A model generated the notes under the pieces. The model made no database searches, was not told the origin of the DNA, and saw nothing but the letters and a program-made list of their open reading frames with translations. Below are positions 1-64,000 of a stretch of DNA of 64,000 bases, one piece after another; position 1 is the first letter of the stretch, and each line of letters starts with the position of its first letter. A program made the translations under genes and the position numbers. Source of the stretch: Candidatus Latescibacterota bacterium (GTDB taxonomy: Bacteria; Latescibacterota; UBA2968). Location of the stretch: positions 3,424,001 to 3,488,000 of the forward strand of contig OZ240241.1 of assembly GCA_965198115.1 (NCBI GenBank), given 5' to 3'.

Positions 1-1111
1 TTCGCATGTCCTGCGGATCGACGTGGTGATCGTCGCCATAGGCGTCGTGCATCGCGTGGATCACGCTTCCACTCCCGAGGAACAAACAGGCCTTGAAGGC
101 CGCGTGCGTGACAAGGTGGAAAAGTCCCGCCACGTAGGCGCCCACCCCCAACCCCATGATCATGTAGCCCAGCTGGCTGATCGTGGAGTAGGCCAGCACC
201 CTTTTGATGTCGTATTGAGCCACCGCGATCGTCGAGCCGAGTAGTGCCGTGATCCCGCCGATATAGGCGATGACGATCATGGCGTCGGGCGTGAGGATCG
301 GGAACATGCGCGTCACCATGTACACGCCCGCGGCCACCATCGTCGCCGCGTGAATCAGCGCGCTGACCGGCGTCGGACCTTCCATCGCGTCGGGCAACCA
401 CACGTGGAGCGGGAACTGGGCGGACTTGCCGATCGCGCCGCAGAACAAACAGAGCCCGGCGGCCGTCAACAGCCAGCCACTCACTTTCCCCGCCGCGATT
501 CCGGCAAACACGCTCTCGTAATCGAACGCACCGACCTTCCAGAACAGGATCATGATCCCGACGAAGAAGCCGAGGTCCCCGACGCGGTTCACCAGGAAAG
601 CCTTCTTGCACGCACTTGCCGGAGCGTCGCGCTCGAACCAGAACCCGATTAACAGATAGGAGCTCAGACCAACGAGTTCCCAAAAAACGTAGAGCAGGAG
701 GAAGTTGTCGACGATCACCAGACCGAGCATCGAGAAAGAGAAGATGCCCAGGAAGCCGAAGAACCGGCTGTATTTCGGATCGCCGTGCATGTAGCCCACC
801 GAGTAAAGGTGGACCAGGAAGCTGACGACCGTCACGACCATCAGCATGACTGCGGTGATGTTGTCGACGAGAAGACCGACGCTGATTTGATGAGAGGTGA
901 GGTCGAGCCAAACAAAGCGCTCGAACGATAGCTCCCAATCTGGCGTATAAGCGCCGAGCGCCATCGCAAAGATGCGTAGAGACAACAGGAAGGCGATTCC
1001 GATGCAGGCGAGCGGGACGAAGTTCCCTCCGCGTGGCAGACGTCGACCGAAGAAGGCCTGGACGGCGTATCCCAGCAGGGGAAGCAACGGAATCAGAATG
1101 ACCGAGACCAT
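1..1111 (-). CDS. nuoL: NADH-quinone oxidoreductase subunit L (runs off the left edge)
   Basis: Reverse strand starts MVSVILIPLLPLLG and contains WELVGLSSYLLIGFWF, KKAFLVNRVGD and GKSAQFPLHVWLPDAMEGPTPVSALIHAATMVAAG; follows nuoK. Confidence 0.95.
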   Translation of the reverse strand, partial: MVSVILIPLLPLLGYAVQAFFGRRLPRGGNFVPLACIGIAFLLSLRIFAMALGAYTPDWELSFERFVWLDLTSHQISVGLLVDNITAVMLMVVTVVSFLVHLYSVGYMHGDPKYSRFFGFLGIFSFSMLGLVIVDNFLLLYVFWELVGLSSYLLIGFWFERDAPASACKKAFLVNRVGDLGFFVGIMILFWKVGAFDYESVFAGIAAGKVSGWLLTAAGLCLFCGAIGKSAQFPLHVWLPDAMEGPTPVSALIHAATMVAAGVYMVTRMFPILTPDAMIVIAYIGGITALLGSTIAVAQYDIKRVLAYSTISQLGYMIMGLGVGAYVAGLFHLVTHAAFKACLFLGSGSVIHAMHDAYGDDHHVDPQDMR

Positions 1112-1170
1112 ATCTCTCCAGAAAGCGACGACTGCAGGCCTACGACAACCTCATCGGACGCCACGGGTCG

Positions 1171-1476
1171 TTACCCGCTCAGCGAGTGAAGCCTGTCGAC
1201 CGTCACCGTGTGGTGGTTGCGATAGATATTCAGAACGATGGCGAGAGCAACCGCAGCCTCGGCCGCAGCCAGGATGATCACGAACAGAGCGAACAGCTGA
1301 CCGCTGATCCCCACGTCCGAAAACCTGGCGAATGCCACGAGGTTGATATTGCCGGCGTTGAGGATCAACTCGACACCCATCAGGACGCTGATCGCGTTCC
1401 GTCGCGTCGAAACGGCCAGAATCCCGAGCGAGAACAGAACGGCCGCAACCACGAGGTAGTGTTCGAGACCGATCAC
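1171..1476 (-). CDS. nuoK: NADH-quinone oxidoreductase subunit K
   Basis: GTG start overlaps the nuoJ stop; LMGVELILN and AAAEAAVALAI motifs; 101 aa. Confidence 0.95.
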   Translation of the reverse strand: MIGLEHYLVVAAVLFSLGILAVSTRRNAISVLMGVELILNAGNINLVAFARFSDVGISGQLFALFVIILAAAEAAVALAIVLNIYRNHHTVTVDRLHSLSG

Positions 1477-1982
1477 AGCTCCCCCTCCTCGCTCTCGTGG
1501 CTGGCCAGCATCGACGCTCCGATAAGCGCTGCGAGCAACAGCATGGCCGCGATCTCGAAGGGCAGCACGTACTCGGTGATCAACAGTCGCCCGAGGGCTG
1601 CCGTCGTGCTCGCGGGCTCGACCACCTCGACCGTCCTCCACGGTGTTCGAAAAATGACCACCGCCAGGAGCGCGAACCCGACCCCCACGACCGCCACGCT
1701 ACGCTTGAAGTGCACGCGCTCGGCCAGAATCTGCAGGTCATAGATACGATTCGTGAGCATCACGCCGAACAGCATCAGCACGAGGATGCCGCCCACGTAG
1801 ACGAGCACCTGTGCACCCGCCACGAAGTCAGCGCCCAGGAATACGTAGAGGCCGGCGGTGCCGAAGAACGTGAACAACAGGGCGAACACCGCGTGGATCA
1901 GGCGATTCGCAAAAACGACCACGGCCCCCGAACCCACCGTAATGAGGGCGAACAGATAAAAGATTACCGTCGAGAGCGCCAT
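1473..1982 (-). CDS. nuoJ: NADH-quinone oxidoreductase subunit J
   Basis: AQVLVYVGGILVLMLFGVML and YVLPFEI motifs. Confidence 0.95.
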   Translation of the reverse strand: MALSTVIFYLFALITVGSGAVVVFANRLIHAVFALLFTFFGTAGLYVFLGADFVAGAQVLVYVGGILVLMLFGVMLTNRIYDLQILAERVHFKRSVAVVGVGFALLAVVIFRTPWRTVEVVEPASTTAALGRLLITEYVLPFEIAAMLLLAALIGASMLASHESEEGEL

Positions 1983-1983
1983 C

Positions 1984-2490
1984 TCAGTCGGCCGTCGCCG
2001 CCTCCGCATCGTCCTTTGCCGCCGCTGCCTTCTCCAGCTCGTCGTACTCCCACGGCTTCGCGTATTCGTAAAGAAGATCGGTGCGATCGTAGACCGACGC
2101 CTCGTAGTTCGGCGTCATGATCAGACACTCGGTCGGGCACGGATACGTGCACAGTCCGCAGTAGCAGCACAGCGCCATGTCGATGTCGAAGCGAAGCACC
2201 TTCAACCGCTTCTTCGTGCCCTTCGACGTCATACCGAGATCGATGTCATCGCCGACCTTCTCGCACTCGATGTAGATACAGTCGACCGGACACGCTCTGG
2301 CACACTGATCACAACCGATGCAATCGTCGATGTCGTTGAAAAGCTGGTTCCGCGATCGCTCCGGCATCTCCCACCGTTCTTCGGGATACTGTAGCGTGAT
2401 CGAAGGCGTAAAGAGATGTTTGAGGGTGATGTTCATCCCCACCCAGATCGTGGACACCGACTGTACGATGTTCGAAAAATAGCGCCTCAT
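1984..2490 (-). CDS. nuoI: NADH-quinone oxidoreductase subunit I
   Basis: TLQYPEE; two ferredoxin motifs, CIGCDQCARACP and CCYCGLCTYPCP. Confidence 0.95.
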   Translation of the reverse strand: MRRYFSNIVQSVSTIWVGMNITLKHLFTPSITLQYPEERWEMPERSRNQLFNDIDDCIGCDQCARACPVDCIYIECEKVGDDIDLGMTSKGTKKRLKVLRFDIDMALCCYCGLCTYPCPTECLIMTPNYEASVYDRTDLLYEYAKPWEYDELEKAAAAKDDAEAATAD

Positions 2491-2516
2491 GGGCTTACCT
2501 CGGGTTGGCCCTTCGA

Positions 2517-3689
2517 TCAGGCCGTCTGGGCACGCTGAGAGCGGCCCTCGGAGAGGCCGCGTGCAGCCGACCTCAGGAAGAATGCGAATATGACGATCGT
2601 GACCAGCATGGCGGATCCACTGCCGAGCACGCGCAGCCATTGAGGGGCGGCAAAGTTCCAAACGACCGAACCGAGGATGCAAACGAACGCGGCAGGCGTC
2701 AGGACCTTCCACCCCACAAACATCAGCTGGTCCACTCGCAATCGCGGCACCGTCCAACGCACCCACATCTGCACGAACACGAGCCAAAACATCTTGAGGA
2801 TCATCCAGAACGGCCCACCCGGAAACGTGCCGCCGAAGGGCGAAGACCATCCACCCAGGAAAACCGCGGCCGCAACGAAGCTCACCGCCGCCATCGCCGC
2901 GTACTCGGCGATGAAGAAGAACGAGAATCGCATTCCGCTGTATTCGGTGTGGTAGCCGGCGACGAGTTCCGATTCGGCCTCGGGAATATCGAACGGCGTC
3001 CGATTGACTTCGGCCAGCGTCGAAATGTAAAACAGGAAGAATCCCAAGAAGGTGAACGGATTCCGAAACACGAACCACTCGGCGATCCCACCCTCCTGCG
3101 CTCTAATGATGTCCTGTAGGTTCAACGACCCGACGAGCGGGACGACGGCCAGCAATAGCAACGCCACGGGAATCTCGTATGAGACGACCTGCGCAGCCGA
3201 GCGCATGGCGCCGAGGAGTGCCCATTTGTTGTTCGACGACCACCCCGCCATGAGAATGCCGATCACGCCCATCGACGAGATCGCCATGATATAGAAGAGA
3301 CCGATGTTGAGGTTGCTGACGACAAGCAAATCGCTGAACGGGATAGCGACATAGACCGCGAACGATCCGGCGAACACCAGGAGGGGTGCGAACTTGAACA
3401 GCATCGGGTCGGCCGCGGCCGGAATGATGTCTTCTTTTAACAACAATTTGATGCCATCGGCCAGCGTCTGCGACCACCCGTGCCATCCGCCGACCCGCAT
3501 GGGACCGACCCGATCCTGCATGTGACCCGACACCTTTCGCTCCAACCAGACCAGCACCATACCGAGTACGGCCACGAACGTCAGCAGGATCACACCCGAC
3601 AGGAGTCCGAGGGCCAGGGACACGTAGACGAGTGGAACGTCCGACAGGAAGGGGAGAGAATCGATCAGAGACTGGGCAATCTGCTGCAT
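2517..3689 (-). CDS. nuoH: NADH-quinone oxidoreductase subunit H
   Basis: [54 protein letters not shown]. Confidence 0.96.
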
Positions 3690-3711
3690 AGTGTCGTCGA
3701 TCGGCCCGAGA

Positions 3712-4941
3712 CTACCGGTCGACCTCTCCAAGAACGATGTCGATACTGCCGATCACCGCAATGATGTCGGCCACGTAATGGCCCCTCGTGAGGTAGTTCA
3801 TCGCGCTGATCGCGGTGAAGCAAGGCGATTTGACCTTCACGCGATAGGGCACGTTAGAGCCGTCGCTGATCACGTAGATGCCCATCTCGCCGCGTGGCGT
3901 TTCCGACCGCGTGTAGGCTTCCACATCCTTGGGCGGCCGGACGTTGCGCGGTACCGCTTTATGGACGTCGCCATCTGGCAGCTGATTCAAGGCCTGGCGG
4001 ATGATCTTGACGCTCTCGCCCATCTCTCGGATGCGGACCATGTATCGGTCCCAGCAATCGCCGACCTGGCCCATCTCGCCAGTGCCAACCGGAATGTCGA
4101 ACTCGAAACGATCGTAGATCGAATACGGGTCGTCACGACGCAGGTCCCACTTGACTCCCGACCCACGCAGGTTGGGGCCAGTCAAGTTGTAGGAGTAGGC
4201 CACGTCGACGGGGAGGACGCCGATGTTGGCCGTCCGCTCGATGAAGATCTTGTTGTGCGAGAGAAGGTTGTTGTAATCGACAATCTTGCCTTCGAACTTG
4301 TCGAGGAAGGCCGTGCACTTCTCGATAAAGCCAGGCGGCAGGTCGTGGGAAACGCCGCCCACCCACACGTAGTTGTAGAGCATTCGGGCGCCGCACGTCA
4401 TCTCGAACAGATCGAAGATGTCCTCGCGCTCACGGAACGCGAACAGGAAGGGCGTGAAGGCGCCGATGTCCATTCCGTAGGTACCGAACGACACCAGGTG
4501 ACTCGCCAGCCGGTTGAGCTCGCACACGATGACGCGAATGTATTCGACACGTTCGGGGATTTCGAGCTCGAGCAGACGCTCAACCGCAAGACAGTAGGCC
4601 ATGTTGTTGTTCATGCCGGCCAGATAGTCCATGCGGTCTGTAAACGGAATAACGTGCGGGTAAGGCATGCTTTCAGCGTGCTTCTCGAAGCAGCGATGGA
4701 GATAGCCGATGTGCGGCCGGACGTGCTCGATGATCTCGCCATCGGTCTTGAGCTCGAGCCGGAGCACGCCGTGGGTGCTCGGGTGCTGGGGACCCATATT
4801 GAGGGTCATCAACTCGCTCTCGAGGTTGTCGTCCCCCTCCAGAACCTCGACGTCCGGCAGCCCCGCATGCTCGACGGTCACGTCGGCATCGGGAATCGCG
4901 CCTTCGGGTCGGTCGACGTCTCGAGTCTCGGTATCGGCCAT
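3712..4941 (-). CDS. nuoD: NADH-quinone oxidoreductase subunit D
   Basis: [25 protein letters not shown]; C-terminus DIVLGEVDR. Confidence 0.97.
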
Positions 4942-4943
4942 GC

Positions 4944-5420
4944 TCAGACCTCGACCCTGATACCCCGGTAATATTCCTGCACCTGGTAGTCTTTCCTCAG
5001 CGGATACCCATCCCAGTCGTCGGGACACAGAATACGTCGGAGATCGCTGTGTCCGTCGAACACGATCCCCAGCATGTCGTAGGCCTCGCGCTCGTGCCAG
5101 TTTGCCACTTTCCAGACGTTCTCGACCGTCGGTACGTGAGGATTGTCGCGGGGCAACTCGACCTTGAGCGTGATTTTGTGTCGGTGGGAGGAAGAACTCA
5201 GGTGGTAGACAGCGCTTATGTGATCTTCGAAGTCCACACCGCTTAGACACATCAGCGATTCGAACTGCAGCGCGTCGTCATCGTGCAGGTGCGCACAAAC
5301 ATCGGCAACCGACTCTGGCTTGACGCGAATCCACGGGTCGAGGTTTTCCGTCAGGTCAATGACGCCATCGCCGAATTTTTCTTTCAGAGTGTCGTAGATC
5401 TCTTGAGCGGTCATGCTCAT
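4944..5420 (-). CDS. nuoC: NADH-quinone oxidoreductase subunit C
   Basis: [26 protein letters not shown]...GYPLRKDY. Confidence 0.96.
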
Positions 5421-5899
5421 CCGACTTTGGCGATCGTCTGGTGGCGGATCTTTTCCTGCAGATTCATCACACCCTCGAGCAGGGATTCGGGGCGAGGAGG
5501 GCAGCCGGGCACGTAGACGTCGACCGGGATGACCCGGTCCACACCCTTGAGGACGTGGTAGCCGTGCTGCCAGTAGGGTCCGCCCGACGTCGCGCAACAC
5601 CCCATGGCAATCACATATCGTGGCTCGGCCATCTGATCGTAGAGCTTCTTCACGCGGGACGACATTTTGAGGGTGACCGTACCAGCCACGATCATGAGAT
5701 CGGATTGACGGGGTGAAGCCCGGGGAATCATTCCGAACCGATCCCAGTCGTAGCGAGAGGCTCCGGTAGCCATCATTTCGATCGCGCAGCACGCCAACCC
5801 GAACGTCATCGGCCAAAGGGCCGAAAGCCTCGCCCAGTTGATGAAGTAATCGAGCGAGGTCACGATCACGTTGTCGTTGAACTGTCCTTCGATTCTCAT
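5417..5899 (-). CDS. nuoB: NADH-quinone oxidoreductase subunit B
   Basis: [30 protein letters not shown]. Confidence 0.96.
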
Positions 5900-5910
5900 A
5901 GGTAGGTGCC

Positions 5911-6327
5911 TCAGGCCGCCTCTTCGACCAGTGAGCGGGTCATCGTCTCGCGGAACCGGTCGACCTTTGGACGCGCCCAATCGAGCGTCCCTTTCTTCCA
6001 GGCGAACGCCAGCCCGAGGAGAAGAATGACGATGAAGACAAACGCCGCGCCGAACCCGTACCATCCGAATTCCTGGGCGACGACCGCCCAAGGGTAAAGG
6101 AGGACGACTTCGACGTCAAAGATGATGAAATCGAGCGCCACCACGTAGAACCGAATGTTGAACTGGATCCAGGACCCGCCCACCGGTTCTTCGCCACACT
6201 CGTAGGTACTCAGTTTTTCTGGATCGGGATTGTCGGGCCGGAACAGACTGCCCAGAAACAGGTTGAAGACGACAAAGAACGCACCCACGGACAGAAAAAG
6301 GAGTACGTTTGCGTAGTCTATGAGCAT
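5911..6327 (-). CDS. nuoA: NADH-quinone oxidoreductase subunit A
   Basis: [34 protein letters not shown]. Confidence 0.95.
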
Positions 6328-6344
6328 TGCATTAAATTCTTTAA

Positions 6345-6357
6345 AATCAATCGGTTA
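6345..6357. promoter_or_regulatory. IHF-consensus site upstream of nuoA
   Basis: AATCAATCGGTTA matches WATCAANNNNTTR exactly, in an AT-rich divergent intergenic region. Confidence 0.35.
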
Positions 6358-6552
6358 AGATACACTCAAGAGGAGCCCCGGAGCAGAGCGTGACTAAGAT
6401 AGGGAATATGAATTGGGGCGTCAAGTGAAAACCCCTCTCCGTAGAATTGACATAAGTCCAATGTTTTAAGTAAGTAAGACTCGTTTCTGGCATCTCTTTC
6501 ACCGCCCTGCGGCACGGATTTCGCAATCCATACATATTTGTCAAAATTAATC

Positions 6553-6581
6553 TTGACGTTTTTGTCATCAAAGGATATGTT
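6553..6581 (+). promoter_or_regulatory. sigma70-type promoter of the suf operon
   Basis: TTGACG-17 nt-TATGTT, ending about 57 nt before the sufB ATG. Confidence 0.6.
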
Positions 6582-6637
6582 TTCGCCGGTTAAGGTTCAA
6601 CGTTCCCCCCGTTCAACGACTTAGGGAGACTGCCTCG

Positions 6638-8104
<1,467 letters not shown>

Positions 8105-8130
8105 CACACAACATCGGAGATCAGAACAAC

Positions 8131-8904
8131 GTGGCACTCCTCGAAATCAAGAATCTGCACGCAGGCGTCGAAGATACGGAAATCCTCAAGGGCGTCGACC
8201 TTTCGGTCAACGTCGGAGAGATCCACACCATCATGGGACCCAACGGGTCGGGCAAGAGCACGCTCGCCCAGGTTCTGGCCGGCAACGAAGCCTACGACGT
8301 CACAGATGGATCCGTCATCTACGACGGTAAGGACCTTCTCGACCTCGAGGCCGACGAGCGCGCCAAAGAAGGCGTCTTCATGGCTTTTCAGTATCCCGTC
8401 GAAATCCCCGGTGTCAACAGCGCCTACTTCATGCGCACCGCCCTCAACGAGATCCGCAGACATCGTGGAGAAGAGGAGCTCGATGCCGTCGAGTTTCTCA
8501 CCCTCGCTCGGGAACGTATGGACCTCGTCGAAATGCCCGAGGACTTTCTCAAACGTCAGGTCAACGAGGGGTTCAGTGGCGGGGAGAAGAAGCGCCACGA
8601 GATCTTTCAAATGGCCATGCTCGAGCCAAGGCTGGCCATACTCGATGAAACCGATTCCGGGCTCGACATCGACGCTTTGCGCATCGTCGCCGATGGGGTG
8701 AACCAGCTGCACAGGCCCGACAAGGCCGTCGTCGTCGTGACCCACTATCAACGCCTGCTGGAACACATCATACCCGATTACGTACACGTAATCCTGAACG
8801 GTCGAATCGTCGTATCGGGCGACAAATCCCTCGCCCTACGACTCGAAGAAGAAGGCTACGACAAGATTCGAGCCGAACACGAGGAGCAGGCCGTCCCGGC
8901 CTGA
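8131..8904 (+). CDS. sufC: Fe-S cluster assembly ATPase SufC
   Basis: GTG start; GPNGSGKST, FQYPVEIPGV, NEGFSGGEKKR, LDETDSGLDIDAL. Confidence 0.97.
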   Translation: MALLEIKNLHAGVEDTEILKGVDLSVNVGEIHTIMGPNGSGKSTLAQVLAGNEAYDVTDGSVIYDGKDLLDLEADERAKEGVFMAFQYPVEIPGVNSAYFMRTALNEIRRHRGEEELDAVEFLTLARERMDLVEMPEDFLKRQVNEGFSGGEKKRHEIFQMAMLEPRLAILDETDSGLDIDALRIVADGVNQLHRPDKAVVVVTHYQRLLEHIIPDYVHVILNGRIVVSGDKSLALRLEEEGYDKIRAEHEEQAVPA

Positions 8905-8910
8905 GGACAG

Positions 8911-10239
8911 ATGGCGGGATCGAACACGGACATCGTCAACCACTACGTAGGCGCCTTCGAGGCGTTCGAGAACGAGCTGAACGGCCAAACGCAATCGCCC
9001 CTACACGGCATACGCAAGAGCGCGATCAGCCGTTTCGCGGAACTCGGCTTTCCCACCTCGCGCGACGAAGCGTGGAAGGCCACGGACCTCAGCCCGATCA
9101 CGGCCACGCCCTTCTCACCGGCCAACAGCACGAGTGTCAACGCCGTGACCGAAGAGGACGTCGCCCCCTACCGGTTCGGTCTCGAGGGCCCGAACCTTGT
9201 CTTCGTGAACGGCCACTTTGCGCCGGCGCTTTCGCGCCCGACCGACCGCGGCGGTGTCTCCGTCGTCTCGCTCCCCGAGGTCGGTGAGGACGCAGCGGTC
9301 GATGCCCACTTGACAAGGATCGCGACCTTCGACGCTCACGCATTGACGGCCCTCAACACCGCCTTTCTGGTCGACGCCGCCTGCATCCACATCGGAAAAG
9401 ACACCACATTCGACGATCCGATTCATGTCCTTCATTTCACGACCCCGGTGGGTGAGCCTCATCTTGCCACCCCACGTGCCCTCATCGTCGTGGAGAAGGG
9501 TAGCCGCGCGACCGTCGTCCAGACGTTCGTCGGTGAAGATGACGGTGCGTATCTCAACAATGCGGTCACCGAAATTCACATCGGCGAAAACGCAGAGCTC
9601 CACTACGTCAACACGACGCTCGAAGGCCCCGAAGCACGGCACACGAGCAACCTCAAGGTTTCTCAATGCCGGTCGAGCCGCTTCACGTCCTACACCATCA
9701 GCGTCGATGGCGCTTTCACGCGGAACGACATCAACTCAGTGCTCGCCGGCGAGGGGTGCGAGTCGACCGTCAACGGCTTCTACGTTCTCGATGGCAACCA
9801 ACATTGTGATAACTACACGCTCCTCGAGCATCAGCAACCACACTGTCCGAGCCACGAGCTGTTCAAGGGCATCCTCGAAGACAGGGCACGCGCCGTCTTC
9901 CGAGGCAAGATTCACGTTCACCAGGCTGCCCAGAAAACCGACGCTTACCAGCAGAATCAGAACATTCTACTTTCCGACGACGCCCGCGTGAACACGAAAC
10001 CCCAGCTCGAGATCTATGCCGACGACGTCAAGTGTTCCCACGGTGCGACAGTGGGCCAGCTCGACGAGGACGCACTTTTTTACATTCAGGCACGAGGTAT
10101 CTCCCGCAAGGCCGCCTACCGAATCCTGCTGCGAGCGTTTGCCGAGGACATCCTTGGCCGAATCGAGGTCGAGTCTCTTCGCGATGAACTGACGAACCGC
10201 GTACTCGCCAAGATCGACCGAAACGGAGCAAGCGCATGA
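8911..10239 (+). CDS. sufD: Fe-S cluster assembly protein SufD
   Basis: AQKTDAYQ, KPQLEIYADDVKCSHGATVG. Confidence 0.96.
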   Translation: MAGSNTDIVNHYVGAFEAFENELNGQTQSPLHGIRKSAISRFAELGFPTSRDEAWKATDLSPITATPFSPANSTSVNAVTEEDVAPYRFGLEGPNLVFVNGHFAPALSRPTDRGGVSVVSLPEVGEDAAVDAHLTRIATFDAHALTALNTAFLVDAACIHIGKDTTFDDPIHVLHFTTPVGEPHLATPRALIVVEKGSRATVVQTFVGEDDGAYLNNAVTEIHIGENAELHYVNTTLEGPEARHTSNLKVSQCRSSRFTSYTISVDGAFTRNDINSVLAGEGCESTVNGFYVLDGNQHCDNYTLLEHQQPHCPSHELFKGILEDRARAVFRGKIHVHQAAQKTDAYQQNQNILLSDDARVNTKPQLEIYADDVKCSHGATVGQLDEDALFYIQARGISRKAAYRILLRAFAEDILGRIEVESLRDELTNRVLAKIDRNGASA

Positions 10240-11519
10240 GCATCACCACGGCAACCGACGTCGGCCGCGACGCCGTTGAGTCTATAGCAGAACGGCCCGC
10301 CCCCTTCGACGTGTCGAAGGTTCGGGCAGACTTTCCCATCCTGAATCAGCAGCCGGTGGACAACCCCCTCGTTTACCTGGACAACGCGGCGACTACGCAA
10401 AAGCCTCAAAGGGTGATCGACTACCTCAGCCGCTACTATGCCTTGCAGAATTCGAACATCCACCGAGGCGTCTACAAGCTGAGCGAAGCGGCGACCGAGG
10501 CCTACGAAGGTGCGAGACACAAAATTCAGCGTTTCATCAACGCCAACGACCCACGCGAAATCGTCTTCACTCGAGGTACGACCGAAAGTATCAACCTCGT
10601 CGCCGAAACACTCGGTAAGCTGCGTGTCGGTGAGGGCGACGAAGTCATCGTCACCGAACTCGAGCATCACAGCAACATCGTCCCCTGGTATCTCCTTTGC
10701 CGGGAGAAGGGCGCGGTACTTAGACACGCTCCGATTGACGCAAACGGCGACGTCGATGTCGACGCTCTGGAGTCGCTCATCAGCGACCGCACGAAAATCA
10801 TCGCGATCGCTCACGTCTCCAACAGCCTGGGTACAGTCGTTCCTATTCGGCGCGTTGTTGACATCGCCCGCGCACGTGACATTCCCGTCGTCGTCGACGG
10901 GGCACAGGCCCTCCCCCATCTTCCGGTCGACGTGCAGGAACTCGGGTGCGACTTCTTCGCCTTCTCCGGTCACAAGCTGTTCGGACCGACCGGCATCGGC
11001 ACCCTCTACGGGCGCTACGAACTGCTCCACGAGATGCCACCCTACCAGGGTGGTGGCAGCATGATCCAAAAAGTGACATTCGACGAAATCACGTTCGCGG
11101 ACCCGCCCACGCGATTCGAAGCGGGGACCCCCGACATCGCCGGCGCGATCGGGTTCGGTGTCGCCGTCGACTACCTGAACGCGCTCGATCTCGAGGGCGC
11201 CTTCGCGCACGAACACGACTTGCTCGAACACGCTACGGAGTCTCTCAGCCAGATCGACGGGCTACGCATCATCGGCACGCCGAAGCAGAAGGCGGGCGTG
11301 CTTTCATTCGACCTGGGAGAAATCCACCCCCACGACATCGGTACGATTCTCGACCAGGAAGGGATCGCCATACGGACGGGCCATCACTGTGCGCAGCCCG
11401 TGATGGCACACTTTGACATTCCCGCGACGGCGCGTGCGTCATTCGCTTTCTACAACACCCGCGAAGACGTCGACCGTCTCACAGCGGGCGTTCGAAAAGT
11501 CATCGATTTGTTCGGGTAA
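10236..11519 (+). CDS. sufS: Cysteine desulfurase SufS
   Basis: YLDNAATTQKP, SGHK (PLP lysine), RTGHHCA. Confidence 0.97.
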   Translation: MSITTATDVGRDAVESIAERPAPFDVSKVRADFPILNQQPVDNPLVYLDNAATTQKPQRVIDYLSRYYALQNSNIHRGVYKLSEAATEAYEGARHKIQRFINANDPREIVFTRGTTESINLVAETLGKLRVGEGDEVIVTELEHHSNIVPWYLLCREKGAVLRHAPIDANGDVDVDALESLISDRTKIIAIAHVSNSLGTVVPIRRVVDIARARDIPVVVDGAQALPHLPVDVQELGCDFFAFSGHKLFGPTGIGTLYGRYELLHEMPPYQGGGSMIQKVTFDEITFADPPTRFEAGTPDIAGAIGFGVAVDYLNALDLEGAFAHEHDLLEHATESLSQIDGLRIIGTPKQKAGVLSFDLGEIHPHDIGTILDQEGIAIRTGHHCAQPVMAHFDIPATARASFAFYNTREDVDRLTAGVRKVIDLFG

Positions 11520-11539
11520 ACGTAACGGGTGACTCACAG

Positions 11540-11980
11540 ATGCTCGATCCGCGCGAACTTTACCAGCAGCTGATTCTCGACCACAACCGTCACCCGAAGA
11601 ACTTTCGGACCATCGACGAAGCAACGGGAGAGTGCGAGGGCTACAATCCCCTGTGTGGAGACCGATACCACGTCTATGTGAGCCTCAAAGGCGCCAGAAT
11701 CGAAGACATTGCGTTCCAGGGCGCGGGGTGTGCGATCTCCAAAGCTTCTGCTTCACTTATGACGCATCTCATCCGGGGCAAAACCCGAGGCGAAGCCGAA
11801 GAAATGTGCGCGGAGTTCAATCGGATCGTCACGGGCGATGTCGAGCCACCTGACGACCTCAGCGCGTTCGCCGCGTTCGCCGGGGTGCGGGACTACCCAT
11901 CCCGCGTTAAATGCGCGACACTTGCCTGGCATACGATGAAGGCAGCGATCGAGGGACAAGAAGAAGCGACAACGGAGTAA
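11540..11980 (+). CDS. sufU: SufU (NifU-like) protein
   Basis: LYQQLILDH, NPLCGD, GCAISKASAS, RVKCATLAW. Confidence 0.93.
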   Translation: MLDPRELYQQLILDHNRHPKNFRTIDEATGECEGYNPLCGDRYHVYVSLKGARIEDIAFQGAGCAISKASASLMTHLIRGKTRGEAEEMCAEFNRIVTGDVEPPDDLSAFAAFAGVRDYPSRVKCATLAWHTMKAAIEGQEEATTE

Positions 11981-12021
11981 ACACTGCGGCTGGGGTCACA
12001 GCCTGAGCAACGGAGGCACCG

Positions 12022-12525
12022 ATGTTCGAACGGTTTTTCGGGAAGAAGAAAGACAAAGAGCAGCCTGACGCGACGTCGATCGAGCCGGCTACACCCGATC
12101 CCGTCGAGCCCGTGAATACGAACGCCCTTCAGACTTTCGCTGCGGAGAAGGAGAACGAGAAAACCGAACGACGAAACGAGATCGAGGAGGAGGCGGAGGC
12201 CTCGGGCGAGACGGTCGACAAGGACGTGCTGAAAGATCGCATCACAGACATGATGCGGACGATCTTCGACCCGGAGATTCCGGTGAACATTTACGACATC
12301 GGCCTCATTTACGAGATCAACCCACAGGACTCGGGGATCGTGCACGTCAAAATGACACTCACCACGCCCAACTGTCCAGCGGCGGGTATTCTGCCCGGTG
12401 AAGTCGAAAGCAAGACCCGCAGCGTCGAAGGCGTCAAAGATTGCGAACTCGAACTCACTTTCGATCCACCGTGGACCCCGGACATGATGTCCGAAGCGGC
12501 CAGACTCGAACTCGGGATGCTGTGA
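12022..12525 (+). CDS. sufT: DUF59/SufT Fe-S maturation protein with acidic N-terminal extension
   Basis: DPEIPVNIYDIGLIY, TLTTPNCP, FDPPWTPDMMSEAARLELG. Confidence 0.88.
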   Translation: MFERFFGKKKDKEQPDATSIEPATPDPVEPVNTNALQTFAAEKENEKTERRNEIEEEAEASGETVDKDVLKDRITDMMRTIFDPEIPVNIYDIGLIYEINPQDSGIVHVKMTLTTPNCPAAGILPGEVESKTRSVEGVKDCELELTFDPPWTPDMMSEAARLELGML

Positions 12526-12530
12526 CGTCG

Positions 12531-12664
12531 ACATTGAACATTGAAGATTGAGTATGGAACATTTCGAATGTTGTGCCGTGCCCGATTCGCTGTTGATGGT
12601 TTCGCGCGAATCTCTTTGGCACGACGGCCACACCTTCATGTTCATCTATCTTAAATCTTAAATG
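12531..12664. repeat. Intergenic degenerate 7-mer tandem repeats in inverted arrangement
   Basis: ACATTGA ACATTGA AGATTGA GTATGGA just after the sufT stop; complementary arm TCTATCTTAAATCTTAAATG at about 12645-12664. Confidence 0.6.
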
Positions 12665-12669
12665 ACGCT

Positions 12670-13176
12670 ATGAAACTATCGACTCAGGAAGAATACGGTC
12701 TTCGATGCCTTCTCCAGATCGCGCGCCAGGAATCGGGCAGCGGCGAAAGCGTCACCATCAACGAAATCGGTCAGGCCGAGGGCCTGTCGATGGCGAACGT
12801 CGGCAAGTTTCTGCGTGCCCTGCGACTAAGCGGGTTCGTCGACAGCGAACGGGGTCACGCCGGCGGTTACCGTCTGGCCAGACCTGCCAGCGAGATCTCC
12901 GTAAAGGATGTTCTCGACGCCCTGGGCGGCAAGCTGTTCGATGCCGAATTCTGCGAAGAGCACAGCGGCGCGGTCGAATCTTGCACCCATTCGGTCGAGT
13001 GTTCAGTCCGCTCGCTCTGGAACTCGATGCAGTTTCTCGTCGACCGACTCTTGGATCAAGTTTCGCTTCAGGACATGATGGGAACAGAGCACGAACTCGC
13101 CGCTTGCTTGAGCGAACGCTCCGAAATGCTTCTTCAGGTCGCAGATGTGGGCTTGTCGCAGCCGGTGGACAGGTAG
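12670..13176 (+). CDS. Rrf2/IscR-like Fe-S regulator
   Basis: [26 protein letters not shown]; three Cys (FCEEH..SC..ECSVR). Confidence 0.9.
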
Positions 13177-13180
13177 AACT

Positions 13181-13693
13181 GTGGGAATCGAAACCGGATT
13201 GGGCGACAACATCCTGACGACTTCTCTGGACAGGATGATCAACTGGGCCCGCAAGAGTTCGCTCTGGCCCATGCCCTTCGGAACAGCCTGCTGCGCCATC
13301 GAAATGATGGCCACGCTGTCCGGTCGTTTCGACTTGGCGAGATTCGGCGCGGAGGCCGTACGTTTCTCGCCTCGGCAATCCGATCTGTTGATCGTCTCAG
13401 GACGCATTTCGATCAAGATGATGCCGGTGCTCAAGAAGATCTACGACCAGATGCCAGACCCGAAGTGGGTCATCTCGATGGGCGCGTGTGCGTCATCGGG
13501 TGGTGTGTTCAACACCTACACACTCGTCCAGGGTGTCGACCAGTTCTTGCCCGTCGACGTTTACGTGCCCGGGTGCCCGCCTCGCCCGGAAGATTTAATT
13601 TACGGGTTGATGAAGGTCCAAGAAAAAATCGAACGGGAGCATCCGACTCAGGATGCGGGGTACGCAGCCGACGCGTCGATCGTCAGTCGCTGA
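13181..13693 (+). CDS. nuoB: Second NuoB-like subunit (orphan paralogue)
   Basis: GTG start; [39 protein letters not shown]. Confidence 0.93.
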
Positions 13694-13736
13694 TCGCCGG
13701 TCAGAGACTGACCGCGCTCACCCATCGGAGGGTTGA

Positions 13737-14321
13737 ATGATCACTGTAACAGATCCAGCGCGAGAAGAGATTGTGAATTTGATGCAAAAGCAGGAACAGG
13801 AGGTTAGGGGCGTCCGGATCAAGGCAGAAGCCGTATCACCGCTTCAGGCGAACTACCGACTTCGGTTCGTCACTGACGAGCAGGTCGAAGACGGCGACAA
13901 CGTCATCGAATTCGAAGGGTTTAACATCTACGTCGACCCCGACTCGATGAGCTACGTCGAAGAGGTCTCTGTCGATTTCGTCGAGAGTCTCGCCGGACGT
14001 GGCTTCAAGATTGACAATCCCAACCGCGTGCCACCACACCTCAAGGGAACTGTCGCGGAAAAGGTACAGACGATCATCGACGAAAAGATCAATCCACAGA
14101 TCGCTTCCCACGGTGGCACGCTCACCCTCCTAGACGTCAAGGATAACCGTGCGTTCGTCAAGTTCGGAGGAGGCTGCCAGGGCTGCGGTATGGTCGACGT
14201 CACGCTCAAGCAGGGTGTCGAGGTTCTGATTAAAGAGACGTGCCCCGAAATCGAAGAAATCCTCGACGTCACCGATCACGCCGAGGGCACCAACCCTTAC
14301 TACCAGGGCGCCGCGCACTGA
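13737..14321 (+). CDS. nfuA: NfuA Fe-S carrier (degenerate A-type domain plus Nfu domain)
   Basis: MITVTDPA, GFKIDNPN, INPQIASHGG, GGGCQGCG, DVTDH. Confidence 0.9.
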   Translation: MITVTDPAREEIVNLMQKQEQEVRGVRIKAEAVSPLQANYRLRFVTDEQVEDGDNVIEFEGFNIYVDPDSMSYVEEVSVDFVESLAGRGFKIDNPNRVPPHLKGTVAEKVQTIIDEKINPQIASHGGTLTLLDVKDNRAFVKFGGGCQGCGMVDVTLKQGVEVLIKETCPEIEEILDVTDHAEGTNPYYQGAAH

Positions 14322-14346
14322 ACACACCAAGACGCGCAAGACAGGA

Positions 14347-14387
14347 GGCCTGATTCGCACGAAAACGGAATCAGGCCCCTTTCTTTC
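14347..14387 (+). terminator. Intrinsic terminator after nfuA
   Basis: GGCCTGATTC / GAATCAGGCC stem followed by CCTTTCTTTC. Confidence 0.65.
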
Positions 14388-14448
14388 AGGCTCTCACAGT
14401 TACGACCTCGCAATTCACGGAGCCATTCTGAATTTTACATTTTGACTT

Positions 14449-14847
14449 TTAACTTCCCTCCCCCTCTTCATCCTCGGACTCACCGTCTCCACCATCCTTG
14501 GCCTTCTCTCGCTTCTCTCGAAACTCTTTCACTTTTTTTATGATGTCAGGCGCCAACCCAATCAGCTTTTCGATCGACATCCCCGAGTCCTCGAGCGGCA
14601 TGATCTGAGCCTTGCCCTTGTGGATCACGATGAAGGCGACCGGTTCGACAGAACCACCGCCCCCTGTTCCGGCTCCCCCATCCTCTTTTTTCCCCTTGCC
14701 ACCTCCTGCGCCAAAACCGAACGAAATCTTTGACACGGGGACAATCACAGTCTCTTCGAACGCGATCGGCTTCCCGACGATCGTTTCGGTCTTGGCAATC
14801 TCCTTGAACTCCTGGAGAACAGTTTTGATGATGTCTTCGAGTGACAT
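14449..14847 (-). CDS. GerW/YtfJ family protein
   Basis: TETIVGKPI, IVPVSKISFGFGAGG, GGGGSVEPVAFIVI. Confidence 0.88.
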   Translation of the reverse strand: MSLEDIIKTVLQEFKEIAKTETIVGKPIAFEETVIVPVSKISFGFGAGGGKGKKEDGGAGTGGGGSVEPVAFIVIHKGKAQIMPLEDSGMSIEKLIGLAPDIIKKVKEFREKREKAKDGGDGESEDEEGEGS

Positions 14848-14858
14848 ACGTCTCTCCT

Positions 14859-15545
14859 TCAGGCAGCCTGGGCGCGGGACCGACGCCACTCACTCGTGCG
14901 ACGCGTCAGAACCATCGCCAGATAACCCCAACCGAGCACCACGGCTGCGCGAACCACTGCTACGATGAGTCGAGCCAGGTGAAACGTCAAATCGACACGC
15001 AGGGACCCACGAAACCCTGAGAGCTGGAAGTCCGGCACGACATCGAGCTGCAGCCGATCGGAGGTGACGTCATCGATGGCGCGCAGGTAGCCGAAAAGGC
15101 TGCCCGTCGTTTCTGCCCTGTTCCCTCCGTATCGTCCACGGACCTGAAGCCTGCGAAAGCGGATCACTCCCCGAAGCCGCCGCAGAAACCGAAGCGCCGG
15201 ATCCCGAAATCGCCGATCGTATTCGAGCACCTCGTCGATACGTTGGCGCCACCCCTTCTCGGTCTCGGGCTCCTTTTCCGGTTTAGCCGGTTTGGCCGGT
15301 CTGGGTTTCTTGACCTTTGGTTTCTCACCGGGCCGAATCGTCCAGACGGGAAACCCCACAACAACAGGACGAATCTCCAACACCTCGTCGGCCCACGTGA
15401 CCCGCGCCGACAAAGCCCCGAGGGCCAGGACCACGCGTCCGGCGGCCACGACGCCTTCCTCCGACAAGACCCCCGAAACTCGAATTCGAACCGGAATCAG
15501 GACAATCGAAGCGGCCAGCGCCAGAATCAGGTATACGATGAGCAT
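14859..15545 (-). CDS. DUF2953/YtfI-like membrane-anchored protein
   Basis: N-terminal TM helix, AETTGSLFG and VVPDF motifs; directly upstream of the YtfJ-like gene. Confidence 0.65.
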   Translation of the reverse strand: MLIVYLILALAASIVLIPVRIRVSGVLSEEGVVAAGRVVLALGALSARVTWADEVLEIRPVVVGFPVWTIRPGEKPKVKKPRPAKPAKPEKEPETEKGWRQRIDEVLEYDRRFRDPALRFLRRLRGVIRFRRLQVRGRYGGNRAETTGSLFGYLRAIDDVTSDRLQLDVVPDFQLSGFRGSLRVDLTFHLARLIVAVVRAAVVLGWGYLAMVLTRRTSEWRRSRAQAA

Positions 15546-15697
15546 ACGCGAATGCGCAACAATACGGAAGACCGGGTCCGAGTGTCAAGCCCTGATCGCT
15601 GCAAGTTCCTGTAAAGCCTTGACATGTGGATGCGATTATCGTATTTGACGCATGAATGTGGCTGGGTGATTCGCCCAATACAGAACCGAGGAAGCCG

Positions 15698-17554
15698 GTG
15701 AGCGTGATCGAACAATGGCAGGACGAGGGACGTCTCTCCAAATTGGCCGCAGAAGGCCTCCACCAGTGGCTGACCACTCCCGCCTATGCCGATCATCGTG
15801 AAGAGATCGCGGCCCTCATCCAGGCGGGTGACACGGACGAACTGGAAGACGCGTTTCGAACACACATCGCCTTCGGTACGGGTGGCATTCGTGGAAAGAT
15901 GGGACCCGGACCCAATCGGATCAATCTTCGAACGATCGGCGAAGCGGCACAAGGCCTTGCCCAGTATGTGCTCAAGGAGACGGGCAGAGAAGGTGCGCGG
16001 CGGGGTGTCGCCATCGCCTACGACACACGCAACAACTCGGCCCGGTTCGCGCACGAGGCGGCCGCGATCATCGCGGCAAATGACATCACGGCTCACCTGT
16101 TCGACGCGCCCCGTTCGACACCCGAACTGTCGTTCGCCGTTCGGAAGATCGACGCCGTCGCCGGAATCGTCATCAGCGCAAGCCACAACCCCCCGCGGGA
16201 CAACGGGTTCAAGGCATATTGGAGCGACGGCGGCCAGGTCGTCCCGCCCCACGACGCTGCCATCATCGCCGAAGCCGGGGCTGTGGCGAACATCGAGCGC
16301 ATCGACTTCGACACCGCCGCCGAACAGGGGCTGATCAGGAGCCTCGGCTCCGACACGGATACAGCCTACATCGAGGAAACCCGCCTGACGGTGACCGGAA
16401 ACCGTGGTGGCCGCATCGTCTTCACGCCGCTGCACGGGGTTGGCGCCACCTCCATCGTCCCCGCGCTTCGAACGCTGGGCTTCTCCGATCTCCACGTCGT
16501 GGACGTTCAGAATGATGGCAACGGTGACTTCCCCACGGTAACAGGGGGCATCGCAAACCCCGAATCACCCGAGGCTATGGCGCTCGCCATTCAGAAGGCC
16601 GCCGAGATCGACGCGGACCTCGTCATCGCCAGCGACCCCGATGCCGACCGACTCGGGTGCGCTCTACCCCTGGATGATCGGGGATGGGATGCGGCACCGT
16701 CCGACCTCGCGTTGAACGGCAACCAGATCGGCGCGCTCCTCTGCCACTATCTGCTCTCGAGCCTGGAAGCGCGAGGCGACCTTCCTCCCGAACCGGTCGT
16801 GTGCCAAACTATCGTGACGACCGACCTGACGGGTCGCATCGCGCGTGCCTTCGGGGCTCGCGTCGTCGACAACTTGCTCGTGGGATTCAAATACATCGCC
16901 GCAGTGATCGCCGACCTCGAAGCCAACGAGACCTTTCTGTTCGGAACGGAGGAAAGTCACGGCTACCTCGCGACCGACGTCGTTCGGGACAAGGACGCCG
17001 CGTCGGCCGCGATGCTCCTGGCGCAGTGCGCGGCCGACGCATTGTCGCGAGGCGAAACCGTCAGGGACGTACTCGACGACATTTATCGCGAACACGGCTA
17101 TTTCAGAGAGCTTCAGAAGTCCGTCACTCGCGAGGGGGTCTCCGGCAGCGGGGACATCCAGACGATCATGTCCGCGCTCCGCCAGAATCCTCCCGACGCC
17201 CTCGGACCCTACCCCGTCGTGCGTGTCGTCGACCGACAGGCAGGGAAGTTCCGCGACCTCGAGACGGGGGCGTCGGGCATCGTCGAAGGAGACACGGGCA
17301 ACGTCCTCGCCTACACGTTGAGTGAAGCCGGCCACACGCGTGTCACCGCTCGCCCCTCTGGGACCGAGCCCAAAATCAAATACTACGTGTCTGCATCTTC
17401 GCTCGACATCGACTGCGAGCAGGAGAACCTCGAGGCCACCAAAATCGCCGTCGACGGAGCCGCCGAGGAAATCCTCGATGCGATTGCCGAACTCGCAGAG
17501 AGCGCACTACGCGAATCGGGATCGCCCACGGCATCGACAGGACGGGCGTCGTGA
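15698..17554 (+). CDS. Phospho-sugar mutase (PGM/PMM family)
   Basis: FGTGGIRG, SASHNP, DPDADR, EESHG, RPSGTEPKIKYY; start uncertain. Confidence 0.93.
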   Translation: MSVIEQWQDEGRLSKLAAEGLHQWLTTPAYADHREEIAALIQAGDTDELEDAFRTHIAFGTGGIRGKMGPGPNRINLRTIGEAAQGLAQYVLKETGREGARRGVAIAYDTRNNSARFAHEAAAIIAANDITAHLFDAPRSTPELSFAVRKIDAVAGIVISASHNPPRDNGFKAYWSDGGQVVPPHDAAIIAEAGAVANIERIDFDTAAEQGLIRSLGSDTDTAYIEETRLTVTGNRGGRIVFTPLHGVGATSIVPALRTLGFSDLHVVDVQNDGNGDFPTVTGGIANPESPEAMALAIQKAAEIDADLVIASDPDADRLGCALPLDDRGWDAAPSDLALNGNQIGALLCHYLLSSLEARGDLPPEPVVCQTIVTTDLTGRIARAFGARVVDNLLVGFKYIAAVIADLEANETFLFGTEESHGYLATDVVRDKDAASAAMLLAQCAADALSRGETVRDVLDDIYREHGYFRELQKSVTREGVSGSGDIQTIMSALRQNPPDALGPYPVVRVVDRQAGKFRDLETGASGIVEGDTGNVLAYTLSEAGHTRVTARPSGTEPKIKYYVSASSLDIDCEQENLEATKIAVDGAAEEILDAIAELAESALRESGSPTASTGRAS

Positions 17555-19245
17555 AGGAAACATCCGGCATCTACAACAACCTGGCTGACTACGGAGACCC
17601 GGAGTTCAGCCGCTTCATCCGTCGAGCTTTCATGTCGGCGACCGGCTACGACGGCGAGGACCTCGACCGTCCGATCGTCGGCATCGCCGACACGTCGAGC
17701 GACTACAACACGTGCCACGCCCGAATGCCCGAGCTCGTCGACGGGGTCAAACGTGGTGTGCTCGAAGCGGGCGGGCTGCCGCTCGTCTTTCCCACCCTGT
17801 CTTTGAACGAGATCCTCTTCCACCCGACGACGATGTATTACCGCAACCTGCTCGCGATGGAAACCGAGGAGATGATCCGGGCACAACCCATGGATGCCGT
17901 CGTTTTGCTCGGTGGGTGTGACAAGACCGTGCCGGCTCAGCTGATGGCGGCCGTTTCCGCCAACGTGCCTGCCGTCATTGTCGTCACCGGGGCAATGAGA
18001 ACCGGGGAATGGCGCGGCAACCGGGTTGGCGCCTGTACGGACTGCCGGAGTTATTACGGACGTCATCGCGCGGGCGAGATCGACGCGACCGAGCTCGAGG
18101 AAGTTCAGAGCGTTCTCTGCTCGACCCCGGGAACGTGCATGGTCATGGGCTCGGCGTCGACGATCGCCTGCGTGGCCGAAGCGCTCGGCATGATGCTGCC
18201 AGGCGGGGCTTCGCCTCCGTCGGGTACGGGTGACCGGATGCGGAACGCCGTTGCCTCGGGCCGCCGCGCCGTGGCGCTCGCACGGGAGCCGATACGTCCT
18301 CGCGACCTTCTGACGCGCGCCAACTTCGACAACGCGTTGAAGGTCCTGATCGCCCTGGGCGGCTCGACCAACACGGTCGTTCACCTGATCGCCATCGCCA
18401 AGCGCGCCGGGATCGATCTGTCGCTCGACGACCTGCAAAGCGTATCGAACCGAATCCCGTTGTTGGTAGACTGCAAACCATCGGGCACCGTTTACATGGA
18501 GGACTTCCATCAAGCCGGTGGCCTCCCCACCCTCCTTAAGGCCCTCGAGTCCGAGCTCGACAGTAGCCCCATCAACATCGAGGGACGCAATCTGGGCGAG
18601 CGTCTGGCGAACGTGAACGAGCCCGGTCACTGGCAGACCGTCATCCGCACGCTCGACAACCCGCTGGGTCCGCCCGGGTCGCTCACGACGCTGGTCGGAT
18701 CGCTGGCGCCTGACGGTGCGATCATCAAAACGTCCGCGGCCACCCCCGACCTATTCGAGCACACCGGTCCGGCGGTCGTCTTCGATGGGCCGGCCGACGC
18801 CGCCGCCCGTATCGACGACCCGACGCTCGGAATCACACCCGATCACGTCCTTGTCCTGAGGGACGCTGGCCCCATCGCAGCAGGCATGCCCGAGGCGGGG
18901 TCACTGCCGATCCCGAAGCATCTGGCCGAACAAGGCATCAAGGATGTCGTGCGAATTTCGGATGCTCGAATGAGTGGTACCGCGTTTGGGACCGTCGTCC
19001 TCCATTGCGCTCCCGAGTCCGCCGCAGGGGGCCCTCTGGCACTCGTCAGGGACGGGGATCGGATTCAGCTGTCGGTAGAAAGTCGCCGGGTCGATCTTCT
19101 GGTAGACGCCGATGAACTCGAGCGAAGACGATCCGGGTTCGTCCCTCCCCCGTTACCCGCTCGAGGGTGGGCCCGTCTATTCTGCGAGCACGTGCTCCAG
19201 GCCAACGACGGGGTCGACTTCGATTTTCTGACGGGAACCGATTGA
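17551..19245 (+). CDS. IlvD/Edd family dehydratase (sugar-acid type likely)
   Basis: NTCH, GGCDKT, GTCMVMG, GGSTN, SDARMSGT. Confidence 0.9.
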   Translation: MKETSGIYNNLADYGDPEFSRFIRRAFMSATGYDGEDLDRPIVGIADTSSDYNTCHARMPELVDGVKRGVLEAGGLPLVFPTLSLNEILFHPTTMYYRNLLAMETEEMIRAQPMDAVVLLGGCDKTVPAQLMAAVSANVPAVIVVTGAMRTGEWRGNRVGACTDCRSYYGRHRAGEIDATELEEVQSVLCSTPGTCMVMGSASTIACVAEALGMMLPGGASPPSGTGDRMRNAVASGRRAVALAREPIRPRDLLTRANFDNALKVLIALGGSTNTVVHLIAIAKRAGIDLSLDDLQSVSNRIPLLVDCKPSGTVYMEDFHQAGGLPTLLKALESELDSSPINIEGRNLGERLANVNEPGHWQTVIRTLDNPLGPPGSLTTLVGSLAPDGAIIKTSAATPDLFEHTGPAVVFDGPADAAARIDDPTLGITPDHVLVLRDAGPIAAGMPEAGSLPIPKHLAEQGIKDVVRISDARMSGTAFGTVVLHCAPESAAGGPLALVRDGDRIQLSVESRRVDLLVDADELERRRSGFVPPPLPARGWARLFCEHVLQANDGVDFDFLTGTD

Positions 19246-19259
19246 TCCCCGAGGCCCCC

Positions 19260-19730
19260 ATGACCCTGACCACGTCCGATATTATGAGCAGCCCCGTCAT
19301 CACTGTAAAAGCCGTCACTCCCGTACGCGAACTCATGGACATTCTTCAGACCCACGAGATCACGGGTGTGCCGGTCGTCGACGAGAACGGAGACCTCGCG
19401 GGCGTCATTTCGATCACCGACATCCTCTCGGTCAACGAAGGGGAAGAAGAAATCGGCGATCGGATTCCAGATTTCTACACGTCCCCGGCGATGGATGGAC
19501 TCGCGCAGATCACATCCCTGATCGAACCCGATGAGACCATCCTCGACGCACCGGTTGGATCGTTGATGTGCAAAAACATCGTGACCGCAGACAAGGACGC
19601 CTCGATTGGCGAAATCTCGGGCGCCCTCGTCGCTCGACGCATTCACCGACTCCTGATCGTGGAAGAGACTCGCGTAACGGGTATTGTTAGTGTAGGAGAC
19701 GTGCTTAGAGCGATCCACGAAGCCTCCTGA
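19260..19730 (+). CDS. CBS-domain pair protein
   Basis: DIMSSPVIT, GVPVVDENGDLAGVISITD, GIVSVGDVL. Confidence 0.88.
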   Translation: MTLTTSDIMSSPVITVKAVTPVRELMDILQTHEITGVPVVDENGDLAGVISITDILSVNEGEEEIGDRIPDFYTSPAMDGLAQITSLIEPDETILDAPVGSLMCKNIVTADKDASIGEISGALVARRIHRLLIVEETRVTGIVSVGDVLRAIHEAS

Positions 19731-19738
19731 GGTGGCCT

Positions 19739-21983
19739 ATGGCCAGGCGACTATCCAAAGCCGACTCGCTGAATCTGGGTGAAATTGACCGGTTCCTCGA
19801 ATCCGAGAACGCCCTACCGGACGACGAGCAGGAACCGGCTCAGCCCACCGCGCCAAGCGCGGCCCCCGATCCCGAACCCCCACTCGAATCGGAAGCGGAT
19901 GCTCCCGCGACCGAGGAACCAGTGCCCGAACCCAAGGCCCTCAGTGTGGCGGTTTCCGACGACGGTCTCGAAGCGGCTATCCATTCCATCAATCCCGATA
20001 CGACACTCGAATTCGCGCTGGATTCCCTGAAAAACAACGGTGTGACATTTGGGATAGACGAAGATGCGATTCGTCACGCGATCGATCAGGCGAAGGATTC
20101 GAGCCAACCCGTGCGTCGCCAAAGGCACCGAACCAAAGCTCCCTGCGGCACCCAGAATCGAACACCGCCCTCCCGAAGGACTCGATAGCCTTCCGAGTCT
20201 GGCACCGCTGGTCAAAGCGCTCGACCTGGAAGCCCAGGAAGAACTGCTCGAGGGCGTCAAAGACATCACCGTCGTGCCCGTCACGCGAGACGATACGTTG
20301 GCCGAGCTCATCGAGGAGGCCGGCGAGGCCGGCCAAAGTGTGACCGGGGAGCCCATCGATCCACCGCCGCACGAAACGGAAATGGAGTCCGAGGGGCTGC
20401 AACCCGGGGAGGGGGTCGAGCGTGACGCAGACGGACGCTACAAGGCGACACGCTGGGGATACGCCGGCGTTCTGGATGGCAAGGTGACCACCCTCGCCCC
20501 GATCTGGATCTCCCCCGACGCGATGTCTGCATTCCTGATTCACCGACCCCATGAAGGGAGCAACGGGGCAAGCCCCACGGTCGATGACCTCAATGCTGCA
20601 CTGGCCGCACGCAATGTCTCCGTCGGGATCGATGCCGAATGGCTTCAGAAAGTGGCCAGCCGGCTCGCTGAAGGCACGGTGGCCCGCACGCTCGTGCCGC
20701 TTGCTCACGGAGTCGACCCCGAGCCGACGGAGGATGGCCGAATCGATTTCTCGTTCCCGCCGGACACGCAGGCTGGCACGGTCAACACCGACGGATCGAT
20801 CGACCTGAAAGAGCGTAACCTCTTTCCCGGCGTCGAGAAGGACGAACTCCTCGCGGAAACCTTCCCCCCGGTGGAGGGGACGGCTGGAAAAACAGTGACG
20901 GGAGACGACGTCGAAGTGGAACCACCGTTGGCTGTCGAACTCGTGGCCGGAGAAAACACCCGCCTCGTCGAGGAAGGCGCCAAACAAAAAGTCCTCTCCG
21001 AAATCACTGGTGGAGCCTCCGTCAAGACGGTCGAAGTCAGTGGAGGCGACGGAAAGAAGCAGCAATCCACCGTATCCGTGAAGGAGATCGCCCAGGTGTC
21101 GGGCGACGTCAACTACGAAACGGGGAACCTCGATCACAAAGGGAACATCGATGTCAAAGGGAACGTCCTGGGTGGATTCAGCGTTCGGGCGTCGGGGGAC
21201 ATTGTGATTGCTGGAGCGATCGAAGACGGAGCGACCGTCGACTGCGACGGCAGCCTGACCGTGAAGATGGGCGTCTTCGGCGAGAAGACGACTGTAAGGG
21301 CGGGAGAAGAGATCACGGTCAAGTTCATCCAGGATGCGACGGTCCACGCAGGAAGCCACATCAACGTGGGCAGTTACATCCACACCGCATCCGTCCACTC
21401 CGGTGGGCGCGTGATCGTCGAAGGGGGCGGCGGATCGGGAGGTGGCATCATCGGGGGTGAAACCTGGGCGGTGGAGGGCATCACGACCAAGAACTGCGGG
21501 TCGGATCGGAGCGCGACCACCTTCGTGGCGGTCGGCGTGGATCGTGACCTCTACATCGAGTACGACAAAGCAAGGCGAACGGCCGCCAAGGGGAAGACGC
21601 TCCTTCGCAACCTGCTGCGCGCCATCGGCATCGAATCGCTGGAGCCGGAGGTCATCAAAGCCCTCGTCGCACGACAGCGACGCAAGGCGAACGAGATTCT
21701 ACACTACGTGAAGAAGGCCAACGAACTGGCGAGAATCGCGAAAGAAAACGAGGAGGCAGAGAAGACGATTAGGGAGCAGATCGAGCAAGCGAGCAAGGAC
21801 GCTACGCTCGACGTCGGCGACGTCGCCCACGAACGGGTGCGACTCCGGATCGGCAATCGCGAGGTCCGTTTGGACGAAGATCGCAAGGGAGTTCGCTACT
21901 TCTCGGATCAGAAGGAAGACGGCCCCGAAATTACTTACGCGGCACTGTCACCGGAAGGGTCGGAAGAGAAGGAGAGCGGCTGA
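19739..21983 (+). pseudogene. FapA/DUF342 protein, frameshifted near 20114
   Basis: First ORF has VSDDGLEA..NGVTFGIDEDAI; the sequence continues in another frame as VAKGTEP..DGSIDLKE..GDVNYETGNLD..GGIIGG. Confidence 0.75.
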
Positions 21984-21989
21984 AAAACT

Positions 21990-22082
21990 GTGGACGGTGG
22001 ACGGGACAGACGGCTTCGCCTATGCGGTCCTTGATGTCACGGTTGTGTCAATGTTCTATCTTGAATCGTCAATTCTCGATTA
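21990..22082. repeat. Two 7-mer repeat tracts between convergent genes
   Basis: GTGGACG x2 after the FapA stop; TCAATGT TCTATCT TGAATCG TCAATTC (reverse complement of the ACATTGA family) after the GNAT stop. Confidence 0.5.
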
Positions 22083-23144
22083 AAAGATATCCACCCACGC
22101 GTAAAACAGCGGTGCACACTCTCCCATCCGGTCCCACCACGTCGTCTCCCGATCGTCTGGTAACGGGCGTCCCATCAGAACCCGCCAAAACGCATCCGCT
22201 TCGGCACGATCCGTCGGCGGCTCCGTTCCCACGTCGATCCCGGCTGTGGCGAGTTTTTCCCGCAGACGTTCCCAGTCCGCAATCTTGACCATCATCTCGT
22301 CGTGTCTGGACCACGTCGCCTTCCCGCCGGTCTCGCGCTCAAGGTAACCGACGATCGGATGCCCCGACCTCAGACTACCCTCGATTGGTTTTCCATCCGA
22401 GTCTGAAACGACCGCAGAGGCCAGGGCTTCGTAGGCATTCTCCTCTTCGTCGAATGCGCACGCCTCTTGGACCCAAAGCTCGTCCTCTCCGACATCCCAG
22501 TTCGCATAGGCCACGAGTCGTCCGTCGCGTCGAACACCCGCCCGTGGGAAGACGCCTCTCAGACGAGCGGGACCGTCGTCCCAGTAGTCGGCGTTTCGTT
22601 CGCACGCGCCCGTCGATTGCGTGCGCTCGACCTCGTAGAGGGCACGCACGTCAGTCAGATCTCCGGCCACCGAAAGCCTCTCCGGCTGGGGGGCAATGAT
22701 TGACCCTTCGACCCCGGCCAGCTCGAACGTCGGCAGCGCCAGAGGGGTCCATCCACGCGCATCGTAGTACGGGGTCCCGATAATGCTGAAGAGCAACCCG
22801 AGTTCGTAGCCTTCAGCGAAATACTGCTCGGCGTCCGCCAACAATCCGCTGCCGATGCCCTGGCCACGATGCTCCGGAAGCGTCAGAAGGCTCCCGACGC
22901 CGCCCGCCAGAAGCCCCACGCCCCGCACGTTCAGAATACGGTCCCAGACCCGAAGATGCCCGACGATCTGGTCGCCGTGAACAGCCACGCGAGTTTGCTC
23001 GAGTCGATAGCCCGGATCCTCTGTCACATAGCATCGATAACGCGCCGGGGCATCGGGCTCCGTCGGTCTGAACACCCTGTGTTGCAACCCGACGCAGGTC
23101 TCGAGCTCCTCCTCACGTGCCGCCCTGTATTGGATATCCGGCAT
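22080..23144 (-). CDS. GNAT acetyltransferase (Eis-like)
   Basis: GGVGSLLTLPEHRGQGIGSGL acetyl-CoA motif, YYDARGW; second degenerate GNAT half. Confidence 0.8.
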   Translation of the reverse strand: MPDIQYRAAREEELETCVGLQHRVFRPTEPDAPARYRCYVTEDPGYRLEQTRVAVHGDQIVGHLRVWDRILNVRGVGLLAGGVGSLLTLPEHRGQGIGSGLLADAEQYFAEGYELGLLFSIIGTPYYDARGWTPLALPTFELAGVEGSIIAPQPERLSVAGDLTDVRALYEVERTQSTGACERNADYWDDGPARLRGVFPRAGVRRDGRLVAYANWDVGEDELWVQEACAFDEEENAYEALASAVVSDSDGKPIEGSLRSGHPIVGYLERETGGKATWSRHDEMMVKIADWERLREKLATAGIDVGTEPPTDRAEADAFWRVLMGRPLPDDRETTWWDRMGECAPLFYAWVDIF

Positions 23145-23153
23145 CGTGCCCTC

Positions 23154-23930
23154 TCACATGATCGGCGCGAGCCACCCACCATCGACGGGCAAGGCCGTCC
23201 CGGTCACCCACTCTGCATCGTCCGACGCGAAGAAGACGCACGCCAGACCGATGTCGCTGGGCAATCCCAGTCTCGGAAGCGGCGTCTGGTCCTTGCAATC
23301 CTGTATCTGTTCTTCGGTCAGGTAGTCCTGAATCGGTGTCTCGATGTAACCCGGGCAGATCGCGTTGACGGTCACGCCGTCGGCGGCCACTTCCACAGCA
23401 GTATCACGAGTCAGGTTCACGACGGCCGCTTTGGCGGGTGCGTAGGCGGGTCCGCCGCCTCCACGAAAGGCGTGGACAGACGCGATGTTGACGATTCTGC
23501 CCGCAGGCGACTGCTTGAGGTGCGGAAGCGAGAACTTCGTGAGCAGAAACAAGCCCCGCAGGTTCACACCGACCACACGATCCCAGTCGGCCACGGAGAG
23601 TGTCTGGCTGTCTCCCGGAATGTGGATGCCCGCGTTGTTCACGATGATATCCAAACGCCCGAAGGTATCGAAGGTTCGTGAAACCAGGGCTTCGACGGCC
23701 TGTTCATCGGCCATATCCGTCTCTACGAACAGACCACGTGGGCCCAATCGCTCCACCTCCTCCGCCGTCGGGGTCGTCACGTCCTGATCGTGATACTTAC
23801 CCTGTTTGGGAGCTTCCTGAACATCCGCCACCGCGACGTGGGCGCCTTCGCGGGCAAACTCGATGGCCACACCGCGTCCGATCCCCGAGCTTCCGCCCGT
23901 CACGATCGCCACTCGGTCTTCAAGTCTCAT
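23154..23930 (-). CDS. SDR family oxidoreductase
   Basis: TGGSSGIG, NNAG, YAPAK, VDGG. Confidence 0.93.
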   Translation of the reverse strand: MRLEDRVAIVTGGSSGIGRGVAIEFAREGAHVAVADVQEAPKQGKYHDQDVTTPTAEEVERLGPRGLFVETDMADEQAVEALVSRTFDTFGRLDIIVNNAGIHIPGDSQTLSVADWDRVVGVNLRGLFLLTKFSLPHLKQSPAGRIVNIASVHAFRGGGGPAYAPAKAAVVNLTRDTAVEVAADGVTVNAICPGYIETPIQDYLTEEQIQDCKDQTPLPRLGLPSDIGLACVFFASDDAEWVTGTALPVDGGWLAPIM

Positions 23931-24005
23931 CTCACCTCTCCTGTCTCGCTTTTTCCACAGGACACGCGGATTCCGCGTTGCACACGCGGGCTCAAGAAAA
24001 AGGGC

Positions 24006-25379
24006 GAGTTCAGGTCAATAGGTGTGTAAAAGAAATCAGGCGGCCATCTTCCCGGCTTCGACCTGCGGTTCGGTTGAGTGTTTCTGATCGTAGACTTGTT
24101 GTAGCAAGTGTGGCGCGGTGAGTTTCCTGAATCGGCTCTCTGCGACCTTGAGCGTACGCCAGATGAGAGTCGTGGCGTTCCTGACTTTCTTGAATCGCCT
24201 GGCGGCGTTTGTGCGAAGCCGAACGGAAGCAAAGGGGCTCTCGACGACGTTCGTGGTTCTCAGGTGTTTCCAGTGTTCCTTCGGGAAGTCGTAGAACGTG
24301 ACCATCCGATCCCAGTCTCTTTCGAGCGTCTCCACGGCGGCAGGGAACTGTGAGCGATACCGTGCGGCAAAGCGTTTCCGGAGCTTCTCGGCCTCCTTTT
24401 TCGTGCCGGCATAGGGGATCTGGACGAGCAGTGCGCGGGCTTCAGCCTGTGCACGCTTGGCGACCTTGTCGAGCACGTTGAGGATCTTGTGGTTCCAGCA
24501 CCGTTGTTGCCGGCTCTCTGGCCAGACCTGATCAACGGCCGCCCAGATGCCCATATTCCCGTCCGCGGCGATCAGGACAGGATGTTCGAGCCCGCGATCC
24601 CGGAGATCCCGGAGCACCGTGAGCCAGGATTCTGTAGACTCTCGATAACCGGGTTCTATCGCCAGGATCTCCTTGCTGCCGTCGCTCATCGCGCCGATCA
24701 CGACCAGCAGACACGCCTTCTCGCGCTCGAGCCCGGCTTTGACGTAGATGCCATCAGCCCAGGCGTAGACCAGTTCGCGATTATCCAGACGCCTTTCTTT
24801 CCAGTCCTGGAAGTCGACCTCCCACTTCCCTCGAAGACGAGCGATCGAGGTCGGCGAAAGCGGCGCGCCATCACCGAGCAGCGCACGCAAAGACAACTCG
24901 AAGTCGCCCTGGGAGAGACCGTGGAGATAAAGGTCGGGAAGCAGATCTCCAATGGCCCTGGTTCTCCGGGCGAACAGGGGGAGGATGCGGCTTTCAAACC
25001 GCTCTTCCAGACCACGAACCCGGGGACGCCGGACCTTGATCGTTCCGCAGCTCGTCGAGAGACGCCGGGGCTTGCCGTAGCCGTTCCTGTAGCCCCTGGA
25101 GCTATCGACCTCGGCTCGGCGCTCATACCACGACCGGCCCAAGAACGCGGTCGCCTCCTCCTCCAGAATGGACTGGAACCGGCCCTGGATCTCTTCACGG
25201 ATCCAATCGTCAACCGTCTCCCACGTCGGCATGGACTTCAATGGGGCTCTATGCGTATGTTCCTTCACGGCGATCCTCCTTCCCAACCGGGCCTCTCACC
25301 CGGTTTTGTGTGAATCAACTATCTCACGGGAAGGGTAGGGTCGCCCTTTCTCTTTTTCCACACCTTTTGATTATAGCTC
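24006..25379 (-). mobile_element. Complete IS256-family insertion sequence (1374 bp)
   Basis: Imperfect TIRs GAGTTCAGGTCAATAGGTGTGTAAAA / GAGCTATAATCAAAAGGTGTGGAAAA; 8-bp target duplication AAAAGGGC at 23998-24005 and 25380-25387. Confidence 0.92.
24036..25268 (-). CDS. IS256 family DDE transposase
   Basis: YRNGY, WADG, ESTESW, ADG, QRCWNHK, RTTNVVES. Confidence 0.95.
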   Translation of the reverse strand: MKEHTHRAPLKSMPTWETVDDWIREEIQGRFQSILEEEATAFLGRSWYERRAEVDSSRGYRNGYGKPRRLSTSCGTIKVRRPRVRGLEERFESRILPLFARRTRAIGDLLPDLYLHGLSQGDFELSLRALLGDGAPLSPTSIARLRGKWEVDFQDWKERRLDNRELVYAWADGIYVKAGLEREKACLLVVIGAMSDGSKEILAIEPGYRESTESWLTVLRDLRDRGLEHPVLIAADGNMGIWAAVDQVWPESRQQRCWNHKILNVLDKVAKRAQAEARALLVQIPYAGTKKEAEKLRKRFAARYRSQFPAAVETLERDWDRMVTFYDFPKEHWKHLRTTNVVESPFASVRLRTNAARRFKKVRNATTLIWRTLKVAESRFRKLTAPHLLQQVYDQKHSTEPQVEAGKMAA

Positions 25380-25406
25380 AAAAGGGCTCGGGAAGACCCA
25401 AGCCCT
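25380..25406 (-). terminator. Intrinsic terminator of the aminotransferase gene
   Basis: Minus strand AGGGCTTGGG-TCTT-CCCGAGCCCT followed by a T run. Confidence 0.6.
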
Positions 25407-25431
25407 GTGTGCGTCAGTCTGGACGGCGACC

Positions 25432-26628
25432 TCAGTCGATCACATCCGCGATACTTCCGCAAAGATATTCGACATTCTCTTCTGTGACACCGGCGACGTT
25501 GATCCGACCGCCCGTCTTGACGACGTAAATCGCGTGCTTCTCACGCAGGGCGTCTACCTGGGCGGGCGACAGCCCTGAATAAGAAAACATCCCCTTCTGC
25601 CGGGCGATGTAAGAAAAGTCTCGCCTCACACCCGTCCGTTCGAGCGTGTCGACCAGCAACTTGCGGACACCGTTGATTCGATCGCGCATGGCCGTCACCT
25701 CGCTCTCCCATTCCTGCCGAAGCTCGGGGTCGTTCAGCACAGCCGTCACGATCGACGATCCGTGTGCGGGAGGATTGGAATAGTTCGTACGAATGGTGAT
25801 CAGCAGGTGGCTCAGCGCCCGTGCCGCGTCGATTGGAGATTGGGTCACGAGCGTGAGGGCGCCGATTCGCTCACGGTAGAGCCCGAAATTTTTACTGAAC
25901 GAACTGGCGATGAACATCTCGTCGACGTTCGCCACGAGCGTCCTCAGTCCAAGGCCGTCCTGTTCGAAACCTTCCCCCAAACCCTGATAAGCGAAGTCCA
26001 GCAAAGGGATCAGACCACGCGAACGAACGATGTCCGCAACCGTCTCCCACTGAGCCGCCGACGGGTCCATACCCGTAGGGTTGTGACAACAACCGTGCAG
26101 AAGGACGACGTCCTCCACCGGGATCTCGTTCAATGCACCGGCAAAGGTATCGAAGTCGAGCGCGTTGGCGTCGACATCGTAGTAGGGATAGGTTTTCGTC
26201 GCGAGGTGGGCGGCGTCGAACACTTTTGGGTGATTGGCCCACGTCGGATCGCTCAGCCAGAGTGTGGCGTCCGGATAGAGCTTCTGAATGAAGTCACCGG
26301 CAACCCGAAGCGCCCCCGTACCCCCCGGTGTCTGGACCGTACACACCCTTTCGTCAGAAATGACAGGATGTCCTTCGCCGAAGAGAAGGGCCTGGACGGC
26401 GGCCCCGTAGACCGGATCGCCCGAAATCGGGAGGTAGCTTTTGGTCTCTTCGGCCGCCAGAGCTCGTGTTTCGGACTTCTTGACCGATTGGAAAACCGGC
26501 GTCTGTCCGTTGGCATCTTTGTAGACACCGACGGTCAGGTTGATCTTGTTGGGATTGGGATCGTCGTTGAAAGCCGCCGTCAGACCCAGGATCGGATCAG
26601 GCGGCGCCTGTTCGAGTTGGTCAAACAT
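25432..26628 (-). CDS. Aspartate/aromatic amino acid aminotransferase (AspC/TyrB type)
   Basis: PPDPILGL, QTPGGTGAL, HGCCHNPTG, DFAYQG, SFSKNFGLY. Confidence 0.94.
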   Translation of the reverse strand: MFDQLEQAPPDPILGLTAAFNDDPNPNKINLTVGVYKDANGQTPVFQSVKKSETRALAAEETKSYLPISGDPVYGAAVQALLFGEGHPVISDERVCTVQTPGGTGALRVAGDFIQKLYPDATLWLSDPTWANHPKVFDAAHLATKTYPYYDVDANALDFDTFAGALNEIPVEDVVLLHGCCHNPTGMDPSAAQWETVADIVRSRGLIPLLDFAYQGLGEGFEQDGLGLRTLVANVDEMFIASSFSKNFGLYRERIGALTLVTQSPIDAARALSHLLITIRTNYSNPPAHGSSIVTAVLNDPELRQEWESEVTAMRDRINGVRKLLVDTLERTGVRRDFSYIARQKGMFSYSGLSPAQVDALREKHAIYVVKTGGRINVAGVTEENVEYLCGSIADVID

Positions 26629-26718
26629 CCTCTGCATCCTCTGGCAAAGGGTTCCCTGCGTGCGCCGAAAGATACTGAGCCCGCAACAACCGGACAAGCT
26701 CCGGGACCCAGAACCTTC

Positions 26719-29176
26719 TCAGGCGATACACCCTTCGAGCAGCCTGATGACTAACCGTTTGTGCTCGACCCGCATCAGGTTGTCCAACAGTTCGAGGGCG
26801 TTCGACTGGCGATCCTTCTCGGCACTGATCAATCCCACGTAGGCACGCGTCACGTCTTCGCGGGGGTAGATCAGTCCCAATAGCCCGACCACAATCCGCA
26901 GTCTGTGGTCCTTCCCTTCGGCCGTGGTCGGAACACCGGCGTCCGTTTCCTTTCGAATCGCTCGGGTCACCTTCTCCTCGTCAATCTCCAGATTTTCGAC
27001 GCGGGCGTTGATCTCTCCGAGCGCCTCGAGGATCGAAAGACCCAACTCATCCTGGTGCTTTTCCAGAATATCGAGCAGCGTGTCGGCCGCGGCCTGAGTA
27101 CCGATGGCTGCGTAGCACTCAGAAACGGCGCGCCGAATCGCGATCGATTCTTGTGGGTCATCCACATAGTCACGGAGGGCGTGGACGACCCGATCCCCGT
27201 AGCCACGAATCGCGCGCTGAGCATAAATCACGAGGCCCTCGTCGGCCAGGTGCGGAACGACCAGCGGCAGAAAAACGCGACGGCCCGTACGCGACGTGCC
27301 CTCGAGCGCGGATCGAACGACAACGGGGGAATTGTGGCGTAGCAGTTGCATCATCAGATCGTCGTATTCGGGATCGTCAATGGTCCCCAGAATCAGTGCC
27401 ACTTCGGCGGCTGCATCCTCGTCGCCGTAGTCGGGTCCGCACGCCTCCCCGAGCGAATCACGCACCTTCTGCTTTTCCATCGATTCGTTCAGGGCCAGCG
27501 ACCCGATTGCTGCAATACGAACGCGCGAATCCTCATCCTCCAGCAGACTGTTGAGTTTGGCCCCCAGGTATGGGCGCCCGTAGAGACACAGGTAGCGCAC
27601 GGCGATCACCCGTACATCGGCGTTCCCCGAATCGAGCATCGCCTCGGCTTCTTTGACGCACTGGGCCTGAGATTCCTGCCCGAGGACACTCAGGGCTTCG
27701 GCCCTGACCGTTTCTGAAGGATGAGATCGGGCCGCTCGTTCCAGGCCCTCGAGAACCGAAGACTTGTCGTGCATCAAGTCTAGCATCGCCAACGCGCTCA
27801 GTGCCGCGGTTTCATCGGGGTCGTCGAGCTGTTCTGAAAGCAGATCGACCGTGCCGGTGTCCAACACCTCCGCCGCCCGATCCTGAGACTCGCCCGAAAC
27901 ATCAGCGAAGAAGCTTCGCACCGTACTCAGGTATTCCCGTCGGATCACGAAAACAGCAATGAACCAACCTCCAATAATGACCAGCGAGATGATGCTGAGC
28001 ATGCGTATCTGCAGACCCATCACAGCGGTGAAGAACAGGATCATCAATCCGCCCAGACCGTCGAACAATCGAGTACCGAACATATCGATCAAGGGCCGTA
28101 CACGGGCGCGCACTTTCGACGGAAGCGGGAGATACAGGACCTCGAACGTGGCTTCCTGAAGCGAATAGCGAATGCCGCCCTCGGCGAATTTGGAGGCGCT
28201 CGCCACGAGCAACGTGGGATAGATGAGGAATCCGACAGCACCCGTTGACAGAGCGAGGGGCAGCAACACGAGCGAGAAACCGACGCCGAATCGCAGGAGC
28301 AGGTAGCGCGTCCCGATCAGCTGGATGAACAAGGCAATCACGTTCTGGGCGGCAAAGAACTTCGCGAAGAATGACGTCTTTTCGTTCGCAGACGCGAAAG
28401 CTTCGCTCGTCACCGTCTGGAACTGAACATCGAGGATAGCCGACGCGATCATGCTGGCACCGAGGATGGCACCGATCAGCTTGATGTGACGATGCTCCTT
28501 GAGCAGGTCGAGTGCGGACCCTTCGACCGGCTCTTCCGGCCTTTCCGCGCGGCGCTTCGCATCGGCTCTCTCCAGCTTGATCACAAGGGGCAGCATCAGA
28601 ATCATCGCAGCCACCGATACGTAGAGCAGGTTCTCGGTACCGACTCGATCGACCACACGGAACACGATCGTCGGCCCCAGGATGCCACCGATCGTCCCGC
28701 CGGCTCCGACGACGCCGAACAGACGCTTGGCCTCGCGCGGCGTGAACTGGTTTCCGGCCACCAGCCTGAATTGCGTCAGTAGAATCACCGAAAAGAGCTG
28801 TACGAAGACGTAGAACGGCAACGTCACCCAGTCCCCGGCTGTCTCGAACAGCTGGCGGAACAGGAGGAGGAAAGGCCATGAGCGTGAGGGTCGTCGTCAG
28901 GACGGGGGTTCGACTGTCGTAGAGATCTCCTACGTAATCGACCGCCCAGACGAGGAGCCCCGTGACGACCGCCGTAAGCACCATCGCGACGGGGAGCCAG
29001 TCCGGCCCAAGACGGTCGAGCAGCAGTGAGTTTCGCGTCGGCTTCAGCGTCGTGAACGCCGTGAGCGCGAGCATGTAGTAGACCGAGAGCAAGAGGGCCA
29101 CTCGGTTCTCGGGACGGGACAGATCGAACACACTCGCAAGACGGGAAGCACCCTGTTGTTCTCCTGCCAAAAGCAT
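26719..29176 (-). pseudogene. Npt1/TLC-like (ATP/ADP translocase family) transporter fused to HEAT repeats; 1-nt frameshift at about 28872
   Basis: LKPTRNSLLL, FTPREAKRLFG..GGILG, RYSLQEATFEVLYLPLP, IDMFGTR; C-terminal HEAT repeats; deleting one T from ATG GCC TTT CCT joins two ORFs into 818 aa. Confidence 0.78.
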
Positions 29177-29203
29177 TCCTCCTGTGACCTACAAACGTGA
29201 AAG

Positions 29204-29546
29204 TTAGGATGCTTTCACTGGCAAGCGCACCGTCGATCGACTCGGCCGTCTGGAAGACGGCAGCCAGACGTGTCACACGCATGATGCTCTGCACCTTTGG
29301 GGTCATTCCCGACAAGCGAAACTGGCCTTCCGCCTTCTGTACCGACATCAAACTCGCGGACAGAACTCCGAGCATCGAACTCCCGAACCACTGAACCTCA
29401 CTCAGGTCCACGACGACGTTGGCCACGCCCTCGGCGACCAGAGTCTTGACCTCGTCGAGGAGGGGCGCCACTTCGGGTCCGCTCATCATGCTACCCGATA
29501 ACGCCAGCACCGCGGCATCCTCGTGCATCTCTCGTCGAATATCCAC
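29204..29546 (-). CDS. STAS-domain anti-sigma factor antagonist (stop apparently out of frame by 1 nt)
   Basis: VVVDLSEVQWFGSSMLGVL, VTRLAAVF, SIDGAL; the domain ends at about 110 aa but the ORF reads on to 28824. Confidence 0.75.
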
Positions 29547-29561
29547 GCCAGCCCCTTTCGG

Positions 29562-31790
29562 TTAGTTTTGCGTGCCTGCCAGCCACCGGCGCCAGGCATC
29601 GGCATCATCGCCGAGTCGTTCGTCCGTCGTCGTCCGGAGCGCCCGAAGCGCGAACATCCGGACCCCCCGATCTTTGTCTTCGAGCGCCTGAATCAGTCCC
29701 TCGACCCCGGCACGCGCCTTCAGCCGGCCGAGGCCGATGGCAGCTGCCCGCCGGATGGGTACCGCCTCGTGGCGCAACACCGAGACGAGCGCCGGTGCGA
29801 TGGACGTGTCGCCGGACAGACCAAGAGCTTCGACCGCCTCTACAAGGAGCTTCCCGTCGAGCTCAGGCAACACACCGGCGATCGATTCCGCAGCCCCGGC
29901 AAACAGCTTTCGCTCGATGGCTCCTCGAATCGCTGCTCCGCGAACCTCCGCATTTTCGTCCAGGATTGCCCCAAAGAGGGCAACGTTCGAACCGTCGTGA
30001 GAAACGAGAGCCCGAACGACCGCCAGCCTGACACTCGGGTCGGGATCCGCAACCGCCTTGGCCAGGGCCGAAACGGACGACGGGTCCGGCGAAAGCTGAA
30101 GTCCCTTGGCCGCAAGTCGCCGGACCTCGACATCCTCGTCGGACAGACGTGCGCGAAGACCGCGCGAAGATCCGGCGATCCCCATTCCCCAGACCGCCCA
30201 CCGTCTGACCGCGGGCTCCGCATCTGCCAGGAGATCGTGAAGCACCTCCGCACTCTCGCTCGTGCCCGCCCGCGCCACGGCTTGGGCAACCGCTGCTCGC
30301 GTCGCCCCATCGGCATCGCCCGTATACGGGCGCACGTGCGAAACAACGCGAGGCAACCCGGTGCGGCCGAGCTCCTCGATCGCCATCTTGCGCTCCGCCG
30401 TCGATCCCTCGAGATGGCCGGCCAGCGTCTCGACGTAGGTGTCGTCGTCGTGAAGCGTCAGCGCATCGATCGAACGACCCTCGACATCGTAGACATCCAG
30501 GTCCAGCCGTCCACCCCGGATGGTGATCGTGCAGTAGTGCGGCACACTCTCGGACACCGCAGTCCAACTGCTTCGTCCAACCTTATAAAGTGGAGCCCCT
30601 CCTCCGCCTGACACGACCTGTACCACCCCCCGATCGACGCGCTTGTCGCCGCGTAGCGGCCACGTTCTTTCGTAACAATGCTCGTGCCCCGTCAGAACTA
30701 CATCCACGTCGAGTCGCTCGCACAGAGGAACGAGATTCCGCCGGATCGTGAGATTGCTCTTGTGGTAACCGCTGCTGTAGGCCGGGTGGTGCACGACGAC
30801 GAACTTCCATCGGGCCCGACTCGACGCCAGATCCGTCTCGAGCCACACGCGTTGCTCGGTCCCGGCCTCGAGCTCGCCCGATTCGTCGTTTGTGTCGAGC
30901 ACCGCGAAGTGCGCGGGGCCGTAGTCGAACGCATACCACGCCTCGGGCCGCTTCGTAGAACCGTTCGGGGACACTTCGAAGTAGCTGTAGTAAAGCGCGC
31001 TGTCCTTTTCGTGGTTTCCGATGGCCGGATAGATCGGAGCCCGTAAACCGAGCGGGCGAGTGGGCTCGAAATACATGGGCCCCCACTCGGCTTCGACGCG
31101 TCCATCGTTCACAAAGTCTCCCGAATGAATCACGAAATCGAAGGAATGGGTCAGAATCCGCTCGACCACTCGAGTGTGCGTCTTCGGATTCGAACGGCTG
31201 TCCCCATAGAGCGCGAACGTCACTGTCGAATCAGCCGACGCGTTCGTCCTGAATCGTCCCTGAGCGCTGCTGACGCCGTGTGCCGTCACCCGGTAATGGT
31301 AGGGCGTGCCGGGAGTCAGGCCTTCGAACCGAACGCGCCCCTCTCCCCGCTGTTCAACGGCATCTTGACCGTCGGCCTCCAGAAACACGGACGCCTCCGC
31401 CGACGGCGCGACGCCCCACAGGATCGACGTCTCCGTTTCTGTGACGTGCTGCGCATACGGCCCCCTATCGAACCAGACCCCCGCAATGAAGGACGCTTCC
31501 GCTTCGCTCCCCGCCGATGCGACACGGTAGTGATACGTGCGTCCCGGCCTCAGACCGTCCAGAACGACCCGGTGCTCGGTCACGAGGTTCTGGTCGGCCA
31601 CCTCCGCGCCAAAGCTCGGCGTGATCCCGTACGCCACTCGTGAGTCACCGGGTTTTTCCGTCGCCCACGAAATGGCCGCCGCATCCCGTCCGACCGTCTC
31701 TACGTGGGGACCTCGAACAATCCGTACGTCTTCGGCGCACGCTGCAAGAGCAACGAAGCAGAAGGCCGTGCGGATCAGGTGTCTCGTCAT
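29562..31790 (-). CDS. Lipoprotein metallophosphoesterase (purple acid phosphatase-like) with two FN3-like domains and C-terminal HEAT repeats
   Basis: Lipobox LAAC; LRPGRTYHYRV and LTPGTPYHYRV; GDSR, GDFV, GNHE, HHP, GHEHCYER; repeated DxDxxVRxxA units. Confidence 0.85.
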   Translation of the reverse strand: MTRHLIRTAFCFVALAACAEDVRIVRGPHVETVGRDAAAISWATEKPGDSRVAYGITPSFGAEVADQNLVTEHRVVLDGLRPGRTYHYRVASAGSEAEASFIAGVWFDRGPYAQHVTETETSILWGVAPSAEASVFLEADGQDAVEQRGEGRVRFEGLTPGTPYHYRVTAHGVSSAQGRFRTNASADSTVTFALYGDSRSNPKTHTRVVERILTHSFDFVIHSGDFVNDGRVEAEWGPMYFEPTRPLGLRAPIYPAIGNHEKDSALYYSYFEVSPNGSTKRPEAWYAFDYGPAHFAVLDTNDESGELEAGTEQRVWLETDLASSRARWKFVVVHHPAYSSGYHKSNLTIRRNLVPLCERLDVDVVLTGHEHCYERTWPLRGDKRVDRGVVQVVSGGGGAPLYKVGRSSWTAVSESVPHYCTITIRGGRLDLDVYDVEGRSIDALTLHDDDTYVETLAGHLEGSTAERKMAIEELGRTGLPRVVSHVRPYTGDADGATRAAVAQAVARAGTSESAEVLHDLLADAEPAVRRWAVWGMGIAGSSRGLRARLSDEDVEVRRLAAKGLQLSPDPSSVSALAKAVADPDPSVRLAVVRALVSHDGSNVALFGAILDENAEVRGAAIRGAIERKLFAGAAESIAGVLPELDGKLLVEAVEALGLSGDTSIAPALVSVLRHEAVPIRRAAAIGLGRLKARAGVEGLIQALEDKDRGVRMFALRALRTTTDERLGDDADAWRRWLAGTQN

Positions 31791-31804
31791 TCGCACCCTC
31801 GACT

Positions 31805-32614
31805 CTACCCAGAGCTCATGAGTGGAAGCGGGAACATCACTTCGTCCTCGCCGTAAGTCGCGATACGCTCATCGACCATTTTCAAAAGGTTCTGCACACG
31901 GGCCCAGAGCGCGTCGGTTTGATAGCTCTTCAGATACTTCCGCAAGGCCCTGTGGAGCTTCTTCTTTTCCAGCGTCCGAAGCGCTGCGATGGGCTCGCGG
32001 GGGAACCGATACAGAGGACGGATGGGCTTCTCGAACGTGTTGAAACACATGGAGTTGTCAATCACGACCGGGGACCAATCCGTTGCGATCATAATGTTGT
32101 GCGTACCGCGATCGATGTTGTAGATGAGATAGTCGAACATCCACACGGTGTGCAGCCAGTCTCGGAGGACCGAGCCATCGGGGGGAGTCTGGCCGTGCCC
32201 GTAGCGGGGCAAGACGTCTTCGACCCATTCCCGCAGCGATCCCCTCTTGCCGTTGACCTTTCTCTCCACGATGGCAGGCAGAATGTTGAGCTCGAGCAGC
32301 TTGTCCAGTTCGTAGGCCGCGATCTCCGCCTTGTAACTGTCGATGTGCTGGTCTGCGGCTTCCGCCCCGTGCCGAACATCGGCTTCCATAAAGGTGTCGA
32401 TGTTCTTGTAGATCGCGTTCAGCTCAACACCGTCCCTCTCGAGATACACCTTCAACGGTTTGGAGATTCCCGCGCCCACTTCCTTCGTGCGAACAATCTT
32501 CGCCTTCTTCAGAAAGGTCTCTTTGTCCGCTCGGGTCATCTCGCTCGCCGAGGCATCCGTCCAGCAGATGCCTGCAACGAAACAAACTATCGTAGTCAGG
32601 ACTCGACATCTCAC
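31805..32614 (-). CDS. Secreted atypical kinase (Fam20C/PI3-4K-like fold)
   Basis: Signal peptide ending ASA; AIYK, EIAAYELDKLL, GSLREW, FDYLIYNIDRGTHN, IDNSMCF. Confidence 0.72.
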   Translation of the reverse strand: MRCRVLTTIVCFVAGICWTDASASEMTRADKETFLKKAKIVRTKEVGAGISKPLKVYLERDGVELNAIYKNIDTFMEADVRHGAEAADQHIDSYKAEIAAYELDKLLELNILPAIVERKVNGKRGSLREWVEDVLPRYGHGQTPPDGSVLRDWLHTVWMFDYLIYNIDRGTHNIMIATDWSPVVIDNSMCFNTFEKPIRPLYRFPREPIAALRTLEKKKLHRALRKYLKSYQTDALWARVQNLLKMVDERIATYGEDEVMFPLPLMSSG

Positions 32615-33675
32615 GGCTGCCCCCCCGCTGAGAACGCCAAATGCTCATAAAAGTCACCGAACAGATCGATCACATAGGTTGCTTTTCCGGTGTATCGCAT
32701 TTTGAGCAATTGGGAAAAATCGAACAGCACAGAATCCTCGTAAGTCCCGGACCTCAACCCCTCACCCAACGCGACCAGCGCCTCGTCGGACTGGCGGTCG
32801 AACGCGATCGCTTCCTCTTCGCGACCGAGCGAAGCCAGAACCATCGCGTGATCGTTCAGCAGCATCATTCTCGTGCGCTCATCGCCAGCGGCCGTAGCCT
32901 TCTCGAGCGCCCTGGCCAGGGTCGTGAGGGCATCGTCGTGCTTGCCCGACTTCCATTCGGCAACACCGACATTGCGCTGGGCCAGTAGGGCACCGTCGGC
33001 ATCCCCCGCTTCCTCGTAGATGCGCCGGGCTCGTTCGAACAGCCCGGTGGCAGAACCGTGTCCCCCGCTCGACCCTTCTATCCGGCCCAGCCGAGACACG
33101 CACTGCGCAATGGCCAGACTGTCGCCTCAACCCTCCACGGCGCTGATCAGACCCAGATACTTGATGTATCCGTCCTGCACACGATTGCCCTGGCCCGATT
33201 GTCCCAGCACCTCGGCGTGGCAGGGCTCGACTTCGCTCGGTTCGAGCAGCTCCAGAGCCGTCCCCATTTCGGCGATGGCCTTTTCCGGCTCCATGTTCCC
33301 GAACTGGCGCGAGTCGAGAAAAGCCGTGATCGCCCTGGCCCGCGCGAGTTTCCCGACCAGTACGCCGTTCTTCGTCCCACCGAGAAACTCACGGGCCTTC
33401 TCTTGGAAGGAAGCCGCCTCCTCGAGCCTACCGTAGATGGCGTACACACCTCCCAAGTTGGCGGCTGCGATAGCGGCCCGGGCGGGGTCGCCCGACTTTT
33501 CATAGACTGCCCAGGCAGAGTCAGCGAGGGTCCTGGCCGCCTCCCACGATCGGGCGTGAAAGGCCTGTGCGGTTGCGGCGTTGAGATCGTTCTCGGCCCT
33601 TCCACGAGACGGGACCCCGAGCAGAAGAGCGACCCCCAGCGCACCGCACAGCGACGTGCTCAGTTGATTTTTCAA
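32611..33675 (-). pseudogene. Secreted TPR-like protein with an in-frame TGA at 33127-33129
   Basis: RBS GAGGAGG; signal-like N-terminus; TPR-like helices (NLGGVYAIYGRLEEA, NVGVAEWKSGKHDDA); the two ORFs share one frame across AVEG*GDSLA. Confidence 0.7.
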
Positions 33676-33713
33676 CGAGAACCTCCTCGGGGTGGGAACG
33701 TGGCATCCACTAA

Positions 33714-34974
33714 GTGCATGGTTTCATAAACATTATTACGTATGTCTTGAACATTATTTGTAGCTTATGTTCTCCTTCAAAAGGAGGAGAACAATGCCAA
33801 GACGTTCGCCTTATGTGGTGCTACTGTCTGAGAAGGAACGGGTCGACCTCGAGCGAATGGCTGGACAATATACGTTACCGTATTATCAAGTGATCCGATC
33901 GAAAATCGTGCTTCTCGCCGCCGAGGGATTATCCAACAAGATTATCGCCCAACGGTTGGATGTCCCGCGTCCGATCGTAAGCAAATGGCGTAAGCGCTTT
34001 TTCGAAGAGCGTCTTTCGGGACTCGAAGATAGATCTCGTCCCGGGCGCCCGCCCGGTTTTCCCCCCTCAGGTGGTCGTTCAGATCAAGGCGCTGGCGTGT
34101 GAACTACCGAGCGAGAGCGGGATACCGCTCTCGCGGTTCAGCTGTTCCGAGATTGCCGCCGAGGCAGTGCAAAGGGGCTTCGTTGCCAAGATCAGCGGCG
34201 CCACTGTCTGGCGCTGGTTGAACGAGGACGCGATTCGTCCTTGGTATCATCGCTCCTGGATTTTCCCACGGGACCCGGACTTCCAAACCAAAGCAGGTAG
34301 AGTCCTTGATCTGTATCACCGCCAATGGCAAGGAAAGCCTTTAGGGCCGAGGGAATATGTACTTTCTGCCGACGAAAAGACCAGTATTCAAGCACGAGCT
34401 CGCAAGCACGTTACCCTACCGCCAGCCTCGAACAGAGCGGCACGCGTTGAACACGAATACGAGCGGAAAGGAGCCCTGGCCTATCTGGCTGCTCTCGACG
34501 TGCACAATGGTCGAATCTTCGGTCTCTGTGAGTCTTCTTCGGGTATCGAGCCCTTCAACCGGCTCCTGAGCCTGATCATGAGCCGGAAACCCTATTGCTC
34601 GGCAAAGAAAGTCTACCTCATCGTGGATAATGGCTCCTCGCACCGAGGGCAAACATGCATCGACCGTATCCAGGGGAAGTGGCCAAACATCCACCCCGTT
34701 CACCTTCCGATCCACGCAAGCTGGCTCAATCAGATCGAGATCTACTTCTCGATCCTCAAACGCAAGGCTCTGACACCTATCGAATTTACATCGCTCGAAG
34801 AGCTTGAGGCAAGAATCCTCGGTTTTCAGGAACGCTACGGACGTATCGCCACACCCTTCAAATGGAAGTTCACACGAACAGATCTCGCGGAGATGATCGA
34901 CAAACTCAGGTTCTACGATACGCCCTTGGCAAAGTCTGCTTAGAATACGTCACCGTATTTGAGAACAGGAGTAC
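33714..34974 (+). mobile_element. IS630-family insertion sequence (about 1260 bp)
   Basis: Flanked by a duplicated TAA (33711-13, 34975-77); degenerate TIRs; visibly lower GC than the flanks. Confidence 0.85.
33794..34943 (+). CDS. IS630 transposase, orfA/orfB joined by a -1 frameshift
   Basis: HTH orfA (SKWRKRF..RPGRP); TTTTCCCCCC at 34057-34066; orfB with DEKT, DNGSSH and WLNQIE. Confidence 0.9.
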
Positions 34975-35038
34975 TAAGGCGACGACTACACGCGTCAAGC
35001 GACGATGACAACAGCGTCAGCAAGCTGTCCCCACCGTT

Positions 35039-35054
35039 TGCAACCGTCGTGCCA
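35039..35054 (-). promoter_or_regulatory. sigma54 (RpoN) -24/-12 promoter facing the TPR-kinase-phosphatase operon
   Basis: Minus strand TGGCAC-GACGG-TTGCA matches TGGCAC-N5-TTGCW exactly; intergenic. Confidence 0.75.
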
Positions 35055-35327
35055 CCTGTTTATCAGATTCTAAAAGACTGTCCAACAGCAAGTTTTCACC
35101 ATCTTCGGTAGCGTTTCTCAAGTCATTCCCACAACGGGTTGACCTGCCATTGAGTATCCGGTATTGCAGGCAGACTTGAACGTACGGGGTGCCGACAATT
35201 CAGTCGCTGTGCCAAGTTCGTTGTCGGATCGATGGCCGAAGATCGGCCGCTGCCTCTTTTCGGTTTTCACGCGCACGTAGGCCGTCTTAACTTGGCTCTT
35301 CGGATGAACTTCGCACAAGGAGTATGA

Positions 35328-37901
35328 ATGACCCTCAGGCTGTTTATGGCAACTCTCTTGTTGGGAGCCCCCGCGGCCGCCCAACCCCCCTCTCCCGAAT
35401 CGCACATCGGCTTCCGGGTCGGAACCGACTACAAGATCGCGAGCTGGTCCCAGATCGTCGACTATTTCTCCGTGCTGGCCGACGCCTCCGACCGAATCGA
35501 GGTAGAAACCCTGGGTGAATCCACGAACGGACGCCCGTTCATCGTCGCCCTCATCTCCTCTCCTCAGAATCTCGCTCGGAAGGACGCCATCAAGGCCGAT
35601 CAGCGAAAGCTCGCCGATCCGCGTCTGCTGACCGACGACGAGGCCGGAGACATCGCCTCGCGCGGCAAAGCGGTGGTGCTGATCGGATGCAACATCCACG
35701 CGACGGAGATCGCGTCGTCTCAGATGTCCATGGAACTGGCCCACTCGCTCGTCACTGGCGAAGATGCCGCTATCCGATCGATCAGGGAAAACGTCGTTCT
35801 TCTCCTGGTCCCCTCCATCAACCCCGACGGTATCGACATCGTGCGTGACTGGTATCTGGAAACCCTCGGCACCGCTTGGGAAGGAACCGACCCCCCTCGG
35901 CTTTACCATCCCTACACGGGGCACGACAACAATCGGGATTGGTTCATGCTGACACAGGTGGAGACCCGTCTGATGACCCGCCTGCTCTACCAGATGTGGT
36001 TTCCACAGATCGTCTACGACGTACACCAGATGAAAAACAGCGGCGCGCGTTTCTTCGTGCCACCCTTCTTCGATCCGCTCAACCCGAACGTACCTCCTCT
36101 GCTCCAGCGGCAAATCATGCTCGTCGGTGCCCACATGGCCCACGACCTCCAGGTCCATGACAAACCCGGTGTCATCACCTCCGCCATCTACGACATGTGG
36201 TGGCACGGCGGGTTCAGGAGCACCCCTTACAGACACAACACCGTGGGCGTCCTGACCGAGGCGGCCAGCGCCCGGATCGCGACACCCATCTTCCAGACGC
36301 AGGCTGACCTGACCGGACAGCATCGCGGCCTCCCCAAATACTGGCTGCAGTCGAATTTTCCGCAACCCTGGCAGGGCGGGTGGTGGCGTTTGCGCGACAT
36401 CGTCGACTACGAGCTGATCGCCGCACGATCGTTACTCGCCCTCGCTTCGACCCATCGAAAAGACTGGCTCCAGAACCAGGTGCTGCTCGGCAGGCGTGCG
36501 ATCGACGCAGGTAAAACGGAGCCGCCCTATGCCTTCGTTGTCCCGCTCGGCCAGCACGACCCCGTCGCGGCCTACGAGATGCTTCGCATCCTGCACGAGG
36601 GCGGTGTGGAGATCCACCGCGCCGAACAGGATTTCGAAGCCGACGGTGTCCGCTACGCCCGCGGATCGCACGCCATCCTGATGGCCCAGCCATACCGCGC
36701 CCACGCCAAAGACCTGCTCGAACGACAACGTTACCCGGATCGCCGGGTCGGTGGAGAGGAGGGACCGCCTGAAAAACCCTATGACGTCACGGGCTGGACC
36801 CTCCCCCTCCAGATGGGTGTTCACACCGTGGAGGTGGTCGATTCGTTCGAGGCCGAACTGGTCATTGTCCAGCCTGCCCTGCCAACCCATCGCGTGCCCG
36901 CTGCCGACGCGGGATACTACCTCGCCAACACAACCAACCACGATGTCATCGCCCTGAACCGGCTGACGAAAAAGGGCTACAACGCCTACTGGACGAACGA
37001 GGAGAGCAAGGTGGGCTCGCGCAGGCTGCCGCGGGGCGTGCTGTTCTTCGCATCAAAAGGCGGGTTGACGGCAGAAATGACGAGACTGGCGAATGAACTG
37101 GGTATCGAGCCCCTTTCGGGCAAGAAGCCGGCGCGCGGCTATCGTCTCCGCAAACCTCGTCTCGGCCTCTACCAACCGTATGCGAGCGTCCTAGACAAGG
37201 CTGCGGGCGCAGAAGACGAGGGCTGGACCCGTTGGGTTCTGGAACGGTATGAGTTCGACTACAAGACCCTCTATGACGCGGAAATCCGGGCGGGCGATCT
37301 CGTATCTCGCTACGACGTTATCCTGCTCCCGAACGTTGCGCTGGATCAACTCCTTTCGGGCAATTCGACGGCCGAGATGCCTCCCAGGTATGCGGGTGGC
37401 ATCGGCGACCACGGCGCAGACCAGCTGGTCGCCTTCGTTCACGCCGGGGGCACGCTCATCTGCACGGGGAACGCAACGGAATTCGGCGTAGACCGGTTCG
37501 ATCTGGGGATACAAGAAGTGGAGGGAGATCACGAAACCTTCGACCCCTTCTACGCGCCAGGTTCGATCCTGCAGGTCGATCTCGACGAGACGCATCCCGT
37601 TGCGTTCGGCCGTCGTTCGCCCCTCCCGATCTACTTTGCTCAAAACCCGGTGTTCGAGACGACGGGGTCGGCATTGCCCGTGGCCACCTATCCCAACTTC
37701 AACCCCCTCATGAGCGGCTGGATTCACGGGGACGAGCTGATCAGGAACAAAACCGCCCTGATCGACGCAACTGTAGGGAAGGGGAAAGTCCTTCTGTTCG
37801 GATTTCGCCCCCAACACCGGGCGCAGCCTCACGCCACCTTCAAGCTGCTCTTCAACGCCATCTACTACGGGAACGCTGAACCCGGTGTTCGAGTCAACTG
37901 A
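35328..37901 (+). CDS. Secreted M14 family zinc carboxypeptidase
   Basis: Signal peptide; IHATE, NPDG, DNNRD, DVHQ; C-terminal DEGWTRW domain. Confidence 0.88.
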   Translation: MTLRLFMATLLLGAPAAAQPPSPESHIGFRVGTDYKIASWSQIVDYFSVLADASDRIEVETLGESTNGRPFIVALISSPQNLARKDAIKADQRKLADPRLLTDDEAGDIASRGKAVVLIGCNIHATEIASSQMSMELAHSLVTGEDAAIRSIRENVVLLLVPSINPDGIDIVRDWYLETLGTAWEGTDPPRLYHPYTGHDNNRDWFMLTQVETRLMTRLLYQMWFPQIVYDVHQMKNSGARFFVPPFFDPLNPNVPPLLQRQIMLVGAHMAHDLQVHDKPGVITSAIYDMWWHGGFRSTPYRHNTVGVLTEAASARIATPIFQTQADLTGQHRGLPKYWLQSNFPQPWQGGWWRLRDIVDYELIAARSLLALASTHRKDWLQNQVLLGRRAIDAGKTEPPYAFVVPLGQHDPVAAYEMLRILHEGGVEIHRAEQDFEADGVRYARGSHAILMAQPYRAHAKDLLERQRYPDRRVGGEEGPPEKPYDVTGWTLPLQMGVHTVEVVDSFEAELVIVQPALPTHRVPAADAGYYLANTTNHDVIALNRLTKKGYNAYWTNEESKVGSRRLPRGVLFFASKGGLTAEMTRLANELGIEPLSGKKPARGYRLRKPRLGLYQPYASVLDKAAGAEDEGWTRWVLERYEFDYKTLYDAEIRAGDLVSRYDVILLPNVALDQLLSGNSTAEMPPRYAGGIGDHGADQLVAFVHAGGTLICTGNATEFGVDRFDLGIQEVEGDHETFDPFYAPGSILQVDLDETHPVAFGRRSPLPIYFAQNPVFETTGSALPVATYPNFNPLMSGWIHGDELIRNKTALIDATVGKGKVLLFGFRPQHRAQPHATFKLLFNAIYYGNAEPGVRVN

Positions 37902-37915
37902 ACAGGAGCCGCATC

Positions 37916-39658
37916 GTGCCTGAACATCTCCACATCACCGACCCGGTCGCCCCACCCAACTGGGCTCTGCTGCAGCGCGCCCTGATCGATGCCCAATCCG
38001 AAGCGATCGGCGTCTACTTCCAAAAGTACTTCGACGAACGGGGCTACCTCCAGTGCGTGCCCCGCTGGGGCGGCAACGACGGGCCCGACGACGCGGCCGA
38101 AAACATGCTCAATTGGACGCTGTTACACGCCCTCGGGGCCCCCGACCACGTGCTCGACCGATACAAGATCGCGTGGAACGGCCACCTCAAGCAGTATACG
38201 GAAGCCAAGACCGTCGAGGTCGAGCTGGGGCGTGATGGGATGTACTACAAAGAATTCCCGACAACGTTCGATTGGTTCCACCACGGCGAATGGCTCTCGG
38301 CGTTCGTCCTGCAGGGTCTGACCGACCCGAAGGACGCCGACTACGTCGCCCGAACCCGACGCTATGCGGGATTCTACAACGGTGAAGATGTGCAGGCCTT
38401 GAACTACGACAAAGAACGCAAGCTCATCAAAAGCATGTTCAACGGCAGCCGCGGCCCCCTCCTCCGAAAAGCAACCGCCCTCGACTGGACGGGCGATCCG
38501 ATCGAGATCGAGGGACGTTTCCGTCCAGGTCACGGCGAGGCGACCTTCGAACAGATGCTCGAGCACTTCAAGGACTACACCGACGTCGTCGGCGATCATC
38601 CTCTCAACTTGGGCGCAACGACCCTGGGCTTCAACGCCTTCGCGCTGACCGGCGAAGCGAAATACCGCGACTGGGTCGTCGAATACGTGGACGCGTGGAT
38701 CGAGCGCACCGAGGCCAACGACGGGATCATCCCGAGCAACATCGGTCTGGATGGCACGATCGGAGGAGAGACAGACGGGAAATGGTATGGAGGGTGTTAC
38801 GGGTGGGCGTTCAGCGTGCACAACCCGGCAACCGGCCAGATGAACCATCGGAACTCCAGCATCGGGCGAACGCACTATGCTTTTGCCAACGCCTTCCTCC
38901 TGACGGGCGATCGTCGCTACCTCGACCCCTGGGGTCGTATGCTCGATCAGATCAACAGCCACGCAAAAGAGGTCGACGGCAAGACCGTCTATCCTCGGGG
39001 CTATGGCGACGACGGGTGGTACGCGTTCCAGGAGGAACCGGTCAGCTCTGGCGCCCTCGAGCTCTATTTCTGGACGCAGGACGAGAAAGATCGGCCACGC
39101 ATTCCGGACTCCCCGTGGCTCGACTATGTCGAGGGGCGGAACGACGACTATCCCGCGAGGGCCCTGCGGCACGACTTCGAGCGACTCAGGGCTAAGCTCG
39201 CCCGGATGCGCGCCGACGACAGCGCACCGGATATGCGCATGTCCGACGACATGAACGGCACGAATCCCGCCACGACCGATGCCCTCGTCCAGACGATGCT
39301 CGGCGGCATCCCCACCGGCCGAGTGGGTTACCCCCTTCACTGTCGAGTGCGCTATTTCGATCCCGATCGGCGACGCGCCGGTCTTCCCGAAGACGTTGGC
39401 GCACTCGTGACCGGGTTCGACGACACAACGACTGCGATCGACCTCGTCAACACGAATCCCACGCACGTACGCACCGTCGTCGTGCAAGCTGGCGCCTACG
39501 GCGAGCATCAGATCGAGCAGGTCACCTCCGGTTCGGACACGCTGACGGTCGGGGACCGTGCCTTCGGACTGCGCCTCGATCCGGGGTGCGGCGGATCGCT
39601 TTCCATCCGGCAGAGACGCTACGCGAACACACCGACGCTCGCCTTACCCTGGGTGTAG
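37916..39658 (+). CDS. Conserved-looking hypothetical protein, possibly an (alpha/alpha)-barrel enzyme
   Basis: 580-aa ORF with RBS; aromatic/acidic motifs DGPDDAAE, DWFHHGE, WYGGCYGW. Confidence 0.6.
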   Translation: MPEHLHITDPVAPPNWALLQRALIDAQSEAIGVYFQKYFDERGYLQCVPRWGGNDGPDDAAENMLNWTLLHALGAPDHVLDRYKIAWNGHLKQYTEAKTVEVELGRDGMYYKEFPTTFDWFHHGEWLSAFVLQGLTDPKDADYVARTRRYAGFYNGEDVQALNYDKERKLIKSMFNGSRGPLLRKATALDWTGDPIEIEGRFRPGHGEATFEQMLEHFKDYTDVVGDHPLNLGATTLGFNAFALTGEAKYRDWVVEYVDAWIERTEANDGIIPSNIGLDGTIGGETDGKWYGGCYGWAFSVHNPATGQMNHRNSSIGRTHYAFANAFLLTGDRRYLDPWGRMLDQINSHAKEVDGKTVYPRGYGDDGWYAFQEEPVSSGALELYFWTQDEKDRPRIPDSPWLDYVEGRNDDYPARALRHDFERLRAKLARMRADDSAPDMRMSDDMNGTNPATTDALVQTMLGGIPTGRVGYPLHCRVRYFDPDRRRAGLPEDVGALVTGFDDTTTAIDLVNTNPTHVRTVVVQAGAYGEHQIEQVTSGSDTLTVGDRAFGLRLDPGCGGSLSIRQRRYANTPTLALPWV

Positions 39659-39753
39659 CATCGCGAACTGACACTGTCGGTTTCCTGTGGGGAAACTGCG
39701 AACGTCGTATCCAGCGTCACCCGAATTTCACGCGTGCCACACGGAGGAGGACG

Positions 39754-40572
39754 ATGGAGCTGTCTCTAGCAGGTTGGAGCATCGTTCGGCGATTTCGCGC
39801 CGAGAACGACCCGCTCTCGATTCTGGACTTCCCCAGGGTCTCGAGCGAAGAATTCAGCATCGATGCGATCGAACTGAACAGTCCCTTCTTCGCGTATGCC
39901 GACCCGGACGACAAAGCGACGAGCGCGATCGCCGACGGCCACCTCGCCGAACTCAAACGACGAGCCGACGACCACGGCGTGCGCTGTCTCAACATCGCGG
40001 TGGACGGCCACGGCGACCTAGCGTCGATCGACGAGACCGAGCGCGCCCAGGCCGTCGAGAATCACAGAAAGTGGATCGACGCGTGTGTCGCACTGGGATG
40101 CAACGCTTTCCGCGCCAACGGCGGCGGGCGGGGTGAAGGCGACGACAAGGCCAAGATCGCCCAGTGCATCAAGAGTTTTGGCGACTTGAGCGAGGAGTCG
40201 GGCAAAGCCGGCATACGATTGATGATGGAGAATCACGGCGGGATCTCCTACGACCCCGACCTGATGGTCCGCATCGTGGAGACGATCGGAAGCGACTATT
40301 GCGCGATCCTCGCGGACTTCCTCAACTGGCCCCCGGAGGATGACCGACTCGAAAACCTCAGGACCGTCGCGCCCTACGCCTGGGCGATTCACGGAAAATT
40401 TCTGACCTTCGACGCCGACGGCGAGTCACCCGAAATCGACTGTGGCGCGGCCGTGAAGATTCTGAAAGAGGCAGGCTACAACAACCCCTGGGGTATCGAA
40501 TACGAAGGCAAGACCGACGATCACGAGGGTGTGCTGAAATCCAAAGCCCTGCTTGAAAAGCACCTCGCATAA
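39754..40572 (+). CDS. Sugar phosphate isomerase/epimerase (xylose isomerase-like TIM barrel)
   Basis: RBS GGAGGAGG; MENHGG, DFLN, HGK, GIEYEG. Confidence 0.87.
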   Translation: MELSLAGWSIVRRFRAENDPLSILDFPRVSSEEFSIDAIELNSPFFAYADPDDKATSAIADGHLAELKRRADDHGVRCLNIAVDGHGDLASIDETERAQAVENHRKWIDACVALGCNAFRANGGGRGEGDDKAKIAQCIKSFGDLSEESGKAGIRLMMENHGGISYDPDLMVRIVETIGSDYCAILADFLNWPPEDDRLENLRTVAPYAWAIHGKFLTFDADGESPEIDCGAAVKILKEAGYNNPWGIEYEGKTDDHEGVLKSKALLEKHLA

Positions 40573-40579
40573 CCGATTG

Positions 40580-40602
40580 CGGGCGGACTGTATGTCCGCC
40601 CG
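40580..40602. repeat. GC-rich hairpin (REP-like or terminator)
   Basis: CGGGCGGAC-TGTAT-GTCCGCCCG; no U-tract. Confidence 0.45.
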
Positions 40603-40625
40603 TCACCCAGTGTGTACACCACGCA

Positions 40626-41102
40626 ATGCCTAAAACGATCTATTTAGCCAGTCCCTACGGATTCTCCCCCCATTGGAAATCCGACCTGCTGCCCGCGTTC
40701 GTCGACGCCCTCGAATCCGTCGGCGCGGAGGTGTGGGAACCCTTCTCCAGAAACAATCAGAAGGACTTCTCGAAGGAGGGGTGGGCCTACGAGATCGGCC
40801 AGGCCGACCTGCGCGATACACGGGATGCCGACGCTATTTTCGCCATCGTCAACGGCACGCCTCCGGACGAGGGCGTCATGGTCGAACTGGGGGTCGCCAT
40901 CGCCCTGGGCAAGCCCACCTTCCTGTATCGTGACGACTTTCGGCGGTGCACGGACTGCGAACGCTACCCGCTCAACCTGATGCTGTTCACCGGGTTGCCC
41001 GAACGGGGCTGGGAGGCCTATTACTACACGTCGCTCGAGGAAATCGCGTCGCCTGACAAGGCGCTCGTGCAGTGGCTTGACAACACGTCTAGTCGGCCGT
41101 AA
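40626..41102 (+). CDS. Nucleoside 2-deoxyribosyltransferase family protein
   Basis: IYLASPYGFS, PDEGVMVELG, NLM. Confidence 0.88.
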   Translation: MPKTIYLASPYGFSPHWKSDLLPAFVDALESVGAEVWEPFSRNNQKDFSKEGWAYEIGQADLRDTRDADAIFAIVNGTPPDEGVMVELGVAIALGKPTFLYRDDFRRCTDCERYPLNLMLFTGLPERGWEAYYYTSLEEIASPDKALVQWLDNTSSRP

Positions 41103-41144
41103 CGATTATTACTTCGAGCGATTGTATAACCACAGGGTAGCCCA

Positions 41145-41261
41145 ATGACCGAACAGTTCCTGATTCTCATCTTCATCGCGTTCATCTGGGTTGGCGCCAA
41201 GGAAGACGGGTGTTGCCAGTGTTGGTCCAGGCTGCGCGCTTTTTTGCGTCCCAGATCCTAA
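41145..41261 (+). CDS. Putative 38-aa membrane microprotein
   Basis: MTEQFLILIFIAFIWVGAKEDGCCQCWSRLRAFLRPRS; TATAAC upstream; below the ORF-track length cutoff. Confidence 0.3.
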   Translation: MTEQFLILIFIAFIWVGAKEDGCCQCWSRLRAFLRPRS

Positions 41262-41336
41262 TTCTCAGAGTTCGCCGTACACGCACAAGGTCGGCCCAGA
41301 CGGGCCGACCTTGTCTTTTTAGCCGTTGGTTTGATT

Positions 41337-42689
41337 CTACGTCGCCGCGAGGGCGTCGTCCAACATCTGTCTTCGAACGACGGGGTCCTGCCATCGCAGC
41401 CGGGCATCGGCCGACAGCGTGTCGACCGGGTCGAAATAGAAGAACCGGCGCCCCGGTCGAACGGTCGGGCTGGTGAACACGGCAATGCCGTTTTCTTCAT
41501 CGTACATCTCGTAAGAGTGACCGTCCCGTTTCCCGCCACCCCCCAGCGTGTCCACGATGAAGGTCGGGGTGTTGAACCCTGCCGTCGTGCCACGCAGCCC
41601 CTTTTCGATTTTGATCCCCGCGCGAAGCGTCGTCCGTAGATCTTCCACACCGGCGACCAGATCGTGGAAAAACACGTAGTAGGGTTGGATGTTCAGGTAA
41701 CCCAATCGCTTCGTCAGACATTGCATTGTGGCCAGATCGTCGTTCACACCGCGTTGAAGCACGGCCTGGTTTCGAATCCCCACACCCAACTCCGTCAGCA
41801 GATTCATCGCATCCTGGGTGACACCCGTCATCTCGTTCGGGTGGTTGAAATGCGTGTGCAGCACGACCTCTTTATGCATGGTTCGTCCACGAGCCACGAC
41901 ATCGACGAGCGCATTCCGCCACGCGTCGTCCGTCAGAATCTTCTGAGGCAGGACCGCCGGTCCCTTCGTCGCGAATCGCATTCTGCGAACGTGGTCGATG
42001 TCAAGGAGCGTGTCACCGATTAACCGTATGTGATCGGGCCGGAGGTTGTAGGTGTCCCCACCGCTGATGACGATGTCCTCCAGCTGCGGCGTCCCCCTCA
42101 CGTAGTCGAACACAGCTTCCCAACGTTCCCGATTCACGCTCAAATGGAGTTTCTCGACCTCTTCCGTATCCTGCCCGACGGCATAGCTGCGCGTGCAAAA
42201 GCGGCAGTAGACCGGACACGTGTCGAGCGTCAGAAAGAGGGCCCGATCCGGGTAACGATGTGTGAGACCGGGGACCGGAGAGTCTTCCTGTTCGTGGAGG
42301 GAATCGAGATGCAGTTCGGGGTGATCGGGCAGCGTCGCCGAGCCGAGCGGAAGGAACTGTCGACGGAGGGGATCCTCGACCGGGTGATCCCAGTCGATCA
42401 AGCTCAGAAGGTAGGGTGTGAGTCGGACCGACATGGGCGATTGCCGCAGCCCGTCGGTCAGGTCCCTGTAAAAGGCGCCATTCACGCGATCTCCGAGCAG
42501 GGCCATCAGCTTCCCGACGGAGGTCACGGAATTCCGTGTCTGAAACGTGTGGGTGTGAAAGGTGTCGGAGTCGACGTCGGAAAACCCGGGCAGGCCCCGC
42601 CAGAACTCGTCTCGACGGAACGTCCGATGGTCAGCCCCTGCTTCCATACACGGAGGGTCCGCCAATCGCTCCTCTTCAGTGATCTGCAT
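41337..42689 (-). CDS. KamA family radical SAM aminomutase
   Basis: HRYPDR, CPVYCRFCTR, SGGD, HFNHP, NQAVLQRGVND, GGGK (PLP lysine). Confidence 0.92.
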   Translation of the reverse strand: MQITEEERLADPPCMEAGADHRTFRRDEFWRGLPGFSDVDSDTFHTHTFQTRNSVTSVGKLMALLGDRVNGAFYRDLTDGLRQSPMSVRLTPYLLSLIDWDHPVEDPLRRQFLPLGSATLPDHPELHLDSLHEQEDSPVPGLTHRYPDRALFLTLDTCPVYCRFCTRSYAVGQDTEEVEKLHLSVNRERWEAVFDYVRGTPQLEDIVISGGDTYNLRPDHIRLIGDTLLDIDHVRRMRFATKGPAVLPQKILTDDAWRNALVDVVARGRTMHKEVVLHTHFNHPNEMTGVTQDAMNLLTELGVGIRNQAVLQRGVNDDLATMQCLTKRLGYLNIQPYYVFFHDLVAGVEDLRTTLRAGIKIEKGLRGTTAGFNTPTFIVDTLGGGGKRDGHSYEMYDEENGIAVFTSPTVRPGRRFFYFDPVDTLSADARLRWQDPVVRRQMLDDALAAT

Positions 42690-42943
42690 GCCTTCCTCCT
42701 GATCACCAGCCAATGTGCGCGATCCGTGGCTCAACCTATCTCAGACACATCACCGTGTCAAGCCATCCGCCCCAGAACCCCTCGATCGGTCACACCCGCT
42801 CGGCTTTTAGCATCATCACCGCTTGCCGGAAGTGATTGACAACATTACCTTTACACGCCCTCCACCACACAACCAATCTCGGCCGGAATCGTCTGTTCCG
42901 TCCGACACGCAAAGATCCGAGGATTCGGCCGCTCCCAACTTCT

Positions 42944-45709
42944 ATGCCTCGCGGATTCTTCCTCCTCGTCGGCGCCGCGCTCCTGTTGTTGGCCTACACC
43001 ATGGCCAAGATCAGCGCCCACGTCTACACAGACTACCTCTGGTTTCAGTCGCTCGGTTACGGGTCGACCTTCAAGACGATCGCCCTCGCCCGGTTCGGCA
43101 GCTTTCTCTTCTTCGGCCTCCTCTTCCTCGCCATTGCGACCCCCAACCTGGCGATCGCGAGGCGCTTTGGCCAGCGCACACGTGAAATGCCCCTGGAGGT
43201 CCTTGTCGGGGACGATATGCCCCCGTCGGGACTGTTGCGATTCCAGCGCCAACGGGTCGCGTGGGCAGCTGTCCTACTCACGGGGGCGACGATCATGGGC
43301 ATTGCGGGCACGGCATCGTGGACCGCGGTCCTCAAGTACTTCAATCCCACGACGTTCGGTGTGAAGGACCCGATCTTCGGCCACGACGTTTCACTCTACG
43401 TGTTCCGGCTCCCCCTCCTCAACTTTCTCTACTTTTGGCTGATCGCTACCCTGATCCTCACCGCGATCCTGATTATCGTCTCCTACAACCGCGACCGATC
43501 GATCCGGCACGAGGACGAAACGTGGCAGACGACGCCGTTCGTGCGCTCGCACCTCTCCGGCCTCGGGGCGGGCTTTGCCGTGATCCTGGGCCTGGGCTAC
43601 TGGATCAAGGGATACGAACTCCTCTACTCTTTCCGAAAAAGCGCCTTCTTCGGGGCCGGATACACCGATGTCAACGCACAGCTCCTCGCCTATAGGTTGA
43701 TGATCCTGCTGTCGTTCGCGCTGGCCGGTCTGCTCGTCTACAACCTTCGCTACAAGGGCTGGCGATACCCCCGAGACGGCGCGATCGCCTACGCGGCCTG
43801 CTTGCTGGCGTTCAGCTGGGGCGTACCGATGATCTTCGAGCAACTCGTCGTCCGACCGAACGAGTTGCGGCTGGAATCCCCCTACATCGAGAACTGCATT
43901 CGGTACACGCGAATGGCCTACGGTCTCGATCGAATCGAGGAACGTGACTTCCCGGCAACGGATGGGATTCGAAAAGCAGACCTGAACGAAAACCTCGCGA
44001 CCATCAACAGCATCCCCCTCTGGGATCGCCGTCCCCTCATGGACACCTACGGACAGCTTCAGGAAATCCGTTCCTACTATAACTTTCCAAGTGTCGACGT
44101 CGATCGCTACGTCGTCAACGACGCCTACCGACAGGTCATGCTCGCCGCGCGCGAATTCTCGGTCGAGCAGCTTGCCCTGCAGGGCGAGACGTGGGTGAAC
44201 CGTCATCTCGTCTACACCCACGGCCACGGCGTCGTCATGAGTCCGGCCAACGAAATCGCCAGCGATGGGCTCCCGAGCTTCTACATCAAAGACATTCCGC
44301 CCGTGTCCGATCTCTTTGACATCGAGCGTCCCGAGATCTACTACGGTGAAGACATGCGCGACTATGTCATCGTCCGCACGAAAACCCAGGAATTCGACTA
44401 TCCCCGTGGGGACGAAAACGTCTACACGACCTACCGGGGACGCGGAGGTGTGCGCCTCGACAGCCTCTTTCGTCGCCTTGCGTTCGCCCTGCGCTTCGCG
44501 GACCCGTTTCTCCTCGTCACCAACGACCTGACGCAGCAGAGTCGGATCCTGTTCGACCGCCACATCGGAACGAGGTTTGGAGAGTCTGGACCGCGCCGTT
44601 TCTCAAAGCTTGCACCATTCCTCCAGTTCGATGCCGACCCCTACCTCGTCGTCGCGAACGGTCGACTCTTCTGGATACAGGACGCCTACACGATCTCCAA
44701 CATGTTCCCCTACTCCGAGCCTTACGGGCGCCCCTACATTCGCGAGCTGAACTACATGCGCAACACCGTCAAGGTCGTGATGGACGCGTATGACGGCTCG
44801 GTAGAGTTCTACGTATGGGACGACAGCGACCCGATCGTTCGGACCTTCCACGCGATTTTCCCAAACCTGTTCAAAGACGCGGGCGAGATGCCCGAATCGC
44901 TGCGGGCGCACATCCGCTATCCGACCGATCTGTTCAGGGCGCAGACCCAACTCTACAACACGTATCACATGACCTCACCCCAGGTCTACTACAACCGCGA
45001 GGACGTCTGGGAGCCGGCATCGGAGGTTTACGGAATCGGCGAGAGAACCCGCGAGGTCTCCCCCTATTACATCATCCTCCGTCTGCCCGACGGCGCAACC
45101 GAGGAATTCGTCCTCATGCAACCGGTGACGCCACGCGGTAAAGACAACATGATCGCCTGGCTTCTGGCCCGGATCGACGGCCCCGAATACGGACGGTTGA
45201 TCGTCTACAAAATGCCCAAAGAGAAGCTCATCTACGGGCCGATGCTCATCGAGCGACGCATCGACCAGGACACTGACGTCTCACGAGAAATCACGCTGTG
45301 GAGCCAGCGAGGGTCGGACGTGATACGGGGCAACCTCCTCATCGTCCCGATGGGCCGATCGTTCGTCTACGTCGAACCCCTCTACCTTCGAGCGACGCAG
45401 AGTGGGATGCCCGAACTCAAACGTGTGCTGGCGGTCAACGGTGAGAAGGTGGCCATGGCAGAGAACCTGATCGACGCGCTCGAGGCCACCCTCGACGGAG
45501 CGGGGCCCGAAGTCGAAGCGTCGCAACCGCAGGTCCCCGAGACCGTGGACCTGCGATCCCTCTCTGCCGCGGCCCTGGACGCTTACAGGGAAGCCCTCGC
45601 TCTGCTTCGGGACGGGGACTTCGCCGCCTACGGCGACCGCGTAAAGCGACTCGGCGAGACGCTCGAAGCCCTTCACAAAGAGACCGCACGTGAGCCCCGA
45701 ACGGACTGA
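42944..45709 (+). CDS. UPF0182 family membrane protein
   Basis: DYLWFQSLGY, DPIFGHD, GAGYTD, HLVYTHG, NYMRN, RGNLL. Confidence 0.93.
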   Translation: MPRGFFLLVGAALLLLAYTMAKISAHVYTDYLWFQSLGYGSTFKTIALARFGSFLFFGLLFLAIATPNLAIARRFGQRTREMPLEVLVGDDMPPSGLLRFQRQRVAWAAVLLTGATIMGIAGTASWTAVLKYFNPTTFGVKDPIFGHDVSLYVFRLPLLNFLYFWLIATLILTAILIIVSYNRDRSIRHEDETWQTTPFVRSHLSGLGAGFAVILGLGYWIKGYELLYSFRKSAFFGAGYTDVNAQLLAYRLMILLSFALAGLLVYNLRYKGWRYPRDGAIAYAACLLAFSWGVPMIFEQLVVRPNELRLESPYIENCIRYTRMAYGLDRIEERDFPATDGIRKADLNENLATINSIPLWDRRPLMDTYGQLQEIRSYYNFPSVDVDRYVVNDAYRQVMLAAREFSVEQLALQGETWVNRHLVYTHGHGVVMSPANEIASDGLPSFYIKDIPPVSDLFDIERPEIYYGEDMRDYVIVRTKTQEFDYPRGDENVYTTYRGRGGVRLDSLFRRLAFALRFADPFLLVTNDLTQQSRILFDRHIGTRFGESGPRRFSKLAPFLQFDADPYLVVANGRLFWIQDAYTISNMFPYSEPYGRPYIRELNYMRNTVKVVMDAYDGSVEFYVWDDSDPIVRTFHAIFPNLFKDAGEMPESLRAHIRYPTDLFRAQTQLYNTYHMTSPQVYYNREDVWEPASEVYGIGERTREVSPYYIILRLPDGATEEFVLMQPVTPRGKDNMIAWLLARIDGPEYGRLIVYKMPKEKLIYGPMLIERRIDQDTDVSREITLWSQRGSDVIRGNLLIVPMGRSFVYVEPLYLRATQSGMPELKRVLAVNGEKVAMAENLIDALEATLDGAGPEVEASQPQVPETVDLRSLSAAALDAYREALALLRDGDFAAYGDRVKRLGETLEALHKETAREPRTD

Positions 45710-46613
45710 GGCTCCCTCCCGGTGGGCCGAGCTTACGACCGAGCGTCGCAATCCTCGCACGAGGTCGATCGATTGCGCGAACACCCTCGAAATCGTGACC
45801 CTGATGAACGACGAGGACCGACTCGTCCCCGAAGCTGTGGGGCAGGTCGCCGACCGGATCGCTGAAGCCGTCGATCTGGTGGTCGAAAGATTTCGAAAGG
45901 GAGGGCGTCTGTTCTACGTGGGCGCTGGCACGAGCGGTCGGCTCGGGGTCCTCGACGCCGCCGAATGCCCACCCACCTTCGGGACGGACCCGTCGCTCGT
46001 GCAGGGTTTGATCGCGGGGGGACCCGAGGCCCTCGTTCGATCGCAAGAAGGCGCAGAGGATCGTGCCGTTGACGGGGGCGATGAACTCGACCATCACGGC
46101 GTATGTGAAGGCGACATCGTCGTGGGAATCGCGGCCAGCGGCGTGACGCCCTACGTGACCGGCGCCCTCGCTCACGCAAGAACCCTCGGTGCCGCCACCG
46201 TTTTCCTGACGTGCAATCCGCAGGCGGCATCGAGCGTGGAGGTCGACGTCCTGATCGCGCCCGACGTCGGTCCCGAAGCGATCGCGGGGTCCACGCGACT
46301 CAAAGCCGGGACCGCGACGAAGCTCGTCCTCAACACACTCACGACGGCGAGCATGATTCGTCTGGGCAAAGTCTACGAGAACCTGATGGTCGACCTCAGG
46401 CCATCGTGCGACAAACTCCGCGATCGGTCGCGGCGGATCCTGGCTGCCATCACCGACGTGGCATCCGACGACATCGACGACCTCCTCGACCGCGCCGGCG
46501 GAGAGCTCAAGACGGCGATCGTCATGCAAAAGCGGGCCGTCTCCGCAGAGACCGCCCGCATTTTGCTCCGTCAACACGATGGGGCCGTCAAGGCCGCCAT
46601 CGAGTCAGATTGA
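45690..46613 (+). CDS. murQ: N-acetylmuramic acid 6-phosphate etherase
   Basis: TERRNP, GAGTSGRLGVLDAAECPPTF, GSTRLKAGTA, NLMVD. Confidence 0.95.
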   Translation: MSPERTEAPSRWAELTTERRNPRTRSIDCANTLEIVTLMNDEDRLVPEAVGQVADRIAEAVDLVVERFRKGGRLFYVGAGTSGRLGVLDAAECPPTFGTDPSLVQGLIAGGPEALVRSQEGAEDRAVDGGDELDHHGVCEGDIVVGIAASGVTPYVTGALAHARTLGAATVFLTCNPQAASSVEVDVLIAPDVGPEAIAGSTRLKAGTATKLVLNTLTTASMIRLGKVYENLMVDLRPSCDKLRDRSRRILAAITDVASDDIDDLLDRAGGELKTAIVMQKRAVSAETARILLRQHDGAVKAAIESD

Positions 46614-48128
46614 TCAGCTCTTGTTGTAAAAATTCTTCACCAGATCGTCCAAGTACGCCTTGGGCGCCTCCACCGTAGCGCGCTCGATCGTGAACCGGTC
46701 GTGTCCCAGCAGCTTCAGTCCGTGTCCGTAATCGTCGAATAACCTGCCAGAGAGCGCGTCGACCGTCGTGCCTTCCTCATCGGCTCGATTCGCCAGCAGC
46801 ACAAGTGCGTCGGGCTCGAAGTCGAGCACGATCCCGTAAGCGTCGTGGAAACGTCCGACGAAGTCCTTCACCTGATGGGACTCGAGCAGATGGGCGAGCG
46901 CGCCGCCGGGATCCTCCACCAGGTCGCGTGTGACGACGAGTGCCCGTACGTCGGTCGAGGGAAGCCGCTTCTCGAACTTGAGCAGCACCCGCTCGGCCAC
47001 ACTGACCAAACTGCGAGCCCCCGTCTGCTCTTCGGCCGCGTGCTCGGCCATGAGGCGCAGGGCATCATCCTCGAACGACAGATCGATGCCGTAGGCCTGA
47101 AAGTCTCGTTTCTTGCCGACCGTCACCGAGCAGTTCGGATTCTTCAAAATGTCGTAGAGGTCATCGACGCCGAGGGGGACGAGGTTGGCGACTACCGGCA
47201 GCCGTCCGATGAACTCTGATTCGAACCCGAATTCGATCAAGTCCTCCGATCGCAACGCAGAAAGGTGGGCCGATCGGTCTTCAGTACGATCCTCACCCGC
47301 CCGGAATCCGACGCGGGTCTTGTCCATACGGCGTCGAACGATGTCATCGAGACCGTTGAATGCTCCGCTCACGATAAAAAGGATGTTCCGGGTGTTCACC
47401 TTTTTCCGCTCGACCTTGCCGCTTCGCTGAAACTGCATCATCGATTCCATTTGCGACGCCAGATCGTTCGGTGACTTCAGGTCGACCTCCGTCTCCTCCA
47501 TCATCTTGAGCAGGTTGCGCTGGACGCCCGTATGGGACACATCGGGACCGACCGTGTCCCGGCTCGAGGCGATCTTGTCGATTTCGTCGATGTAGATGAT
47601 CCCGTACTGAGCCTTTTCGATGCTGCCATCGGCCTCGTGTACGAGTTCACGCACCAGATCCTCGACGTCGCCTCCCACATAGCCCGTTTCGCTGAACTTG
47701 GTCGCGTCCCCTTTGACGAAGGGCACGCCAATGCGGTCGGCGATCAGCTTGACCAGGTAAGTCTTGCCGACACCGGTCGGACCGATCAACATGATATTGT
47801 TCTTGATGTTACCGACGAATCCACCCTTGAACGTTTCGTCTTCCCGGTCTAACTTCATACGGCTGTAGTGCGTGCAGATCTTGGTGGCCAGAATCTCCTT
47901 GGCCTGGTCCTGCTTCACGACGTATTCATCCAGGTAGGACTCGAGTTCTTCGGGCTTTAGGTCAAATTCGATCGTCTCGTCGACCGGCTGGGGCTCCGCT
48001 TCGACACCCGCCTTGGAACCGTCGACCTGCATTTCCGGAAAAACGACCTGTGCCCCGTATTTGTTTTCAATGAACTCTTTCAGATCCTTCTGGAGATCCG
48101 CAGGGTTCACCGGGCGCTGCTCCGACAT
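46614..48128 (-). CDS. ClpX-like AAA+ ATPase lacking the N-terminal zinc finger
   Basis: GPTGVGKT, DATKFSETGYVGGDVE, IDEIDK, VGF loop, TGARSL. Confidence 0.85.
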   Translation of the reverse strand: MSEQRPVNPADLQKDLKEFIENKYGAQVVFPEMQVDGSKAGVEAEPQPVDETIEFDLKPEELESYLDEYVVKQDQAKEILATKICTHYSRMKLDREDETFKGGFVGNIKNNIMLIGPTGVGKTYLVKLIADRIGVPFVKGDATKFSETGYVGGDVEDLVRELVHEADGSIEKAQYGIIYIDEIDKIASSRDTVGPDVSHTGVQRNLLKMMEETEVDLKSPNDLASQMESMMQFQRSGKVERKKVNTRNILFIVSGAFNGLDDIVRRRMDKTRVGFRAGEDRTEDRSAHLSALRSEDLIEFGFESEFIGRLPVVANLVPLGVDDLYDILKNPNCSVTVGKKRDFQAYGIDLSFEDDALRLMAEHAAEEQTGARSLVSVAERVLLKFEKRLPSTDVRALVVTRDLVEDPGGALAHLLESHQVKDFVGRFHDAYGIVLDFEPDALVLLANRADEEGTTVDALSGRLFDDYGHGLKLLGHDRFTIERATVEAPKAYLDDLVKNFYNKS

Positions 48129-48256
48129 GCCGACTCCTTGCTCTTTAGTCACAAGTTATTGTATTTAAACTACTAGTCTGCCTGCGACAAGCGGTAACGA
48201 TACCCGGACGACCGGCGCTTGTCAAGCCGGCTCGGCCCCACGACCGGAGAAACGGA

Positions 48257-48742
48257 ATGAACAAGACCCAGCAAGCGGACATCATCCGCCGCATACCGAT
48301 CCTGAAGGGCTTTTCCGAAGAGCAGATACAAAAGATCCTCGCCGTGTGCACCGAAGAGGCATTCAAAGAGGGCGACATGCTGTTCGAGGAAGGGGCCGAA
48401 AGCCGAAACATCTTCATCCTTCTCTCCGGGATCCTTCAAGTTCGGACACCGACCGGCGGAGAAATCGCCACCATCGGAAAAATGGGTGTCGTCGGCGAAA
48501 TGGGTGTCCTCACCGATCTGCCCAGGGCTGCCTGCGTCGTCTCCCTCAAAGATTCGGAGACCATGTGCATCGGGAAAGAGGAGCTGTTCGGTCTGATCCT
48601 CCAGGACCCGAACATGGGCTATCGTATTTTCCGGAATGTCACGCACATCCTTGCCGAACGGCTGAGGGACAACAACATCCTCCTCGAGCAGCAGTATCTC
48701 GTTCTCGACGACCTCGTAGGCGGTGGCCGCGGGGGACAGTGA
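48257..48742 (+). CDS. Stand-alone cyclic-nucleotide-binding domain protein
   Basis: LFEEG, VGEMGVL..PRAA; no HTH. Confidence 0.85.
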   Translation: MNKTQQADIIRRIPILKGFSEEQIQKILAVCTEEAFKEGDMLFEEGAESRNIFILLSGILQVRTPTGGEIATIGKMGVVGEMGVLTDLPRAACVVSLKDSETMCIGKEELFGLILQDPNMGYRIFRNVTHILAERLRDNNILLEQQYLVLDDLVGGGRGGQ

Positions 48743-50442
48743 ACCTCAGCTACTTCACGCTCAGACGTCTGACCGACGACCTGCAACGGCTCGTCGGCGA
48801 TCGCGTCGAGCGTGCCGCCCTGTCGCCCCCGAACAGCCTCACCCTCTCCTTCGGGAGGGGCGGCCGAAGGTCTCACCTCTACTTCTCCGCATCCAGAACA
48901 CAGGGCCGGGCGTGCCTGATTCCCAACCTGCCCGCAGCCAGCGCCGATCGTCCTGTCTGGCTGGATCGAAACCTCGAAGGCGCTGTCCTCCGCACACTCG
49001 AGCAGACCCCCTACGAACGTCTGCTCACGTTCAGCTTCGAGAGACGTGACCGACTGGGTGACACGTTTCGCACCCACCTGATCGCGGAACTCATCGGCCG
49101 AAACGCCAACCTCATCGTAGTGAACCCCGATACGGGCCGGATCGTCCACGCCCTCCGGCACGTCAAGGGTGAAAGCCGCCGGATCCTGCCCGGCCGCATC
49201 TACGAACCCCCGGCCCCTCAAGACCGCGTTCCGCCCGACGACCTGGCGGTCGATACGTTGGTCGCCGCGTTCGATCAACACAAGACGGCGGTAGGCGCCC
49301 TGTGCGGCGTCCTACCCGGAATGGACCCGCTCACAGCTGCCGAGGTCCTGCATCGATCGACAAGTCCGTCCCCGATGGACGTCTTAAGAACGCTCCAGAG
49401 CTTTTACACATCGCCTCCGTTCGCGCCGGAAGCTTACATCCTCTTGAACGCTCGAGGGGGCAAACCGGTCACGCCTTTCCACCTGACGCACCTGGACCAG
49501 GGTGACCTCTTGCCCCATCCCGACATCAGCGCCGCGATCGAAGCCGCCATCGAGGGAGAGCAGAAGCAGGCCACGGCAAAGGGACGATTCAAGGACCTCC
49601 GGCGGCTGCTCGGGCGGCGGATCAAATCTCTCCGCTCCCGGTGCGAGAAGATCGAGAGGGACATCGAAGCGGCCGAAAACGCCGACCAGCTCGAACGCAT
49701 CGGCAGTCTCATTTTGGCCCAACTCGACGCGGTTCCGTCCAACGTGTCGACCGTCACCCTTCGCGACCTCTACACCGACGGCGAACCCCCGATCGAGATC
49801 CAGCTCGACTCGAAGCGGTCACCCCTCGAAAACGGCAGCCGCTACCTTCGACGAGCGAAAAAACTGACGAAATCCAAGCCGATCCTCCTACGACGTCTCG
49901 CCAAGAGCCGTGTCGAACTCGCGGAACTCGAGCGACGGAGCGACGAACTGGCCGGTGTCGAGGACGAAGCACGGCTCGAGACCCTTCACGAAGCCCTGGT
50001 GGCCGACGGTCTCGTTCGCCCCCCCAAGCGGCGACCCAAACCCGCAAGCGGGCGAGGCGCGGGCGACATTCATCCACGCCGCTACCTCACATCCGACGGA
50101 TGGGAAGTCTGGGTGGGACGAAACGACGCGGAAAACGACCGCCTCAGCCGCGTCGTCCCTAAAACCGACATCTGGATGCACGCTCAGGGATGTTCGGGGT
50201 CGCACGTCGTTCTCAGGAGAAAAACACCGAACGCCGATCCCACGCCGACCGCCCTCGTGGAAGCCGCAGCCCTCGCCGCCTACTGGAGCAAGGCCCGTGG
50301 TGCACGTACGGTGCCCGTCAACTACACCGAAGCCCGCCACGTACAAAAACCCAGGGGCGCGCCCCCGGGTCTGGTCACTATCCGAAACGAGAAAACGATC
50401 TTCGTCGAACCCCGCGAGATTCGTAAAGTCGACGAAACGTAG
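48739..50442 (+). CDS. rqcH: NFACT/RqcH ribosome quality control protein
   Basis: ELIGRNANLI, LPGRIYEPP, VGRNDAEND, WMHAQGCSGSHV, AAYWSKAR. Confidence 0.88.
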   Translation: MNLSYFTLRRLTDDLQRLVGDRVERAALSPPNSLTLSFGRGGRRSHLYFSASRTQGRACLIPNLPAASADRPVWLDRNLEGAVLRTLEQTPYERLLTFSFERRDRLGDTFRTHLIAELIGRNANLIVVNPDTGRIVHALRHVKGESRRILPGRIYEPPAPQDRVPPDDLAVDTLVAAFDQHKTAVGALCGVLPGMDPLTAAEVLHRSTSPSPMDVLRTLQSFYTSPPFAPEAYILLNARGGKPVTPFHLTHLDQGDLLPHPDISAAIEAAIEGEQKQATAKGRFKDLRRLLGRRIKSLRSRCEKIERDIEAAENADQLERIGSLILAQLDAVPSNVSTVTLRDLYTDGEPPIEIQLDSKRSPLENGSRYLRRAKKLTKSKPILLRRLAKSRVELAELERRSDELAGVEDEARLETLHEALVADGLVRPPKRRPKPASGRGAGDIHPRRYLTSDGWEVWVGRNDAENDRLSRVVPKTDIWMHAQGCSGSHVVLRRKTPNADPTPTALVEAAALAAYWSKARGARTVPVNYTEARHVQKPRGAPPGLVTIRNEKTIFVEPREIRKVDET

Positions 50443-50501
50443 ACCCTGGGCGTTCCGAGACACTCGCGCCATCGTAAGTCACGTCCAACCCTTCACACCA
50501 G

Positions 50502-51245
50502 TCAGATTTCAGACACATAGATCACGCGAACCTCCCGGTCGGGATTCGGGGCACCCGCGTTCTCGAGCAGATTCTTCAGGTCCAGTTCGAGCGCCAGACG
50601 TTTTCCGATCGTCCAGCGGACTGCCGCGTTCAAGTAGCCGCGGTCTGACCTCGCGATCCCCGATCCATCGTCGTTCCACCCGAAGTGATATTCTGCGACC
50701 ATCCAGAGCCGTCGTGCGACGTCGACATCGACTCCGGCGAACACGGTCAGGTCGTCGTCCCCGTCTCCGTCCTCCAGACTGCGGTTCAACCCGAAGTGAA
50801 CACCACCCTCCCCGACCGGATTCCGGTAGTTCCTGCTGAACACCCCGTAGAACCCGAGGGATTTGGTGGCATACCGCGCGAGCGTCCCGTCGTAGGCTCC
50901 GAACCCCTGGGAACGAAACCCGATGGCGAACGCCGGTCGTTTCAGGGTCTCGTCGAGCACGCGGATTCGGAGTCCCACCCCAGGACGCGGATTCCAGTTG
51001 GCGTCGCCGCGGCCCAACAGACCTTGCCCCCCGAACGACACACCGATCAGGATTCGTTGCCACATAGACGTCGATACGTCGGCGAGAAGACCGTCACCAC
51101 CGTAAAACCGAGCATCCATCGCAACGGTCCGGTCGGGCAACATACCGGCGGTCGGTGCTTCGATCAGCCAGCGAGGTTGGTACGGCCCCTGCGCGAACAC
51201 GACGCAGGGCAGCAGAAGGAGGACCCCTCCCCACGTCTGTCTCAC
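50502..51245 (-). CDS. Exported beta-barrel (YjbH-like) protein
   Basis: Signal peptide; PTAGML, PAFAIG, GYLNAAVRW; amphipathic strands. Confidence 0.6.
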   Translation of the reverse strand: MRQTWGGVLLLLPCVVFAQGPYQPRWLIEAPTAGMLPDRTVAMDARFYGGDGLLADVSTSMWQRILIGVSFGGQGLLGRGDANWNPRPGVGLRIRVLDETLKRPAFAIGFRSQGFGAYDGTLARYATKSLGFYGVFSRNYRNPVGEGGVHFGLNRSLEDGDGDDDLTVFAGVDVDVARRLWMVAEYHFGWNDDGSGIARSDRGYLNAAVRWTIGKRLALELDLKNLLENAGAPNPDREVRVIYVSEI

Positions 51246-51724
51246 CTACGTCCCCCACGCACCGTCAAGGTCCTCGAGCACGCATCCAGAGGGTCCATCT
51301 GAATCCGCCACGCCGTCTCGGGCAACACATCGCCGGCGTAAGCCGCCCATTCGATCAGACAGACCCCTTCACCGTAGAAATAGTCTTCGCACCCCAGATC
51401 GATCAGCTCGTCGACTCCACCCAGCCGGTAGAGATCGAAGTGGTAGACCATCAGTGGGCGGCCACCTCCATCCCTCCCGGCGTATTCGTTGATCAAGACG
51501 AACGTCGGGCTCGTCACCGGGTCCCGGACGCCGAATCCGGTGCAGATGCCCTGGATCAGACACGTCTTCCCGGCCCCGAGATCGCCGTCCAGACCCACAC
51601 AGTCGCCGGGTTGCAGTTTAATGGCCAGCGATGCGCCGAAGCGTTGCGTCTCCGCCGCCGAGCGGGTCACCACAATCCGCGATTCGTCGTCTTCGTCCGC
51701 CTGCTCGGAGAGCGCCCTTGTCAT
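51242..51724 (-). CDS. tsaE: tRNA threonylcarbamoyladenosine biosynthesis ATPase TsaE
   Basis: GDLGAGKT, SPTF, HFDLYRL, IEW. Confidence 0.95.
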   Translation of the reverse strand: MTRALSEQADEDDESRIVVTRSAAETQRFGASLAIKLQPGDCVGLDGDLGAGKTCLIQGICTGFGVRDPVTSPTFVLINEYAGRDGGGRPLMVYHFDLYRLGGVDELIDLGCEDYFYGEGVCLIEWAAYAGDVLPETAWRIQMDPLDACSRTLTVRGGRR

Positions 51725-51761
51725 ACCAGTCCTTCGAGCTCGAAACAACGCAGTGGGAAAC

Positions 51762-53336
51762 TCACCGCCCCTGCATCACGGCCACGGGCAGAATCATCTC
51801 TTCCAGAGATATTCCTCCGTGCTGGAAACTGTTTGCGTATTGTCGCTGATACTCGTGGAACCGCGTGGGATACACGAAGTAATAGTCTTCCTTCGCGAAG
51901 ATGAAATTAGTTCCGACGCCGACGCTCGGGAGGCCATACGTGTCCGGGTCTTTCAAGTAGACGGCGTTTTTGACGTCGCACTTCAGACTCTTCCCGAACT
52001 TGTAACGCAGGTTAGTCGACGTGTCCCTGTTCCCACGGACCATCGTCGCCCGATTGCTCATCACACAACCGTGATCGGTCGTCAAAACGACGACGGAGTC
52101 GGTCGCCGCCAGACGTCTCAGCATCTCGAACAGGGACGAATGCGCGAACCAGGAACGCATTAGCGACCGGAACGCCGGCTCGTTCGGCGCCATCTCCTGC
52201 AGCAGTTCGGATTCGGACCGACCGTGGGTCAACATATCCAGAAAATTGTAGACGACCGACATCAGCGGGAAGGCTCTGTAGGCGTGGACCTTCTTCACCA
52301 TATGATTGCCCTCGGCGATGTCGAGCACTTTTACATAGCGTGTCTCCAGTTTGAGCGTCGGATCGATCTCTTCGAGTTGTCGGTCGAGAAGCTGGTGTTC
52401 GTGCCGGTTCCGGCTTTGGTCATCGTCTCGCGGCGTCTTCCATTCATCGGGGTAAAGTTTGGCGATGTCGCACGGGAACAACCCGCCAAAAATTGCGTTC
52501 CGCGAGTAAGGCGTCGCCGTCGGCAGAATCGAGTAATGGTAGTGCTGCTCCACGTGGAACAGCTCGTTCAACATCGGCAGGATCGCCATATAGTGATCGA
52601 GCCTCAGACAGTCCAGGACGACGAAGAACACCTGCCGACCCTCCAGCAGCCGTGGCGCGACGAACTCCGACACGATGTCCACTGAAAGAAGCGGGGAATC
52701 CTCCTCGTCTTGGATCCACCGCCCGTAGTGCGCCTCCACGAACCGACCAAATTCGTGGTTGCAGGTCCGGCGAAGATCTTCTTGCATCTTCAGCAGGCCG
52801 GGATCGAAGAACCGCTCCAGTTCGAGATCCCACTCAGAACACCGGACGTGAATGTCGATCCAGTCCTGCCACGACGCAGCTTCACGGACCTGGTCTCGAA
52901 TGCGGTTGGCCGCAGCCACGAAATCCTGACCCATCCTGTCTTTCATGATCTGCCGGGCATCGAGGAGTTTCTTGCAGGCCATCAGGATCTGACTCGGGTT
53001 CACGGGTTTCGTCAAATAGTCGTCGATACGCTGGCCGAGTGCCTGTTCCATCAACCGCTCTTCTTCGTTCTTCGTGATCATAATCACCGGAATGTGCGGG
53101 TTGATGTCCTTGATGGCCGTGAGCGTCGACAGACCATCCCGCCCCGGCATCATTTCGTCGAGCAGAACCACGTCGGCACCCTGTTTCTGCACGTGCGTAA
53201 TGGCATCGTCACCGTTCGTCACGGGTTCGACGTCGTAGCCACGCTCTTTCAAGAAGATGATGTGTGGACGCAGCAGATCGATCTCGTCGTCCGCCCACAG
53301 GATCCGCTTGGCATCTGTTTCAACTGTCGTCGTCAT
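51762..53336 (-). CDS. PorX-like response regulator (REC + PglZ domain)
   Basis: WADDEIDLLRPH, LDEMMPG, DCLRLD, PTATPYSRNAIF, TDHG, FQHGGISLEEM. Confidence 0.9.
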   Translation of the reverse strand: MTTTVETDAKRILWADDEIDLLRPHIIFLKERGYDVEPVTNGDDAITHVQKQGADVVLLDEMMPGRDGLSTLTAIKDINPHIPVIMITKNEEERLMEQALGQRIDDYLTKPVNPSQILMACKKLLDARQIMKDRMGQDFVAAANRIRDQVREAASWQDWIDIHVRCSEWDLELERFFDPGLLKMQEDLRRTCNHEFGRFVEAHYGRWIQDEEDSPLLSVDIVSEFVAPRLLEGRQVFFVVLDCLRLDHYMAILPMLNELFHVEQHYHYSILPTATPYSRNAIFGGLFPCDIAKLYPDEWKTPRDDDQSRNRHEHQLLDRQLEEIDPTLKLETRYVKVLDIAEGNHMVKKVHAYRAFPLMSVVYNFLDMLTHGRSESELLQEMAPNEPAFRSLMRSWFAHSSLFEMLRRLAATDSVVVLTTDHGCVMSNRATMVRGNRDTSTNLRYKFGKSLKCDVKNAVYLKDPDTYGLPSVGVGTNFIFAKEDYYFVYPTRFHEYQRQYANSFQHGGISLEEMILPVAVMQGR

Positions 53337-53380
53337 CCTCGCTACCTTTCCATACTCGATGCTCGTGGTTCCTCGATGGC

Positions 53381-54694
53381 TTACGCTTCGGCCTTCGGCG
53401 TCGGTAGACAGATGAGGAACGTCGTCCCCTTGCCCGGCGCGCTTTCCTCGATCGTGATCCGACCGTTGTGGTAATCTTCGACAATTCGCTTGACAAAGGC
53501 GAGCCCGAGCCCCCACCCGCGCTTCCTCGTGCTGTAACCGGGGATGAACACCTGCTTCAGAGCGTTGGGGGCAATACCCTTACCGTTGTCTTTCACCGTC
53601 ATATCGACCCACTCTCCCTCTTCCCGCACCTTCGTCGTCACCTCGATACGGCCGCCCGGGCGACCTTCGATCGCGTCGGCCGCGTTCTTGAACAGATTCT
53701 CCATCGCCCAGCCGAGCAGCTCACGATTCATGGGCACCGACGGCGTCGGACCCGGCAGATATTCGAACGTCACCTCGCTCGGCAGCCGGCGTTTCAGATA
53801 CGCCTCTGTTTCCGTCACCACGTCCCCGAGTTTTCCCATCCGGAGCTCTGGAATCGAGCCAATCTGACTGAACCGCGAAGCGATCTTGTTCAGCCGGCTC
53901 GTATCCTGTTCCATCTCGACGGTGATCTGCTCCAGACGTTCGACCAACTTCTGCTCTCCGTCCTCTTCCGCCGTCTGGATCTGGGCCTTGAGCAACTCGG
54001 TCCACCCCGACAGCGATGAAAGGGGGGTACCGAGCTGATGCGCCGTTTCCCGAGCCATTCCGACCCAGATCGATCGTTGCTCACTGTTCTTGATGTGACG
54101 GAACCCGGCGTATCCCACGCCGATGAACAACCCGGTCGCGGCCAGGGCGAGCCACGGAAGCCAGTAGAGACGGCTGACGAGCGACGAGTCGCCGTAGTGG
54201 AGGATGCGGTCGCCGATGTAGGGAATCGTCATCCGCAGAGGAGGATTCTGAAGGTCGAGTCGACTGACCGTCGACCGTACGCGCTGAAGCGTCTCTTCGG
54301 TCGGATCGTCGGGCGGAATGTCGATCCCCTTCCAGTACTGGGGAATCCCCTCAGTGTCTGTGATGACGACCGGAAACTCACTGTCCTTGATCATCTCGAA
54401 GATCGTCGTTAAATCGGCGCCCGAATCGGCCACGACGATCGTGTCCTGCGTCGCCAGTTTGTAGCTGAAGGCATAGAACTCGATCATCTGCCGGGCCACC
54501 TGTCGGGCAGGTCGCACCACGAAGACCTGCGTGTAGATGAGGAAGGCCAGGATCAGAACGACCGCCGACAGGAAAAAGTAGGCTCCGAACCGCCTGCTGT
54601 TCGAGACGACGACGGACCAGAGGTCTACGCTTCGTTTGCCGGGCCTGGATTCGGCAGGCCGGCGTGCGATCGTGGGTGCGACGGTGTCAGCCAT
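53381..54694 (-). CDS. Membrane sensor histidine kinase
   Basis: Two TM helices; ETAHQLGTPLSSL, ENLFKNAADA, DNGKG, GWGLGL. Confidence 0.93.
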   Translation of the reverse strand: MADTVAPTIARRPAESRPGKRSVDLWSVVVSNSRRFGAYFFLSAVVLILAFLIYTQVFVVRPARQVARQMIEFYAFSYKLATQDTIVVADSGADLTTIFEMIKDSEFPVVITDTEGIPQYWKGIDIPPDDPTEETLQRVRSTVSRLDLQNPPLRMTIPYIGDRILHYGDSSLVSRLYWLPWLALAATGLFIGVGYAGFRHIKNSEQRSIWVGMARETAHQLGTPLSSLSGWTELLKAQIQTAEEDGEQKLVERLEQITVEMEQDTSRLNKIASRFSQIGSIPELRMGKLGDVVTETEAYLKRRLPSEVTFEYLPGPTPSVPMNRELLGWAMENLFKNAADAIEGRPGGRIEVTTKVREEGEWVDMTVKDNGKGIAPNALKQVFIPGYSTRKRGWGLGLAFVKRIVEDYHNGRITIEESAPGKGTTFLICLPTPKAEA

Positions 54695-54703
54695 AAGGAT
54701 CAC

Positions 54704-55717
54704 TCATTGTGACTCATCGGTCGTGAGTTGGACCGGCCGGGGCGCTTTGGTCGCCGCATCATCGGCCTGTGGGGGGGTGGCCGCCCGGCATTCATCGGCG
54801 AATCCGGAGCGAACCAGCACGAGCCCTCCGAGAAAGACGGCGAACCACAGCGTGCAGGTGCGGATCAGAAAGGTCGCGGCCACAGCGCCTTCGAGCCCCA
54901 CACCGTGCAGGCCGAGCAGGGCGGTCATGCTAGCCTCGGTCGTCCCGAGACCGCCGGGAAGAAAAGTGACTGCGCCAAAGATCGTTGCAAACGAATAGAT
55001 AAACGTGCTCGAAACAACGCCGATGTCGTAGCCGAACCCGAGGAGGATGACGTAGAGTCCTACACACTCCGCAAACCAGGCAGCCACGGCGAGACCCAGG
55101 GCTTGCACGAACGCCGCAGGTGAGAGCAGCAGACGCGCACCCTCGTGAGCCTGAGCAAGGGGCTCAGCGAGACGTCCGAAAGCCGGCAGCCGGCTGATCA
55201 CGCCGATAAGACTCTTAAGAGCGCCTGGCCAAAAAACGAGCAGGAGCAAGGCAACTGAACCGGCCATCGCGACGGCCAGCGTGAGCGCACCTTCCCGGAA
55301 CGAGAGAATCCCGATCAGGCTCAGGAGTGTCAGTCCGACGAAGTCCGTCAGCCGCTCGGCAAAGACGACGGAGGAGGTCGTGCCGACCGGAGTACCCGTG
55401 CGCTCGTGAATCAAGACCGCTTTCATCAACTCGCCCGCCTTCCCGGGCGTCACGGACAGCACGAGCCCAGACAAGAAAACGCGCAAACTGTCTGTCCGTT
55501 CCACCTCGATGGAGAGACGGTTCAGGTAACCCTCCCATCGACAGAACCGGAGGCCGTAGTTCGTGAGGGCGAGCCCGAGCGCGAGGGGGACTACGATCCA
55601 ATCGAATCGGGCAAGGGCCCCTAACAGGCGGTCGTCATCAAGATAGACCGAAAAGCCCAGAAAAACGAGGGCTCCGAGCCCAATTGATAAGTAAATCTTC
55701 TTGTAGATAGATGTCAA
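54704..55717 (-). CDS. Lysylphosphatidylglycerol synthase TM / flippase-like protein
   Basis: TPGKAGE, ERLTD, PGGLGTTE; multiple TM helices. Confidence 0.85.
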   Translation of the reverse strand: MTSIYKKIYLSIGLGALVFLGFSVYLDDDRLLGALARFDWIVVPLALGLALTNYGLRFCRWEGYLNRLSIEVERTDSLRVFLSGLVLSVTPGKAGELMKAVLIHERTGTPVGTTSSVVFAERLTDFVGLTLLSLIGILSFREGALTLAVAMAGSVALLLLVFWPGALKSLIGVISRLPAFGRLAEPLAQAHEGARLLLSPAAFVQALGLAVAAWFAECVGLYVILLGFGYDIGVVSSTFIYSFATIFGAVTFLPGGLGTTEASMTALLGLHGVGLEGAVAATFLIRTCTLWFAVFLGGLVLVRSGFADECRAATPPQADDAATKAPRPVQLTTDESQ

Positions 55718-55830
55718 AATTAGCCTTCGTGTTGTCCAGTCCGCTCCTCAGTGGCGAGTGGTCTCACCTCCGTAGGTACCCACGAGGGTCTTCCCCCCGC
55801 GGGCGTATAAATTTTGAATAAATCACATAT

Positions 55831-55902
55831 TATCAATAATTTATACACTATTCAAAAACTCCTCAATATTCGTTTGCACATCCACACCCATTCATCTATG
55901 TT
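55831..55902 (+). promoter_or_regulatory. IHF-consensus site and sigma70-type promoter upstream of rpsU
   Basis: TATCAATAATTTA (55831-43); TTGCAC-17 nt-TATGTT (55874-55902). Confidence 0.45.
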
Positions 55903-56040
55903 TATACAACTTATGCGAAACCTTGTTGATATTGTGCGGCAAGGAATTCGTCAACCAATACTAAGAAAGTTGGTCTGTCCTGTCAGGGGATTCTCTCCCC
56001 CGGCGGGCAAAATCCCAGTGGAAAGGAGGGATGCCCGGTT

Positions 56041-56235
56041 ATGCCCGGTGTCCTCGTGAGAGACGACGAACCGTTCGAGCGCGCGCTCAAGCGGTTCAAA
56101 AAGACCTGCGAAAAGGCAGGCATCATTTCCGACATGAAGAAGCATCAGCACTTCGAAAAGCCCAGCGAGCGGAGGAAGCGCAAGCTGAATGCGGCCAAAC
56201 GCAAGCGAATGAAGCTGGACTCGAGTCGATACTAA
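56041..56235 (+). CDS. rpsU: 30S ribosomal protein S21
   Basis: [23 protein letters not shown]. Confidence 0.95.
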
Positions 56236-56255
56236 TTTCATTATAGGATCGATCC

Positions 56256-56290
56256 GCCGCACCAATCTCACGGTTGGTGCGGTTTTTCTT
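56256..56290 (+). terminator. Intrinsic terminator after rpsU
   Basis: GCCGCACCAAT / GTTGGTGCGGT stem followed by TTTTCTT. Confidence 0.75.
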
Positions 56291-56336
56291 TGTGTTGCGG
56301 CCGACGCTCGGCCCGCGATTGACTATATTTTGAGCC

Positions 56337-56960
56337 GTGAACGTCAACCTACTCGATGCTATTTTGGGAGTCGGACTCGCCTGGGCAGCGTTTCGTGGCT
56401 GGCAGACGGGAATGGTCAGGAGTTTGATCGGTTTGGCCGGTCTTCTTCTGGCCTATTTCGCAGCCTTTTACTACGGTGAGGCCGCGGGGTCCCTGTTCGA
56501 GGACGGCACGCTCGCTGCGGTCGCCGGTATCGTTCTCGTGTTCGCGCTCGTCCTCGTCGTTTTCTACCTCATCGGGCGAATGGCGCAGGCCTTCCTGAAC
56601 GCCACGCCGCTCGGCATCGTCGATACCCTTTTTGGCGGCCTGCTCGGAGTAGGCAAAGCGGTCCTGGTGTTCGGCCTCCTTCTGATTCTGGCACAGAACG
56701 AACCGCTCCACAGCCGAATACACGGCCTTGTAGAAAATTCCGCGCTGGCCGGCCCCATTCAGAAGTCGTCGCTCGTCCTGATCGACCAGATCCTCGTCAT
56801 CGCCCCCGACGTCGAACGCTTCCTCGACGAAGCCGCCATCCGACTGCCCGGAGAGCACCCCCCGGTTGTCGAGACGCTAGAAACAGGCACGGGAAAATTC
56901 ACGGAGAAGATCGGCGAAATTGTCAACGAGTCGAAAAAGCGCCTGGAAGCGGGTAAGTGA
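56337..56960 (+). CDS. cvpA: CvpA family membrane protein
   Basis: NLLDAIL..RGWQTG, DTLFGGLLG; directly upstream of mutS2. Confidence 0.85.
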   Translation: MNVNLLDAILGVGLAWAAFRGWQTGMVRSLIGLAGLLLAYFAAFYYGEAAGSLFEDGTLAAVAGIVLVFALVLVVFYLIGRMAQAFLNATPLGIVDTLFGGLLGVGKAVLVFGLLLILAQNEPLHSRIHGLVENSALAGPIQKSSLVLIDQILVIAPDVERFLDEAAIRLPGEHPPVVETLETGTGKFTEKIGEIVNESKKRLEAGK

Positions 56961-59326
56961 ACGTCTCCGACGAAACCGCCCTCACGCTCGAATACACCAA
57001 GGTTGTCGACAGCATCAGCGAGCGGACGGCGTCAAAACTGGGCAAGGAGATCGTCCAGTCGACACGCCCGGCCGAGGACCCCCACCAAATCGAAAGTCGT
57101 CTTCGCCCCGTCCTCGAGACGATGGACCTCATCGCCTTCGACGACCCCCTGACGGCCTTTCACGTTCCCGACATTCGAAGGTCCCTGGAGTCAACGGCAA
57201 CGCCCGGCACCGTACTCGAGATTCGAGAACTGCTCGACATCGGTCACGTCCTGAATGCCAGCGAACGAGTACGGGCTTACGTCGGAAAGCGGAAATCAAA
57301 ATACCCCCACCTCCACGACCTGACCGACCAGCTGACGACCCATCCCGAACTGGTCAAGGAGCTCGATCGGGTGCTCGATCCGTCGACCGAATCGGTTCGC
57401 GACAACGCGAGCCCCGAATTGCGCCGGCTCAGACGCAACATCGAGCAAGTACGCGACACGATTCGAGACCAGGCCGACGCCGTACTGCAACGTCTACCCG
57501 ACACAGTCGTCCAGGACCGTCTGCTCACGATCAGGAATGGCCGTTACGTCATTCCCGTCCGCGAGAGCCAAAAGGGGCGCGTCGAGGGCATCGTGCACGA
57601 CCAGTCCGCAACCGGGCAGACGGTCTTCATCGAGCCGATGGTCGCGGTCCAAAGCAGCAACCGGCTGCGTCAACTCGAGCTGGCGGAACGGCAGGAAGTC
57701 TTGCGCATTCTCCGCCGTCTGGCCGAGGCCATCGCCGACATCCGCGACGACATCGGCGGGAACCTGGGCATCCTCGGACAGTTCGACGCGATCTATGCCA
57801 AGGCCAGCTACGCACGAGACGTCGACGCGACCGAACCTCTGTTCAACGACGAAGGTCTGTTCCGACTGAACGGCGCCCGCCATCCGATCCTTTTCCAACG
57901 AATGCGCCTGACCGACCACGAAGGCGATGTCGTTCCCCTGGACCTCCTGCTGGGCACCGAGTCCTACTGGACCCTGATCCTCACCGGACCCAACGCGGGG
58001 GGAAAGACCGTCGCCCTCAAAACCATCGGTCTGCTCGCCCTGATGGCCCACGCCGGCCTTCCGATTCCAGCTCAACCCAGGTCCGAAATCCCCAGGCTGT
58101 CCGGCGTCTTTGCCGATATCGGCGACCTTCAATCGATCGAGAACGACCTGAGCACCTTCTCATCCCACGCCGCCAACCTCGCCCGCGTATGCAAGGAGGC
58201 CGACGGCCGGTCTCTCGTGTTGCTCGACGAAATCGGAGCGAGCACCGACCCCGACCAGGGCTCGGCCCTCGCAGTCGCCCTGTTGACGGAGCTCACGGCC
58301 CGCGGCGCCCGAACGGTCGCGACGACGCACCACGGTACGCTCAAAGCCTTCGCCCACGAAACGGACGGTATCGAGAACGGGTCGATGGCCTTCGACGCCC
58401 AGACCTTGCAGCCGACTTTCACCCTCCGACTTCAGGTGCCGGGCAGCAGCTACGCGTTCGAAATCGCACGACGGTTCGGACTTCCCGACGCGATCGTCGA
58501 CGAGGCCCAGAAGCTCGCCGGCGAGGAGGTGGGAAGGGTCGAAACCTTGATCCAGAAGCTCGACGATACCCATCGAACCTATCAGGTGCAGCTCGAAGCC
58601 GTGGAGAAGGAACGTCGGGAGATCGCCGCAACCAGGACGGACTACGATCAGCGTCTGGAACAGATCCGGCAACGAGAGCGCGACCTTCGGCGGAATGCGC
58701 AGGAAGAAGCCAGACAGATTCTGAACGACGCCAACGCCCTGATCGAACGGACCGTCCAGGAAATCCGCCAGTCGAAGGCGGAGACGAAAGCGATACGCGA
58801 GGCGCACAGGGCTGTCGGGGATGCCCGCGCGAGTCTAGACCGTCGTATCCGGCGTGCCGAACCGCAACGCCCACCCGTCCAAGCGTCCGCCGGCGATATC
58901 GTCTTCATCCCGCGCCTCAATCAAACCGGTAGGGTCCTCTCCGAAGGATCGAGACTGATGGTCGAGGTCGGGGCCCTCAAAGTCGAAGTCTCCCCACGCG
59001 AAATCGAGATTCGGGAGAGGAAACCCGAGTCGGTCGTCGACGCGCGAGAAGCCGTCAAAGCCACCCGCGATCGCGACGTCGATCTCGACGTCGACCTGCG
59101 CGGTTTGACCTTCGACGAGGCGGCAGACGTCGTCGATCGCTACATCGACGACTTGATGCTGGCCGGAATGGAGCGAGCGGCCATCATCCACGGCAAGGGC
59201 ACGGGAGCGCTCCGCCAGAAAATCGGGGACTACCTTCGCAACGACCCGCGCATCAAGAGCCAGCGTCTCGGCCATCACGACGAAGGCGGCAGCGGTGTCA
59301 CCGTTGTGGAGTTGGAGGTCGATTAG
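56957..59326 (+). CDS. mutS2: Endonuclease MutS2
   Basis: HDQSATGQTVFIEP, TGPNAGGKT, LSTFSSH, LLDEIG; Smr domain IIHGKGTGAL. Confidence 0.96.
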   Translation: MNVSDETALTLEYTKVVDSISERTASKLGKEIVQSTRPAEDPHQIESRLRPVLETMDLIAFDDPLTAFHVPDIRRSLESTATPGTVLEIRELLDIGHVLNASERVRAYVGKRKSKYPHLHDLTDQLTTHPELVKELDRVLDPSTESVRDNASPELRRLRRNIEQVRDTIRDQADAVLQRLPDTVVQDRLLTIRNGRYVIPVRESQKGRVEGIVHDQSATGQTVFIEPMVAVQSSNRLRQLELAERQEVLRILRRLAEAIADIRDDIGGNLGILGQFDAIYAKASYARDVDATEPLFNDEGLFRLNGARHPILFQRMRLTDHEGDVVPLDLLLGTESYWTLILTGPNAGGKTVALKTIGLLALMAHAGLPIPAQPRSEIPRLSGVFADIGDLQSIENDLSTFSSHAANLARVCKEADGRSLVLLDEIGASTDPDQGSALAVALLTELTARGARTVATTHHGTLKAFAHETDGIENGSMAFDAQTLQPTFTLRLQVPGSSYAFEIARRFGLPDAIVDEAQKLAGEEVGRVETLIQKLDDTHRTYQVQLEAVEKERREIAATRTDYDQRLEQIRQRERDLRRNAQEEARQILNDANALIERTVQEIRQSKAETKAIREAHRAVGDARASLDRRIRRAEPQRPPVQASAGDIVFIPRLNQTGRVLSEGSRLMVEVGALKVEVSPREIEIRERKPESVVDAREAVKATRDRDVDLDVDLRGLTFDEAADVVDRYIDDLMLAGMERAAIIHGKGTGALRQKIGDYLRNDPRIKSQRLGHHDEGGSGVTVVELEVD

Positions 59327-59344
59327 TCTGGCGGCTAATCGACC

Positions 59345-59447
59345 GGTGTCCGGTGTTCAGAATTCAGGACATCGCACTCACCGAAGACCGGTCCAGTTGC
59401 GTCTGTCCTGCGTTTTGGTTTTCCCTGAACACCGAACAATGAACACT
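59345..59447. repeat. Inverted 7-mer repeat arms
   Basis: GGTGTCC GGTGTTC AGAATTC AGG ... CCT GAACACC GAACAAT GAACACT. Confidence 0.65.
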
Positions 59448-59479
59448 CGCTTTTACGCGGCCGGGGGCCGCACAAACTG

Positions 59480-61411
59480 ATGCTCATCGACGAACTGACC
59501 CAACCTCGCTACTGCGAATCGCTGACCGAATACCGGCGTCTCCCGACGCGTGTCGTCGACATCGGCGGTGTTCCTCTCGGAGGTCACCATCCGATCCGCG
59601 TCCAGTCGATGACCACGACCGACTCGATGGATACGGTCGCGACAGTCGAACAGTCTATCAGGATCATCGAAGCTGGAGCAGACTACGTCCGCATTACTGC
59701 GCCCAGCCAGAACGAAGCACGCAACCTGGAATCGATCAAAAACGAACTCCGCAGGCGCGGCTATACCGCTCCCCTCGTCGCAGACATTCACTTTACACCG
59801 AACGCCGCCGAAATCGCCGCCCGAATCGTCGAAAAAGTTCGCGTCAACCCGGGGAATTACGCCGACAAGAAACGGTTCGACATCCGCGAGTACACCGACG
59901 CCGAGTACGACGCCGAATTAGCTCGTATCCGAGAACGGTTCAGCCCGCTCGTCGAGATCTGCAAGCAGCACGGCACGGCGATGCGCATCGGCACGAACCA
60001 CGGGTCGTTGTCCGACCGGATCATGAACCGATATGGCGACACGCCGTTGGGAATGGTCGAGTCTGCGCTCGAGTTCACCCGCATCTGTCGGGACCTCGAC
60101 TATCACGACATCGTGTTCTCGATGAAGGCCAGCAACCCGCAGGTGATGGTCCAGGCCTACCGGCTGCTCGTCGATCGAATGGGCGCGGAACAAATGGATT
60201 ACCCGCTACACCTCGGCGTCACCGAGGCGGGCGACGGCGAAGACGGCCGTATCAAATCCGCCGTCGGCATCGGCACGCTTCTAGAAGACGGTCTTGGGGA
60301 CACGATCAGAGTCTCCCTCACCGAAGAACCCGAGGCCGAAGTCCCTGTCTGCATCAGTCTGCTGCGACGATACGCGCACCGAGCCGACCACGCCCCGATC
60401 GAACCCGTACCGTCGAGTCCGATCGATCCTTTCGTCTACACGCGCCGTGCGAGCCACAACGTCGACCGCGTCGGCCGCGACACGCCCCCGGTCGTCATCG
60501 CCTCCGTCGACACGACGGACGATCCCGCGCACCTCGCCCCGTTCGGCTACGACTACGACCCTGCCCTCGACAAATGGAACATCGGCGATATGGCCGTCGA
60601 CTACGTGTATCTTGGCGATCGCGACGTAGCCTATGAGCTACCGGGCACGCTCGGCAAGCTTCTGAACGCGCAGGCCTGGTCGAGCCTCCCGAACACGTCC
60701 AACGCATACCCGATACAGAGCCTGTCCGACTATCTCGATTCAGGGGCCCTAACGGACCGATGTCACTTCATCGCTTGTCACGCCGCCGACCTGGACGACG
60801 TGGCGATTCGTGCGCTCGCGAGCGATCGGGCTTCCATACTCGTCCTGGAAACGCACAACACCCACGCGATGCCGGAACTCCGACGCGCCTTCATTCAGCT
60901 GATCGAAGCCGCGGCCGATCTACCGGTCGTCATCAGGCGCCGCTACGACACCCCCGAGGATCGGTTGATGCTCGACGCGGCAAGCGACCTGGGTGGTCTC
61001 CTCATCGACGGCCTTGGTGACGGAGTCTGGATCGAATCCGACTCTGTTTCCTCCCATCTCGTCAACCGCACGGCCTTCGGCACGCTTCAGGCGACCCGTA
61101 CGCGGATCTCCAAGACGGAATACATCTCCTGCCCATCGTGTGGTCGCACGCTGTTCGACCTCGTCGAAACGACCGCGATGATTCGGGAGCGGACGAGCCA
61201 CCTCAAGGGCCTCAAGATCGGCATTATGGGGTGCATCGTGAACGGTCCCGGCGAAATGGCCGACGCGGACTACGGCTACGTCGGCTCCGGTCCCGGTCAA
61301 ATCACGCTTTACCGAGGCCAGGAGATCGTCAAGCGAAACATTCCGACAGCGGATGCGCTCGAGGAAATGATCGACCTCATACGTGGCGACGGCCGATGGA
61401 TGGAAGCTTGA
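59480..61411 (+). CDS. ispG: HMBPP synthase IspG, long form
   Basis: IRVQSMT, ADIHF, RVNPGN, HLGVTEAG, CPSCGR, MGCIVNGPGE; central insertion domain. Confidence 0.96.
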   Translation: MLIDELTQPRYCESLTEYRRLPTRVVDIGGVPLGGHHPIRVQSMTTTDSMDTVATVEQSIRIIEAGADYVRITAPSQNEARNLESIKNELRRRGYTAPLVADIHFTPNAAEIAARIVEKVRVNPGNYADKKRFDIREYTDAEYDAELARIRERFSPLVEICKQHGTAMRIGTNHGSLSDRIMNRYGDTPLGMVESALEFTRICRDLDYHDIVFSMKASNPQVMVQAYRLLVDRMGAEQMDYPLHLGVTEAGDGEDGRIKSAVGIGTLLEDGLGDTIRVSLTEEPEAEVPVCISLLRRYAHRADHAPIEPVPSSPIDPFVYTRRASHNVDRVGRDTPPVVIASVDTTDDPAHLAPFGYDYDPALDKWNIGDMAVDYVYLGDRDVAYELPGTLGKLLNAQAWSSLPNTSNAYPIQSLSDYLDSGALTDRCHFIACHAADLDDVAIRALASDRASILVLETHNTHAMPELRRAFIQLIEAAADLPVVIRRRYDTPEDRLMLDAASDLGGLLIDGLGDGVWIESDSVSSHLVNRTAFGTLQATRTRISKTEYISCPSCGRTLFDLVETTAMIRERTSHLKGLKIGIMGCIVNGPGEMADADYGYVGSGPGQITLYRGQEIVKRNIPTADALEEMIDLIRGDGRWMEA

Positions 61412-61415
61412 GACC

Positions 61416-61559
61416 ATTAGGGAATTGGGAAATTAGGAAATTACCGTATTGAAAATCGGTGCGTGTGTGTCTTTAACGCGAGCTGGCAGTGGGGGCAGGA
61501 AATGGCTACCTTCCTTACCAACAATTCCTCGATTCCCTAATTTCAAATATTTCCTAATT
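61416..61559. repeat. Inverted 8-mer repeat arms
   Basis: ATTAGGGA ATTGGGAA ATTAGGAA ... TTCCTCGA TTCCCTAA TTTCAAAT ATTTCCTAATT. Confidence 0.65.
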
Positions 61560-61608
61560 CGCCTCTCCTCTTCCGCTCGACATCTCTCCCCGGGGATGGT
61601 TTTCCCTC

Positions 61609-63411
61609 TTGCCTCGGATTCCAGAAGAGACGATCGATCGTATCCGCGAAGCGGTCGACATCGTCGATGTCGTTTCCGAACACGTCCAGCTCACACAGCG
61701 CGGGCGTAACTACGTCGGTCTGTGCCCGTTCCACGACGACCACGACCCATCGTTCAACGTTTCGCAGGAAAAGCAGATTTACAAATGCTTCGTCTGCGAT
61801 GCGGGCGGAAACGTTTTCTCCTTCCTCCAGAACATCGAAGGCATCAGCTTCGTCGAAGCGGTGAGGAAGGTCGGCGGTCTCGTGGGCATCGACATTCCTC
61901 AAGCCGGGCGAGACCCGCAGCAGGATGAGGCCTTCGATGCCATTTACAGCGCTGTCGATCTCGCGCGGAAGTACTATCACCATCTCCTGAGCAAGGATGC
62001 TTCGGGTGGGTTCGCGCGTGAGTATCTCGCGGGTCGCGCTGTGACGGCGGAGAGCATCGGTCATTTTTCGCTCGGCTACGCGCCCAACGCCTGGGACCGG
62101 TTCCTGAACGTGGCCAAAAAACGAGGACACGACCCCAAGATCCTCGAAAAGGCGGGCCTCGTCGTGGCCCGGAAGGACGGATTCGGTTACTACGATCGGT
62201 TCCGGCATCGTGTGATCTGGCCGATTCGGGCGCAGACGGGGCGTACGGTAGCCTTCGGAGCAAGAGCGCTCGACCCCGATGAGCAAGCCAAGTATCTGAA
62301 CTCGCCCGAAACACCGATTTACCACAAAAGCAACACGCTCTATGGGTTGTGGGAAGGTCGAGATGCGATCAGGACGGAAAAACGCGCACTCTTCGTCGAG
62401 GGCTATATGGACCATCTCGCCCTCGTGCAGCACGGGTTTCAGCACGTCGTGGCCACGTCGGGCACCGCACTGACCCCTCAGCACGCTCGCCTGCTCAAAC
62501 GGTTCACCGAACACGCGGTTCTGGTCTTCGACGGCGACACGGCCGGGTCGTCCGCGGCCGTACGCGGCGTCACCCCCCTCGTCGAGGCCGGTATCGACGT
62601 TCGGATCGTTTCCCTCCCCGAGGGCGAGGACCCCGACGATTTCGTTCGGACGAGGGGGCGCGAAGCGTTCCGGGACGCCATCGAAAAGGCCCTCCCGGCG
62701 ATGGACTTCCTCATCAAATGGGTCGCCACGCTGGAAGACCTTTCGACCGCCGACGGTCGCGCACGGGCCACCCGACGCATCGCGGAGATCATCAGCCACG
62801 TGAGCGACAGTGCGTTGCGCCAATTTCTGATTCGTGACGCGGCGCAAAAACTCGACGCCAACGAATCGGTCGTGATCCAGGAAGTCAAACAGGCTGCGGA
62901 AAGGAAGGCGTCGCAGGCGCGCCGGAAGGAACCCGAGCAACCCGTACCCGCAATCGATCGCTTCGACCCTCGCCCGCGGGCAGAACGCGAACTGCTGATC
63001 CAGATGATGTCCGACGACTTCGTGGCTGACACCATCCTGTCTGAAATCAAACCCGACGACTTCACGAACAGCGTCTATCGCTACCTCGCAAAACTGATCG
63101 CTTATCAGCGATCGTCGTCACTCAGCGCGTCCGTCGCCCATATGGTCGACTGCTGCAACCACCCGATCGTCGCGCAGATTATCTCTTCGATGTCACTCGA
63201 AACAGGGATCACCAACCCCGAGGCACTCGAAACGCCGATCGAGGATTACATCCACGCTTTCCGCCTGAGGGACCTCGAGCGCCGGATCGACGACCTCGAA
63301 CATCAGATGAAAACGTCGGAAGACGAAGCCCTCAAATCTCTGATGGAACAGCACCGAACGCTCACCTTGGAGCGAAGGGAGATGAAGGAGAAGGCGGTGC
63401 CCGCCGCGTAG
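61609..63411 (+). CDS. dnaG: DNA primase
   Basis: CPFH..CFVC zinc finger, YDRFR, KYLNSPET, VEGYMD, FDGDTAG, DPD. Confidence 0.97.
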   Translation: MPRIPEETIDRIREAVDIVDVVSEHVQLTQRGRNYVGLCPFHDDHDPSFNVSQEKQIYKCFVCDAGGNVFSFLQNIEGISFVEAVRKVGGLVGIDIPQAGRDPQQDEAFDAIYSAVDLARKYYHHLLSKDASGGFAREYLAGRAVTAESIGHFSLGYAPNAWDRFLNVAKKRGHDPKILEKAGLVVARKDGFGYYDRFRHRVIWPIRAQTGRTVAFGARALDPDEQAKYLNSPETPIYHKSNTLYGLWEGRDAIRTEKRALFVEGYMDHLALVQHGFQHVVATSGTALTPQHARLLKRFTEHAVLVFDGDTAGSSAAVRGVTPLVEAGIDVRIVSLPEGEDPDDFVRTRGREAFRDAIEKALPAMDFLIKWVATLEDLSTADGRARATRRIAEIISHVSDSALRQFLIRDAAQKLDANESVVIQEVKQAAERKASQARRKEPEQPVPAIDRFDPRPRAERELLIQMMSDDFVADTILSEIKPDDFTNSVYRYLAKLIAYQRSSSLSASVAHMVDCCNHPIVAQIISSMSLETGITNPEALETPIEDYIHAFRLRDLERRIDDLEHQMKTSEDEALKSLMEQHRTLTLERREMKEKAVPAA

Positions 63412-63415
63412 CGGC

Positions 63416-63450
63416 GTGGCAGACGTCAGAGGATAGAAGTCAGAAGACAG
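63416..63450. repeat. 7-mer tandem repeat after dnaG
   Basis: GTGGCAG ACGTCAG AGGATAG AAGTCAG AAGACAG. Confidence 0.55.
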
Positions 63451-63488
63451 CAAGGCTCTGGCTTCTCGCGTGCTTGCTCTTTCGCTAG

Positions 63489-64000
63489 CCTGAATTATGC
63501 ATAAAAAAGGTAGTCTCCTTGTACAAGTGTTTGTTTTTCCCTACATTAGGGCTGACACATCAAAACAACACTTGGAAGGAACTACCGTGATAGAACCTAG
63601 TCAGATCCGGTTACCATTCGCAAGCATTTCGGGCAAGGTAGTTGAGGCTGATTTTGCCGGTGGCGCCGTCAGGAGTGACGGTGGAGTTCTGTTGCTTCGC
63701 GCCCTTGAGTCTCAGATGGGATTGATCGCCAGAATGGTAGATGCTTTGCGAGATCGTCGTCACCCAAGCTATATCGATCACACGCTTTTGGATCTTGTGA
63801 AGCAGCGTGTTTTTCAGATCGCTTGCGGCTATGAAGATGCCATCGATTGTGATGATTTGCGCCACGATCCGGGCGTCAAGGCTGCCTGCGATCGGCTTCC
63901 TCTTTCCGGTCCTGATCTCGGGAGCCAATCAACGATGACACGACTTGAGAATGATGTGCGACGCTCGGATTTGTATCGGCTCGCACGGGCTTTTGTAGAC
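63489..64000 (+). mobile_element. IS1380-family element, left part (transposase from GTG 63587 runs off the edge)
   Basis: Translation ADFAGGAVRSDGGVLLL, DRRHP, QRVFQIACGYED, LRHDP, SQSTMTRLEN; GC drops from CCTGAATT, so the left end is approximate. Confidence 0.88.

What the first reader, a model, noticed from the sequence alone, without database searches (positions are those of the whole stretch)
26719..33675. Candidate extracytoplasmic phosphorylation system: secreted kinase, lipoprotein phosphatase, ATP/ADP translocase-HEAT fusion, STAS and TPR-like protein
Seen: five co-oriented, tightly packed genes (a GTGA overlap, then gaps of about 14-27 nt). They encode a signal-peptide TPR-like protein, a signal-peptide kinase with intact catalytic motifs, a LAAC-lipobox metallophosphoesterase with HEAT repeats, a STAS protein and an Npt1/TLC-like transporter with HEAT repeats. 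Known: Npt1/TLC proteins exchange ATP/ADP in Chlamydia, Rickettsia and plastids; HEAT-fused homologues in free-living bacteria have no established role that I know of; Fam20-type kinases act in the eukaryotic secretory lumen; the periplasm is generally considered ATP-poor. Inference: the translocase exports ATP to fuel a periplasmic kinase that the phosphatase reverses, with HEAT/TPR scaffolds and STAS as the cytoplasmic link. I know of no described system with this composition.
Basis: partly seen in the sequence, partly recalled or inferred. Interest (0 to 1): 0.9.

Follow-up and report, generated by a model that had tools for sequence, protein, structure and literature searches.

The report
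Exported kinase-phosphatase with ATP-carrier gene
This operon puts an exported kinase shaped like the animal Golgi kinase Fam20 and an exported phosphatase beside an ATP/ADP-carrier-type transporter, a pairing that recurs in two bacterial phyla and likely means these bacteria send ATP into the periplasm to run reversible phosphorylation there, although this genome's copy of the transporter gene is broken.

Summary
The five genes are real and co-oriented, but this copy is decaying. The TPR gene has an internal stop, the STAS frame runs past its usual end, the transporter is frameshifted, and an IS sits 35 nt upstream; a read-derived contig shows the same letters. An intact orthologue (TPR-kinase-STAS-NTT-HEAT-aspC) lies in a relative (L108).

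The kinase model matches Fam20 best (Z 19.1), keeps its catalytic residues and has a signal-peptide-like N-terminus (105 of 115 homologues). In 151 Acidobacteriota genomes, all 38 with this kinase carry an NTT, against 26 of 113 without it. 18 of 108 kinase matches lie within 5 kb of an NTT (0.8 expected). Two unrelated exported phosphatases accompany it, one often fused to it. A second, unrelated exported kinase family also sits beside NTTs (41 of 41 genomes carry one).

Best reading (0.5): the NTT exports ATP for a periplasmic kinase/phosphatase cycle. Against it: the lysine needed for ATP transport in known NTTs is Asp here, no substrate is known, and the exact five-gene set recurs nowhere. 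No description was found in eight paper searches. The scan noted this idea before on other DNA (e1-6755263; eight notes on the second family).

The parts
33710..34979 (+). IS630-type insertion element 35 nt upstream of the operon's first start codon (family label recalled from the transposase)
   Evidence: 1270-nt copies at >99.6% identity elsewhere in the genome; loose read ends at 33709-33710
32611..33675 (-). Signal-peptide TPR gene, broken by an in-frame TGA at 33129-33127
   Evidence: Pfam TPR_12 on both halves; one 338-372 aa ORF in L005, L006, L108; 36% identity over 322 aa to L108 with one stop
31805..32614 (-). Exported atypical kinase of Fam20-like fold, 269 aa, intact
   Evidence: AlphaFold pLDDT 88; Foldseek top hits Fam20, E 3e-8; VIA Z 19.1, rmsd 3.3, 238 aligned to Hydra Fam20; D168, N173, D186 invariant in 46 homologues
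29562..31796 (-). Lipoprotein metallophosphoesterase: two Fn3/PAP-N domains, purple-acid-phosphatase-type catalytic domain, C-terminal HEAT repeats; 744 aa, intact
   Evidence: Pfam; nearest solved enzymes are diphosphonucleotide phosphatase 3zk4 (E 8e-10) and purple acid phosphatases; lipobox-like Cys also in L004 and L006
28824..29546 (-). STAS (anti-sigma-antagonist-type) gene; domain about 29546-29217; the frame lacks the usual stop and runs on to 28824
   Evidence: Pfam STAS; TIGR00377 53.4 bits against cut-off 53.45; relatives are 110-125 aa
26719..29176 (-). NTT/TLC-family transporter fused to C-terminal HEAT repeats, frameshifted between 28925 and 28869
   Evidence: Pfam TLC + HEAT_2; family profile hits only Chlamydia and Arabidopsis NTT1 strongly in the PDB, E 5.5e-47 and 3.1e-42; intact 811-aa orthologue in L108, 50-60% identical in two frames
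25432..26628 (-). Aminotransferase class I/II (aspC-like); same position after the NTT in L108, so a positional marker and probably not a part of the system
   Evidence: Pfam PF00155 E 8e-83; 64% identity to the L108 gene
24006..25379 (-). IS256-type element downstream of the aminotransferase (family label recalled)
   Evidence: 1374-nt copies at 99.6-100% identity elsewhere in the genome

Best explanation
This is a damaged copy of a recurring gene module in which an NTT-family carrier likely exports ATP from the cytoplasm so that a signal-peptide kinase with a predicted Fam20-like fold can phosphorylate a still unknown envelope target, which an exported phosphatase would then dephosphorylate. 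Shown: the genes, their domains, the repeated linkage, the phosphatase-kinase fusions, the one-way dependence of the kinase on an NTT gene, and the breaks in this copy. Predicted: the kinase fold and its export. Inferred: (1) the carrier runs outward, because an exchanger in an ATP-rich free-living cell would move ATP down its gradient; (2) ADP from the kinase and phosphate from the phosphatase would return on the same carrier, as characterised NTTs swap ATP for ADP plus phosphate; (3) the target is most likely a protein, because the commonest partner phosphatase is of the Shewanella protein-tyrosine-phosphatase type; (4) the cytoplasmic HEAT tail, with STAS or a cyclic-nucleotide-binding domain, would gate export, and the exported TPR protein would act as adaptor or substrate. 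In this genome the intact kinase and phosphatase could only be served by the two other NTT-HEAT genes, whose frames are open.
For: Fold: Fam20 ranks first by two programs. D92/E97, D168 and D186 align with or correspond to the Fam20C motifs; Glu306 and Asp478 are essential in Fam20C (passages of PMC5865150 and PMC5413348). Export: hydrophobic N-terminal segment in 105 of 115 homologues starting with Met, against 18 of 468 internal windows (hydropathy heuristic, not SignalP). Linkage: NTT within 5 kb in 17 of 80 genome loci, 11 of 45 with full flanks; 23 of 80 metagenome loci; 18 of 108 matches against 0.8 expected. NTT-linked kinases need 12 label changes on a quick tree, at least 10 forced by well-supported branches, so this is not one inherited block. 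Dependence: 38 of 38 kinase genomes have an NTT against 26 of 113 others; 35 of 35 tested genomes whose kinase had no NTT beside it have one elsewhere. Phosphatase: Shewanella-type within 5 kb in 15 of 80 loci and PAP-type in 2 of 80; 17 of 19 longer homologues carry a metallophosphoesterase domain; 10 of 12 fusion loci of 6 kb or more have an NTT within 5 kb. Convergence: a second exported family with an atypical-kinase fold (Z 14.3 CtkA, 13.3 Fam20) and no profile similarity to the first lies within 500 nt of an NTT in 19 of 54 placements, and all 41 genomes with it have an NTT, against 84 of 168 overall. Transport chemistry: ATP against ADP + Pi (abstract of PMC2606016).
Against: The column that holds Lys in Chlamydia and Arabidopsis NTT1 (taken as AtNTT1 K527, needed for ATP and Pi transport and 'conserved in all' ATP/ADP transporters in PMC2606016; my numbering is inferred) is Asp in the window and Glu in L108 and L005. 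It is Lys in only 16 of 45 kinase-linked NTT rows (counted by eye). The window's and L108's carriers score far below the TIGR00769 cut-off (39 and 31 against 387). Most kinases are not next to an NTT: 63 of 80 and 90 of 108. Genomes are related, so the genome counts overstate independence, and larger genomes may hold both genes more often. One weak kinase match (G145, E 7e-12) lies in a genome with no NTT match. No other locus seen has all five genes. NTT-HEAT fusions occur widely, including in cyanobacteria and chlamydiae (PMC5381601), where I did not test for such kinases. E. coli has measurable periplasmic ATP without an ATP/ADP translocase (passages of PMC7432876), so a dedicated carrier is not strictly required. 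No substrate is identified.
Confidence: 0.5

Rival explanations
1. The NTT-HEAT protein is a membrane signal relay, not an ATP exporter. The exported kinase and phosphatase would set the phosphorylation state of its outer loops, or of a ligand that it senses, and the HEAT tail would pass the signal to STAS, cNMP-binding or response-regulator proteins. ATP would come from leakage or from a plain NTT encoded elsewhere.
For: HEAT-fused carriers of this clade lack the Lys. Many loci carry two NTT genes, one plain and one HEAT-fused, and in several loci of the second family the plain one keeps the Lys. STAS lies within 5 kb in 6 of 80 loci. cNMP-binding domains are fused or adjacent, and response regulators follow.
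Against: Plain NTTs with no cytoplasmic tail sit directly beside the kinase in L019, L049, L055, L065 and L083. The carrier family's only strong structural relatives are ATP/ADP exchangers. The two readings can both hold.
Confidence: 0.22
2. The module handles small molecules. The kinase would phosphorylate a glycan, lipid or nucleoside in the envelope, and the phosphatase and carrier would salvage or import nucleotides from outside, for example from a host or from lysed cells.
For: The best fold matches include the xylose kinase-type Hydra Fam20 (Z 19.1) and PI4KII lipid kinases (Z 17.0). The window's phosphatase is nearest to a diphosphonucleotide phosphatase. Characterised NTTs import nucleotides and NAD (PMC5381601).
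Against: The commoner partner and the fusion partner is a protein-phosphatase type (1v73, E 1e-41). Pure import would starve a periplasmic kinase of ATP. No sugar or lipid pathway genes recurred among the most shared neighbours. A non-protein substrate with ATP export remains compatible with the best explanation.
Confidence: 0.18
3. The kinase is a secreted effector or toxin acting on other cells, with the TPR protein as chaperone or immunity protein, and the NTT link reflects shared mobile islands.
For: Fold relatives include CtkA (Z 14.6) and HipA-type kinases (Z about 10). The family is patchy (6 of 168 genomes in the window's phylum), with up to 11 matches per genome. The TPR gene lies directly upstream in 5 of 5 loci of the window's subfamily.
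Against: The TPR partner occurs in only 3 of 80 loci. No secretion system was recognised among the most shared neighbours. Fusion to a reversing phosphatase and the 38 of 38 dependence on an NTT gene are not expected of an effector that uses target-cell ATP.
Confidence: 0.06
4. The genes are neighbours by descent or co-regulation only, with no biochemical coupling.
For: Most kinase copies lie away from NTT genes, gene order varies, and this copy is decaying.
Against: About 20-fold excess of adjacency, repeated across the kinase tree, with two unrelated kinase families and two unrelated phosphatases.
Confidence: 0.04

Closest known systems
Fam20 secretory-pathway kinases (Fam20C Golgi casein kinase, Fam20B xylose kinase; PDB 5xom, 5yh0, 4kqa)
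   Same: Best fold match (Z 17.5-19.1), matching catalytic motifs, export signal, work outside the cytoplasm and so need ATP delivered across a membrane.
   Different: Bacterial, about 245 aa mature against 350-420 aa in the solved chains, 18-22% identity, best sequence E only 0.27; paired with or fused to a phosphatase; substrate unknown.
NTT-HEAT(-cNBD) fusion clade of free-living bacteria (Major, Embley and Williams 2017, PMC5381601)
   Same: NTT domain with C-terminal HEAT repeats; paralogues in this genome have an adjacent or fused cNMP-binding domain.
   Different: That paper (parts 1-3 of 4 read) calls the function unknown, suggests regulated ATP uptake or transfer, and mentions no kinase, phosphatase or STAS neighbours.
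Characterised ATP/ADP NTTs (Chlamydia NTT1 9j3n, Arabidopsis NTT1 9j3j; Pfam PF03219, TIGR00769)
   Same: Homologous over the whole membrane domain (profile E 5.5e-47 and 3.1e-42); 11 hydrophobic segments called in the intact orthologue.
   Different: They import ATP into parasites or plastids and have no HEAT tail. The Lys linked to gamma-phosphate handling is Asp/Glu here, and scores are far below the TIGR00769 cut-off.
CotH spore-coat kinases (PF08757, PDB 5jda)
   Same: Bacterial atypical kinase related to Fam20C that acts on extracytoplasmic proteins (passage of PMC12189002).
   Different: Weaker fold match (Z 11.2); no PF08757 match in this genome; no NTT or phosphatase partner known to me (recalled).
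Omp85 + lipoprotein kinase + NTT module (second locus of this genome, L001; earlier scan notes e1-9712567 and others, unpublished AI notes)
   Same: Exported atypical kinase, exported phosphoesterase and NTT/NTT-HEAT carriers together.
   Different: A different kinase family (555 aa with Fn3 tail; hhalign probability 0.5%) with an Omp85 barrel; no TPR or STAS.

Membership tests
Fam20 kinases | Fam20/PI3K-like atypical kinase fold | tested here: met
   Model-based: Z 19.1, rmsd 3.3, 238 aligned; Foldseek ranks 1-10 are all Fam20 chains
Fam20 kinases | Catalytic and metal-binding residues (Glu306, catalytic Asp, Asp478 of Fam20C) | tested here: met
   D92/E97, D168 and D186 align with the Fam20 motifs; D168 and D186 invariant. 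The Fam20C numbers other than Glu306, Lys271 and Asp478 are recalled.
Fam20 kinases | Significant sequence match to the family | tested here: not met
   No Pfam Fam20C hit at E 0.1; best phmmer E 0.27. It resembles Fam20 in fold but is not filed as a member.
Fam20 kinases | Phosphorylates S-x-E proteins or xylose in a secretory compartment | not testable with these tools
   Needs enzyme assays
NTT/TLC nucleotide transporters (PF03219) | PF03219 above the gathering score and homology to solved NTT1 | tested here: met
   42.6 bits against 21; profile E 5.5e-47
NTT-HEAT fusion clade | NTT domain fused to C-terminal HEAT repeats | tested here: met
   TLC + HEAT_2 in one frame in the window; intact 811-aa orthologue L108
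NTT-HEAT fusion clade | Placement in the monophyletic clade of Major et al. | not tested
   Their sequences and supplement were not used
ATP/ADP-exchanging NTTs | Lysine equivalent to AtNTT1 K527 | tested here: not met
   Asp in the window, Glu in L108 and L005; Lys in 16 of 45 kinase-linked rows; the numbering is inferred
ATP/ADP-exchanging NTTs | Measured ATP/ADP counter-exchange | not testable with these tools
   Needs a transport assay
Purple acid phosphatase-type metallophosphoesterases | Fn3-like N-domain plus catalytic domain with GD, GNH, H and GHxH motifs | tested here: met
   Pfam Pur_ac_phosph_N and Metallophos; PAP structures E 8e-10 to 2e-5; motifs read
Purple acid phosphatase-type metallophosphoesterases | Tyr ligand of the GDxxY motif (chromophore; motif recalled) | tested here: not met
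   Asn at that place in the translation; a PAP-like enzyme, not a purple one
CotH kinases | PF08757 match | tested here: not met
   No match in the genome, control positive in 4 of 14; none
HipA-type toxin-antitoxin kinases | Cytoplasmic kinase with an adjacent DNA-binding antitoxin | tested here: not met
   Signal-peptide-like N-terminus; the upstream gene is an exported TPR protein; fold Z about 10, well below Fam20
SCO1664 family (TIGR03843) | Score above the curated cut-off | tested here: not met
   33.9 against 172.4 bits

The most novel reading that the evidence does not exclude
Many free-living diderm bacteria run a dedicated periplasmic phosphorylation network. NTT carriers, known as ATP importers of parasites and plastids, work in reverse to export ATP and take back ADP and phosphate, feeding at least two independently recruited families of exported Fam20-like kinases and their phosphatases. 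This would be a bacterial counterpart of Golgi-lumen phosphorylation and a first function for the NTT-HEAT clade.
Probability: 0.4. Interest if true: 0.93.

Novelty: categorically new. Interest (0 to 1): 0.78.

Why it matters
How ATP crosses the bacterial inner membrane outward is stated as an open question (passages of PMC7432876), and the widespread NTT-HEAT carriers have no known function (PMC5381601). A small soluble kinase, a phosphatase and a carrier make both questions directly testable by expression in E. coli. If the reading holds, envelope proteins or glycans in abundant soil, sediment and marine bacteria are regulated by phosphorylation outside the cytoplasm. The family also offers a minimal bacterial model for the Fam20 fold. 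This particular copy is useful as a pointer only; the intact locus L108 or a fused phosphatase-kinase (P0137, named by its source as from Corallincola platygyrae) is the better test object.

Tried and rejected
Assembly error as the cause of the breaks: rejected, since a read-derived contig is identical; it is not fully independent.

Selective loss of this operon: not established. 17 of 136 orthologues of intact genes from a same-genus genome are broken in this genome (21 of 144 before filtering for coding-like ORFs). That gives P = 0.12 for two clear breaks in five genes and 0.016 for three, so general genome decay explains much of it.

Recoding of the TPR stop: no support; relatives have Lys/Gln there.

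Kinase-TPR binding: the complex predictor was not available, so this was not tested.

Expression: no RNA holder listed.

Promoter and terminator scan: no excess over shuffles.

Metagenome scan with P0137 alone: nothing confirmed, so the surroundings of that cultured organism's gene were not seen.

ESM Atlas: only unnamed or 'PI4K family' clusters, commonest phylum Acidobacteriota.

Substrate hunt among neighbours: Hanks-type kinases (15 of 80 within 5 kb by a strict profile), GWxTD, TonB-dependent receptor, SdiA-regulated and transketolase genes recur only within clades; no candidate.

Earlier scan notes by sequence and by place: nothing.

Paper searches listed no paper whose title or abstract start describes this module; most subscription journals are not covered.

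The kinase tree is the quick version; the careful search did not finish.


Full report
Setting. The window is part of a single 8.4-Mb contig. Genomes labelled 'same order' hold the two named Candidatus Latescibacterota loci L005 and L006, so the organism belongs to that phylum.

Observation. Five minus-strand genes lie between 33675 and 26719: a TPR protein, a 269-aa kinase-like protein, a 744-aa metallophosphoesterase with Fn3 and HEAT domains and a lipobox, a STAS protein, and an NTT/TLC transporter with HEAT repeats (Pfam). The TPR frame has an internal TGA at 33129-33127 where relatives have Lys or Gln. The STAS frame lacks its stop and runs to 28824, while relatives end after about 110-125 residues. 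The transporter changes frame between 28925 and 28869. A 1270-nt repeated element sits 35 nt upstream of the first start codon. One contig from each of two runs of one sample covers 26600-33738 with no differences, so the breaks are probably real, with the caveat that this may be the source sample. The genome is generally eroded: 17 of 136 orthologues of intact genes of a same-genus genome are broken. Two clear breaks in five genes are then unremarkable (P 0.12); three are mildly so (P 0.016). An intact orthologue, TPR (338 aa) - kinase - STAS - NTT-HEAT (811 aa) - aminotransferase, lies in G066 (L108).

The kinase. 161 homologues of similar length were found. An AlphaFold model from 46 of them has pLDDT 88. 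Foldseek ranks Fam20 chains first to tenth. The independent wide search gives Hydra Fam20 Z 19.1 (rmsd 3.3, 238 aligned), zebrafish Fam20C 18.4, PI4KII 17.0, CtkA 14.6, CotH 11.2 and HipA 10.7. The weak sequence alignments to Fam20 (best E 0.27) fall on the catalytic motifs, and D168, N173 and D186 are invariant. Asp478 and Glu306 are essential in Fam20C (passages seen in PMC5413348 and PMC5865150). A hydrophobic N-terminal segment is present in 105 of the 115 homologues that begin with Met (of 120 listed), against 18 of 468 internal control windows; several misses are truncated gene calls. This is a heuristic, not SignalP. It is a separate bacterial family with a Fam20-like fold, not a Fam20 member by sequence.

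The transporter. A profile of 20 kinase-linked or same-genome NTT rows matches Chlamydia and Arabidopsis NTT1 at E 5.5e-47 and 3.1e-42; the only other hit was SLC37A2 at 5.8e-6. PMC2606016 (abstract and passages) shows that such carriers swap ATP for ADP plus phosphate and that K527 of AtNTT1 is needed and conserved in ATP/ADP exchangers. I located K527 by an offset fixed from recalled residue numbers. At that column the window has Asp, and L108 and L005 have Glu. Among 45 kinase-linked rows I counted 16 Lys, 14 Asp, 10 Thr, 2 Glu and 3 others. This is the main evidence against plain ATP/ADP exchange by this subclade. I did not see that paper's supplementary alignment, nor any paper on the solved structures (search 45 returned none).

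The phosphatase. The window's enzyme is of purple-acid-phosphatase type and accompanies the kinase in 2 of 80 other loci. A different exported enzyme, close to the Shewanella protein-tyrosine phosphatase (E 1e-41), does so in 15 of 80. 17 of 19 longer kinase homologues carry a metallophosphoesterase domain, and 22 of 80 metagenome loci encode such fusions (that scan was seeded with fusions). A paralogue of the PAP-HEAT protein without a signal peptide lies elsewhere in this genome (L003), so that architecture is not exclusive to the module.

Linkage. In the best 80 of 264 genome loci, an NTT lies within 5 kb in 17 (8 within 1 kb), and NTT plus phosphatase in 9. In an even sample of 151 genomes from the phylum of L050 (Acidobacteriota), 38 have the kinase and 64 an NTT. 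All 38 are among the 64, against 26 of the other 113, and 18 of 108 kinase matches are within 5 kb of an NTT against 0.8 expected. Of the 63 loci without a neighbouring NTT I tested the genomes of 35, chosen for long contigs, and all 35 have an NTT elsewhere. On a quick tree of 94 kinases the NTT label changes 12 times, at least 10 forced by well-supported branches. In the window's own phylum the kinase is rare: 6 of 168 genomes, 3 of 8 matches within 3 kb of an NTT, and one weak match in a genome without an NTT. Related genomes are not independent, so these counts overstate significance. No other locus seen has all five genes. L004 has TPR-kinase-PAP, L005 STAS-TPR-kinase-NTT (split by an insertion), L006 STAS-TPR-kinase-PAP, and L108 TPR-kinase-STAS-NTT. 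The TPR gene is limited to this subfamily.

A second family. The same genome has another locus (L001): Omp85-like protein, phosphoesterase lipoprotein, 555-aa lipoprotein, a broken plain NTT, NTT-HEAT and a cNMP-binding gene. The 555-aa protein models at pLDDT 85.6 as an atypical kinase (CtkA Z 14.3, Fam20 13.3, PI4KII 12.4, CotH 12.3) with an Fn3 tail, and it has no profile similarity to the window's kinase. It occurs in 41 of 168 genomes, all of which have an NTT (84 of 168 overall). 19 of 54 placements are within 500 nt of an NTT and 29 within 10 kb (10 of 64 rows left out as further fragments of one gene, and 12 of 162 NTT rows were not listed). Two unrelated exported kinases and two unrelated exported phosphatases thus meet the same carrier family.

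Mechanism. The simplest account is supply of ATP. An exported kinase needs ATP in a compartment where it is scarce and quickly hydrolysed; an exchanger in an ATP-rich cell would run outward; and kinase plus phosphatase yield ADP and phosphate, the counter-substrates of known NTTs. These steps are inference. I give this 0.5, a signal-relay role for NTT-HEAT 0.22, small-molecule modification or salvage 0.18, an effector role 0.06 and no coupling 0.04.

Literature. PMC5381601 (parts 1-3 of 4 of the text read; supplement not seen) describes NTT-HEAT and NTT-HEAT-cNBD fusions as uncharacterised and names no kinase link. PMC7432876 (passages) says that the route of ATP to the periplasm is unknown in E. 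coli, which lacks such a translocase but has periplasmic ATP. PMC12189002 (passages) describes CotH as Fam20C-like. In PMC7948968 a word search found 'bacteria' only in a reference title. Searches listed nothing that describes the module; these cover open-access papers and bioRxiv only.

Earlier scan notes. e1-6755263 reports an NTT-HEAT, cNMP and fused phosphatase-kinase operon in another genome, and eight notes describe the Omp85-kinase-NTT module. They agree with my reading but are not independent evidence. What this work adds is the stand-alone small kinase with TPR, PAP-HEAT and STAS partners, the genome-level dependence counts, the non-conserved lysine, and the finding that this copy is broken.

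Verdict. The module is real, recurrent and not found described in the searches made; the ATP-export mechanism is plausible but unproven; the window's copy is probably not functional as a whole. Interest 0.78.

Noticed in passing
L001:5526-16155 (G000:C1 about 6083500-6094200): Second NTT locus of this genome: Omp85-like gene, phosphoesterase lipoprotein, 555-aa kinase-fold lipoprotein, plain NTT in two frames beside insertion elements, NTT-HEAT (897 aa, open frame), cNMP-binding gene.
   Followed up: yes
L002:7700-10714: Third NTT gene of this genome, an NTT-HEAT with a C-terminal cNMP-like domain (domain recognised by eye), with no kinase match in the 20-kb locus.
   Followed up: partly
L003:7288-9126: Paralogue of the PAP-HEAT phosphoesterase (34% identity) that lacks a signal peptide; a stop lies directly upstream in frame.
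   Followed up: partly
whole genome G000: General decay: 17 of 136 tested orthologues are broken, four of them consecutive (L105). The two flanking insertion elements give 95 and 178 BLAST pieces in the genome.
   Followed up: partly
window 28827-28824: The stop of the run-on STAS frame overlaps (GTGA) the start of the 702-aa C-terminal transporter ORF, so a carrier lacking its first helices could be made by translational coupling; this may be chance.
   Followed up: no
alignment A1, rows P0047, P0053, P0058, P0069, P0080: A kinase subgroup lacks both the beta-3 Lys (K70) and the helix-C Glu (E97) but keeps the catalytic Asp residues; possibly a pseudokinase or an altered ATP site.
   Followed up: no
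L049, L055, L065, L074; G246:C23:44511-48880: Tandem arrays of three to five kinase paralogues beside a Shewanella-type phosphatase and/or NTT genes.
   Followed up: partly
L009, L010, L013, L018, L020, L021, L072: In Thermoanaerobaculia-type loci the exported kinase directly follows a Hanks-type Ser/Thr kinase gene; a candidate partner or substrate in that clade.
   Followed up: partly
window 37916-39658 (+): 580-aa protein with no Pfam match at E 0.1, downstream of an M14 carboxypeptidase gene (35328-37901).
   Followed up: no
window 19739-21983 (+): Two overlapping ORFs (149 and 639 aa) that look like one FapA/DUF342-type gene split by a frameshift (label recalled, not tested).
   Followed up: no

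Follow-up and report, generated by a model that had tools for sequence, protein, structure and literature searches.

A Fam20-like kinase, predicted to be exported, in a conserved kinase-phosphatase-carrier module of a Candidatus Latescibacterota bacterium

The kinase operon

The window analysed here is a stretch of 64,000 nucleotides from a Candidatus Latescibacterota bacterium (GenBank assembly GCA_965198115.1, contig OZ240241.1, positions 3,424,001 to 3,488,000), numbered from its first letter. Five genes follow each other on its minus strand and encode a TPR protein, a kinase, a phosphatase lipoprotein, a STAS protein and an NTT-HEAT fusion, with gaps of -4, 8, 15 and 40 nt, respectively. 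The kinase gene (31805..32614) starts with GTG and is intact, as the sequence-only reading had claimed, translating into 269 aa without internal stops; its GC3 is 0.76, versus 0.56 for the plus-strand ORF that overlaps it. The preceding TPR gene (32611..33675), whose product has a signal-like N-terminus, overlaps the kinase start with its stop by 4 nt and carries an in-frame TGA at 33127-33129, while its counterparts in relatives are single ORFs of 338-372 aa. Eight nucleotides after the kinase gene lies an intact ORF of 744 aa (29562..31796), predicted from its LAAC lipobox to be anchored as a lipoprotein and composed of FN3/PAP-N, purple-acid-phosphatase-like metallophosphoesterase and HEAT-repeat domains. 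This phosphatase is closest to a diphosphonucleotide phosphatase and is of the purple-acid type rather than a dedicated protein phosphatase. The STAS (anti-anti-sigma-like) gene (28824..29546, with the domain at 29217-29546) runs on to 240 aa, versus 120-127 aa in two relatives, and the fusion of an NTT (TLC, ATP/ADP-translocase family) to HEAT repeats (26719..29176) is frameshifted between about 28869 and 28925.

The operon is flanked by mobile elements. Directly upstream, at about 90 nt, lies an IS630-like element (33767..34943, plus strand; the family label stems from its HTH and DDE_3 domains), of which the genome contains 70 near-full copies, and downstream lies a Mutator/IS256-type transposase gene (24036..25286, minus strand) with 139 near-full genome copies. 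A further minus-strand ORF (25432-26697), presumably aspartate-aminotransferase-like, starts 21 nt past the NTT-HEAT stop and was not seen at that place in relatives. Scanning for promoters and terminators yielded nothing informative above shuffled sequences, and the partner proteins of the kinase showed unremarkable counts of S-x-E, the motif that Fam20C, a dimerising kinase, phosphorylates in secreted proteins.

A short-read contig, possibly from the source sample and stemming from one study, corresponds to positions 26500-33738 and agrees with the window over 7,239 bases, with 0 differences and no gaps. The sequence of the kinase gene is therefore no assembly artefact. The same agreement rules out that the disruptions in the TPR and NTT genes are long-read errors, and both genes are really broken in this strain. 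Its kinase would need another NTT-HEAT gene of the genome or be idle, and two such genes with long open frames (905 and 1018 aa) were found. This raises the question of whether the kinase gene of this strain has lost its function as a remnant of an operon in decay, a reading that is compatible with any view of the family as a whole. The TPR nonsense codon and NTT frameshift recurring in the short-read contig, the IS close upstream and the many copies of both IS types speak for such decay, whereas the full-length kinase and phosphatase ORFs with complete catalytic residues and the two other NTT-HEAT genes speak against it; we regard it as a serious possibility, less probable than its opposite. 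Among IS-rich relatives (the window at 26719-33675, L092, L093 and the second module of this genome, L098), NTTs were found frameshifted, IS-interrupted or lost next to intact kinases.

The pairing of TPR and kinase genes recurs at loci L092-L095 and L139-L142. The operon-type phosphatase adjoins the kinase in L093 and L094 and follows about 4 kb on in L139 and L140, and an NTT lies near the pair in L092 (where it is split by an IS), L095, L139, L140 and L142, whereas the 20 kb of L093 contain none. Close relatives of the kinase are patchily distributed, occurring in 5 of 61 close-relative genomes including this one, and close orthologs of the phosphatase (E<1e-140) were present in all 4 genomes with a close kinase and in 1 other of the 61.

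The translated kinase displays the motif order announced by the sequence-only reading, namely AIYK (K70), EIAAYELDKLL (E97), GSL (125-127), FDYLIYNIDRGTHN (D168, N173) and IDNSMCF (D186), with a further acidic residue at D92. The spacing given there had to be corrected, however, since three residues rather than two separate DR from N, and likewise DN from F. A word-based search retrieved 161 homologs at E<=0.001; of the 120 listed, 117 were considered together with the query, which gave 117 aligned rows (alignment A1). In this alignment D161, N166, D168 and D186 are invariant across the 117 aligned sequences, N173 is kept in 116 of them, and the D92 position is Asp or Glu in all 117. The number of homologs and the invariance of these four residues indicate that the motifs are more than chance. 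The family is large: in a search of the full library, clustered at 50% identity, 1,109 clusters reached E<=1e-30. At E<=0.001 the number rose to 8,199, but the weaker of these matches will include other families. The nearest named relatives come from Candidatus Latescibacterota and then Acidobacteriota, and the Atlas matches are unnamed Acidobacteriota clusters.

In 46 of the 117 homologs, Gln and Asn jointly replace Lys and Glu at positions 70 and 97 while D92, D168 and D186 are kept; these sequences possibly form a pseudokinase or variant clade reminiscent of Fam20A. Two relatives additionally contain more distant kinases of the superfamily (L096:3626-4465 and L097:7859-8443, E about 1e-15 to the A1 profile), the former with a lipoprotein-like N-terminus and a PF00454 score above the cut-off.

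Fold and family assignment

The AlphaFold model of the kinase (pLDDT 90, pTM 0.87) bore out the kinase fold and the resemblance to Fam20C that had been claimed for it. Fam20 structures occupied ranks 1-8 in Foldseek, and in VIA the best match was hydra Fam20, a xylosylkinase (Z 19.4, rmsd 3.4, 238 aligned), with Z scores of 19.4, 18.7 and 17.7 for three Fam20 chains (Fam20C being at 18.7), followed by PI4KIIa (17.0), CtkA (14.6) and CotH (11.3); MavQ was also among the structural matches. Of the fold comparisons that had been suggested (Fam20C, CotH, HipA and PI4K), Fam20 thus came out best, PI4KII next, and CotH and HipA weaker. Searching PDB sequences with the A1 profile agreed with this order, as Fam20A, Fam20C and hydra Fam20 (Fam20B) came first (E 2.6e-11 to 7.4e-6) and PI4KII was weaker (E about 1e-3). 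Only the profile search works, for the single kinase sequence revealed nothing significant in the PDB (best E 0.27). Four-jointed/FAM198 appeared in neither the PDB sequence nor the fold hit lists.

Among curated families, the kinase falls below the cut-offs of both PF00454 (PI3_PI4_kinase; 25.7 bits versus a gathering cut-off of 27.1) and the NCBIfam SCO1664 (TIGR03843; 33.9 versus 172.4 bits), and both weak matches sit around the catalytic loop. PF00454 is nevertheless the commonest Pfam match of the family (75 of 117 members). The Pfam Fam20C family (PF06702) was not matched by the kinase itself at E<=0.1 and was matched by 18 of the 117 members at E<=0.01 (best 3.9e-4). In a library of viral structures, PI3K/PI4K-like domains of phages and giant viruses reached TM values of at most 0.56, weaker than Fam20. 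Matches of the model in BFVD included related kinase domains that form part of very large phage proteins with annotations such as ADP-ribosyltransferase, portal or head-morphogenesis protein.

For comparison of individual residues, the kinase was aligned to hydra Fam20 (5xom) and mapped on the numbering used in the available text of PMC5865150, with a deduced offset of 22. By this mapping, D92 corresponds to Asp152, which pairs with the catalytic Lys in hydra Fam20 according to that text, D168 to the catalytic Asp299, G170 to His301 and M189 to Lys321. The Lys (K70), the alphaC Glu (E97), the catalytic Asp (D168), the metal-binding Asp (D186) and the Fam20-type extra acid (D92) are all present. 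The N-lobe insertion domain of Fam20, in contrast, is missing from the kinase, and the A1 profile alignment breaks across it. The mature kinase contains a single Cys, so that the four disulfides of Fam20 are impossible; 106 of the 117 homologs have 0-2 Cys. The residues of the Fam20B Gal-Xyl pocket (His301 and Lys321) are replaced by G170 and M189, these positions being mostly N/R/G and R/M in the family, and 72 of 117 homologs have Arg at the Lys321 position, i.e. the Fam20C-type residue that blocks sugar. The kinase sequence also lacks the palmitoylated CCPCC membrane motif, described as a feature of type II PI4-kinase in the available text of PMC3974213. Since it has no insertion domain, disulfides or sugar pocket, and since Asn takes the place of the catalytic-loop Glu of Fam20, the kinase is Fam20-like and belongs to the Fam20 superfamily, but is no member of Fam20 itself.

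These features also bear on the nature of the substrate. If the exported kinase acted on glycans, lipids or small molecules, like Fam20B or PI4KII, it would modify an envelope polymer or lipid head group. Such a role would fit the top structural match being a xylosylkinase, the proximity of PI4KII (within 2.5 Z units), the frequency of PF00454 matches, and the view that the ancestral animal Fam20 was a glycan kinase (available texts of PMC7948968 and PMC5865150). We nevertheless judge such an activity quite unlikely, as both sugar-pocket residues are replaced, the Arg that blocks sugar predominates in the family, the cysteine-rich membrane anchor of PI4KII is absent, and no glycosyltransferase or lipid-synthesis gene recurs among the neighbours (by heuristic gene calls). 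Moreover, the usual partner of the kinase belongs to a protein-phosphatase family (see below), and the gene context leans towards protein. The substrate of the kinase is likely a protein; no substrate gene was identified.

Predicted export

The N-terminus of the kinase comprises MRCR (with 2 basic residues), a hydrophobic core and TDASA, just as had been read from the sequence. It was predicted to be a Sec signal peptide of residues 1-23 (32546..32614, minus strand) ending in an A-x-A site, based on sequence and a hydrophobicity heuristic. By the same heuristic (hydrophobicity plus A-x-A), 102 of the 117 homologs have a signal-like N-terminus, whereas three windows from the protein interior passed in 13, 2 and 0 of 117 cases; several of the failing homologs are truncated gene calls. 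The kinase is thus predicted to be exported to the periplasm via Sec. A cytoplasmic form starting from an internal ATG (M26) was set aside, as the hydrophobic N-terminus is retained among homologs and the GTG codon overlaps with the stop of the preceding gene.

Fusion proteins were in line with a location outside the cytoplasm. In 31 of 37 long homologs (717-2045 aa), a phosphatase is joined to the kinase, and almost all of these fusions begin with a signal-like N-terminus. Three others (P0271-P0273) consist of a Ser/Thr kinase, a transmembrane helix and a Fam20-like domain; the position of the latter beyond the transmembrane helix places it outside. These three proteins look receptor-like, with a predicted kinase domain on either side of the membrane (the Ser/Thr kinase in the cytoplasm and the Fam20-like domain outside). 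In the remaining three, the fusion partner is a penicillin amidase, an S9 peptidase or an LRR/FN3 protein (one case each); the amidase and peptidase fusions have a signal-like N-terminus.

Linkage to phosphatases and nucleotide carriers

Across 80 genome loci plus the window, many of them short, an NTT accompanied the kinase in 18 of 81 cases, an exported SLP-type phosphatase in 15, a Ser/Thr kinase in 16 and a STAS gene in 7. The corresponding numbers for 80 metagenome loci were 14 (NTT), 21 (SLP-type phosphatase), 13 (Ser/Thr kinase) and 1 (STAS). The closest solved relative of the usual phosphatase is a Shewanella protein-tyrosine phosphatase (E 1e-51). This usual type does not occur in the genome studied here, where the purple-acid type is used instead.

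At the level of whole genomes, the kinase was present in 38 of 151 Acidobacteriota genomes searched, one of which (the centre genome, G061) had been chosen for carrying it. All 38 contained an NTT, versus 11 of 50 kinase-negative genomes (taken in list order from 113 negatives). The usual phosphatase family was found in 37 of the 38 (36 at E<1e-60), and in 4 of the 50 negatives, all weakly (E>=1.5e-28). This contrast is inflated because the NTT profile (A2) and the phosphatase profile (A4) were seeded from kinase loci, with at least two of the sampled genomes supplying seeds, and because the genomes are related; the kinase-negative ones are also smaller. Distances pointed to physical linkage as well. 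In 13 of the 38 genomes, a kinase gene and an NTT are no more than 5 kb apart, where 0.78 would be expected from gene counts and genome size (108 of the 109 kinase rows and 110 of the 124 NTT rows entered, second fragments of split genes having been dropped). For the phosphatase, a distance of at most 2 kb to the kinase was found in 22 of the 38, where 0.16 would be expected (43 of 46 phosphatase rows used); this includes 12 kinase-phosphatase fusions, encoded by 10 genomes. For the majority of the kinase genes (88 of 108), no NTT was located within a distance of 10 kb. On a tree of 120 kinase domains, 20 loci of which had been chosen for having partners, adjacency to an NTT requires 17 changes, 14 of these being forced by supported branches, and is therefore not one inherited cluster.

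Genomes contain up to 11 kinase matches, mostly against one phosphatase. This surplus of kinases, together with the STAS, RsbW, FHA-SpoIIE and Ser/Thr kinase neighbours, fits a role in signalling. Tandem arrays of 3-5 kinase paralogs were seen at L099:7365-12878, L100, L046, L062 and L071. Most of them come with a single phosphatase gene and with one NTT or two, and several of these arrays adjoin STAS, RsbW-like and FHA-SpoIIE genes. Between kinase paralogs, on the opposite strand, also lies a gene for a lipoprotein-like SdiA-regulated/phytase-like protein (L046:6830-7681, L071:6856-7698, L080:6873-7769), a label based on a domain scan of the L046 copy. Of the uncharacterised neighbours, the one at L136:9650-10948 resembles M24 peptidases rather than a kinase, and the ORF at L105:11068-12189 matched nothing in Pfam or NCBIfam.

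The same genome contains a second module (L098, at G000:C1:6083525-6093668), consisting of an Omp85 barrel, a metallophosphoesterase, a protein referred to as P0122, an interrupted single-domain NTT and an NTT-HEAT. P0122 is a predicted lipoprotein of 555 aa with 1,086 homologs and no Pfam match. Its model (pLDDT 91) combines an FN3 domain with a kinase of the Fam20-like superfamily, the Z scores being 14.2 for CtkA, 12.9 for Fam20C and 12.4 for CotH. A PDB sequence search with the P0122 family found nothing, and profile-profile comparison with the first kinase family revealed no significant match (probability <1%), so that P0122 is identified as a kinase from fold searches of its predicted structure. 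When only rows from genomes or contigs carrying a P0122-type kinase were entered, 8 of 22 relatives and 6 of 22 Acidobacteriota genomes had such a kinase and an NTT no more than 5 kb apart. That a single carrier family accompanies kinases of two families and phosphatases of two classes argues for a functional link rather than a chance cluster.

A further possibility is that the kinase is a secreted effector acting on extracellular proteins of a host or competitor, in the manner of CtkA or the Legionella kinases, with neighbours that serve for immunity or are incidental. CtkA and MavQ do figure among the fold matches, the Omp85 barrel of the second system could move the P0122 kinase to the surface, and the distribution among close relatives is patchy. 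On the other hand, the family is common across Acidobacteriota, its members are covalently fused to their own phosphatase or to a membrane Ser/Thr kinase of the cell, and no secretion-system or toxin-cassette genes recur around the kinase loci. We therefore consider an effector role very improbable.

By sequence, the carriers of the kinase operons are clear NTT homologs: profile A2 matched the PDB entries 9j3n (E 4e-44) and 9j3j (E 1e-39), and PF03219 matches the carrier as well. According to the available text of PMC3306366, residues K155, E245 and K527 of AtNTT1 are needed for binding or transport. With AtNTT1 numbering transferred through a deduced offset, and duplicates included, K155 is found in 1 of 47 carrier rows, E245 in 0 of 49 and K527 in 20 of 45. 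The NTT copy in the window has Gln at E245 and Asp at K527, its sequence not covering the K155 position. The position of AtNTT1 E385, a residue that the available text of the paper just cited does not mention, is acidic in 35 of 46 carrier rows (duplicates included), and basic and acidic residues are conserved at pore positions other than the canonical four. As the NTT1 residues are largely replaced, ATP exchange by these carriers is a putative activity.

This leads to an alternative that retains an exported, active kinase but takes the NTT-HEAT(-cNMP) protein for a sensor or importer of nucleotides instead of an ATP exporter. In that case, the module uses, senses or salvages extracellular nucleotides and signals inwards via its STAS and SpoIIE partners. 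Apart from the replaced transport residues, this would agree with the resemblance of the local phosphatase to purple acid and diphosphonucleotide phosphatases, with nucleotide uptake by the characterised NTTs (available text of PMC5381601), and with other NTT-HEATs that adjoin cytoplasmic histidine kinases, response regulators and SpoIIE, no exported kinase being seen nearby. It is less easily reconciled with kinase operons whose NTT has a single domain and neither HEAT nor cNMP (L046, L062, L080), with the conserved charged pore positions, or with the NTT-HEAT that adjoins another signal-bearing ATP-binding enzyme (PPDK_N, L137). Furthermore, NTT1 is a counter-exchanger (available text of PMC3306366), and the direction of counter-exchange follows the gradient. 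On balance, we deem a sensor or importer unlikely.

The neighbours of NTTs outside kinase loci were varied. At 20 NTT loci chosen for having no adjacent kinase, they included secretins (3), histidine kinases, response regulators, SpoIIE, Omp85, a 5'-nucleotidase and PPDK_N (25 proteins scanned, 23 of them from 102 neighbours), and many NTT-HEAT genes neighbour other genes, a sulfatase included. NTT-HEATs therefore serve more than the kinase module. In three related genomes (L120, L122, L124), an NTT-HEAT and a small cNMP-binding-like gene are directly followed by a secretin of approximately 820 aa. At L137:5881-12064, in a genome without either kinase family, the NTT-HEAT operon contains the signal-bearing PPDK_N protein, which is possibly another exported ATP user.

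Discussion

The kinase resembles the Fam20 kinases in its motif order and in the extra acidic residue before the alphaC Glu, by prediction it would also share their signal peptide and work outside the cytosol, and Fam20 is the best match over the whole kinase domain for both sequence profile and structure. It differs in size (about 245 aa in its mature form, versus 351-418 aa for the solved Fam20 chains), in a catalytic loop that reads D-R-x-x-x-N instead of D-R-H-H-Y-E, in having neither the N-lobe insertion nor the four disulfides nor the Fam20B sugar pocket, and in being bacterial and encoded beside its own phosphatase and carrier. With type II PI4K, PF00454 and SCO1664 it shares the fold class (Z 17.0) and the weak matches round the catalytic loop, but it remains below both curated cut-offs, carries a predicted signal peptide and lacks the palmitoylated Cys motif. 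CtkA, HipA/HipT, MavQ and actin-fragmin kinase share the atypical kinase superfamily (Z 9-15), yet they act as effectors on a host, as toxins in the cytoplasm or as kinases of the cytosol, and the kinase locus holds no antitoxin or injection genes. CotH, the spore-coat kinase of Bacillus, is a much more distant fold match (Z 11.3) than Fam20, and the kinase has no CotH Pfam match; the available text of PMC12189002 describes CotH as a Fam20C-like bacterial atypical protein kinase and a structural spore-coat enzyme, and mentions no phosphatase or carrier partner.

In the literature, Fam20 is treated as animal-wide, no bacterial member being named in the available text of PMC7948968, and four Legionella families have been placed near Fam20 and CotH (available text of PMC9758233). 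The architecture of the operon's carrier is common to the NTT-HEAT(-cNBD) fusions of free-living bacteria surveyed by Major, Embley and Williams in 2017, who included Latescibacteria and Acidobacteria; as far as the available text of that survey goes (PMC5381601), the fusions are uncharacterised, their function is left unknown, and they are not linked to exported kinases or phosphatases. Neither the kinase family nor its link to a phosphatase and an NTT is described in the main texts searched, a set without supplements and most subscription papers, and the supplement of PMC5381601 may list some of the carriers. The available text of PMC12419801 likewise has nothing on such a module.

The locus encodes a real and intact Fam20-like kinase, predicted to be exported, as part of a conserved module with a phosphatase and a carrier. 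Because the periplasm is regarded as lacking a supply of ATP, a kinase exported by Sec needs explanation. The nucleotide carrier in its operon is a candidate ATP source, together with an exported phosphatase. We lean slightly towards a mechanism in which this kinase of the Fam20/PI4KII fold phosphorylates periplasmic proteins, the exported phosphatase reverses the reaction, and the NTT carrier supplies the ATP. The kinase would be exported by Sec and fold in the periplasm without disulfides, where it would phosphorylate periplasmic or envelope proteins with ATP that the NTT would exchange for periplasmic ADP. The exported phosphatase would reset the phosphorylated proteins, and the HEAT/cNMP, STAS, RsbW and FHA-SpoIIE partners might tie the cycle to cytoplasmic signalling, with the TPR protein as a putative adaptor or substrate. 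We infer kinase activity, a protein substrate, the outward exchange of ATP for ADP and the coupling to cytoplasmic signalling from fold, residues and gene context.

The present analysis contributes a version of the module with a purple-acid phosphatase and TPR protein, a second family of kinases that has these kinds of partners too, doubt on ATP transport at the level of residues, and the decay at strain level. A broader proposal, which we put forward tentatively and rate a little short of an even chance, is that Acidobacteriota and Latescibacterota-related bacteria might share a system of reversible periplasmic protein phosphorylation that draws on at least two exported kinase families of the Fam20 superfamily, two classes of exported phosphatase and ATP-exporting NTT-HEATs. 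If true, bacteria would have an equivalent of the Golgi kinases of animals, perhaps even the pool from which these descend, and the orphan NTT-HEAT fusions would gain a function. The mechanism favoured for the operon itself would, if confirmed, provide a role for the fusions left uncharacterised in the available text of PMC5381601, make the kinase a minimal, disulfide-free model of the Fam20 fold of 245 aa, and add an extra compartment to bacterial phospho-signalling.
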